A stretch of DNA of 64,000 nucleotides from Candidatus Multivorans sp. (GTDB lineage Bacteria > Acidobacteriota > Thermoanaerobaculia > Multivoradales > Multivoraceae). A program made the translations under genes and the position numbers. Below, one piece after another: positions 1-64,000 of this stretch. Position 1 is the stretch's first letter; every line of letters starts with the position of its first letter. The notes beneath the pieces are model-generated. The model made no database searches. It was not told the origin of the DNA and was given only the letters and a program-made list of their open reading frames with translations. The stretch is taken from contig OZ251997.1 in the NCBI GenBank assembly GCA_965247095.1, forward strand, positions 3,936,001 through 4,000,000, in the 5' to 3' direction.

Positions 1-616
1 GAGTCAGGAAGGAGGCCTGGGTTCCCGTAGTGCCCTTGGCGCCCCGGCAGCGCAGCCGGTCGCGGCGGCCGGCCACTTCATCGAGGTCGGTCAGGAAGTC
101 TTGCAGCCAGAGGCAGGCGCGCTTGCCCAGCGTCGTCAACTGGGCGGGCTGGAAGTGGGTGTAGGCGAGCGCGGTCGTGCCGCGCTCCCTGCGGGCGAAG
201 GTGGCCAGCTCGGCGACTGTGGCCGCCAGCCTGCCCGCGACCAGCTCGAGGGCCTCCCGGATGATCAGCACGTCGGTGTTGTCGGTGACAAACGCGGACG
301 TCGCGCCCAGGTGCAAAATGCTGCCGGCGTCGCCGCTGACTTCAGCGAAGTGCCGCAGGTGGGCCACCACATCGTGGCGCGTTTCGCGTTCGAGCTTCGC
401 GACCCGCTCGAGGTCAAGATCGTCCGCATGCTCGCGCAGCGCGTCAAGCTGCCGCTCGCTGATCGGCAGCCCCAGTGCCGCCTGGTTCTCTGCCAGGCAG
501 ATCCACATCCGCCGCCAGGTCTGGAAGCGGTGCCGGCCCGAAAACAGCCGCGCCATCTCAGCACTGGCATAGCGCTCGTGAAGCGGATTCTGGGGCGCTT
601 CCCTCGCTTCGGCCAT
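1..616 (-). CDS. purB: adenylosuccinate lyase (3' part runs off the window)
   Basis: Not in the ORF track. Manual minus-strand translation from ATG 616 gives MAEAREAPQNPLHERYASAEM...RHDVVAH...HLGATSAFVTDN...THFQPAQLTTLGKR...GAKGTTGTQASF, which are PurB motifs. Confidence 0.9.
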   Translation of the reverse strand, partial: MAEAREAPQNPLHERYASAEMARLFSGRHRFQTWRRMWICLAENQAALGLPISERQLDALREHADDLDLERVAKLERETRHDVVAHLRHFAEVSGDAGSILHLGATSAFVTDNTDVLIIREALELVAGRLAATVAELATFARRERGTTALAYTHFQPAQLTTLGKRACLWLQDFLTDLDEVAGRRDRLRCRGAKGTTGTQASFLT

Positions 617-757
617 GGGCGAAGTCTACCAGCGCAACTGTTGCCGTTGCTGAGGTTTAGCGGGCGGATACACGCATCGGGAGCGGCCGCAGTTCGCTCA
701 TTCGGGCTCTCGACTACCCCGGCCGTCAGTTCACTCCCCGACGACGTCCAGCCGGCG

Positions 758-800
758 GGTGTGCTCCACCGGCAGGTGTGCTCCAACGCCCGGTGTGCTC
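758..800. repeat. three GGTGTGCTC direct repeats at 17-bp spacing
   Basis: Copies start at 758, 775 and 792. Confidence 0.7.
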
Positions 801-814
801 GGCTAGCCAGTGGC

Positions 815-2037
815 TAGTGCCGTGTCACTCGTCAAAAGTCGGATAGAGGCGCTTGAGTTTGACGCGAGCGTCGTCGGTGGTGAAGTGCCAGTTGACCTTG
901 GCTTGGATCCGGTCTCTGGCGGCCTGCCAGGCGCCGACTTCGGCGCGTAGGGTGTCGATGGAGTCGATGCGGCGGTTGAGGCACTGGCGGATCATCACGC
1001 TGAGTTCGACCTCGGCGACGTTCAGCCAACTGCCGTGCTTGGGGGTATAGACGAACTCGAAGCGGTCCCACAGCGCCTTGGCCCGGGCCGGGTCGAAGGT
1101 CTCGTAGAGCGCGCCGGGACGGTGCGTGTTGAGGTTGTCCATCACCAGCGTGATTCGGGTGGCGTCGGGATACTGCCCGGCGATGTCTTCCAGGAAACGC
1201 GCCCAGTCGGTCTTGGTCCTGCGCTCGGTGACCTTGGTCAGACGCCGCCCGGCCAGCGGTTCGGTCGCCATGAACACGTTGCAGGCGCCGCAGCGTCGGT
1301 ACTCGTAGTCTTCGCGGACCTCCCGTCCAGGGGCCGGCGGGATGGGCGCCCGTGTCTCGGCGATCAACTGCCGCGGCGTCTCGTCCATGCACACCACCGG
1401 GAAGTTCGCGTCGTGCGGACGCCGATAGACGTCGAGCACCCGCTCCATGTTCGCCGCGAAGTCGGCGTTGCATTGCGGCGGAATCACCCAGCCGACGCGG
1501 CGCCACGGTTTGAGAGCGTTTTTTTTAGCACCCGCCGCACCGTCTCGTGCGAGACGCTGTCGATATAGCCGAGCTCCACCGCACGGTCCGCCAACAGACG
1601 CAGAGACCACTGCGAATGCCCTTCGGGCGGCTCTCCGCAACTGAGCGCGATCAGCCGCGCCTCGAACTCGCCATCCGCCTTGCGCAGGTACTTGGGACGA
1701 CGCCCCTGCCGACTCCCGAGCGCCGCCTCCAGACCGTCCTCCACAAACCGCCTCTTCACACGATCCACCTTGCGCGCACTGATCCGCAAGACCCCGGCGA
1801 TCGTCTCGCCGGTCGTCCGACGCCCGTTGAACTCGCCCTCGTCGCAGTTGAGCAGAATCAAGGCGTTGATCACCTTCTGCGACCGATGCGAACCCTTGCG
1901 CGTAGTCGTCGCCAACGCCTCGCGCTCCTGCTCCTCCAACTCCACCACATACCGCTTCATGCCAGACTCCTTGCCGTCGTCGAACGGCAAGGAACCTACT
2001 ACGATTCATGCGACCTAGGACGAGTGACACGGCACTA
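815..2037 (-). mobile_element. IS630-family insertion sequence, copy 1
   Basis: Perfect TIR GTGCCGTGTCACTCGTC / GACGAGTGACACGGCAC with TA on each side (CTAG context). Two overlapping ORFs (HTH + DDE). Confidence 0.95.
825..1960 (-). CDS. IS630 transposase; OrfA 1484-1960 (HTH) joined to OrfB (DDE) by a frameshift
   Basis: OrfA MKRYVVELE...WSLRLLA. OrfB has VVCMDE, LVMDNLNTH and YTPKHGSWLNVAE. An A8 slippery tract lies at 1519-1526. Confidence 0.9.
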
Positions 2038-2043
2038 GATTAG

Positions 2044-2964
2044 CTAGGCACGGTCGAGGAGGCGCAGCATGACGGCCTTCTGGGTGTGCATGCGGTTCTC
2101 GGCCTGGTCGAAGACGCGGCTCCGGGGGCCGTCCACGACCGAGGTGGTGACTTCCTCGCCCCGGTGGCAGGGGAGGCAGTGGAGGTAGATCGCGTCGCCC
2201 TTGGCCCGGGCCATCAGCTCGTTGTCGACGGTGTAGCCCGCGAAGTCGGCGAGGCGCTGCTTCTGCTCCTGCTCCTGGCCCATCGAGGTCCAGACGTCGC
2301 TGTAGACGGCGTCCGCGCCGGCGGCGGCCGCCTGCGGGTCGGCGCCGGTTTCGATCCCGGCGCCGGTATCGGCGGCGAGTTCGCGTGCGAGGTCGAGGTA
2401 CTTGTCCGCGACTTCGTAACCCGGAGGCGAGGCGATGGAGAAGTCGAGACCTGCGCGGGCGCAGGCGATCATCAGGGAGTGCGCGACGTTGTTGCCGTCG
2501 CCGATGTAGGCGATCCGGCGGCCACGCAGGTCGCCGAACTCCTGGCGGACGGTCATCAGGTCGGCGAGCGCCTGGCATGGGTGCAGTTCGTCGGTCAGCC
2601 CGTTGATCACGGGCACGGTGGCGTGCCGGGCGGTCTCGACCACGGTGCTGTGCTCGAAGGTGCGGAGCATCAGGAGGTCCACGTATCGCGACAGGACGCG
2701 GGCGGTGTCGGCGATCGTCTCCCCGCGGCCGACCTGCAGGTCGCGGTTGGAGAGGAAGATCGCCTGGCCTCCGAGTTGCGCCATCCCCGCCTCGAAGCTG
2801 ACGCGGGTTCGAGTGGACGCCTTTTCGAAGTAGAGACCGATCGACTTGCCCCTGAGCGTGTCGCGATGTGACTGGGGCCTGGATTCGAGTTGCAATGCCA
2901 GCTCGAGAATCGACTCGAGTTGACCGTGTTCGAGGTCGGCGATCGAGATCAGGTGTTCAGGCAT
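2044..2964 (-). CDS. argF: ornithine carbamoyltransferase
   Basis: Motifs STRTR, HPCQ, SMG and HCLP. Confidence 0.95.
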   Translation of the reverse strand: MPEHLISIADLEHGQLESILELALQLESRPQSHRDTLRGKSIGLYFEKASTRTRVSFEAGMAQLGGQAIFLSNRDLQVGRGETIADTARVLSRYVDLLMLRTFEHSTVVETARHATVPVINGLTDELHPCQALADLMTVRQEFGDLRGRRIAYIGDGNNVAHSLMIACARAGLDFSIASPPGYEVADKYLDLARELAADTGAGIETGADPQAAAAGADAVYSDVWTSMGQEQEQKQRLADFAGYTVDNELMARAKGDAIYLHCLPCHRGEEVTTSVVDGPRSRVFDQAENRMHTQKAVMLRLLDRA

Positions 2965-3119
2965 ACGAGGCCTCCTTCCCTAAGGCCGGGAAAGCGGGCG
3001 AGTATGGCAGATATGGGCCATCGATCAGGACGTTTCGCGCCCGGGGCGGGTCGAGTCGCTCCGTATCTGGCGGGCTACACTGCCCGTCTCTTGGTTGTCT
3101 CGGTTCCAGGTGCGGACAG

Positions 3120-3695
3120 GTGAGCGGAGGGAAAGCCACGGGGCGGCCGTGGGTGCTGGTCACCGGCAACCCGAACAAGCGGCGCGAGGCGGAGCGGGTC
3201 GTCGGCCACGGGTTGGAGACGGCGGCGATCGACCTGCCGGAGATCCAGTCGGGCGACCTGATCGAGGTGCTGCGGTTCAAGGCCGAGGCCGCCTGGCAGC
3301 GGCTTGAGCGGCCGGTCGTTGTCGAGGAGACCGGTCTGGAACTCGCCTGCATGAACGGCTTTCCTGGTCCTTTGGTCAAGTGGATGCTGGAGGCGGTCGG
3401 CGACGAAGGCATTGCGCAGGTCGCGATTCGCGCCGGCGACCCGGGCGTCGTGGCCCGGTGCGCCCTCATGCTCCTGGACGGTGAGCGGGAGGTGATCGCC
3501 GAGGGCTCGACCGCCGGCAGGCTGGTGCTGCCGCCGCGAGGCGTGGGTGGCTTCGGCTGGGATCCGGTGTTCGAGCCCGACGGACTCGAGCGGACCTACG
3601 CCGAACTCGGCGACGAGGTCAAGGACCGGATCGGCCACCGCGGCCGCGCCTGGCGCGAGTTCCTGCGGGCGCTCGGTACCGATCCGCGGCTCTAA
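3120..3695 (+). CDS. rdgB: non-canonical purine NTP pyrophosphatase (Ham1/RdgB/ITPase)
   Basis: Motifs VTGNPNK, EIQ, GFPGPLVKW, FGWDPVF and HRGRA. GTG start inferred. Confidence 0.85.
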   Translation: MSGGKATGRPWVLVTGNPNKRREAERVVGHGLETAAIDLPEIQSGDLIEVLRFKAEAAWQRLERPVVVEETGLELACMNGFPGPLVKWMLEAVGDEGIAQVAIRAGDPGVVARCALMLLDGEREVIAEGSTAGRLVLPPRGVGGFGWDPVFEPDGLERTYAELGDEVKDRIGHRGRAWREFLRALGTDPRL

Positions 3696-4297
3696 GGGAG
3701 CTGGGCCTGCCGCCTCAAGGCTGAAAGGACAGTCTCGACCTGGGCCCGCAACTGGTCCAGGCCGCCGTCGTTCTCGATCACATGGTCGGCCGCGGCGCGG
3801 CGGTCCTCGGTGCGGGCCTGGGCTTCCATGCGCGCTTGTGCCTGGTCTCGGTCGAGGCCCCGCTCGACCGCGCGGTCGAGGCGGACTTCGCTTGGCGCTT
3901 CGACGGTGATCACGGCGTCGTATCGTCCACGACCGCCGGTCTCGGCCAGTAGCGGGACCTCGAAGACGACGACCGAGCCGTCGCCGGCGGATTCGAGGAT
4001 CTGCAGGTAGCGGCGTCCGACCAACGGATGGATGGCCTGCTCCAGGCGCTTGCGGCTCGCCGCGTCGGCGAACACTGAACGTCCCAGTGCCTCCTTGTCG
4101 ACCGAGCCGTCCGCCTTCAGCATCTCGGCGCCGAAGAGGTCGGCGACGGCCTGTGCGCCCGGCTCGCCCGGCCGGTACAGGTCGGCGACGAGGGCGTCGG
4201 CGTCCGTGACGACGCAGCCCAGATCGGCGAGCATGGCGCCCACCGTCGACTTGCCGCTGGCGATTCCGCCTGTCAGTCCGACGCGTAGAGCAGTCAT
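3692..4297 (-). CDS. coaE: dephospho-CoA kinase
   Basis: Motifs GLTGGIASGKSTV, IHPLV, EVPLLAE and IENDG. Confidence 0.95.
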   Translation of the reverse strand: MTALRVGLTGGIASGKSTVGAMLADLGCVVTDADALVADLYRPGEPGAQAVADLFGAEMLKADGSVDKEALGRSVFADAASRKRLEQAIHPLVGRRYLQILESAGDGSVVVFEVPLLAETGGRGRYDAVITVEAPSEVRLDRAVERGLDRDQAQARMEAQARTEDRRAAADHVIENDGGLDQLRAQVETVLSALRRQAQLP

Positions 4298-4348
4298 TGT
4301 GGGGGTGAGAATATGCCGCCGCCACCGTCGATGGGACCGTCGCTCGTC

Positions 4349-4377
4349 TTGACAAGCCCTGGTTGGGACTCTACGAT
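4349..4377 (+). promoter_or_regulatory. sigma70-type promoter of the rplM operon
   Basis: TTGACA-17 bp-TACGAT. Confidence 0.75.
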
Positions 4378-4495
4378 CCCCGTTCCTCTGCGCGAGGAGG
4401 ATCGGTAGGAGTATGCCTGCTCCTTCGGAAGTCTGCGCGCAGCGGAGTGCCGGCACTCCGGTGGGTAAAGGCCGGCCGGCCAGGGTAGGAACACG

Positions 4496-4969
4496 ATGAC
4501 TGCAATAGCCAGAGCAAGGACGGCCAACCCGACCTACAGCCCCAAGGTGGGGGAGATCGAGCGTCGTTGGTACGTGGTGGACGCCGAGGGCGCGACTCTT
4601 GGACGTCTGGCCACGCGAGTGGCGCGCATGCTGACGGGCAAGGACAAGCCCACCTACGCTCGCCACATCGATGTCGGCGACTTCGTGGTGGTGGTCAACG
4701 CCGAAAAGGCGGTTCTCACCGGCGGCAAGGACGACAAGAAGATCTACTACCGCCACAGCGGACAGCCGGGCAAGCTCAAGTCGGAGACCGCGGGCCGTCT
4801 GCGTGGCCGCCGGCCGATCAGGCTCGTCGAGTTGGCGGTGCGGGGCATGCTGCCCAAGAACCGCCTGGGCCGCCGCCAACTGCGGAAGCTCAAGGTCTAT
4901 GCCGGCGCGGAACATCCGCACGTGGCGCAGCAGCCGGAACCGATGGGAATCGAAGGGAGTCCGAGTTGA
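4496..4969 (+). CDS. rplM: 50S ribosomal protein L13
   Basis: [25 protein letters not shown] and HPHVAQQP. Confidence 0.97.
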
Positions 4970-5355
4970 CGGAAGCGACCTACGGGACCGGCCGCCGCAA
5001 GACGGCCACGGCGCGTGTGTTCCTGCGCGCCGGTAGCGGCAAGATGACGGTCAACGGCATGGGGATGGACGACTACTTCAACAGCGAAGTGCTGAAGATG
5101 ATCGTCCACCAGCCTCTGCAGGTGGTCGAGAAGGAAGGCGAGGTCGACATGTGGGCCACCGTCTGCGGAGGCGGCAGTTCCGGCCAGGCCGGCGCCATAC
5201 GGCACGGCCTCTCGCGTGCGCTGGTGAACTTTGAGCCAACCTTCCGCGAACCGCTCAAGGCGGCCGGGTTCATGACCCGGGATCCGCGACGCAAGGAACG
5301 CAAAAAGTACGGCCAGAAGGGTGCACGTGCGCGCTTCCAATTCAGTAAAAGGTAG
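4966..5355 (+). CDS. rpsI: 30S ribosomal protein S9
   Basis: [12 protein letters not shown]...[20 protein letters not shown] start inferred. Confidence 0.97.
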
Positions 5356-5368
5356 TGGGGACAGGTTC

Positions 5369-6238
5369 TTGGCTCACGTCACGATGAAGGAGATGCTGGA
5401 GGCGGGTGTCCACTTCGGCCATCAGACCAGACGCTGGAATCCGAAGATGCGCGGTTTCATCTTCGGACGCCGTAACGGCATCTACATCATTGATCTTCAG
5501 CAGACCCTGCTGCGCTTCCGCGGGGCGGCGGACTATGTCGAGCACATGGCTCGCATGGGCCGCCGGCTGCTGTTCGTCGGCACCAAGCGTCAGGCGCAGC
5601 AGGCGATCGAGGAAGAGGCGCGGCGCTGCGGTCAGTTCTACGTCAGCCATCGCTGGCTTGGCGGTACGCTGACCAACTTCGTCACCATCCGCGCCTCGGT
5701 CGAGCGCCTTCAGGATACGGAGAAGAAGCTCGCCGACGAGGAAAGCTTGCTGACCAAGAAGGAACGTCTCCGACTGGACCGTGACCGGGAAAAGATGGTC
5801 CGCAACCTCGATGGGATCCGGAACATGGAACGGTTGCCGGACGCGCTCTTCGTCGTCGATCCGCGGCGCGAGCACATTGCGATCGCCGAGGCGAACAAGT
5901 TGAACATCCCGGTCGTGGCCATCGTCGACACGAACTGCGACCCGGAGCTTGTGGATCACGTGATTCCTGGCAACGACGACGCCATCCGGACGATCCGGTT
6001 GTTTGCCGGCCGCATTGCCGACTCGTACATCGAGGGTGCTGCCGCCTGGAGCAAGGGCGACGAGGCGGAAGGCGCGGCGGAAGCTGAACCCGAGGCAGCC
6101 GTCGAGGCTGACGGCGAAGCCCCGGCGCCGGCTGAAGCCCCGGACTCCGCTGAAGCCCCGGACCCGGAAGGGCAGGCCGAGTCCTCCGAGCCGGCAGCCG
6201 ATGTAGCGGAACCTGCCGCGGCCAGCGGCAGCGGGTAA
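5369..6238 (+). CDS. rpsB: 30S ribosomal protein S2 with an acidic Ala/Glu/Pro C-terminal tail
   Basis: [29 protein letters not shown] and IPGNDDAIR. Confidence 0.97.
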
Positions 6239-6346
6239 GCGAGCCGGCAGTTTCGTGGTGAGGCGCCGACGGTTCTTCGTCCGGCGAGCGAGATTCAGTG
6301 AAGTTCCAGTCAGGGGCGGGTCAAGTCCCGTAGGGAGAAGGAAGCG

Positions 6347-6991
6347 ATGAGCAAAGCAGTGACAGCCGCAATGGTCAAGGAGCTCCGCGAGCGGACTGGC
6401 GCGGGCATGATGGACTGCAAGAAGGCCCTGGTCGAGACCGGCGGTGACGTGGAAGCGGCGATCGACACGCTGCGCAAGAAGGGGTTGGCCTCCGCCGCCA
6501 AGAAGGCCGGTCGCGCCACCATCGACGGTCTCGTGGTCTCCTACATCCACGCCGGCGGCAGAATCGGCGTGTTGCTCGAGATCAACTGCGAGACGGACTT
6601 TGTCGCTCGCACGGACGACTTTAGGCAGTTGGCGCACGATCTCTCGCTTCACGTGGCCGCCAGCCAGCCCCGTTTCATCGGTCGCGACGAGGTCGCCGCG
6701 GACGTCCTCGAACGGGAGAAGAGGATTCACCGCGAGCAGGCGCTCGAGTCGGGCAAGCCTGACCACATCGTCGAGCGCATCGTCGAGGGCCGGATGTCGA
6801 AGTTCTTCGCCGAGAACTGCCTCCTGGAGCAGCCGTTCGTCAAGGACGCCGACCAGAACGTCGAGGACGTGCTCAAGGCGGCGATCGCTAAGCTGGGCGA
6901 GAACATGCGCATCTGCCGTTTCGCCAGGTTCCAGCTCGGCGGTGATTCGACCGTCGCCGCGGCGGCCTCACCGGCTTCCGATCCCTCCTGA
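6347..6991 (+). CDS. tsf: elongation factor Ts (short form)
   Basis: [19 protein letters not shown] and [11 protein letters not shown]. Confidence 0.97.
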
Positions 6992-6998
6992 TGGCCGG

Positions 6999-7727
6999 AT
7001 GACTGCAGCCGCCGCCGGCGAGCCGGCCTACCGCCGCATCCTGCTCAAGCTGTCGGGCGAAGCCCTGATGGGCGACAAGCCGTTCGGCATCGACGAGGCC
7101 GTTGTCGGCGGGATCGCCACTCAGATTCGGGATGTCTTCGAACTCGGCGTGGAGATCGGCATCGTGGTCGGGGGCGGCAACGTGATCCGCGGCTTGGCTG
7201 CGAGTCACCGCGGCGTCGAGCGGGCCACGGGTGACTACATGGGCATGCTGGCGACCGTGATCAACAGCCTGGCAATGCAGGACGCGCTGGAAAAGACCGG
7301 CGTTCCGACCCGGGTGCAGACGGCGCTGGAGATGCGCAGCGTGGCCGAGCCGTTCATTCGCCGCCGGGCGATCCGGCACCTGGAGAAGGGCCGGGTCGTG
7401 ATCTTCGGCGCCGGTACCGGCAACCCCTACCTGACGACGGACACTGCCGCCGCACTCCGTGCGAACGAAGTCCAGGCCGAGATTCTGCTCAAGGCAACCC
7501 AGGTCGACGGCGTCTACAGTGCCGACCCGCGCCGGGACGCCGGAGCGGAGCGCCTGCCCGAAGTGACCTATCAGGAGGTCCTGGAGCGCAACCTGGGCAT
7601 CATGGACGCGGCCGCGATCAGCCTGTGCCGGGAGAACGACCTGCCGATTGCGGTGTTCGACCTCGGTGTCGAGGGCAACATCCGACGGGTGGTTCTGGGC
7701 GAGAAGGTCGGCTCCCTGGTCACGTGA
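6999..7727 (+). CDS. pyrH: UMP kinase
   Basis: [22 protein letters not shown] and GNPYLTTD. Confidence 0.97.
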
Positions 7728-7798
7728 ACCGCCATGCGTCGAGCCGGAACCCGGCGCGGCGCTAGAGTTGCGGTCCGTACACGGAGGCAGGGGGTCAT

Positions 7799-8353
7799 AT
7801 GCAAGAGCTGTTCTTGGAGATGGAGCTCAAGATGAAGGATGGCGTCGACCACCTTCACCAGGAGCTGAAGACACTACGGACCGGTCGGGCCTCGACGGCG
7901 CTGCTCGATGGGGTGACGGTCGAGTACTACGGCACGCCGACGCCACTCAATCAGCTCGCGAGCCTGTCCGTCGCCGACGCCACGCTGTTGGTGGCCCAGC
8001 CGTTCGATCCGACCCAGATCGCCGCGATCGAGCGCGCGATCCTGGTTGCCGATCTGGGGCTGAATCCCTCCAACGACGGCAGGATCGTCCGTATCCCGGT
8101 GCCTCCCCTCACCGAGGAGCGTCGCAAGGAGATGGTGAAGCGCGCCCACGAGATGGCCGAGCGCTTCCGCAATACAGTGCGCGGCGTCCGGCGCGAAGGC
8201 AACGATTCCCTGAAGCAGATGGAGAAGGCCAAGGAGATTTCGCAGGACGACGAACGCCGGGGGTTCGACGAGATGCAGAAGCTCCATGACCACTACATCG
8301 GCCTGGTGAACCAGGCGTTGGCGAACAAGGAGAAGGACATCCTCGAGGTCTAG
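7799..8353 (+). CDS. frr: ribosome recycling factor
   Basis: LRTGRAS, YYGTPTPLNQLA and PPLTEERRKE. Confidence 0.97.
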   Translation: MQELFLEMELKMKDGVDHLHQELKTLRTGRASTALLDGVTVEYYGTPTPLNQLASLSVADATLLVAQPFDPTQIAAIERAILVADLGLNPSNDGRIVRIPVPPLTEERRKEMVKRAHEMAERFRNTVRGVRREGNDSLKQMEKAKEISQDDERRGFDEMQKLHDHYIGLVNQALANKEKDILEV

Positions 8354-8393
8354 TGCTAGCCGGGCTGCTCGCAGCCCGCCCTCGAGCCCTGCT

Positions 8394-9587
8394 TTGACCG
8401 TCCACGCAATTGTCCCCGCCGCCGGAAGGGGCAGGCGGTTCGGCGGCGATCGGCCGAAGCAGTTTTCCCTGCTCCTGGACCGCCCGGTCCTGGCCTGGAC
8501 CGTCGAACGGCTTGTCGCCGTCCCCGTCATCGACCGGGTGGTCGTCGCGGCGCCGGCGGGGAGCGCCCACGAGACGCTGGAGATGCTGGCAGAGGAAGTT
8601 GCACCGCGGCCCGGAGTTGCGCTCGCCACGGTGGAGGGTGGCCGGCGCCGCCAGGATTCGGTAGCGGCCGCGCTCGCGGCGACCGCCGCGGATGCCTCCG
8701 ACTGGGTTGCGGTTCACGACGGCGCCCGCCCCTGTCTGAGCGCGGCGGACCTCGAAGCCGTCGTTCGGGCGGCGGCCGGGGGTGGCAGGGCCGGCGCGGT
8801 CCTCGGGCGTCCGGTGAGCGACACCCTGAAGACGGTCGAGTCGGGCCGGCTCGGCGCGACGGTCGATCGGGCGGGTCTTTTTCGGGCCGAGACGCCCCAG
8901 GTCTTTCGGGCCGGGAAGCTGGCGGCTGCGCTCGAGCGGGCGACGGCGCTGGACATCGAAGTGAGCGACGAGAGCAGCCTGTTCGAGCCGGGTTCGATCG
9001 TTGCTGTTGAGGCGTCCCACCCGAATCCGAAACTCACCGATCTCTCGGATCGCGCCGCGATCGAGGCGCTGCTGCGACCGCGGCAAGGAGCGCGGCCGGT
9101 CGTCGAGACCGCGGTCGGCCACGGCTACGACGTGCACCGGCTAGTCGCTGGGCGGCCCCTGATCCTTGGCAGCCAGAGGATTCCGCACGAGGCCGGTCTG
9201 GACGGTCACAGCGATGCCGACGTGGTGCTCCATGCGATCGGCGACGCCCTGCTCGGCGCCGCCGGGCTCGGTGACCTTGGAGTCCACTTTCCCCCGTCGG
9301 ACGACGCTTGGCGCGGTGCCGACAGCTCGGACCTGCTCCGGCGGATCGTCGACCTGGTCCGCGAGCAGGGGTTCGAGGTCCGGAACTGCGACGTGACGCT
9401 GATCGCCGAGCGGCCAAGGATGGCGCCCTACCGCGCGGCGATCGAGGATCGTGTTGCGCGCCTGCTCGGGCTCGACCCCAGGCGAATGAACTTGAAGGCC
9501 ACGACCCATGAAGGGCTGGGGCCCCTCGGTCGAGGTGAGGGCATGGCGGCCGAGGCCGTCGTGCTGATCGAGCGGCGGCGCGTGTGA
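8394..9587 (+). CDS. ispDF: bifunctional IspD/IspF (MEP cytidylyltransferase / MECDP synthase)
   Basis: N-domain PAAGRGRRF..PKQF, HDGARP and ETPQVF. C-domain GHGYDVH, GHSDADV and KATTHEGLG. Confidence 0.93.
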   Translation: MTVHAIVPAAGRGRRFGGDRPKQFSLLLDRPVLAWTVERLVAVPVIDRVVVAAPAGSAHETLEMLAEEVAPRPGVALATVEGGRRRQDSVAAALAATAADASDWVAVHDGARPCLSAADLEAVVRAAAGGGRAGAVLGRPVSDTLKTVESGRLGATVDRAGLFRAETPQVFRAGKLAAALERATALDIEVSDESSLFEPGSIVAVEASHPNPKLTDLSDRAAIEALLRPRQGARPVVETAVGHGYDVHRLVAGRPLILGSQRIPHEAGLDGHSDADVVLHAIGDALLGAAGLGDLGVHFPPSDDAWRGADSSDLLRRIVDLVREQGFEVRNCDVTLIAERPRMAPYRAAIEDRVARLLGLDPRRMNLKATTHEGLGPLGRGEGMAAEAVVLIERRRV

Positions 9588-10375
9588 GCAGACGAGGCGA
9601 TCGCCGGGGTACTCCGGCGCCCGCCGCCACCGCCGGCTGGCGACTCGGCTTTCAGCCGGTCCGCGAGATCCTCCGCAGCCAACCGCACGAAGTCGCCGAA
9701 ATCGTCATGTCCAGGGCGGCGGGGGAGCGCCGCCGGACGATCGAGAGCCTGTGCACAAGACACCGCGTGCCGGTTCGGAGCGTGACCGCCGCCGAACTGC
9801 GGGTGCGGCTCGAAGCGGCGGGACTCGACCACGCGCCGGCGCGCGGCTTCGCGGCGGTCCTGTTGCCCCGGAGTCACGACGGATCGACGGTTGCTGCCGC
9901 CGACCCGCAGCTCCTGGTGCTGGTCGAGGACGTGCAGGATCCACGGAACCTGGGCGCCCTGCTGCGCGTGTGCGAGGGGGCCGGGGTTGGCCGCGTTCTG
10001 ATCCGTGACCGCGGCGCGGCGCCGCTCTCTGCCGCGGTCGCCGGAACCGCCGCGGGTGCGGTCGATTGGCTCGACGTCGAGCGGATTGTGAACAGCGGCC
10101 AGGAGATCGAGCGCCTCAAGCGCGACGGTTACTGGGTCTACGGCGCCGACGCCACAGGCGTAGCGCCGTGGACGGTCGACCTGAGCGGCCCGATCGTGCT
10201 TTGCATCGGCGGCGAGGCGCGCGGCCTGCGTCGCCGGACAAGGAGCCTCTGCGACGGCCTTCTCGGCTTGCCGATGCGCGGCCGCGTCGAGTCCCTCAAC
10301 CTGTCCACGGCGGCCGCAGCGCTGCTCTACGAGGCGGTGCGCCAGCGTCTTGTCACGCCGGAGGGCCTGGCGTAG
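9584..10375 (+). CDS. rlmB: 23S rRNA Gm2251 methyltransferase (TrmH/SpoU family)
   Basis: QDPRNLGA, GGEARGL and PMRGRVESLNLS. Confidence 0.88.
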   Translation: MSRRGDRRGTPAPAATAGWRLGFQPVREILRSQPHEVAEIVMSRAAGERRRTIESLCTRHRVPVRSVTAAELRVRLEAAGLDHAPARGFAAVLLPRSHDGSTVAAADPQLLVLVEDVQDPRNLGALLRVCEGAGVGRVLIRDRGAAPLSAAVAGTAAGAVDWLDVERIVNSGQEIERLKRDGYWVYGADATGVAPWTVDLSGPIVLCIGGEARGLRRRTRSLCDGLLGLPMRGRVESLNLSTAAAALLYEAVRQRLVTPEGLA

Positions 10376-10427
10376 ACTCCGGCGTCGCCGTGGCGCCGCC
10401 ATGGTGCCTAAGTGCTTCGTCGCGAGG

Positions 10428-10503
10428 GCCGGCATAGCTCAGTTGGTAGAGCAACTGCCTTGTAAGCAGTAGGTCCTCGGTTCGAATCCGGGTGCCGGCT
10501 CCA
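10428..10503 (+). tRNA. tRNA-Thr(TGT)
   Basis: Cloverleaf with acceptor GCCGGCA/TGCCGGC, anticodon loop CT-TGT-AA, GTTCGAATC and encoded CCA. Confidence 0.97.
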
Positions 10504-10517
10504 CGGAGGAAGTTGCC

Positions 10518-10604
10518 GGAGGTGTGGCCGAGCGGTCAAAGGCAACAGACTGTAAATCTGTCGGGCAAAGCCCTACGATGGTTCGAATCCATCCGCCTCC
10601 ACCA
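10518..10604 (+). tRNA. tRNA-Tyr(GTA)
   Basis: Anticodon loop CT-GTA-AA, long variable arm, GTTCGAATCC and ACCA end. Confidence 0.97.
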
Positions 10605-10624
10605 CTTCTTCCCTTTGCGGGCGT

Positions 10625-10699
10625 GCGGGAGTAACTCAGGGGTAGAGTCACAGCCTTCCAAGCTGTTGGTCGCGGGTTCGAATCCCGTCTCCCGCTCCA
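10625..10699 (+). tRNA. tRNA-Gly(TCC)
   Basis: Acceptor GCGGGAG/CTCCCGC, anticodon loop CT-TCC-AA and TCCA end. Confidence 0.97.
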
Positions 10700-10707
10700 C
10701 GCCGCGC

Positions 10708-11160
10708 GGAGCGCCGGCGTGGAGCGTGAGACGGGATTCGGCGTACATCGCTCGCGCAGCGAGCGATGCGGGCCAGCAAATCCCGTCTGGCTCCATGCCG
10801 CGCGGAGCGCCGGCGTGCAGCGTGAGACGGGATTCGGCGTACATCGCTTGCTGCGCAAGCGATGCGGGCTAGCGAATCCCTTGTGTGTGCTCGGGCCGCG
10901 GGGAGCGCCGGCGTGGAACGTGAGACGGGATTCGGCGTGCATCGCTTGCTGCGCAAGCGATGCGGGCTAGCGAATCCCTTGTGTGTGCTCGGGCCGCGGG
11001 GAGCGCCGGCGTGGAACGTGAGACGGGATTCGGCGTGCATCGCTTGCTGCGCAAGCGATGCGGGCTAGCGAATCCCGTTCCAGGGCGCACGGAGCGCCGG
11101 CGTGGAGCGTGAGACGGGATTCGGCGTGCATCGCTTGCTGCGCAAGCGATGCGGGCTAGC
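10708..11160. repeat. tandem array of 5 structured ~91-98 bp units, each containing a reverse-complement copy of the tRNA-Gly 3' end
   Basis: The core GGAGCGCCGGCGTGGAGCGTGAGACGGGATTCGGCGT(A/G)CATCGCTTGCTGCGCAAGCGATGCGGGCTAGC starts at 10708, 10804, 10902, 11000 and 11091. Confidence 0.95.
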
Positions 11161-11215
11161 CCGCATCAAGCGCGATGCCGCGAAGCGGCGAGCACGTACC
11201 TCGCCGTCAACCCGC

Positions 11216-11689
11216 CTACTCCTTCGCCGCCACTACCGCCGTAGCTTCCACCTCGATCAGCAGGGACGGGTACACGAGTCCCGTCACGCCGACCCAGGTT
11301 GAGGCGCGTGGCGGATCGAGCTGAAGCACCTTGGCCTGGGCCCGCCCGGCTTGCTGGACCTTCTCGGGATCGATGTCCTTGATGTAGACGTTCGTCTTCA
11401 CGATGTCCTCGGCGCTTGCGCCGGCCTGCTCCAGGCGCTTGACGACGTTGGTGAAGGCGATCTCGGCCTGCTCGGCGAGGGTGGCCGCGGGCGCCTCTGC
11501 GCCGTCGGCCCAGCCGATCTGTCCCGAGATGAGGATCGTGGTGACGCCGTTTGCGGTCGTCTTGGCGATGTGGGAGAAGCCCTGCTGCGAGCCGAGGAAT
11601 TCGGTTTTCAATTCTTGTGCCTCCGCGATACCGGCTGCGAGCAGGAGCGCACCGAGGAAGAAGGCTAGGCGATCGGGTTGTCTCTTCAT
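11216..11689 (-). CDS. RidA/YjgF-family protein with a signal peptide
   Basis: ISGQIG, DIVKTNVYI and ASTWVGVTGL...LIEVEATA; hydrophobic N-terminus ending AEA. Confidence 0.8.
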   Translation of the reverse strand: MKRQPDRLAFFLGALLLAAGIAEAQELKTEFLGSQQGFSHIAKTTANGVTTILISGQIGWADGAEAPAATLAEQAEIAFTNVVKRLEQAGASAEDIVKTNVYIKDIDPEKVQQAGRAQAKVLQLDPPRASTWVGVTGLVYPSLLIEVEATAVVAAKE

Positions 11690-11850
11690 TTCGGTCTCCT
11701 GGATCGTGCCGTGCCGGCCGTTGAAAGTAGCCGGCGGGTGTAGGGGATGCGTACGATAGCGCCAACTCCGAGTCTGCGAGGGGCCATCGTTCGCCTCCTG
11801 CTCCCGATCGTGAGGTGCCCGGTGCTACGCTGACCTTGGAGGCTTCGGAT

Positions 11851-12879
11851 ATGAGAATGGACCGTTTCCTTCCGGCCCGGTTGGCCTTGTGCGCGGTGCT
11901 CACGCCCTTCCTGCACGGGCCGGCATTTAGCAGCGAACCGCAGTGGGTGACCTACCCCGGGGGCGACGGCCCCGGCGCCGGCCGCAAGGTCGTCCTGATC
12001 GCAGGCGACGAGGAGTACCGCTCGGAGGAGGCGATGCCGATGCTCGGCAAGGTGCTCTCGGTGCGGCACGGCTTCGAGTGCGTGGTGCTGTTCTCGATCG
12101 ACGCCGAGACCGGGACGATCGACCCTGAGGAGCAGACGAACATCCCGGGTCTCGAAGCGCTCGACGCCGCCGACCTGATGGTGATCGCGACCCGTTTCCG
12201 GGAGTTGCCGGACGCGCAGATGAAGCACATCGTCGACTACGTCGAATCGGGGCGGCCGATCGTCGGATTGCGGACGGCTACGCACGCCTTCTCCTACCAA
12301 CGCAACCCTGACAGCCCGTACGCGCACTGGAGCTTCCGCAGCGAGACGTGGCCGGGCGGGTTCGGGCAGCAGGTGCTCGGCGAAACGTGGATCAACCACC
12401 ACGGTCACCACGGCAGGGAGAGCACGCTCGGCGTCATGGCGCCCGGCGCCGCCGGCCATCGCATCCTGCGCGGAGTGACCGACGTCTGGGGCCCGACGGA
12501 CGTCTACGGAGTGAAGAACCTCGGTGACGACGCCGACGTGCTGCTGTTGGGGGCGGTGCTGGCCGGGATGTCTCCGGACGATCCGCCCGTGGAGGGGCCG
12601 AAGAACGACCCCATGGAACCACTGGCCTGGATCCGCTCGTACACGGGCAGCGGCGGCAAGGCCGCGCGCGTGTTCACGACCACGATGGGCGCCTCGACGG
12701 ACTTCGAGAGCGAGGGGCTACGGCGCCTGGTGGTGAATGCCGTGTACTGGGGGCTCGGGATGGAGGACCGGATCCCCGAGCAGAGCGACGTGCGGATCGT
12801 CGGCGAGTACAAGCCGACTAGCTTCGGCTTCGGCAGCCATGCGGGAAGCGTCATGCCCTCCGTCCACGCGCTGCCCTAG
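11851..12879 (+). CDS. secreted ThuA-like (class I glutamine amidotransferase-like fold) protein
   Basis: Signal peptide; VVLIAGDEEYRSEE, GLRTATHAF and RVFTTTMG. Confidence 0.7.
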   Translation: MRMDRFLPARLALCAVLTPFLHGPAFSSEPQWVTYPGGDGPGAGRKVVLIAGDEEYRSEEAMPMLGKVLSVRHGFECVVLFSIDAETGTIDPEEQTNIPGLEALDAADLMVIATRFRELPDAQMKHIVDYVESGRPIVGLRTATHAFSYQRNPDSPYAHWSFRSETWPGGFGQQVLGETWINHHGHHGRESTLGVMAPGAAGHRILRGVTDVWGPTDVYGVKNLGDDADVLLLGAVLAGMSPDDPPVEGPKNDPMEPLAWIRSYTGSGGKAARVFTTTMGASTDFESEGLRRLVVNAVYWGLGMEDRIPEQSDVRIVGEYKPTSFGFGSHAGSVMPSVHALP

Positions 12880-14099
12880 TGCCGTGTCACTCGTCAAAAG
12901 TCGGATAGAGGCGCTTGAGTTTGACGCGAGCGTCGTCGGTGGTGAAGTGCCAGTTGACCTTGGCTTGGATCCGGTCTCTGGCGGCCTGCCAGGCGCCGAC
13001 TTCGGCGCGTAGGGTGTCGATGGAGTCGATGCGGCGGTTGAGGCACTGGCGGATCATCACGCTGAGTTCGACCTCGGCGACGTTCAGCCAACTGCCGTGC
13101 TTGGGGGTATAGACGAACTCGAAGCGGTCCCACAGCGCCTTGGCCCTGGCCGGGTCGAAGGTCTCGTAGAGCGCGCCGGGGCGGTGCGTGTTGAGGTTGT
13201 CCATCACCAGCGTGATTCGGGTGGCGTCGGGATACTGCCCGGCGATGTCTTCCAGGAAACGCGCCCAGTCGGTCTTGGTCCTGCGCTCGGTGACCTTGGT
13301 CAGACGCCGCCCGGCCAGCGGTTCGGTCGCCATGAACACGTTGCAGGCGCCGCAGCGTCGGTACTCGTAGTCTTCGCGGACCTCCCGTCCAGGGGCCGGC
13401 GGGATGGGCGCCCGTGTCTCGGCGATCAACTGCCGCGGCGTCTCGTCCATGCACACCACCGGGAAGTTCGCGTCGTGCGGACGCCGATAGACGTCGAGCA
13501 CCCGCTCCATGTTCGCCGCGAAGTCGGCGTTGCATTGCGGCGGAATCACCCAGCCGACGCGGCGCCACGGTTTGAGAGCGTTTTTTTTAGCACCCGCCGC
13601 ACCGTCTCGTGCGAGACGCTGTCGATATAGCCGAGCTCCACCGCACGGTCCGCCAACAGACGCAGAGACCACTGCGAATGCCCTTCGGGCGGCTCTCCGC
13701 AACTGAGCGCGATCAGCCGCGCCTCGAACTCGCCATCCGCCTTGCGCAGGTACTTGGGACGACGCCCCTGCCGACTCCCGAGCGCCGCCTCCAGACCGTC
13801 CTCCACAAACCGCCTCTTCACACGATCCACCTTGCGCGCACTGATCCGCAAGACCCCGGCGATCGTCTCGCCGGTCGTCCGACGCCCGTTGAACTCGCCC
13901 TCGTCGCAGTTGAGCAGAATCAAGGCGTTGATCACCTTCTGCGACCGATGCGAACCCTTGCGCGTAGTCGTCGCCAACGCCTCGCGCTCCTGCTCCTCCA
14001 ACTCCACCACATACCGCTTCATGCCAGACTCCTTGCCGTCGTCGAACGGCAAGGAACCTACTGCGATTCATGCGACCTAGGACGAGTGACATGACACTA
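12877..14099 (-). mobile_element. IS630-family insertion sequence, copy 2
   Basis: Same 1223-bp span as copy 1 with about 5 substitutions. TA flanks; the right TIR has 2 mismatches (GACGAGTGACATGACAC). Inserted at the TAG stop of the upstream gene. Confidence 0.95.
12887..14022 (-). CDS. IS630 transposase (frameshifted OrfA/OrfB)
   Basis: Protein identical to copy 1; A8 tract at 13581-13588. Confidence 0.9.
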
Positions 14100-14125
14100 G
14101 CTTGCCGGGCCGCCGGTCGATCTCG

Positions 14126-15745
14126 CTAACGGCCCCCCCGAGGTGCGTCCGTGACGAAGGCCTCCCGCTCGAGAACAGGCGATAGATCGTAGAGCAGTTC
14201 GCGCCGCCACCAGCGCCCGTCCGCCCCAGGTTCGCTGAACGTGTAGTCGTAGAGCCGCAGGCGCAGGTAGTTGGGCGGTTCGGCCTGCCGGCTGGCGGCG
14301 CCGAGCAACCGCAGCACCGCGGGTTCGCCCTCGAACAGCCGCGTTACGAAGGGGCCCAACCAGTCGGCCCGCTGCGGATCGAGCGCCGCGAACCACATCT
14401 GCCAGTCGAGCCGGGGCATGTGGGGCTGGGCGGCGCGGGGCGGACGATCGACAGGCCCGGGCTTGAAGCGGAAGGCCAGCTCGCTCCAGATCACGCCGTC
14501 GGCGCTCGTCTCGACCACGATCTCGGGGCGCGAGGTCGTCATCGCGCGGAACAGGCCGTAGCCGTTGATCGAGCGCAACGGTGCGATGGCTCGCAGCAGG
14601 GGCGCGGACGGATCGACCAGCACCCGGTCGACGAGGTCGGCCGCAGCGGCCGCCGGTGGGGGAGTGTCCGGTCCGCGCGGCAGCGATCGGGTGAGTTCGC
14701 GGGCGGCGACCAGGAGGCTCAGGCAGAGGATCGCGCCGGCTGCCGCCCAGCGAATCCGTCGGGAGGCGGCCTGCAGGGGGCCGCCGGCCCCGGGGGTCGG
14801 CGCCGCTTGAGCGGGGCTGCCGACCTGCCCGCAGCGGCCGGCCATCCAACCGAACCCGCCGGTATCTAGCCACGACAGGCAGAGCACCGCGCTCAGCAGG
14901 TTGAAGAAGCCGTAGTTGCCGGTGGCGGCGATCAGGAGCTGAAACGCCAGCAGCATTCCCATGCCGGTGCGACGCAGGCGCCGAGAGAAGACAAGCCACG
15001 GCGCCGCCAGCTCCACCGCAAACATGATCAGAACCGACAGGCGATGGAACCAGTCCGGGAGGTGGTGCACGTACCAGCTCGCCGTGACCGGCAGCGGCTG
15101 GGTGAAGTAGTGGACGTCGAGTGCGGTCAGTTGCCACCAGGTCGAATCGAGGCTGAGCAGCTTGACCGCGCCCGAGAGGAACATCAGCTTGACCACCAGC
15201 AGCCGGAACAGCCACAGGCCGGGCCGGCCGGCCGCGGCGTCCGGGGTGACGCCGAACGCCGCTCGGACGCGCGCCGCCAAGGTGTCGGGCCGCGGCCCTG
15301 AACCGGTCGGCCAGCCGAGGGGGGCCAGCACGACGGCACAAACCGTCGCCTCGAGCAGCAGCGTGTCCCACTGGAAGGCGAGGAAGGTCTGCCCGCCCCA
15401 GACCAGCGACAGATAGCAGAGCCAGAGAGCGCCGAAGACCGGGATGGTCACCATGCCGGCGATCGCGAGCAGCGAGAGGACGACGCCGGCCGCACAGAGG
15501 GCGTGCAGCGCCGTGTCGCTGGAAGAAAACCAGAGCAACGACGGCGCCTCCGCCAGGCGTTCGAGCGTCGAGGGCCCGAGCACCCGTTCGAGGTAGGCGA
15601 AGAACTCCCCGGCCGGCAGGATGCCGCGCGATCCGATCAGACCGTCGATCTGCACCCAGAGGGAGACGAAGGCGACCAGGTGGACCCCGGCCAAGAGGCG
15701 CAGGAGCAGTTTCGGCACGGTCCCTATCCTGACGGAGGCTGGCAT
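14126..15745 (-). CDS. lipase maturation factor (LMF1) family membrane protein
   Basis: FQWDTLLLE, HYFTQPLP, TGNYGFFN, YGLFRAMT and PHMPRLDWQMWFA. Confidence 0.9.
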   Translation of the reverse strand: MPASVRIGTVPKLLLRLLAGVHLVAFVSLWVQIDGLIGSRGILPAGEFFAYLERVLGPSTLERLAEAPSLLWFSSSDTALHALCAAGVVLSLLAIAGMVTIPVFGALWLCYLSLVWGGQTFLAFQWDTLLLEATVCAVVLAPLGWPTGSGPRPDTLAARVRAAFGVTPDAAAGRPGLWLFRLLVVKLMFLSGAVKLLSLDSTWWQLTALDVHYFTQPLPVTASWYVHHLPDWFHRLSVLIMFAVELAAPWLVFSRRLRRTGMGMLLAFQLLIAATGNYGFFNLLSAVLCLSWLDTGGFGWMAGRCGQVGSPAQAAPTPGAGGPLQAASRRIRWAAAGAILCLSLLVAARELTRSLPRGPDTPPPAAAAADLVDRVLVDPSAPLLRAIAPLRSINGYGLFRAMTTSRPEIVVETSADGVIWSELAFRFKPGPVDRPPRAAQPHMPRLDWQMWFAALDPQRADWLGPFVTRLFEGEPAVLRLLGAASRQAEPPNYLRLRLYDYTFSEPGADGRWWRRELLYDLSPVLEREAFVTDAPRGGR

Positions 15746-15788
15746 ACTCCGCCCGCGACGGGACAACCGGCTGAGGGCACGACGACAA

Positions 15789-16925
15789 ATGGAGATGGAG
15801 ACCTTCGAACTGGAGCGGCAGCAGTCGCTCTGGGAACACCGGGTTGACGTGAACCTGAGCGAGAGCGGCGTCGAGCCGCTGTCGCTCGACGGCCTGGCGG
15901 AGATGGGGCTCGACCTGGACTGGCTCCGCGCGCTGCCGCTCGAGTACATCCAGTCGAATGGCACTCCTGAACTGCGGTCGCAGATAGCCGGCCACTACGC
16001 GGACGCCTCCACGGAGCACGTGCTGGTGACCAACGGCTCGTCCGAGGCGAACTACGTCACCGTGCAGGTGCTGATCGAGCCCGGCGACGAGGTGGTGGCG
16101 ATCGTGCCCAACTACCTGCAGGTGGCGTTGGCGGCGCGGGGCGTCGGCGCGGTGGTGCGGAACGTGTCGCTCCTGCCCGGCGAAGACGAGTCGAGTTGGT
16201 CGCTCGATTGGGAGACGTTCGAGGCCGCCGTCGGCGAACGGACGAAGCTCATCTACCTGAGCCATCCGAACAACCCGACCGGCCACGTGTTCACGCCCTC
16301 GGAACTCGACCGGATCGTGGCGGCGGCGGATCGGGTCGGCGCGTGGGTCCTGAGCGACGAGGTCTACCGCGGCGCCGTGCACGATCTGGCGCCGGGCGAG
16401 GAGGCTCCGGGCATCTGGGGTCGCGGCGAGCGGGTGATTGCGGTCTCGGGTCTGTCCAAGGCGTACGGCTTGCCGGGGGCCCGGCTCGGCTGGATGGTGG
16501 GCCCGCCCGAGTTCGTGGAGCGTTGCTGGGCGCGGCGCGACTACACGACGATCGCTCCCGGCGCGCTCTCCGACGCGATCGCGCGCTTCGCCACCGAGCC
16601 GTCGAACCAGGAACGGTTGGTCGAACGCGCGCGGCGGATGATGCGCGCCAACCGGGCAACCTTCCGCGACTGGACGAAACGGCAGAACGGAGCGCTCGTC
16701 TATCGGGAACCGCGTGCCGGCGCCTACGCCTTCGTCCCCTTCCTCGAGAACGGCCGCCTGGCCGACTGCGCTGCCTTTGCCGAGAGACTGCGCCGGAACC
16801 GCAGCGTGCTGCTGGTCGCGGGGCGTTGGGCCGGAATGCCAGGCTATCTGCGCTTCGGTCTCGGACCGCCTCCCGCGACCTTCGCGGAAGGCCTTCGCCG
16901 GGTCGAACTGGAGATGGGGAACTGA
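15789..16925 (+). CDS. PLP-dependent aminotransferase class I/II
   Basis: HPNNPTG, SDEVYR and SGLSKAYGLPGARLGW. Confidence 0.9.
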   Translation: MEMETFELERQQSLWEHRVDVNLSESGVEPLSLDGLAEMGLDLDWLRALPLEYIQSNGTPELRSQIAGHYADASTEHVLVTNGSSEANYVTVQVLIEPGDEVVAIVPNYLQVALAARGVGAVVRNVSLLPGEDESSWSLDWETFEAAVGERTKLIYLSHPNNPTGHVFTPSELDRIVAAADRVGAWVLSDEVYRGAVHDLAPGEEAPGIWGRGERVIAVSGLSKAYGLPGARLGWMVGPPEFVERCWARRDYTTIAPGALSDAIARFATEPSNQERLVERARRMMRANRATFRDWTKRQNGALVYREPRAGAYAFVPFLENGRLADCAAFAERLRRNRSVLLVAGRWAGMPGYLRFGLGPPPATFAEGLRRVELEMGN

Positions 16926-16941
16926 ATAGAGTCGTGCGACT

Positions 16942-17841
16942 GTGAGTAGCAGCCGTCTCCGGCGCGCCGTCCACTTTGTCCCCGGCGGCAACGAGCGCAT
17001 GCTCGCCAAGTCCCTGGGACTCGAGGCGGACACGCTGATTCTCGACCTCGAAGACGCGGTGACGCCGGACCGGAAGGAGGACGTACGCCGTGAGGTCGCC
17101 GGGTGGCTCAAGGCGACCGACTTCGGCGGCAAGGAGCGCGCGGTGCGGGTCAACGACCTGATGACGCCCTGGGGCCGCGAGGACTACGAGGTCACGATGG
17201 AGCATCCGCCCGACGCCTACGTGGTGCCCAAGGTGAGCGGCGTCGACGACGTGCTGCGCGTGGACCGGTTGGTGGCGCAACTCGAACTGGCCCACGGACA
17301 CGACCTGGGCGGCATCGCCCTCATCCTGATCGCGACCGAGACCGCCGGCGGAGCTCTCAATCTCGCCCACCTGACCGCGACCACGCGGGTGTCCGCGCTG
17401 ACCTGGGGCGCGGAGGATCTGTCGGTATCGATCGGCGCCAGTCGCCGCCGCGACGAGCGCGGCGAGTATCTCGACGTGTTCCGGTACTGCCGGGCGATGA
17501 CCCTGCTCGCGGCGCGCGCCGGCGGCGCCCAGCCGATCGACAGCGTCTTCGTCGACATCGGCGACCTGGACGGTTTGCGCCAGGACTGCCAGCGGGCGGC
17601 CTGGATGGGCTTCGAGGGCAAGATGACCATCCATCCGAACCAGATCCCGATCGTCAACGAGGTCTTCACGCCGAGCGAGGCAGAGATCGCTTCCGCCGCC
17701 GCCCTGGTGGCCGCGTTCGCGGAGAACCAGGCCCAGGGCCGGATGGCGTTCCGCCACGAAGGACAGATGGTCGACGCGCCCCACCTGCACCGGGCGGAAC
17801 GGGTGCTCGACCGCGCCCGCCAGGCCGGAGCGGTCGAGTAG
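16942..17841 (+). CDS. CoA-ester lyase, CitE/HpcH family (citryl/malyl-CoA lyase-like)
   Basis: ILDLEDAV, AVRVN, GAEDL, GFEGKMTIHPNQI and GQMVDAP. Confidence 0.9.
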   Translation: MSSSRLRRAVHFVPGGNERMLAKSLGLEADTLILDLEDAVTPDRKEDVRREVAGWLKATDFGGKERAVRVNDLMTPWGREDYEVTMEHPPDAYVVPKVSGVDDVLRVDRLVAQLELAHGHDLGGIALILIATETAGGALNLAHLTATTRVSALTWGAEDLSVSIGASRRRDERGEYLDVFRYCRAMTLLAARAGGAQPIDSVFVDIGDLDGLRQDCQRAAWMGFEGKMTIHPNQIPIVNEVFTPSEAEIASAAALVAAFAENQAQGRMAFRHEGQMVDAPHLHRAERVLDRARQAGAVE

Positions 17842-17894
17842 CCGTTGGCCTGGTCTGGTCGAACCGTCAGGCGCGTCCCGGCGGCACCGGCGGG

Positions 17895-20800
17895 TCAATG
17901 CACGACTACAGCAACCTCGCTCGCCGGTGCCAGCCGGAGCTTGCGGTTGGTATTGGGACGGCCAGCGACTTGGAGCGACCAGTCGCCGGACGGTACGCGG
18001 TCGAACTCGAACCGCCCCTCCTCGTCGGTCCAGGACCGCCGCGTCACGCCGAGGGCTTCGGCCTCACGCAGGCTCGCCTGGGCCGGCCACAGCAGGACTA
18101 TCGTCCCTGCCTGCGGCAACGCGGTCTCGTCAAGGACCACGCCCACCGCCCGGCCGCTCTGCAGGTGGACATCCGCCCATTCGTTGCCGTGGATGTGCAC
18201 CGGCCTTTTCTCCCCTCCGACCGCCAGCGTATGGCGGCCCGAGGCCAGATCCTGGAAGTTGAAGGCCCCGTCATGGGCCGTGAACTGCCGGCGCGCACTC
18301 GTCATCTCGCCGTTCCGCAGGAGCAGGACCTGCGCCCCGGACCAAGGCGCCCCATCAAGGTGGACGACACCCTTGAGGCTGTGACCGGGTGCGAAAACGA
18401 GATCGGCCGGGGTGTCGCTGTCACGCACCTTGACGCGAGTCACCGCGCGGCGGCCGGAGATACCGACCGTACCGGCCACGGCCCACTCGCCGGCGGGAAC
18501 GCGGTCGATGAGAAAGGTGCCGTCGGAGTTGATCGAAGCTTCCCGTACGGCAAAGTCATCGTCGACCGCCTCGACTCGGAGCGAGTTGATCTCCCCCTCA
18601 GTCAGCCCGTGAACCTGTCCTGAGATCCGCCCAGGCGGTGCATGAAGACGGAGGCGGAGCACGGCATCTGCCGTATCGCCCCGCACGCGGAACGGTTTCA
18701 CGGAGCGAATGCGGCGCCCGCCGAACTCACCGCCGATGTCATAGGTTCCTTGCCGCAGCCACGCAGTGAAACGTCCGTCAGCTCCGACGTGGACAGGCGG
18801 ATCCTGTCGAAGACCCTCAGATGCGAGGAAGGTCAACTGCCAGGCAGCGCCGTCGGCCGGTTCATCTTCAAGAATCGCGAGGCCACTGACCTGGTAGCGA
18901 CCGAAGTCGAAGTTCACCTGCTGCTTCCCGCCGAGAACCTGAACAGCCTTACGCTCGGCCAGTTCGCCGGACCCCGGATCGACTTCCAGAAGGTACGACC
19001 CTGCAGGCACATCGTCGAAGGCGAAACGGCCTCGCGCGTCCGTCCCGGTTTCGCCCACGCCGTGGAGCACAACGGCGATCCCGGTGAGGCCGTGCCGCCG
19101 ATCCGTGACGCGGCCGAAGATTCGGCCGGACCTCCCGCCGAGATCCACGTCAAGCCAGCGCTCCTCGCCGGTCTCAAGCTCGACGACTACACGCGTGCTC
19201 GCACCGTTCTGCGACCGCAGGAGCAGCCGATAGCGGTCTGGAGCCAGATGGGCGATCCAGAACGTGCCGTCATCCCGCGTGCGCCCCGACGTGACGTATC
19301 CCAGGTCGCCGCTCAGCGGATCCTGGGAAGAGCGGTGCGAAGAGCCGAACAGTTCGAAGGTGCCCGAGACCGGCTCGCCGTGAAGCGTCATCTGCCCCTC
19401 AAGGACGGCGCCCCGGCTGAGGCGAATCTCGACCGGATCGACTGCTCCAGGAACCAGCCCGCGCAGCGTGCGCGAGGCGAACCCGCTCGCCACTGCCTCA
19501 ATGTCCAGCCGCACCTCAGGCGTAAGGCCAGGCACAACGAAGACCCCGTCGTCGCCTGTCCTCAGTTGGACCGCGTCGCCCAAATCGCCGACGGTGACCC
19601 GGCCGAAGACGTCCGGTGCCCGCTGGGCGATCGCCGTCACCGAGGCATCACGTATCGGGTTCGCGGCTTCGTCCAGTACGACCCCTCGCAGTACAACGGC
19701 CGGATCAAGGAGTATCGCCCCCATGTTCAGGGTCTCGACCTCGCCCACCTCAACGCCGCGGATAAGCCGGAACGCGTGCCCGTCTGACCTGACCGCGAAG
19801 TCGCGCCGCCCGGGCGGCGCCCGGACCACGAACCTCCCATCTCCGCCTGTCCGACCCAGGAAGCTCGTACCAACCCGGAGTTCGGAGAGGCGATTCAGCG
19901 TGACCGAAGCCCCCATGGCGCTGAATCGGCCGAGGCCGACCTCCGCACCGGCGACAGGGTTTCCTGACTGCCGATCGACCACGGTCCCCGACACGACAAC
20001 GCCACGTTGAAGCCGGATGACGTACTCCCCGATCTCTGTGAGGTAGTGGCCGATGTGGGCCGCGTCGATTGGCAGGAAGCCGGGATGCCGAATCGTCACC
20101 TCCACGTCGTCGCGTAGCCGGTGCCGGGGAGCCGGCAGCCGGTCGCTCACGAATCGACCGGCGTGCCGTGTGCGGAGGAACTGCTGCAAGCTTGGGCCGC
20201 CGCGCCGCACAGGGCGTCGCGAGAGGCGGATCTCGACGTCCTCCAGTGCCCTGCCGCGGTCATCCAGCACGCGTCCCCGAATCGGCAGGCCGGGCAGAAG
20301 GGCGGGGCAGGCGCCCGAGGCAATGTCGGCATCGGAGCAGGCGTCGTAGCCGCGACCACGGGTACTGAACCAGACTCGGTCGCCTGGGAGCATCTGGATC
20401 CCGAACCCGCCGTCAAGGGTTGCACGCCGAAGCGACGCCATCGCGCGGTGGAGACCTGACCATGGTCTTTCCGGCAGCTCAAGCCAGTACTCCACAGGAG
20501 GTGATTCGGCTTCCGGCGCGAGGTCGTCCCGCGCGCTTCTGGCGGTGAGAACTCCAACGCCATCCAGGCTAACCACGCCGCGGCGGAATGCCGAGGTCGG
20601 CAATAGGTCGATTGTCGCGGCTTCGAGGTCCTGCGACAGTCGCCCGATGTAGGTTGCGCCGCTCTCGGTCTCCACCTGCCACTCCGAAGCAGTACTGTCG
20701 AGCACTGCTCTTCCCTTCTCGTCGGTCAAGGCGACCGGCCAGCCCGACTCGTCGCGCACGAGAGCGCCCGGCAAAGGGCGGCCCTGGCCAGTTGTCCGCA

Positions 20801-21551
20801 ACAGGAACTCCGCCGGCTTGCCGCGGCGCCTCAGCCGCACCACCGAGCGGTCGTTCGCCCCTTCTCCGACCGTCCTGCAAACCCCTTTTCCCGTCACAAA
20901 TCCGGGGGCGCCGACGCGTATCGCGGTTGCTTTGTCGTCGGGCACTTCCAGAACGGCGCTGCCGGTGGTGGACGTGATGGCCGGTTCCAGCCAGACCTGC
21001 CAGCCCCTGTTTCCGGAGATCACCTCGTTGTTGCCCGGGTCGCTGGCTCGCGTCGGGACAACCACGGCGCCGGCGACCGGACCATCGCTGTCCTCTGCTA
21101 GAACTGTGAAGTTGCATTCCCGCTTTGCGATCCGGGGTGCCGGCGGCAGGTCGTCGCCGCCGGTGCCGGGCCGCCAGAGCCGTGCGACGGCCAAGCCTCC
21201 GTCATCGACCACGATCCACCAGTCCGACGGTGAGTCGAGAGACTCGGGCGGAATGCCAAGCCGTATCGTGTTCCGGAAGTTCCTAACCCGCTGCGGTGAG
21301 GACACGGGTGCCCCCTCCAGCAACTCGCGCCCGCACCTGAACGACGAGCAGGGTGCGTACAGTCGGATCTCACCTCCAGAGGCGCCAAGCCCGTCCGCAA
21401 GTCGAAGAGAGAACTCAGGGGTGACGGCTTGGGCTGCCGCCATTCCCGGAAGCATCAGGACCGTCAGGGAGAACGCGGCGCCGGCGGTGCGGCCTCTTGG
21501 GAAGCGGACTCTCAGCCCTTGGCACAATGAGATTCGTGCAGACTGGCTCAC
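17895..21551 (-). CDS. 1218-aa secreted protein with repeated carboxypeptidase-regulatory-like (beta-sandwich) domains
   Basis: Signal-like N-terminus and recurring GxVxDxxGxPvxGAxV...TDxxGxF motifs. Codon usage looks more AT-rich at third positions than the flanks. Confidence 0.75.
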   Translation of the reverse strand: MSQSARISLCQGLRVRFPRGRTAGAAFSLTVLMLPGMAAAQAVTPEFSLRLADGLGASGGEIRLYAPCSSFRCGRELLEGAPVSSPQRVRNFRNTIRLGIPPESLDSPSDWWIVVDDGGLAVARLWRPGTGGDDLPPAPRIAKRECNFTVLAEDSDGPVAGAVVVPTRASDPGNNEVISGNRGWQVWLEPAITSTTGSAVLEVPDDKATAIRVGAPGFVTGKGVCRTVGEGANDRSVVRLRRRGKPAEFLLRTTGQGRPLPGALVRDESGWPVALTDEKGRAVLDSTASEWQVETESGATYIGRLSQDLEAATIDLLPTSAFRRGVVSLDGVGVLTARSARDDLAPEAESPPVEYWLELPERPWSGLHRAMASLRRATLDGGFGIQMLPGDRVWFSTRGRGYDACSDADIASGACPALLPGLPIRGRVLDDRGRALEDVEIRLSRRPVRRGGPSLQQFLRTRHAGRFVSDRLPAPRHRLRDDVEVTIRHPGFLPIDAAHIGHYLTEIGEYVIRLQRGVVVSGTVVDRQSGNPVAGAEVGLGRFSAMGASVTLNRLSELRVGTSFLGRTGGDGRFVVRAPPGRRDFAVRSDGHAFRLIRGVEVGEVETLNMGAILLDPAVVLRGVVLDEAANPIRDASVTAIAQRAPDVFGRVTVGDLGDAVQLRTGDDGVFVVPGLTPEVRLDIEAVASGFASRTLRGLVPGAVDPVEIRLSRGAVLEGQMTLHGEPVSGTFELFGSSHRSSQDPLSGDLGYVTSGRTRDDGTFWIAHLAPDRYRLLLRSQNGASTRVVVELETGEERWLDVDLGGRSGRIFGRVTDRRHGLTGIAVVLHGVGETGTDARGRFAFDDVPAGSYLLEVDPGSGELAERKAVQVLGGKQQVNFDFGRYQVSGLAILEDEPADGAAWQLTFLASEGLRQDPPVHVGADGRFTAWLRQGTYDIGGEFGGRRIRSVKPFRVRGDTADAVLRLRLHAPPGRISGQVHGLTEGEINSLRVEAVDDDFAVREASINSDGTFLIDRVPAGEWAVAGTVGISGRRAVTRVKVRDSDTPADLVFAPGHSLKGVVHLDGAPWSGAQVLLLRNGEMTSARRQFTAHDGAFNFQDLASGRHTLAVGGEKRPVHIHGNEWADVHLQSGRAVGVVLDETALPQAGTIVLLWPAQASLREAEALGVTRRSWTDEEGRFEFDRVPSGDWSLQVAGRPNTNRKLRLAPASEVAVVVH

Positions 21552-21564
21552 TAACTTGGCTAAG

Positions 21565-21903
21565 CTAGCTGCAGGAACCGGCAGTGCCGGGAACGATCGT
21601 CGATGGATCGAAGGGGTTGCCGTTGGTGTCCAGGCAACGCAGTGTGTTGCCTTGGGGTGTCACCCCCCTTGTACCGATGCACTCAAAGTCGGGGCTCTCA
21701 CCCCCGGTTGGTGCTCCCCCGCACCACAAGCTTCCATAGAAATTGCCTGAAAGCGGGTCGTAGTCGACCCGATAGTACGCGCCGTCCTCCATGCTGCCTC
21801 CGCACTCCACTTTGTTGCCGATGTGGCTACTGCACCGGTCGGTGCCGCATCCAGCAAGGGAGACGAGTATGGACAGGATCAGGACTGTTTTAACAACTCT
21901 CAC
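21565..21903 (-). CDS. small Cys-rich lipoprotein
   Basis: AGGAGG RBS 8 nt before GTG; lipobox LAGC; 6 further Cys in about 95 aa. Confidence 0.7.
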   Translation of the reverse strand: MRVVKTVLILSILVSLAGCGTDRCSSHIGNKVECGGSMEDGAYYRVDYDPLSGNFYGSLWCGGAPTGGESPDFECIGTRGVTPQGNTLRCLDTNGNPFDPSTIVPGTAGSCS

Positions 21904-21918
21904 GACGAGCACCTCCTG

Positions 21919-22002
21919 TGTCAGAGGCGCCCGTGTCTGAGGTACGTCCTGTCTGACGTACGTCCTGTCTGAGGCACCTCGGGTGTTGAGCCTAGGATTG
22001 TA
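21919..22002 (-). promoter_or_regulatory. 5'UTR with four 15-16 bp repeats, plus a TACAAT -10 element
   Basis: TGTC(A/T)GA(G/C)G at 21919, 21934, 21950 and 21966; ATTGTA (TACAAT on minus) at 21997-22002. Confidence 0.55.
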
Positions 22003-22110
22003 GCGCACTTGCTTCCCTTTGCGACACCCGGACGGCGAGCTGTCCGCGAGTACCTTCACGGGACCGCTGACCACTCTGTTCGGGAGCCGCGAATGGCCCT
22101 GCCAAGCGAG

Positions 22111-22231
22111 GCCCATCGGCAGCGCCGACGTGGACGGCTTGTGCCGACCGCCAGGGCAAGGCTTGGATCGGCTGTGACGGCGAGATGACGATCCACCCGA
22201 ACCAGATCCCGATCGTCAAGGAGGTGTTCAC
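22111..22231 (+). pseudogene. degenerate fragment of the citE-like gene
   Basis: Encodes AWIGCDGEMTIHPNQIPIVKEVFT versus AWMGFEGKMTIHPNQIPIVNEVFT at about 17598-17669. Confidence 0.8.
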
Positions 22232-24568
22232 ATGACAAGGCACCTTCCGCGGAAACTCGAGGGTCTGTTGTTGGTCACCTGTGTGTGGCTGGGTGCCTGC
22301 GCTCCGCGCCCGGACCTGGTCGAAATCCTGGACCTCGTCCGGGAGTTCCACTACGCGGAGTCCGCCCAGGAACGTCCCCTGATCGATCTCGGGACGGCGT
22401 CGGCGTCCGCTTCGCTCGTGGACGGTTGGTCCTGGAACGAGGTGGCTCCCGGGGGCGACACCTTCGTATGGGCCGTTGGGCCGCGTTCCGAGGTTGGGGT
22501 GTTTCTGGCGTGGGCGCGGGATCTGGAGGTCCGCATGCGGTGCCGCACGTACCGTTATCCGGGAGCACCGCGGCAGCGGGTGGCGGTTCTGTGGGACGGC
22601 ATGAAGGCGGCCGAGATCGGGCCGGGCCCGGGTTTCGGGGAGCAGGGCTTCACCGTACCGGCCGAACTGGCGACCGCCGGCAACCACCGGCTGAGCTTCG
22701 AGCCGGCGTACTTCGGCCGGCCGGCCGGGTCTCTGGACCGCAACGGTTCGCCGGCGCCCCGGCATCCGAGGAAGCTCTCCTTCGGGTGCGACTGGATCGA
22801 GATCGGCAGGGGGCCGGAACCCGGCGTGGCCCGAGGAGAAGGGGGCACGCTGTGGATCCCGGCGGCGACGGAGGTCTCCTTCTTCCTGGAGCCGGAGCGG
22901 GACCTGGAACTCCGGTGGGAGAGCCTCTCCGCTCGCGGCGGCAGCCGGCTCGAAGTGGTGTGGGAGGTCGAGGGTGCGGAGCCCGTCGCCGCGGCGGTGA
23001 CGCGGGACTCCGAGCCGGTGCTCGACCTGCCGCTGCCGGCCGGGACGGAGATCGGGAGCGAGATTGGAACGTCACGAACGCAAGGCGACCCTGGGGCCGG
23101 GGAACACGACGTTCCGGGCATCCTCCCGGCCCGGTTGACCCTGCGGGCAGCGGCGGGCGAACCGGGAGCGGCCGAAGAACCGGGCGTGGCCGTTCGTTCG
23201 GCCCGGCTGATGGGGAAGGCGCCGGCGCTCGCCGGGAGGGAGGCGGCGTCCGGCGGTTCGCGGCCGCCGGAACCGGAGCAGAACCGACCCGAATCCATGC
23301 TGCTCTGGATCGTCGACACATTGCGGGTCGACCGGCTCGGCTTCTACGGCCACGGCCGGCCGGTGTCGCCGAACTTTGACGCCTTGGCGGGGCGGTCCAC
23401 GGTGTTCGAGCGGGCGATCGCCCAGTCGTCGTGGACCCGGCCCACCGTCGCCACCCTGCTCACCGGCGTCGGGCCCGAGCGGCATGGCATCCGGGAGCTG
23501 AGCCACGGCCTGGAGGAGTCCTTCGCCACCCTGCCGGAGCGGTTGAGGGAACTCGGCTACGCGACCTCGGGTTTCTCGGCGAACGCGAACGTGACCGGCG
23601 ATACCGGGTTCGAACAGGGGTTCGACCGCTTCGAGTACGCGGCGGTCGATGCCGACGAACTGGTCGAGCGGGCGCTCACGTGGCTGGACGAACTGACCGC
23701 CCGGTCGCCGGAACAGCCGTTCTTTCTGATGATCCTGAGCGTGGAGCCGCACGCCTCCTTCGCGCCGGCGGAGCCTTTCCGCAGTCGATTCGCGGCTGGA
23801 GTCGACGATCCCGAACTGGGCTCGGTGGCCCACATGAGGGCGCTGAGCAGCAAGAAGGCCCCTTCGACACCGGACGTGGTGGAGAAGCTGTTCCTGCTCT
23901 ACGACGCGGAGATCGCCTGGAACGATCACGTCTTCGGGGAGCTGCAGGACGCGTTGGACCGGCGGGGCCGGGACCCTCTCATCGTCGTCGTTGCGGATCA
24001 CGGTGAGGCGTTCGAGGAGCGCGGCGTCTTCGGTCACGCGTGGGACCTTCACCGCGAGGTGCTGGACATCCCCTTCCTGATCCACCGGCCGGGGCAGACC
24101 GAGGCCCGTCGCGTGCCGCTGCCCGTTCAGCAGGCGGACCTCCTGCCGACGCTGATCGACGTCGCCGGCGGCGAGCCTGGGCCAGACATCGAGGGCGACA
24201 GTTTGGCGCCGCTGCTCCAGGGCGGCGCCGCGGACGCCGGCTTGCACGGGCACGACCTTGCCGATCGTCGGCTGCTCTCGACGATGGACACCTTCCGCCG
24301 GCCCGCCGCGTCCCTGGTCCGCGGCCGCTACAAGCTGATCGAACTGCGCCGCCCCGGGCGCGCGCCGAGTCGGCAACTGTTCGACTGGGTGGAAGACCCG
24401 GAGGAGCGGCGCGATCTGGCCGCCGAACGGCCGATCCTGGCTGGTCGCCTGGCCCGGCTGCTGCGTGAGCAGTTGGAACACTCCGGGCGCGACGGCGTGC
24501 CGGCGCCGGAAGTCGAAGTGGACGAGGACACACGCCGCCGGCTCCAGGCCCTCGGCTACATCGAGTAG
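22232..24568 (+). CDS. sulfatase-like (alkaline phosphatase superfamily) lipoprotein with N-terminal accessory domains
   Basis: LGAC lipobox; IVDTLRVD, SSWTRPT, YDAEI, ADHGE and RLQALGYI. Confidence 0.85.
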   Translation: MTRHLPRKLEGLLLVTCVWLGACAPRPDLVEILDLVREFHYAESAQERPLIDLGTASASASLVDGWSWNEVAPGGDTFVWAVGPRSEVGVFLAWARDLEVRMRCRTYRYPGAPRQRVAVLWDGMKAAEIGPGPGFGEQGFTVPAELATAGNHRLSFEPAYFGRPAGSLDRNGSPAPRHPRKLSFGCDWIEIGRGPEPGVARGEGGTLWIPAATEVSFFLEPERDLELRWESLSARGGSRLEVVWEVEGAEPVAAAVTRDSEPVLDLPLPAGTEIGSEIGTSRTQGDPGAGEHDVPGILPARLTLRAAAGEPGAAEEPGVAVRSARLMGKAPALAGREAASGGSRPPEPEQNRPESMLLWIVDTLRVDRLGFYGHGRPVSPNFDALAGRSTVFERAIAQSSWTRPTVATLLTGVGPERHGIRELSHGLEESFATLPERLRELGYATSGFSANANVTGDTGFEQGFDRFEYAAVDADELVERALTWLDELTARSPEQPFFLMILSVEPHASFAPAEPFRSRFAAGVDDPELGSVAHMRALSSKKAPSTPDVVEKLFLLYDAEIAWNDHVFGELQDALDRRGRDPLIVVVADHGEAFEERGVFGHAWDLHREVLDIPFLIHRPGQTEARRVPLPVQQADLLPTLIDVAGGEPGPDIEGDSLAPLLQGGAADAGLHGHDLADRRLLSTMDTFRRPAASLVRGRYKLIELRRPGRAPSRQLFDWVEDPEERRDLAAERPILAGRLARLLREQLEHSGRDGVPAPEVEVDEDTRRRLQALGYIE

Positions 24569-24631
24569 CCGTGCGGGGAGCCGCCTCCGCCCCGTGGTCG
24601 AGTGCCGTCGGCTGCTAGGCTGCCGCCTCGC

Positions 24632-25390
24632 GTGAACAAGCACTTCCCCGGCATCGGCGCCCTGCTGGCGATTGCCCTGCTGCTGCCCTCGGGCGGGTCG
24701 GCGGCGGCGGACCCCTCGATCGAGGAACTGATGCTCGCCGCCGACGACATGCTCCGCGGCGAGTCCAGCGAGAGCCGGATCACGATGCGGATCAAGACGG
24801 AACGCTGGCAGCGGGAGTTGCGGCTCCACATCCTGTCCGAGGGCAGCGAGAAGTTCCTGGCGCGGATCGAGGCGCCGGCGAAGGAGCGGGGTACGACGAC
24901 GCTCAAGGTCGAGCAGAACATCTGGAACTACCTGCCCAAGGTCGACCGCACGATCAAGGTGCCGGGCTCCATGCTCTCGGCGGGCTGGATGGGCAGCCAC
25001 TTCACGAACGACGATCTGGTCCGCGAATCCCGCTACAGCGAGGACTTCGAGTGCGACTTCCGGCAACGCCCGGAAGGTTCCTCCGGGCACTGGCTGGTGC
25101 GCTGTGTACCGCGGCCCGACGCGCCGGTCGTGTGGGGTGCGGTCGACATCCGCTTCCGGGCGGAGGATCTACTTCCGGATCGGGTCGAGTTCCTGGACGA
25201 GCGGACCGAGTTGGTGCGGACGATCAGCTATGAGGACATTGGCCGGCTGGGCGGCAAGACGCTGCCGCGGCGCATTCGCGTCTATCCGGCCGACGACTCC
25301 GGGGAGTTCACCGAGATCGTCTACGAGGAGTTGGCGTTCGACATCGAGCTGCCGCCGGGGACCTTCTCCCTGCAGTCGCTTCGCCAGTAG
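24632..25390 (+). CDS. outer membrane lipoprotein-sorting (LolA-like) protein
   Basis: Signal peptide; WNYLPKVDRTIK and WMGSHFTNDDL. Confidence 0.8.
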   Translation: MNKHFPGIGALLAIALLLPSGGSAAADPSIEELMLAADDMLRGESSESRITMRIKTERWQRELRLHILSEGSEKFLARIEAPAKERGTTTLKVEQNIWNYLPKVDRTIKVPGSMLSAGWMGSHFTNDDLVRESRYSEDFECDFRQRPEGSSGHWLVRCVPRPDAPVVWGAVDIRFRAEDLLPDRVEFLDERTELVRTISYEDIGRLGGKTLPRRIRVYPADDSGEFTEIVYEELAFDIELPPGTFSLQSLRQ

Positions 25391-25402
25391 CGGGACGCGG
25401 GC

Positions 25403-26629
25403 ATGAAGCTCCTCCGCATGGCGTGGCGCAACCTGTGGCGCAACAGCCGTCGCACCCTGGTCACCGTCGGCGCGATGACGCTGGCGCTGTGGACGATGGT
25501 GATCTACACGTCGCTCATGGAGGGAATGCTTGGCAGCATGGAGAGCACCCTGCTCGACGTGGAGCTGGGTGAGATCCAGGTCCACGCGGAGGGCTACCGG
25601 GAACGGCCGTCGATCTGGGAGCGGATCGAGGATCCCGATGCGCTGCTCGAGGCCCTGGACGAGACGGGGCTCCGCTCCAGTGCGCGTCTGCTCGGCGGCG
25701 GCCTGGTCGCTTCAGGCGACGCGTCGACCGGGGCGCTGCTCAAGGGTCTGCAGCCGGAGCGCGACGCCCTGGTCAGCGACGTCTACCAGCGGCTCGATCG
25801 GGGCGAGTGGCTTGACGCGTCCGATCCCTCCGGCGTCGTGCTCGGCTACCGGTTGGCGCGCACGCTGGCGGTGGAGCCCGGCGACGAACTGGTCGCGCTC
25901 AGCCAGGCCACGGACGGCAGCATGGCGAACGACCTGTTTCGGGTGCGCGGCGTGCTCCAGAGCCTGAGTGAGGAGACGGACCGTGCGACGGTGTTCCTGC
26001 TCGAGGACCAGTTCCGGAGCTTCTTCGCCCTGGAGGACGGGGCGCACCAGGTCATCGTCCGCAGCGGGGAGGGTCAGGATCTGACCGCGACGGCAGGTGT
26101 CGTCGCCGATGCCGCGGCCATAAGCTCCCCCGAGGCCGAGGTGCGGAGTTGGCGCGAACTCCTGCCGGGTCTGGCCAACATCTTCGATTCGGCTCAAGCC
26201 GCCGTCCAGGTGGTGGCGTTCATCGTGTACGTGGTGATCGCGATCCTGATCCTGAACGCGATGCTGATGGCGGTCTTCGAACGGATCCGGGAGTTCGGTG
26301 TGCTCAAGGCGATCGGGGTGTCGCCGGGGAGGGTTCTTGCGCTCATTCTGGTGGAGGGGGCATTGCAGACCGCCCTGGCGATTGGGCTGGGCCTGATCGC
26401 GAGCCTGCCGGCCCTGTGGTTCGTCGTCGAGCGGGGGATCGATGTCGGGACCTTGGGCGGGACGGCGCTGATGGGTGTCTCGATGGATCAGGTCTGGACC
26501 GGCGCGATCAGTCCGGCCACGATCGCGGGTCCGGTCGCGATCCTGGGGTTTATCGTCGCGCTGGCGGTGCTGTTCCCGGCGATCAAGGCGGCGCGGATCA
26601 GCCCGATCGAGGCGATCCACCACCAGTAG
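25403..26629 (+). CDS. ABC transporter permease (MacB/LolC/FtsX family)
   Basis: AWRNLWRNSRRT and ERIREFGVLKAIG. Confidence 0.9.
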   Translation: MKLLRMAWRNLWRNSRRTLVTVGAMTLALWTMVIYTSLMEGMLGSMESTLLDVELGEIQVHAEGYRERPSIWERIEDPDALLEALDETGLRSSARLLGGGLVASGDASTGALLKGLQPERDALVSDVYQRLDRGEWLDASDPSGVVLGYRLARTLAVEPGDELVALSQATDGSMANDLFRVRGVLQSLSEETDRATVFLLEDQFRSFFALEDGAHQVIVRSGEGQDLTATAGVVADAAAISSPEAEVRSWRELLPGLANIFDSAQAAVQVVAFIVYVVIAILILNAMLMAVFERIREFGVLKAIGVSPGRVLALILVEGALQTALAIGLGLIASLPALWFVVERGIDVGTLGGTALMGVSMDQVWTGAISPATIAGPVAILGFIVALAVLFPAIKAARISPIEAIHHQ

Positions 26630-26660
26630 CTACGGTGAACGCGGGAAGAGGAGGTCGAAA

Positions 26661-27908
26661 ATGAGCGGACCCAACCTGCCGGCGCTGGCCTGGCGCAACC
26701 TGTGGCGCAACCGCCGGCGTACCCTGCTGACGATGGGCTCGATCGTCTTCGGCGTCTTCCTGGCGGTCGTCTTCACCGCCATGCAGGACCGCAACTGGAA
26801 GGACATGATCGACCTCGCCGCCAGGCTCGGAGGCGGTCACGTCAGCCTGCAGCATACGGAGTACCTCGACAAGCCGACGCTGACCCGCACCGTCGTCCGC
26901 GGCGAAGGGATCCAGGCGGCGCTCGAGAGCCAGAACCGCCGGGTCGCACACGCCGTCGACCGGGTGATCGGACCGACGTTGCTGGCGACGGCGGGCGAGA
27001 ACTTCAGCGCCGCCTTCATCGCCTTCGATCCGGAGGCCGAGGATCTGACGACGCTGTCGATCCTGGAGGCCATGGATGAGGGCTCGGTGTTCGAGTCGGC
27101 CGGCAGCGACGGCGTGGTTCTGGGGCATCGGTTGGCCAGCAACCTGGGGATGGAGCTGGGCGACAAGGTGGTCTTCACCCTGACCGACAAGAACGGCGAG
27201 ATCGTGAGCGGCCTGGCGCGGTTGCGGGGGACCCTCCGGACCAACGCCCCCACCGTCGACGGCGGGTTCTGCCTGCTGCCGCTCGACACCGTACGGGACT
27301 TGCTTGGCTACGGCGACAACGAGGCCACCATGGTCGCCGTGTTTCTTCACGATCAGCGGCAGAGCGGTCGGGTCGCCGGCCGGTTGGACCGGGAACTCGG
27401 CGCCGCCGTGGCGGCCGTGCCCTGGAACACGAGCCAGCCGCAACTGGCGGCGTTCATCGCGCTCAAGGTCGGCGGCGCGGTGGTGATGGAGATCCTGATC
27501 GCCTTCCTGGTCGCGGCCGGGATCTTCAACACCCTCTTCGTCAGCGTGATGGAGCGGCTGCGGGAGTTCGGGATCATGCTGGCCATCGGCTGGAGCCCGG
27601 GCCGGCTGTTCCGGCTGGTCATGATGGAGAGCGTGTGGCTGGCGGCGCTCGGTCTCGCCGGCGCCTTCCTGGTCACGGCCGGGCCCTACGTCTACCTGTC
27701 CTCGACCGGTCTCGACATGACCGCGATCTACGGCGGTACGGTGGAGGTCGCCGGCGTCGGCCTCGATCCGGTGCTCAAGATCGGCATCTTCCCGCGCAAC
27801 GCGGTGATGATCGGTCTGTTCGCGGTCGCGGCCACCCTGGCTTCAGGCATCTATCCAGCCTGGCGCGCGGGCAGGGTGGCGCCCGCCTTGACGATCAAGG
27901 TGATGTGA
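26661..27908 (+). CDS. ABC transporter permease (MacB/LolC/FtsX family)
   Basis: AWRNLWRNRRRT and ERLREFGIMLAIG. Confidence 0.9.
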   Translation: MSGPNLPALAWRNLWRNRRRTLLTMGSIVFGVFLAVVFTAMQDRNWKDMIDLAARLGGGHVSLQHTEYLDKPTLTRTVVRGEGIQAALESQNRRVAHAVDRVIGPTLLATAGENFSAAFIAFDPEAEDLTTLSILEAMDEGSVFESAGSDGVVLGHRLASNLGMELGDKVVFTLTDKNGEIVSGLARLRGTLRTNAPTVDGGFCLLPLDTVRDLLGYGDNEATMVAVFLHDQRQSGRVAGRLDRELGAAVAAVPWNTSQPQLAAFIALKVGGAVVMEILIAFLVAAGIFNTLFVSVMERLREFGIMLAIGWSPGRLFRLVMMESVWLAALGLAGAFLVTAGPYVYLSSTGLDMTAIYGGTVEVAGVGLDPVLKIGIFPRNAVMIGLFAVAATLASGIYPAWRAGRVAPALTIKVM

Positions 27909-27909
27909 A

Positions 27910-28602
27910 GTGGGCGGCGATCCGATCATCTCGCTTAGTTCTGTGACCAAGGTCTACCGGCAGGGCAGCGTGGACATCCACGCCCTTCGGGGTCTCTCTC
28001 TGGACATCGAACCCGGCGAGTTCACCGCCATCTGCGGCCCCTCCGGGTCCGGCAAGACGACCACGCTGAACCTGGTCGGGGCGCTTGACTCCATGACCTC
28101 GGGTTCGATCGTGCTCGACGGGCAGGAGTTGGGCAGCCTGAACAAGAAGCAGTTGAGCGCGCTGCGCCGCGACCGGATCGGCTTCGTGTTCCAGGCCTAC
28201 AACCTGATGCCGGTGCTCACGGCGTATGAGAACGCGGAGATGGTGCTCTGGGTGCAGGGCGTCGACGCGGCGACCCGTCGCGAACGGGTGATGGGACTGC
28301 TCGAACATGTGGGGCTCAAGGGCATGGAGGATCGCCGGCCGTCCGAACTGTCGGGGGGACAGCAGCAGCGGGTCGCGATCGCCCGCGCCATCGCCAGCAA
28401 TCCAGCGGTGGTGCTTGCCGACGAGCCGACGGCGAACGTCGACTCCGAGACCGCGGAGACCCTGCTGGGCTTGATGGAGACGCTCAACCGGGAGCAGGGC
28501 GTGACCTTCCTGTTCTCGACCCACGATCCGCAAGTGATGGAACGGGCGCGCCGCGTGGTGCGCCTGGTCGATGGCAGCGTCGCGAGCGACGAACGCCGCT
28601 GA
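27910..28602 (+). CDS. ABC transporter ATP-binding protein (LolD-like)
   Basis: GPSGSGKT, LSGGQQQRV, ADEPT and STHD. Confidence 0.93.
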   Translation: MGGDPIISLSSVTKVYRQGSVDIHALRGLSLDIEPGEFTAICGPSGSGKTTTLNLVGALDSMTSGSIVLDGQELGSLNKKQLSALRRDRIGFVFQAYNLMPVLTAYENAEMVLWVQGVDAATRRERVMGLLEHVGLKGMEDRRPSELSGGQQQRVAIARAIASNPAVVLADEPTANVDSETAETLLGLMETLNREQGVTFLFSTHDPQVMERARRVVRLVDGSVASDERR

Positions 28603-29884
28603 CTGGCTGCCTTGGCCGGCCGGCGCGGTGGCCGTGGCGATGCTGCTGGCCGCGGCAACGCCGTCGGCGGGGCAGACCGTGGTGGGCGGCGACGTGCGGA
28701 TGTTCGCCTTCCAGGTCCTGGAAGAGATCGATGTCGACGGCGATGAGGACACCTCCGCCGGGGACGCTTCGGCCGACGACGCTGCGATCGGCGGCGCCGG
28801 CGGCGCAGGGCTCGGGATCCTGCGACTCAAGCTCGACTCCCGGTGGCGGGCGGGATCCCGCGACAGCTTCCGCCTCGAGGCGCACGGTGTGGCGCAGGCG
28901 GTGTCGCCACCTGGCAGCGGCGCCGTCACGTCGGTGGCGACCGGCGCCACGCGGCGCTTCTTCGACCTGGAGTCCGACTCGTTCGGCGGCGGCGATGTGG
29001 CGGGCGCCACCGAGATCGACCGCTTCAACCTGCGCTGGGACCGGCCCGGCTTCCGGATGGTGTTCGGGCGTCAAGCGATCACCTGGGGAGTGAACTACTT
29101 CTGGCCCGTGCTCGACCTGTTCGCTCCGTTCGCGCCGCAGCGCATCGATCGCGACTACAAGCCCGGAGTCGACGCGCTGCGGTTCACGGTGCCGGTGGGC
29201 GACTTCTCCGAGGTCGAGGTCATCGCGGCCAGCCAGGGCGCGCGGACCCCCGACGACCTGAGCTTCGCCTCCCTGGGCCGCTTCCACAGCGACCTCGGCG
29301 AGGGCGACTCGAGCGTCGACTTCGGCTACATGGTCGGCGGCTTCCACCGCGACCTGGTCCTCGGCGGCTTCTTCTCGGCCGACGTCTGCGGCACCGGCCT
29401 GCGCGGCGAAGTCTCCTGGACCAGTCCGGGCTGCGATCCGCGGAGTGGTCACCCGGTGTTCGGCTGCGGCGACTTCTGGCGCTTCACGGTGGGCGTCGAC
29501 CGGCTGCTGACGCCGACCCTGACCCTGATCGCCGAGGCGAGCTGGAACGGCTTCGGCGCCGGCGACCCCGGGGACTACGCGCGGCTTGCCAAGGCCGACC
29601 GCGCAAGCCGCGGCGAAGTCGCGTCGCTTGGGCGCCGCTACGCCGGTCTCTCCCTGGGGTGGCAGGCCCACCCGCTGCTGACCATAAGCGGCGCTCTTCT
29701 TTTCAACCGTGACGATTCCTCGGCGCTGTTTCAACCAGGCATCGCCTGGTCCGTGTCCGACCAGGTGTCCGTCAACGCGGGCCTGATCGTGTCGACCGGC
29801 CGGGGCATCCGGGACGGGGTTCTGGGCAGTGAGTACGGGGCGGTGCCGGTGGTGGCCTGGTCGTCCCTGACGGCCTACTTCTAG
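28571..29884 (+). CDS. putative outer-membrane beta-barrel protein of the ABC/LolA-like operon
   Basis: Signal peptide, GRQAITWG, amphipathic strands and C-terminal ...AYF. Confidence 0.65.
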   Translation: MAASRATNAADWLPWPAGAVAVAMLLAAATPSAGQTVVGGDVRMFAFQVLEEIDVDGDEDTSAGDASADDAAIGGAGGAGLGILRLKLDSRWRAGSRDSFRLEAHGVAQAVSPPGSGAVTSVATGATRRFFDLESDSFGGGDVAGATEIDRFNLRWDRPGFRMVFGRQAITWGVNYFWPVLDLFAPFAPQRIDRDYKPGVDALRFTVPVGDFSEVEVIAASQGARTPDDLSFASLGRFHSDLGEGDSSVDFGYMVGGFHRDLVLGGFFSADVCGTGLRGEVSWTSPGCDPRSGHPVFGCGDFWRFTVGVDRLLTPTLTLIAEASWNGFGAGDPGDYARLAKADRASRGEVASLGRRYAGLSLGWQAHPLLTISGALLFNRDDSSALFQPGIAWSVSDQVSVNAGLIVSTGRGIRDGVLGSEYGAVPVVAWSSLTAYF

Positions 29885-30031
29885 GAGTCGAGTCGCGGCG
29901 TCCGCGCCGCGCTGACGCACAGGAAACATGGCTTGTTCCATGCGAGCTACTCGCATGGAACTGGCCGCGGACTGGGTGCGCCGGCGTCCGCTTCGAAAGG
30001 CGGTTCCATGCGAGCTTTGCGGCTCGGCGAT

Positions 30032-38463: not shown

Positions 38464-39834
38464 ATGTTGCGGCGCCGTCTGATCTTCGGTTTGGCGGCCC
38501 TGGCTCTTCCCGGCGTGGCGGCGCTCAGCCCGCTGGCGGCGTCGGCTCAGTTGCGTGCCGGCTCGGCTGTGGTCGAGATCACGCCGCCGGTCGGATCGCT
38601 GCTCTACGGCTACGGCGTCCGCGGCGCGAACCGCTCCGAGGGCGTTCACGATCCGCTCTACGCGCGGGCGCTGGTGCTCGAGGCGGGCGGCGAGACGTTC
38701 GCACTGGTCACGCTCGATCTCGGATCGATCAAGAAGGCGAACACGCTCGTGGTCCGGCGAGAGGTCGAAGCCGCCGCCGGGTTCGACCACGTTCTGCTGA
38801 GCGCGTCCCACACCCACTCGGCGCCGACCTTCGTGCCCGACTTTCCGAGTGCGGAGCAGCCCTGGATCGCGGAGCTGGAGCGGAAGATCGTCGCCGCGAT
38901 CGTCGAGGCCCACGCCGGGCTGCGGCCGGCCCGGGTCGCGGTGGGCTGGGGCGCGGCGAGCGAGGGCTTCAACCGGCGCCGGGTGCTCTCCTCTGGCAGC
39001 GTGGAGATGTTCTGGCGCAACCGCGAACGGCTGCCGACCGAGCCGGTCGACGACTCGGTGGCGGTGCTCGCCGTCGACGACGCCGGGGGCGGCGCGATCG
39101 CGACGGTGGTCAACTTCGCGGTCCATCCCGTCATCCTGGGGCCCGAGAACATGCTGGTGTCCGCCGACTACCCGGGGGCAATGGCGGCCCTGGTCGAAGA
39201 GCGGGGCGGCGGGATGCCGATGTTCTTGCAGGGCGCTCCGGGCGACATCAACCCGTTCTGGGACAAGACCCCGCCCGAGGAAGGCGGTTTCGAGCAGGCG
39301 CGGATGGCCGGTGAACGGCTCGGACACGAGGTGCTCCGCATTCGCGCCGATCTTCTGGCCGCGGGCGCATTTCACGACCCGGAGACCCTCTCGGTGCGGC
39401 GGCATGTGGTGCCGCTCGAAGCGCGCTGGGACCTGGAGTCGCCGGAGGTGCAGGAGGCGTTCCGCCGCCGCGGCCAGGAGGCGACTCTGGAGCGTTTCCG
39501 GGTGCGGTTCCCGCTCGAACGGGAGGCCGAGGTCAACACGGTGGTGATCGGCAACCGCCGCGAGGACCAGATCGCGCTCGCCAGCTTCCCGGGTGAGTTC
39601 TTCGTCGAACACCAACTCCGTCTGCGCGCGACGAGCCAGACGCCGCACACTCTGTTTGCCGGCTACACGAACGGCGAGCTGGCCTACTTCCCGACCATCG
39701 CCGCCGCAGCCCAGGGCGGTTACGGCGGCCGGGAAGCCACGATCGTCGAGGTCGGCGCCGGCGAGAAGCTGGTCGACCTCGCCCTGGTCTCGATTCTCGA
39801 ACAGGCGGGCTGGCTGCACACGGCGCCGCCGTAG
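38464..39834 (+). CDS. neutral/alkaline ceramidase-family hydrolase with a Tat-like signal
   Basis: MLRRRLIFG; HDPLYARALVL, SASHTHSAP, NFAVHP, SADYPG and QGAPGDINP. Confidence 0.75.
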   Translation: MLRRRLIFGLAALALPGVAALSPLAASAQLRAGSAVVEITPPVGSLLYGYGVRGANRSEGVHDPLYARALVLEAGGETFALVTLDLGSIKKANTLVVRREVEAAAGFDHVLLSASHTHSAPTFVPDFPSAEQPWIAELERKIVAAIVEAHAGLRPARVAVGWGAASEGFNRRRVLSSGSVEMFWRNRERLPTEPVDDSVAVLAVDDAGGGAIATVVNFAVHPVILGPENMLVSADYPGAMAALVEERGGGMPMFLQGAPGDINPFWDKTPPEEGGFEQARMAGERLGHEVLRIRADLLAAGAFHDPETLSVRRHVVPLEARWDLESPEVQEAFRRRGQEATLERFRVRFPLEREAEVNTVVIGNRREDQIALASFPGEFFVEHQLRLRATSQTPHTLFAGYTNGELAYFPTIAAAAQGGYGGREATIVEVGAGEKLVDLALVSILEQAGWLHTAPP

Positions 39835-39887
39835 GCGGAAGCCAGGCACTACACGGCGCCGCCGTAGGCGGCGGCCAGGCACTACAC
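39818..39887. repeat. 33-bp tandem duplication spanning a stop codon, with a GTAG-containing hairpin
   Basis: ACACGGCGCCGCCGTAGGCGG(AA/CG)GCCAGGCACT at 39818 and 39851. Confidence 0.85.
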
Positions 39888-39914
39888 ATCCAAGCCCCGC
39901 AAGGAGGCATCCTC

Positions 39915-41879
<1,965 letters not shown>

Positions 41880-41931
41880 ACGCACTCGGCGGGGACGAAT
41901 ACCTTCCGCCTCTACGAACCGGGCCGGGCGA

Positions 41932-43101
41932 TCAGAAGTCCATGTGCAGCAGCAGACCGACGTGGTCGACCGATCCGGCTCCATCCGGGTCGGTCGTCAC
42001 GTAGTTCAGGAGCGCCCGCAGGTTGCTGCGCAGATACCAGTTGAGAGCCAGAGAGAGACTCCGCTGGCTGCCGCCGAGAACAGATCCGTCGCTCAGATCG
42101 ATGTGATCCCAGCGCGCGGCGAGTTCCCACGCGCCCTTGCCTTCGGGCACGGGCGCTTGGGGCTTCAACCGGGTGAAGGTGCGGGAGCTTCGACTGTAGG
42201 GCTTCCTCTCGCCGGTGAGGAACCAGCCCGCTTCGACGTACCGGGCCTCGAACCGGGCGCTCCGGCCATCTGGGGAACCAACCGGCAGCAGGTCCACCTG
42301 GGCCGACAGCGCTTCGCCCTGCAGCCAGAAGGAACCCCGCGCGAGCGCGAACTCGACGCCCAGCAGCCGCATGCCGTCGGCGGGCAGCCTTCCGGTGTCG
42401 ACCATGCGCGGCGCGAGTCGTACGCCGGCGCGCCCGCGCAGACGGACCGTGTCCGCGGTGGGCTGGCGGTGCGAGACGCCCACGCCGAGGTGGAGCAGGG
42501 GATCGCTTCCTTCGTCTCCGTCGAGCGCGAGGCCGGTGAGGCGGCCGCTCAGGCTCCAGTCCGACCCGGGCCGCAGGTCGTAGCCGTCGCTGTCGCGGAA
42601 GGCGCCGACGGCCCAGGCGACGCGGTCGCCGGGAAGCCGGTCGTGGATCATGAAGCCGAGGTTGCGCCCGGGCGCCAGAGCGGTGGCCGCGGCCGGACGT
42701 GCGATGAACGAATGGTAGTTGGACGATTGGAGGATGGAGAGGCTGAACGGCTCCTTGAAGTGCCCCGCGCGGAAGCTCGGTGCGGCCCCCTCGGGCGCGA
42801 ACTCGACGAAGACGTCCGTGGGCACGATGTCGCCGCTCGCGATGTCGTGCTCGATCTTGAACGCGAAGCGGTCGAGGAACTCGCCGTTCAGCACCAGGCG
42901 GGCGCGTCGCCAGTCGATGCCATCCTCGAACTCGAACCGGTCGGCCAGGGCCGGGTCGGGAGAGGACGTGCTGGCTTCGACATGGAGCCGCCCGCCGACG
43001 CTGACCGAGAACCGATCCTTGGCGTCTTCGTTGTTCTGAGCCGCCGCGGCGGCGGCGATGGGAATCAACGCAGCCGTCGTGAGGAAACGGAGCACTCGCA
43101 C
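41932..43101 (-). CDS. OprO/OprP-family phosphate-selective porin
   Basis: RRARL, GHFKEPFSL, WFLTGE, GAWELAAR, LNWYL and C-terminal F; divergent from phoB. Confidence 0.85.
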   Translation of the reverse strand: MRVLRFLTTAALIPIAAAAAAQNNEDAKDRFSVSVGGRLHVEASTSSPDPALADRFEFEDGIDWRRARLVLNGEFLDRFAFKIEHDIASGDIVPTDVFVEFAPEGAAPSFRAGHFKEPFSLSILQSSNYHSFIARPAAATALAPGRNLGFMIHDRLPGDRVAWAVGAFRDSDGYDLRPGSDWSLSGRLTGLALDGDEGSDPLLHLGVGVSHRQPTADTVRLRGRAGVRLAPRMVDTGRLPADGMRLLGVEFALARGSFWLQGEALSAQVDLLPVGSPDGRSARFEARYVEAGWFLTGERKPYSRSSRTFTRLKPQAPVPEGKGAWELAARWDHIDLSDGSVLGGSQRSLSLALNWYLRSNLRALLNYVTTDPDGAGSVDHVGLLLHMDF

Positions 43102-43253
43102 TTGTCGCTGGGTCAGGCTCGGTGTTGGAAGGCGTCGCCGCGAGCAGCCGACCCGTCCGCTCAGTCGGCCAGCGGGGTGCTCTCGCCTTTACAATCTTCA
43201 CCGAGCCTGACACGCCGGCGGTCGCGATGTCCAGCTCGGGCCAAGAGAACCGG

Positions 43254-43287
43254 CTTTATCGCCCGTTCACGAAAGGCTGGCTAGCCT
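43254..43287 (+). promoter_or_regulatory. candidate Pho box and -10 element upstream of phoB
   Basis: CTTTATC-N4-GTTCACG, then 10 nt, then TAGCCT; same architecture as the pstS site. Confidence 0.65.
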
Positions 43288-43329
43288 TGGGTCAGGTCCA
43301 ACGTATTGTGGGGGGGTGCCGGACAATCC

Positions 43330-44025
43330 ATGAGCGCCACGAAGGTCGTCGTCATCGAAGACGAGCCCGACATCCTCGAGCTGATCGAGTACAACCTTCG
43401 GCGAGAGGGCTTCGATGTCGCGACGGCGACCAGCGGCCGTACCGGTCTTGCTGTGATCGGGCGCGAGAAGCCGGACATCGTGCTGCTGGACCTGCTGCTG
43501 CCCGGTCTGGACGGTCTCGATGTGTGCCGTCGCCTGCGCTCGGTGGAATCGACCCGCGACCTGCCGGTAATCATGGTCACGGCCCGCGGCGAGGAGAGCG
43601 ATGTCGTCCTCGGTCTCGGCGTCGGCGCCGACGACTACATCCACAAGCCCTTCAGCCCCCGCGAACTGATCGCCCGCGTTCGGGCGGTCCTGCGGCGGGG
43701 CCCGATGCGGGACCGCGATCCGGAACGTCGTGTGACTCGGGGTCCGCTGGAGATCGACCCGGTCAAGCACCGGATCAAGGTCGAGGGTCGGCGGCTGGAG
43801 TTCACGCCCACCGAGTTTCGCCTTCTGCACTTCCTGGCCTCGCATCCCGGCCGTGTGTTCACCCGCGGCCAGCTCCTGGACCGGGCGATCGGGGACCAAG
43901 CGGTGGTCATCGACCGGAACATCAATGTCCACGTCCGGGCGGTGCGCAAGAAACTCGGGCCGCACCGCGACCTGATCGAGACGGTGCGCGGCATCGGCTA
44001 CTGCTTCAGCGAGGAATTTCCATGA
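43330..44025 (+). CDS. phoB: OmpR-family response regulator PhoB
   Basis: VIEDE, LLDLLLPG, GADDYIHKPF and IETVRGIGY; precedes phoR and phoU. Confidence 0.85.
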   Translation: MSATKVVVIEDEPDILELIEYNLRREGFDVATATSGRTGLAVIGREKPDIVLLDLLLPGLDGLDVCRRLRSVESTRDLPVIMVTARGEESDVVLGLGVGADDYIHKPFSPRELIARVRAVLRRGPMRDRDPERRVTRGPLEIDPVKHRIKVEGRRLEFTPTEFRLLHFLASHPGRVFTRGQLLDRAIGDQAVVIDRNINVHVRAVRKKLGPHRDLIETVRGIGYCFSEEFP

Positions 44026-45401
44026 TTCGCTCACCTCTCTTCTGGCGCCTCTTGATGGGCGGAGTCGGCCTGCTTGCCGCGGGTATCCTGCTTGGCGTCG
44101 CGGTGGCCTCGGGTCGCCTCGGCCCGGCCGTCTTCTGGACCTTGGCGCTGCTGGCTGGCGCCTGTGTCGCTCTCGGCGCCGGCCGGTTGGCGCAGCGGGC
44201 GCGAGGTCTGCTGACCAAGGCCGCGGCGCTTGGCGCAAGCGTGCCGCGGGCCGAGACCGGCCGCGGTGACGAGTTCGCCCGGCTCGAAGCCCGTCTGGAG
44301 GAAAACGGAGCGCGGTTCGTGGAACAGGTCGAACAGCTCAAGGCGGAGCGCAACCAGTTGACGGCGGTGCTCGGCGGAATGGTCGAGGGGGTGGTGGCGA
44401 TCGACCGCGACCGGCAGGTGCTGCACCTGAACGCGGTGGCCGCGAACTGGTTCAGACGCCCGGCGCCGGAGTTGGCGGTCGGACGTCCGATCTACGAACT
44501 GTCGCGCCAGCCGGAGATCTCGGGCGCCCTGATCGAGGCGATGGAGAAGCGAAAGCAGGTGAGTCGCACGTTCACCCTGGCGCGCTTCGCCAGCCAGGAT
44601 GGCGGCCCGAACAGGTTCGAGCTGAACGCGTCGCCCCTGCTCTCGTCGCGGCGCGACGGCGAACAGGTCGAAGGGGCGGTGGCGGTGATCCACGACATCA
44701 CGGAGCTGGAGCGGTTGGAGAGCATGCGCCGCGACTTTGTGTCGAATGTCTCGCACGAGCTGAAGACGCCCCTGACCGCCATTCACGGCTATGTGGAGAC
44801 CCTGCTGGACGCGGATCCGGTCGACGGCCCGACGCGGGGCCGCTTCCTGCGCAAGATTCGCAAGCAGAGCAACCGTCTGAGCGCCCTGGTTTCCGACTTG
44901 CTCACGCTGTCGCGGATCGAGTCTTCGGCCGAGCCGCCCGAGAAGATCGTCGATCTGCGATCGCCGGTGGGCGAAGTGTTGAGCCTGCTCGGGCCGTCCA
45001 GCGAGGAGAACGGTCTCGAACTGGTCGCCGAATGCCCCCAGACCCCGGTTAGGGTCCTGGGTGAAGAGGAAGCGATCCGGCAGGCGCTGTCCAATCTGGT
45101 CGACAACGCGGTCAAGTACTCGTCGGTGGGCGGCCGGGTGGTGGTGCGCCTGCAGGCGGACAACGGGCGGGCGGTTATCGAGGTCGAAGATCAGGGGCCG
45201 GGCATCGCGTCGGAACACCTGGACCGAATCTTCGAGCGCTTCTACCGTGTCGACCGAGCCCGCTCCAGGGAGCTCGGCGGCACCGGCCTGGGCCTGGCGA
45301 TCGTCAAGAACGTCGCCAGGCGACACGGCGGAGGGGTGGAAGTGGAGAGCGAACGGGGACGGGGCTCGACGTTCCGCTTCTGGTTGCCCATCGCCGGTTG
45401 A
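44022..45401 (+). CDS. phoR: sensor histidine kinase PhoR (PAS, HisKA, HATPase)
   Basis: FVSNVSHELKTPLT, NAVKY, FERFYRVD and GGTGLGLAI. Confidence 0.88.
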   Translation: MIRSPLFWRLLMGGVGLLAAGILLGVAVASGRLGPAVFWTLALLAGACVALGAGRLAQRARGLLTKAAALGASVPRAETGRGDEFARLEARLEENGARFVEQVEQLKAERNQLTAVLGGMVEGVVAIDRDRQVLHLNAVAANWFRRPAPELAVGRPIYELSRQPEISGALIEAMEKRKQVSRTFTLARFASQDGGPNRFELNASPLLSSRRDGEQVEGAVAVIHDITELERLESMRRDFVSNVSHELKTPLTAIHGYVETLLDADPVDGPTRGRFLRKIRKQSNRLSALVSDLLTLSRIESSAEPPEKIVDLRSPVGEVLSLLGPSSEENGLELVAECPQTPVRVLGEEEAIRQALSNLVDNAVKYSSVGGRVVVRLQADNGRAVIEVEDQGPGIASEHLDRIFERFYRVDRARSRELGGTGLGLAIVKNVARRHGGGVEVESERGRGSTFRFWLPIAG

Positions 45402-45417
45402 GGCTAGGATTGATGGC

Positions 45418-46074
45418 TTGAGGATTCATCTACAGCGCGATCTCGACCAGGTGACGCGGGCGCTCCTGGAGGTGGCGGCGATGGTCGAGGACATGATCGC
45501 CAAGTCGCTACGAGCGCTCCGGGAGCGGAGCGTCGACCTGGCGCACGAAGTCCAGCGCCAGGACCGCATCATCGACGCCCGCGAGATCGAGGTCGAAGAG
45601 GAGTGCCTCAAGATCCTCGCCCTGCATTCGCCGGTGGCGTCGGACCTGAGGATGGTCGTTACCTACCTGAAGGTGAACAACGATCTCGAACGGGCCGGCG
45701 ATCTGGCCCGCAACCTCGCCGAGCGCGCCGAGAGTCTTGCGGTGGCCGAGCCGGTCGAAGTCCCGGAAGAGATCTGGACCATGGCCGAGCGCATCCCGAA
45801 GATGCTCCGGGCGGCCCTGGACGCCGTCGTGGGGGGCGACACGGAACTCGCCCGTTCGGTGATTGCGGAGGACGAGATCGTCGACCGCAGCCACGAGGCG
45901 ATGTACGGCGTGGTCCAGAGGATGATCGACGAGGATCCCGAGTTGGCGTCGGCCAGCATCCAGTTCTTGTCGATCTCGCGCTATCTCGAGCGGATGGCCG
46001 ATCTGGCGACGAACGTCGCCGAGGATGTCGTCTTCCTGGTCGACGGCGACGTCGTACGCCATCAGGCCTCGTAG
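45418..46074 (+). CDS. phoU: phosphate signalling protein PhoU
   Basis: PVASDLR, DLERAGD and LERMADLATNVAE. TTG start inferred. Confidence 0.92.
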   Translation: MRIHLQRDLDQVTRALLEVAAMVEDMIAKSLRALRERSVDLAHEVQRQDRIIDAREIEVEEECLKILALHSPVASDLRMVVTYLKVNNDLERAGDLARNLAERAESLAVAEPVEVPEEIWTMAERIPKMLRAALDAVVGGDTELARSVIAEDEIVDRSHEAMYGVVQRMIDEDPELASASIQFLSISRYLERMADLATNVAEDVVFLVDGDVVRHQAS

Positions 46075-46137
46075 GCCCGTCCGCCTCTGCTCCGCAAAGG
46101 ACGGCACGCCCCATCCAGATGGATGTTGCAAGGGGGG

Positions 46138-46166
46138 TTTACGGCTGCCGAAGAAGCGGCTAGACT
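46138..46166 (+). promoter_or_regulatory. candidate promoter for tRNA-Thr-tuf
   Basis: TTTACG-17 bp-TAGACT. Confidence 0.5.
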
Positions 46167-46310
46167 CCGCCCCTTCCCCGCGATGCACCGCGGAGCTTGG
46201 CTCCGGGGGGCGGGTCCCATTGCGTGTTGAGGGTCGCCTTGGGGGAGGGGAGAAAAGGGTGTCCCGGAACACGGTTCAGAGACTTCAAGATGGGGAATCC
46301 TGAGACGGCT

Positions 46311-46385
46311 GCCCACGTGGCTCAGGGGTAGAGCACTTCCTTGGTAAGGAAGGGGTCACCGGTTCAAATCCGGTCGTGGGCTCCA
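46311..46385 (+). tRNA. tRNA-Thr(GGT)
   Basis: Acceptor GCCCACG/CGTGGGC, anticodon loop TT-GGT-AA and CCA. Confidence 0.97.
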
Positions 46386-46451
46386 GACGGACATCAAAGC
46401 AGCAAGCACACGGATAGTTGAGCCGCTAGAGCGGGAGAGGCAACGAGCGTC

Positions 46452-47645
<1,194 letters not shown>

Positions 47646-47677
47646 GGGGTTGGACTCACGACTGGACTTGAGGACTC

Positions 47678-47753
47678 AGGCCAGTAGCTCAATTGGTAGA
47701 GCATCGGTCTCCAAAACCGAAGGTTGGGGGTTCGAGACCCTCCTGGCCTGCCA
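47678..47753 (+). tRNA. tRNA-Trp(CCA)
   Basis: Acceptor AGGCCAG/CTGGCCT, anticodon loop CT-CCA-AA and CCA end. Confidence 0.97.
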
Positions 47754-47885
47754 GACGGTCTTCGGGCGATTTCGGGGACGCGTTGCGGGAGGCGGAACGG
47801 CAGGACGGGGGTGGACGGGATTGAGACGGGTTTCACGGAGATCGGGCGAGTTTCACGGAGACCGGAAGGGGTTAGGAGGATAGAG

Positions 47886-48089
47886 ATGGCGGCAGTCGGC
47901 AGGCTCGGCGTGTTCCTGGGAGAGGTGCGCACCGAGATGAAGAAGGTCACCTTTCCCTCGCGGGAGGAGGTGGTGGGCACCACCGGCGTCGTGCTGATCA
48001 CGAGTGTCATCTTCGCCATCTTCCTGTGGGTCGCCGATCTCATCATCACGCGTCTCTACCAGGGCCTCGTCGACCTGTTCCTGCCGTGA
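47886..48089 (+). CDS. secE: preprotein translocase SecE
   Basis: EMKKVTFPSREE plus one transmembrane helix; precedes nusG. Confidence 0.93.
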   Translation: MAAVGRLGVFLGEVRTEMKKVTFPSREEVVGTTGVVLITSVIFAIFLWVADLIITRLYQGLVDLFLP

Positions 48090-48123
48090 GATCCGTGGCG
48101 CGAGCGACGACAGGGAGTACCCG

Positions 48124-48756
48124 ATGAGCGAAGTTGAAACGGCAGCCGTGGGCAGCGTCGAGGCCGCAGCCGACGGCGGCGAGGAAGCCTCCGCTCCGCA
48201 GCGGCAGTGGTACATCGTCCATACGTACTCGGGCTACGAGGAGCGTGTCCGGGAGACCCTGCGGCAGCGCGCCGAGGCGCACGGTCTGGGCCATGTGTTC
48301 GGCGAGGTGCGCATCCCGACCGAGACGATCGTCGAACTCAAGGGCGGCAAGAAACGGGAAACGCAGCGCAAGTTCTTCCCCGGCTACATCCTGATTGAGA
48401 TCGAGTGCGAGCAGCGCGGCGACGGACGGCTCAAGATCTCGGATGAGGCGTGGCACGTGGTCAAGGACACGCCGAAGGTGACCGGCTTCGTCGGTACCGG
48501 CAAGGAGCCGACGCCGCTCGCCCAGGACGAAATCGACGCGATCATCGAGAAGGTCGTTACCGCGAAGGAGAAGCCGAAGCCGAAGTACCTGTTCGAGAAG
48601 GGCGAGCTGGTCAAGATCGTGGACGGTCCCTTCAACAACTTCACCGGCACCGTGGAAGAGATCAACCTGGACCGGAGCACGTTGAAGGTGATGGTCACGA
48701 TCTTCGGCCGTCAGACGCCGGTGGAACTCGAGTTCCTCCAGGTCCAGAAGACCTGA
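48124..48756 (+). CDS. nusG: transcription antitermination factor NusG
   Basis: WYIVHTYSGYE, FFPGY, KOW motif GPFNNFTG and IFGRQTPV. Confidence 0.97.
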   Translation: MSEVETAAVGSVEAAADGGEEASAPQRQWYIVHTYSGYEERVRETLRQRAEAHGLGHVFGEVRIPTETIVELKGGKKRETQRKFFPGYILIEIECEQRGDGRLKISDEAWHVVKDTPKVTGFVGTGKEPTPLAQDEIDAIIEKVVTAKEKPKPKYLFEKGELVKIVDGPFNNFTGTVEEINLDRSTLKVMVTIFGRQTPVELEFLQVQKT

Positions 48757-48817
48757 GGGCGCTTCGCGGAGCGGATGAAGGCCGAGTTCGGTTTGGTTGA
48801 AATCAGGTAAGGGAACC

Positions 48818-49258
48818 ATGGCGAAAAGAACGGCAGGCAAGAGAGTAACCGGGCAGATCAAGCTTCAAATCCCGGCCGGCGCGGCGACGCCCGCGCCGCC
48901 GGTCGGCCCTGCACTGGGCCAAGCAGGCCTCAACATCATGGACTTCTGCAAGGCGTTCAACGCCAGAACCCAGGGTGACGGGGGGCTGATCATCCCGGTC
49001 GTGATCACGGTGTACGCCGATCGCACATACTCGTTCATCACCAAGACGCCGCCGGCCGCGGTGCTGCTGCTCAAGGCGGCTTCGCTGGACAAGGGGTCCG
49101 CCGAGCCCAACCGGGACAAGGTCGGCACGGTGACCCGCGCCCAACTCGAGGAGATCGCGCGCACGAAGATGCCGGACCTGAACGCGGTCGACCTCGATGG
49201 CGCGTGCAGGATCATCGCCGGCACTGCCCGATCGATGGGGCTGGAGATCGACGCCTGA
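48818..49258 (+). CDS. rplK: 50S ribosomal protein L11
   Basis: [20 protein letters not shown] and GTARSMG. Confidence 0.98.
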
Positions 49259-49301
49259 TCGGCGTCGAATCGTAAAGGAAGACAGGGCAAGGAGAACGCG
49301 C

Positions 49302-50006
49302 GTGGGCAAGGCAGGCAGGAAGTACAGGGAGGCGAAGACGGCCGTTGAAGACCGTCCGCACGGGCTCGACGAGGCCCTGGAGCAGGTCAAGAACGGCAGC
49401 TTCGCCAAGTTCGACGAGACGGTGGAGATCGCGATTCGCCTGGGAGTGAACCCCAGGCACGCGGATCAGATGGTGCGCGGCACCGTCGTGCTGCCGCACG
49501 GCACCGGGCGAACCGTCCGGGTGCTGGTATTCGCCTCCGGCGAAAAGCTCCAGGAGGCCGAGGCCGCCGGCGCCGACGAGGTCGGTGGCGAGGAACTGGC
49601 GGCGCGGATTCAGGGCGGCTGGCTTGACTTCGACTCCGTGGTTGCGACGCCGGACATGATGCGGGTCGTGGGCCGGCTGGGTCGCGTCCTGGGCCCCCGC
49701 GGTCTGATGCCCAACCCGAAGACCGGGACCGTCACCGTCAACGTGGCGAAAGCGATCGAGGACATCAAGGCGGGCAAGGTCAACTTCCGGGTCGACAAGG
49801 CCGGAGTCGTCCATGCGCCCCTGGGGAAGGTCTCGTTCGACAAGGAACGACTGAAGGAGAACGCCGCGGCCCTGCTGGCCGAGGTGATGCGGGCGCGGCC
49901 GAGCGCGACCAAGGGCACGTACGTCCGCTCGGTCAACCTGAGTTCAACGATGGGCCCGGCCGTTCGGGTCGACGCGGCCGAAGCCGCTGCAGTGGAAGCG
50001 TCGTAG
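49302..50006 (+). CDS. rplA: 50S ribosomal protein L1
   Basis: [21 protein letters not shown] and SSTMGP. Confidence 0.98.
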
Positions 50007-50040
50007 GCGACTGAGACGGTCTCAGGAGGAGTCGAGAGAA

Positions 50041-50568
50041 ATGGCACTGACACGGGAGACGAAGGCCGAGTTGCTGGCCAGCTACCAGAGCGACATGGCC
50101 GGTGTACCGCATGCGTTCCTGGTTGGATTCTCCGGCATCACGGTGGGGCAGGTCGACGACCTGCGGCGCCGGGTGCGAACAGCCGGCGGCAGCTACTCGG
50201 TGGTCAAGAACCGGATCGCCAAGCTCGCTTTCGAGGACAGCAGCCTTGGGGCTCTCTCGGAGCATCTGGCAGGGCCGACGGCGATCGCGTACAGCGAGGA
50301 CGATCCGGTCGGGTTGGCCAAGACGCTGACGGAGTTCGCGAAGGACGTACCGGTGATCGAATTCAAGGCCGGCATGGTGGACGGCCAAAAGGTGTCGGCC
50401 GACGCGATTCAGGAGATCGCCAGTCTGCCGAGCCGGGAGGCTCTGGTGGCGAAGCTCCTGTTCCTGCTCCAGTCGCCGATTGCGCGGTTGGTGCGGGGTT
50501 TGGGCGACGTGACGCCGCAGTTCCTCCGCACCCTGAACGAGATTGCAAGTCAGAAGGAAAAGGGCTGA
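50041..50568 (+). CDS. rplJ: 50S ribosomal protein L10
   Basis: VVKNRI, GPTAIA and LPSREAL. Confidence 0.95.
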
Positions 50569-50643
50569 CAGCGGCCCTCGCTATCGATGTTTGGAACCGC
50601 GGCGCCGGACCGGCGCCGCTGAATAGGAAGGGGATCCAAGGAA

Positions 50644-51021
50644 ATGGCAGTAGCAGCAGCGGAACTGATCAAGCAGATCGACGAGATGACCGTCCTCGAT
50701 CTGAACACGCTGGTCAAGGAGCTCGAAGAGCACTACGGTGTGTCGGCGGCGGCGGCGGTTACGGTGGCCGCGGCCGCGGGCGGCGGCGAGGCCGAAGAGG
50801 TCGAAGAACAGATCGAGTTCGATGTGCAGTTGACCTCGTTCGGCGACAAGAAGATCGCCGTCATCAAGGTCGTGCGCGAAGTGACCAGCCTCGGATTGAA
50901 GGAGGCCAAGGACCTGGTCGAGTCGGCGCCGGTCGCCGTCAAGGAAGGTGTCTCGAAGGAAGAGGCCGACGAGGTCAAGTCGAAAATCGAGGAGGCCGGC
51001 GGCCAGGCCGAGGTCAAATAG
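50644..51021 (+). CDS. rplL: 50S ribosomal protein L7/L12
   Basis: [10 protein letters not shown] and [11 protein letters not shown]. Confidence 0.98.
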
Positions 51022-51265
51022 CCATTCCGGCTGGCGATCTTCTCCCGGTCGGCGTAGAATCACGTTGGCCAACCTCGACCCGGCAGTCGGCGCCGGGGTG
51101 GCATTCGTGTGGTTGCCCCGTCGCTCCAGCGCTCTTCCGTTCTCTGTCCGCCCGCCGAAGCGCGGCGGACCAATTCCGGGCGAACAACTGTTCTCATCGC
51201 CCCGGCTACAGCACCTGCCTTGCTCCCGCCTCGCGCAGAGAACCTGAAGTAGGAGACATCGAAGC

Positions 51266-55537
<4,272 letters not shown>

Positions 55538-55550
55538 GGGAGGTCGCCTG

Positions 55551-59736
<4,186 letters not shown>

Positions 59737-59741
<5 letters not shown>

Positions 59742-59809
59742 CGGGCCTGGTCCGCTAGTCGCCGTCCGGCCACTAGCGGGCCTGGTCCGCTAGTCGCCGT
59801 CCGGCCACT
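59737..59809. repeat. 35-bp tandem duplication with a hairpin, spanning the rpoC stop codon
   Basis: ACTAGCGGGCCTGGTCCGCTAGTCGCCGTCCGGCC at 59737 and 59772; ACTAGCGG/CCGCTAGT stem. Confidence 0.9.
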
Positions 59810-60126
59810 GAGGCGCCCACTCCGAGGCTCCCCCGGTTGCCCCGGCTCTCAGGTTTCTGCTAACGTTCGCGCCCTTGTGCGGCTCGCGCGGAGCGGGCCC
59901 AAGAGACAGTCCACCACCACATCTGCGAGCCAGGCCTTGAACCGGGAATCAACCCGGTGCTGCGCGCAGCGCCAAACGCTGCGCGCGGTCAGTTAGGTCT
60001 GGTTGCTCCGGCTTCGTCGGCCGGTCCTTGCGCCTCTAATGATCGCTCCGTTCAGAGGCGCGAGTTGCGCCGAAACGGCGGCTTTCCGGCAACGAAGTAG
60101 AAGAGTTCGTTCGAGCAGGAGTATCA

Positions 60127-64000: not shown

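Follow-up and report, generated by a model that had tools for sequence, protein, structure and literature searches.

The region analysed here belongs to a 64 kb stretch of DNA from Candidatus Multivorans sp. (assembly GCA_965247095.1, contig OZ251997.1, positions 3,936,001-4,000,000), called the window below. The locus consists of a tRNA operon whose three genes, tRNA-Thr(TGT), tRNA-Tyr(GTA) and tRNA-Gly(TCC), are followed by a tandem array of repeated units and then by a convergent gene of the RidA family, which bounds the intergenic region (Table 1). A promoter-like site, TTGTCA-17-TAGACT, precedes the tRNA trio and was also found by consensus scan in the three relatives scanned (3/3).

Table 1. 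Features of the tRNA-Gly(TCC) locus and of the array behind it (positions are those of the window)
Feature	Position	Strand	Remarks
Candidate promoter TTGTCA-17-TAGACT	10350-10378	+	upstream of tRNA trio; consensus match only
tRNA-Thr(TGT)	10428-10503	+	first gene of operon; ARAGORN, Rfam tRNA
tRNA-Tyr(GTA)	10518-10604	+	second gene of operon; ARAGORN, Rfam tRNA
tRNA-Gly(TCC)	10625-10699	+	last of Thr-Tyr-Gly trio; ARAGORN, Rfam
Spacer hairpin CGCCGCGC-GGA-GCGCCGGCG	10700-10719	+	directly 3' of CCA end
Unit 1, core	10720-10795	+	apical hairpin 10741-10776, loop GCA
Unit 1, L arm	10720-10740		antisense, 1 mismatch
Unit 1, R arm	10777-10795		sense 19-nt remnant of tRNA end, CAAATCCCGTCTGGCTCCA
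Spacer hairpin before unit 2	10796-10815	+	
Unit 2 with its spacer	10796-10913	+	L arm 10816-10836, 2 mismatches; apical hairpin 10837-10872, loop TGC
Unit 2, R remnant	10873-10880	+	linker and next spacer hairpin 10881-10913
Unit 3	10914-11011	+	L arm 10914-10934; apical hairpin 10935-10970; R remnant 10971-10978; linker 10979-11011
Unit 4	11012-11102	+	L arm 11012-11032; apical hairpin 11033-11068; R remnant 11069-11078; linker 11079-11102
Unit 5, truncated	11103-11167	+	L arm 11103-11123, 1 mismatch; apical hairpin 11124-11159; no R arm
RidA-family gene, convergent	11216-11689	-	Pfam Ribonuc_L-PSP; bounds intergenic region; syntenic in relatives

Beginning 1 nt after the CCA of tRNA-Gly, the array is reported by TRF as a single repeat at 10701-11160 (period 98, 4.8 copies, 91% matches, score 698); a repeat search of the window gives five copies spaced by 96, 98, 98 and 91 nt. 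The sequence copied in it is the last 21 nt of the tRNA gene (10679-10699, named R0 here). With up to three mismatches, R0 is matched at six places of the window, namely the tRNA itself and five antisense copies at 10720, 10816, 10914, 11012 and 11103 (1, 2, 2, 2 and 1 mismatches, respectively), and no further plus-strand copy of the tRNA end is found in the window at this tolerance; 100 shuffled sequences gave a mean of 0.00 matches. The elementary module is composed, in this order, of a spacer hairpin, an antisense arm (L), reverse-complementary to the final 21 nt of tRNA-Gly, an apical hairpin that varies and a sense-oriented copy of 15-21 nt from the tRNA end (R), to which a short T-rich tail is added in relatives with a single module. 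In the window the sense copy survives as a remnant, of 19 nt in unit 1, where a 2-nt deletion and mismatches separate it from the tRNA end, and of 8-10 nt in units 2-4, while unit 5 terminates in a 20-nt palindrome (GATGCGGGCTAGCCCGCATC, 11148-11167). The units are 84-95% alike, with a conserved core of about 77 bp and linkers of 14-21 nt, two of them identical. Units 2 and 3 agree at 93 of 98 positions. In unit 1 the small hairpin is set apart from those of the other units by a compensatory base pair and by the inversion of its loop (GCA vs TGC), and the junction at unit 4 is of the type found between units 1 and 2 of relative L023. A first-pass annotation had described five units of about 91-98 bp, each with an antisense copy of the tRNA end carrying 1-2 mismatches, together with a nested hairpin and variable linkers. 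The antisense copies, the hairpin and the linkers read as they had been written, and a tandem array with antisense tRNA-end copies behind tRNA-Gly(TCC) is confirmed; what has to be corrected or added is that the fifth unit is truncated, that units 1-4 each finish with a sense remnant of the tRNA end, that unit 1 is therefore a hairpin in itself, and that its small hairpin is unlike the others.

By a motif scan of species-representative genomes, the module has been found in 24 other Thermoanaerobaculia (Acidobacteriota). The scan motif included the tRNA-Gly-specific arm, with 16 of the 21 L positions prescribed by the pattern; drifted or missing L arms were therefore not findable with it. For the same reason, the argument that L is frozen to the tRNA and hence selected was discarded. 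The L arm lies 20-22 nt after the CCA of tRNA-Gly(TCC) in all 24 loci, and the chromosome-level records contain one locus each (11/11). The tRNA-Gly gene is identical over 75/75 nt in 24 of the 25 genomes; relative L025 carries a chimeric tRNA, the Thr-Tyr-Gly trio being present at the other 23 of the 24 loci. Altogether 48 L arms have been counted over the 25 genomes, from 1 to 8 per locus: 14 genomes have one, six have two, three have three, the window has five and L026 eight. Since the copy number varies in this way, and two units are found in the closest relative (protein identity 97-99%) against five in the window, the tandem amplification suggested in the first pass is well borne out. 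The genes downstream of the module follow in the same order in relatives (ridA, thuA, LMF1, aminotransferase, hpcH, sulfatase and lolA), with synteny kept on both sides of it, and ridA has a tblastn match in 21 of the 24 relatives (none in L024, L026 and L043). The R copy is complete (21/21) in unit 2 of L006, at the far end of the array, while 11 further units of relatives carry some 15 nt of it (CGAATCCCGTCTCCC, or a variant differing by 1 nt); the apical hairpin occurs in two unrelated types, A and B. In single-module relatives the L:R stem is followed by a T-rich TTGT, TCTT or TTTT, a tail that is absent from the window's last unit. The consensus scan reported no terminator-like site in the window region 10300-11800 and none in two of the three relatives scanned; in L025 it reported a terminator-like hairpin downstream of the module, which would therefore lie inside the transcribed trailer there.

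Two alternative pairings of the L arm are predicted. R0 and the first antisense copy belong to arms of 26 nt, 96% complementary and 10 nt apart, and folding a 121-nt RNA made of the tRNA and the first antisense arm gives the R0:L helix (-70.8 kcal/mol, z -5.05), so that the fold-back of unit 1 on the tRNA proposed earlier is recovered as a helix of ~26 nt. Unit 1 with its flanks (10715-10800) is itself predicted to form a nearly perfect hairpin of 86 nt (-61.0 kcal/mol, z -8.47). Continued through the spacer, the R0-spacer-L helix reaches ~30 bp and is present in 25/25 genomes; the table of the spacer helix has 29 pairs, with 96.7% of the cells paired and two pairs showing double changes, and the spacer hairpin has compensatory variants in L025, L024 and the L007-type, as well as a flipped loop in L040. 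No such fold-back was seen at the other four tRNAs of the window or at two tRNAs in the relatives' loci. For the L:R hairpin, the type-B centres (13 sequences, 30 pairs) contain four pairs changed on both sides, the type-A centres are represented by 16 sequences and 18 pairs, and the two tables together hold 67 G:U cells vs 8 A:C cells. The plus strand folds 5-6 kcal/mol better than the minus strand (mean -57.3 vs -52.3, and -43.8 vs -38.0). These compensatory changes and G:U pairs suggest that the structure is one of RNA, formed on the strand that is sense to the tRNA. Moreover, loops are flipped (GGA/TCC, TGC/GCA) in three different hairpins of the module family, and such flips point to template switching, of which they would be the trace.

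The interpretation favoured here, with a probability of roughly one half, is that the array is a lineage-specific version of the tRNA-linked repeats (TLRs), that is, a structured 3' trailer of the Thr-Tyr-Gly operon amplified by unequal recombination. The array would be co-transcribed with the tRNAs and each module would fold as an L:R hairpin, giving a trailer made of a chain of very stable hairpins, which would mark where the 3' end of the pre-tRNA is made by acting as a barrier to processing enzymes; alternatively, in single-module relatives, the L:R stem with its U-rich tail may mark this end. L would be antisense to the tRNA because its partner R copies the tRNA end. The palindromes may have been created and kept perfect by template switching during replication, and the five units may have arisen when the repeated R and spacer segments recombined unequally or slipped against each other. 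For a structured trailer speak the fixed position, the single locus, the synteny, the range of copy numbers, the conserved pairing with its strand asymmetry, the flipped loops, the hairpin downstream of the module in L025 and the precedent of the TLRs, and a role in trans is not needed for it. Against it weigh the preference of the energy model for the R0:L fold, the scarcity of terminator-like sites in the scans, the tail of only 3-4 T, which the window's last unit lacks, and the dependence of the set of relatives on the L positions prescribed by the scan pattern. Furthermore, a pure L:R reading does not explain why L positions 1-6 (TGGAGC) are intact in 17 of the 25 first units: in single-module relatives these positions have no R partner and pair only with the GCTCCA of the tRNA.

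The TLRs of Escherichia coli K-12 have been known since 1978 (Egan and Landy 1978; Rudd 1999, as cited in PMC8144298). As described there, they occur in 1-5 copies per locus behind tRNA or rRNA genes and each closes with 18-19 bp that repeat exactly the 3' end of the preceding RNA; in the authors' view the repeat may bring about the same cut by RNase E, and those of tRNA operons are presented as having no known function (PMC8144298). The array resembles them in lying directly behind a tRNA gene in an operon, a position that is the same in 24/24 relatives, and in its tandem copies, 1-8 per locus here. At the unit end, where the TLRs have their 18-19 identical bp, units 1-4 of the window have imperfect or shortened sense remnants of 8-19 nt and unit 5 has none, and in relatives the copy ranges from about 15 nt to 21/21. 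In the E. coli tyrT-tyrV repeat, the locus examined among the 22 TLRs, a weaker internal antisense segment (10 nt perfect, 19/22 overall) closes the predicted fold of the unit by pairing with the terminal copy of the tRNA end, following the same L:R logic. Nevertheless, there is no sequence similarity between the two (the best blastn matches, in the tyrT region, are of 8-9 nt with E 0.8 or worse), the phylum and the tRNA differ, and the units measure 178 bp in E. coli vs 91-98 bp here. Unlike a TLR, the array has a 21-nt antisense arm, perfect in most species, with a ~30-bp fold-back through the spacer on the tRNA, and in the window it is the sense copies that have decayed while the antisense copies have been kept. 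Judged by their sequences, the array and the E. coli TLRs are analogous, not homologous.

Other known systems share single traits with the array. In terminator/antiterminator pairs, one strand is shared between two alternative helices, as L is here, and the GC-rich stem after the last gene, with the short T-rich stretch of single-module relatives, recalls an intrinsic terminator or attenuator. The tail has only 3-4 T, the module was not reported as a terminator by the consensus scan, and the window's last unit is without R arm and tail; unlike in an attenuator, the alternative partner is the mature tRNA body and not a leader. From E. coli, 3'ETS-leuZ is cited as a functional trailer, and RNAs of rRNA-operon TLRs (RrA/B/F) bind Hfq and CsrA in vitro (PMC8144298). 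Like these, the array is a sequence behind the operon's last stable RNA, with which it would be co-transcribed and from which it would be released; a conserved single-stranded motif is not seen in it. The template-switch patterns described in PMC8794818 include loop inversion and multi-base compensatory change, and the perfect stems, the multiple compensatory changes and the inverted loops of the module family are similar; that account deals mainly with rRNA and microRNA stems, whereas here the template would be the end of the neighbouring tRNA gene and the product a periodic R-L-R-L array. A literature search on tRNA-operon trailers with acceptor-stem complementarity returned no antisense trailer among the matches listed, and one on Thermoanaerobaculia and Multivorans returned nothing on the array.

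The energy model raises the possibility, which we consider rather unlikely, of a cis-antisense switch, where L would be shared between the mutually exclusive R0:L and L:R helices, the choice would decide the maturation of tRNA-Gly(UCC) or a transcription stop, and the number of L arms would tune the balance. The pairing of the antisense arm with the tRNA 3' end, proposed in the first pass, is indeed strongly favoured by the model, and the arm exists in 24 further species. In the minimum-energy fold of one module, L pairs with the tRNA's own end and the cloverleaf is unfolded; in six relatives having an R arm this fold is better by 11-17 kcal/mol than the cloverleaf plus L:R, and for a transcript ending at L it is reached almost without barrier (findpath, 0-1.2 kcal/mol in the window and L042), in a model that leaves out tRNA tertiary structure, modification and fast endonucleolytic release. 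The ~30-bp helix with its spacer changes is in favour of the switch as well, and so are the first-unit L arms that are perfect 21-nt complements (14/25), the relatives L011 and L019, which keep a perfect L arm without R arm, and the distribution of T at L position 8, a mismatch in R0:L found in 6/11 multi-copy and only 1/14 single-copy genomes. On the other hand, the conservation of L is in large part that of the search pattern, covariation between tRNA and L is not visible because the tRNA is invariant, and the first-unit L arms are matched no better than the distal ones. To sequester the 3' end of what is possibly the sole GGA-reading tRNA looks costly, and no regulated gene lies downstream, the next gene being convergent. 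It is improbable, in our opinion, that the units are cut out as ~95-nt RNAs with a function in trans, such as that of a sponge for protein or RNA. In favour of this, the hairpins are stable and occur repeatedly, each spacer-hairpin loop contains GGA, and RrA/B/F and 3'ETS-leuZ offer precedents; but L040 and several type-B centres have the flipped loop TCC instead, an observation that speaks against a protein reading GGA and led to the rejection of a CsrA-type sponge, the 19 tRNA-operon TLRs have a CsrA score <0.01 according to PMC8144298, and the apical hairpin is of two unrelated types.

A functionless by-product of mutation, in the form of template-switch palindromes expanding and contracting neutrally in a convergent intergenic region, has a small probability too. 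It would account for the flipped loops, the fast change of copy number between close relatives, the internal duplication in unit 2 of L017, the deleted hairpin interior of L021 and the insertion sequences (IS) in or behind the module of L013, L018 and L019. Yet the module is retained even where IspDF shares only 72-74% identity with the window's protein, and the maintenance of the two stems, with G:U pairs, on a single strand is not predicted by a process acting on DNA alone. Mobile element, integration scar, genome-wide REP and island edge are all readings that the array does not fit. The L and R arms do resemble terminal inverted repeats, sense copies of the tRNA end flank units, and tRNA 3' ends are classical integration sites; even so, an origin as MITE- or REPIN-like repeat or from att scars is very improbable. 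The non-autonomous tRNA-targeting element and the scar of repeated integration put forward in the first pass, as well as the generic REP named there as its refuting case, are not supported: with a motif that included the tRNA-Gly-specific arm, a single locus per chromosome was found (11/11), always behind the same tRNA-Gly, and there is no such fold-back at the other four tRNAs of the window or two in the relatives' loci. A search with unit profiles (nhmmer), covering the 64 kb of the window and the 10-kb flanks of the loci in the 24 relatives, matched nothing but this trailer, and the window showed no second occurrence of the hairpin or unit, which speaks against a REP, BIME, REPIN, MITE or other non-autonomous transposon; nor do the ends of the window's IS630-type element (CTAGTGCCGTGTCACTCGTC) bear any relation to the arms. 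Among the 43 window ORFs scanned, no domain of an integrase, RAYT or Y1 transposase was detected, and eight ORFs of the relatives' insertions, which are ordinary IS elements, had no integrase domain. An att scar or the edge of an island, the latter suggested in the first pass as the left limit of an accessory region, is likewise at odds with the syntenic flanks. The phage collection had no match to the array, and the plasmid matches (best 20 of 140) are confined to the tRNA gene and at most 23 nt behind it, so that neither origin is indicated among the matches listed. An assembly artefact, with the repeat collapsed or expanded by the assembler, is equally hard to credit: units so alike are difficult for short-read assemblers, and L020 and L039 have runs of N exactly there, but arrays of 2-8 units occur in ten other assemblies, five of them chromosome-level (L001, L004, L017, L023 and L043), and the window's units are diagnostically different with junction types common to other species, so that only the number five is uncertain.

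Several further classes have been considered and rejected. In Rfam, nothing but tRNAs reaches the gathering threshold, the 20 other E-value-mode matches in 10600-11260 being far below it. A CRISPR does not fit a conserved part of ~77 bp with 'spacers' of 14-21 nt, two of them identical; the Rfam CRISPR-DR scores of 15.5-18.7 bits compare with a threshold of 35, and no cas domain was found in the ORFs scanned. The layout, with the next gene convergent, does not suit a ToxI-like antitoxin array. A coding repeat such as tpr in the E. coli tyrT repeat is opposed by unit lengths (96, 98, 98, 91) that break the frame, and the ORFs covering the array run into the tRNAs as well. L does recall a retroelement primer-binding site, since it starts with TGG and is complementary to the tRNA 3' end; but the scanned ORFs included no reverse transcriptase, and the locus belongs to the syntenic core DNA.

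If the array is only a structured trailer, the result is a modest point of annotation: the locus is neither an island edge nor a mobile element. It also illustrates clearly how palindromes can grow from a gene next to them, leaving flipped loops as the trace. A bolder proposal, which we regard as doubtful, is that a family-wide perfect antisense 'clamp' on the 3' third of tRNA-Gly(UCC), its arm shared between the tRNA end and a decoy copy, constitutes a co-transcriptional checkpoint of folding or processing, for tRNA maturation or for stopping the polymerase. If this were true, tandem amplification would change the dose of antisense arms, and should the antisense segment of E. coli tyrT act likewise, it would be the first mechanism for the tRNA-linked repeats described in 1978. 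A similar TLR-like layout is found in a distant phylum with a much plainer logic, a sense copy and a perfect antisense arm, and with its natural series of 1-8 copies for comparison the array provides a clean, testable model for such repeats, either in 3'-end formation or as a folding switch.

Behind the tRNA trio of the window lies a single tandem array, to which Tandem Repeats Finder assigns a period of 98, 4.8 copies, 91% matches and a score of 698, and in which a repeat search places five copies at spacings of 96, 98, 98 and 91 nt, the fifth unit being truncated. Besides the gene itself, the 21-nt end of tRNA-Gly recurs five times in the window, every copy being antisense with 1-2 mismatches, while 100 dinucleotide-preserving shuffles gave no antisense copy. 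The tandem units with an antisense tRNA-Gly end, described in the first-pass annotation, are thus borne out. With 10 nt between them, the tRNA-Gly end and the first antisense copy provide two 26-nt arms of 96% complementarity. As to the content of the units, the antisense copies stood, but a sense remnant of the tRNA-Gly end closing units 1-4 (19 nt in unit 1, 8-10 nt in units 2-4) had been overlooked. Because of this remnant, the array period reads R (the sense copy), spacer hairpin, L (the antisense arm), small apical hairpin and R again. Unit 1 with its flanks is predicted to fold as an 86-nt near-perfect hairpin (-61.0 kcal/mol, z -8.47), and units 2 and 3 match at 93/98 positions.

Features of the window in and around the array, with corresponding sites in relatives
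Feature	Position	Strand	Basis and remarks
IS630-type element, two near-identical copies	814-2040; 12876-14102		401-aa ORF with Pfam DDE_3; inverted ends CTAGTGCCGTGTCACTCGTC
rplM, tsf, frr, ispDF, SpoU methylase			Pfam; upstream of the tRNA trio
Promoter-like TTGTCA-17-TAGACT	10350-10378		Upstream of tRNA-Thr; L025 9823-9851, L004 9627-9655, L040 10354-10382 (TAAACT for TAGACT)
tRNA-Thr(TGT), tRNA-Tyr, tRNA-Gly(TCC)	10428-10699	+	ARAGORN
Array	10701-11160		Tandem Repeats Finder
Unit 1 with flanks	10715-10800		Predicted fold
Antisense copies of the tRNA-Gly end	10720, 10816, 10914, 11012, 11103
RidA-family gene	11216-11689		Pfam; downstream, convergent to array
ThuA-like gene, IS630-type transposase, LMF1, aminotransferase, HpcH, sulfatase			Pfam; downstream, after RidA-family gene
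LolA-like and MacB-like transport genes, pst genes, phoU			Pfam; further downstream
DUF3800 gene and AAA_14/DUF4143 ATPase gene	34860-37120		G+C minimum of the region (0.628 at 34-36 kb)
tRNA-Thr(GGT), tuf, nusG, rpoB, rpoC			Beyond phoU
Second tuf ORF	63388-63999		GTP_EFTU domain
'tRNA-???'	63825-63913		ARAGORN; four-base anticodon; within second tuf ORF

The gene order of the window was derived from Pfam on 34 ORFs and 9 further ORFs, none of which carries an integrase domain. By tblastn with 17 window proteins, relatives have the same gene order on both flanks of the tRNA trio; therefore the array does not lie at the left edge of an accessory region, as had been proposed, and, judged from this synteny, the DNA around it is core and not an island edge. 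One IS630-type copy stands between the ThuA-like and LMF1 genes, which adjoin in most relatives. The promoter-like site is kept in the window and in 3/3 relatives scanned. The 'tRNA-???', without an Rfam tRNA match, is most likely a false positive, and the DUF3800 stretch, which lies between the pst genes and a gene for an acyl-CoA dehydrogenase, is possibly a small accessory insertion.

Species-representative genomes were scanned with a 20-letter pattern spanning the L arm and its junction, which covers only relatives that have L, and 52 loci were returned. Twenty-four are Acidobacteriota, labelled Candidatus Multivorans (class Thermoanaerobaculia), Thermoanaerobaculia, Holophagales or Acidobacteria. 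In 24/24 of these, L starts 20-22 nt past the CCA of tRNA-Gly(TCC), and the Thr-Tyr-Gly trio is found in 23; in L025, ARAGORN reports a chimeric tRNA (9901-9975) with a 5' part from tRNA-Thr(TGT) and a 3' part from tRNA-Gly, without tRNA-Tyr, which reflects either an assembly error in the MAG or a real deletion between both genes. The same tRNA-Gly gene (75/75 nt) occurs in 24 of the 25 genomes (the relatives and the window), and all 11 records titled 'chromosome: 1' hold exactly one locus. The window genome is apparently absent from the matches, since no locus has five; its closest relative (L023, proteins 97-99% identical) has two units. The remaining 28 loci, from unrelated phyla, have no tRNA-Gly sequence ahead of the match in the flanks listed, and by our own arithmetic roughly at least 10 matches are expected by chance in 596 billion bases. 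On a further look at two of them, a Christensenellales MAG (L030, 100-120) was found to carry a lone 21/21 copy of the tRNA-Gly 3' end without tRNA body, ~100 nt before tRNA-Cys and tRNA-Leu, which resembles an att-type remnant and has no relation to the acidobacterial module; an Aliicoccus MAG (L036, 7086-7200) has a chance pattern match within a short direct repeat (...GGTTCGGCGTTCCAGAGAGACTGCAAAC...), found again ~60 nt later.

In the 25 genomes the module runs from R0, the last 21 nt of tRNA-Gly itself, through spacer hairpin (usually CGCCGCGC-GGA-GCGCCGGCG), L arm (TGGAGCGGGAGACGGGATTCG) and centre to R arm (CGAATCCCGTCTCCC). The centre is either a 34-36-nt hairpin like that of the window (type A) or an unrelated hairpin of ~54 nt (type B); in single-module genomes R is followed by TTGT, TCTT or TTTT and then GCTGACGCCG. 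The 48 L arms are distributed as one in 14 genomes, two in six (a possible minimum for L020, with a run of N inside its array), three in three, five in the window and eight in L026. In first units, L is a perfect complement of the tRNA-Gly end in 14/25 and has one mismatch in 7/25 and two in 4/25, 16/21 positions being fixed by the pattern; the free positions read TGGAGC in 17/25, with G at position 8 in 18 genomes and T in 7. The window has the same junction at units 4/5 as L023 at units 1/2, the same R arm in unit 1 as L017, and a unit 2/3 linker similar to the linkers of L001, L006 and L021; junction types common to several species indicate that recent duplication was added to an older, mixed history of the arrays. 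IS elements occur in or just behind the module in L013, L018 and L019, within 100-500 nt of the tRNA-Gly CCA, taking the place of the R arm in L013 and L019; the insertions between element and ridA are DDE_Tnp_1 in L013 and L018 and IS110-type plus IstB in L019. The hairpin region may be an IS insertion hot spot.

The R0-spacer-L helix comprises 29 pairs with 96.7% of cells paired (25 sequences, 19 distinct) and double-sided changes at two pairs, e.g., CACCG/CGGTG in L025. Since the tRNA is invariant among genomes, tRNA-L covariation cannot show. The L-centre-R hairpin has 18 pairs in type A (16 sequences) and 30 predicted pairs in type B (13 sequences), four with changes on both sides. In both tables together, where structure was predicted on the + strand and cells are non-independent, G:U cells number 67 vs. 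8 A:C cells; in a control with both strands folded, the + strand gave the more stable fold in each set, by 5-6 kcal/mol, whereas for the R0-spacer-L stretch the two strands were equal. The G:U excess and the better + strand fold point to an RNA-level constraint, on the tRNA-sense strand, on the predicted L:R hairpin. Loops are flipped between hairpins that otherwise match: GGA vs. TCC in the spacer (L040) and in the type-B centre, TGC vs. GCA in the type-A centre (window unit 1 vs. units 2-5; L018 unit 1 vs. unit 2). Footprints of template switching in replication include loop inversion and multi-base compensatory change (PMC8794818).

The 22 tRNA-linked repeats (TLRs) of E. coli are spread over ten loci with one to five copies apiece, and the last 18-19 bp of every repeat are identical to the 3' end of the preceding tRNA or rRNA (PMC8144298). 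Those of tRNA operons have no known function, three of rRNA operons yield RNAs binding Hfq and CsrA in vitro, and, as the authors suggest, RNase E may be guided to the same cut by the repeated end (PMC8144298). Our comparison concerns one locus, K-12 tyrT-tyrV (NC_000913.3 1285500-1288000), whose 178-bp units (locus positions 1308-1685) end in the tRNA-Tyr tail. Each unit holds GGGGAAGGATGAGAAGCTTCGA, which matches the T arm and acceptor strand of tRNA-Tyr in antisense at 19/22 positions, a segment that the passages on TLRs in PMC8144298 do not mention; this segment is predicted to pair with the tail copy at the end of the unit, in a fold whose overall z is only -0.70. The tyrT repeat and the acidobacterial array have no common sequence: they are alike in design, not in descent.

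We consider the array, with a probability of about 0.5, a structured trailer of the TLR type whose modules would fold as L:R hairpins. Template switching would have built the modules and kept them perfect, unequal recombination would have multiplied them, and the L:R trailer would mark or protect the site of operon 3'-end formation. The main rival, a true cis-antisense switch that would control tRNA-Gly maturation or termination, seems rather unlikely to us; it is favoured by the intact TGGAGC, whose sole partner is the tRNA, and by predicted energetics. In six relatives with an R arm, the minimum-energy fold of the tRNA and a single module has L paired to the end of the tRNA itself (R0:L) and the tRNA 5' acceptor strand to R, with an advantage of 11-17 kcal/mol over a cloverleaf and L:R hairpin together. 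For modelled transcripts that end at L, findpath puts the barrier for passing from cloverleaf and spacer hairpin into the R0:L duplex at 0-1.2 kcal/mol in the window and L042, and at 19 kcal/mol in L014, from a different starting fold of the trailer. According to this energy model, in which tertiary structure, modification, proteins and cleavage have no part, the antisense arm would not be innocuous.

Trans-acting RNAs, a neutral by-product, a mobile element and an assembly artefact are lesser readings. In Rfam only the tRNAs match, the phage collection has no match to the array, the plasmid matches listed cover the tRNA part alone, and unit profiles find nothing beyond the tRNA-Gly trailer in the window and the loci. 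An element targeting tRNAs, as the first-pass annotation had proposed, is not seen behind other tRNAs: within 400 nt downstream of four other real window tRNAs and two tRNAs of the loci, the best antisense copy reaches 12-15/21.
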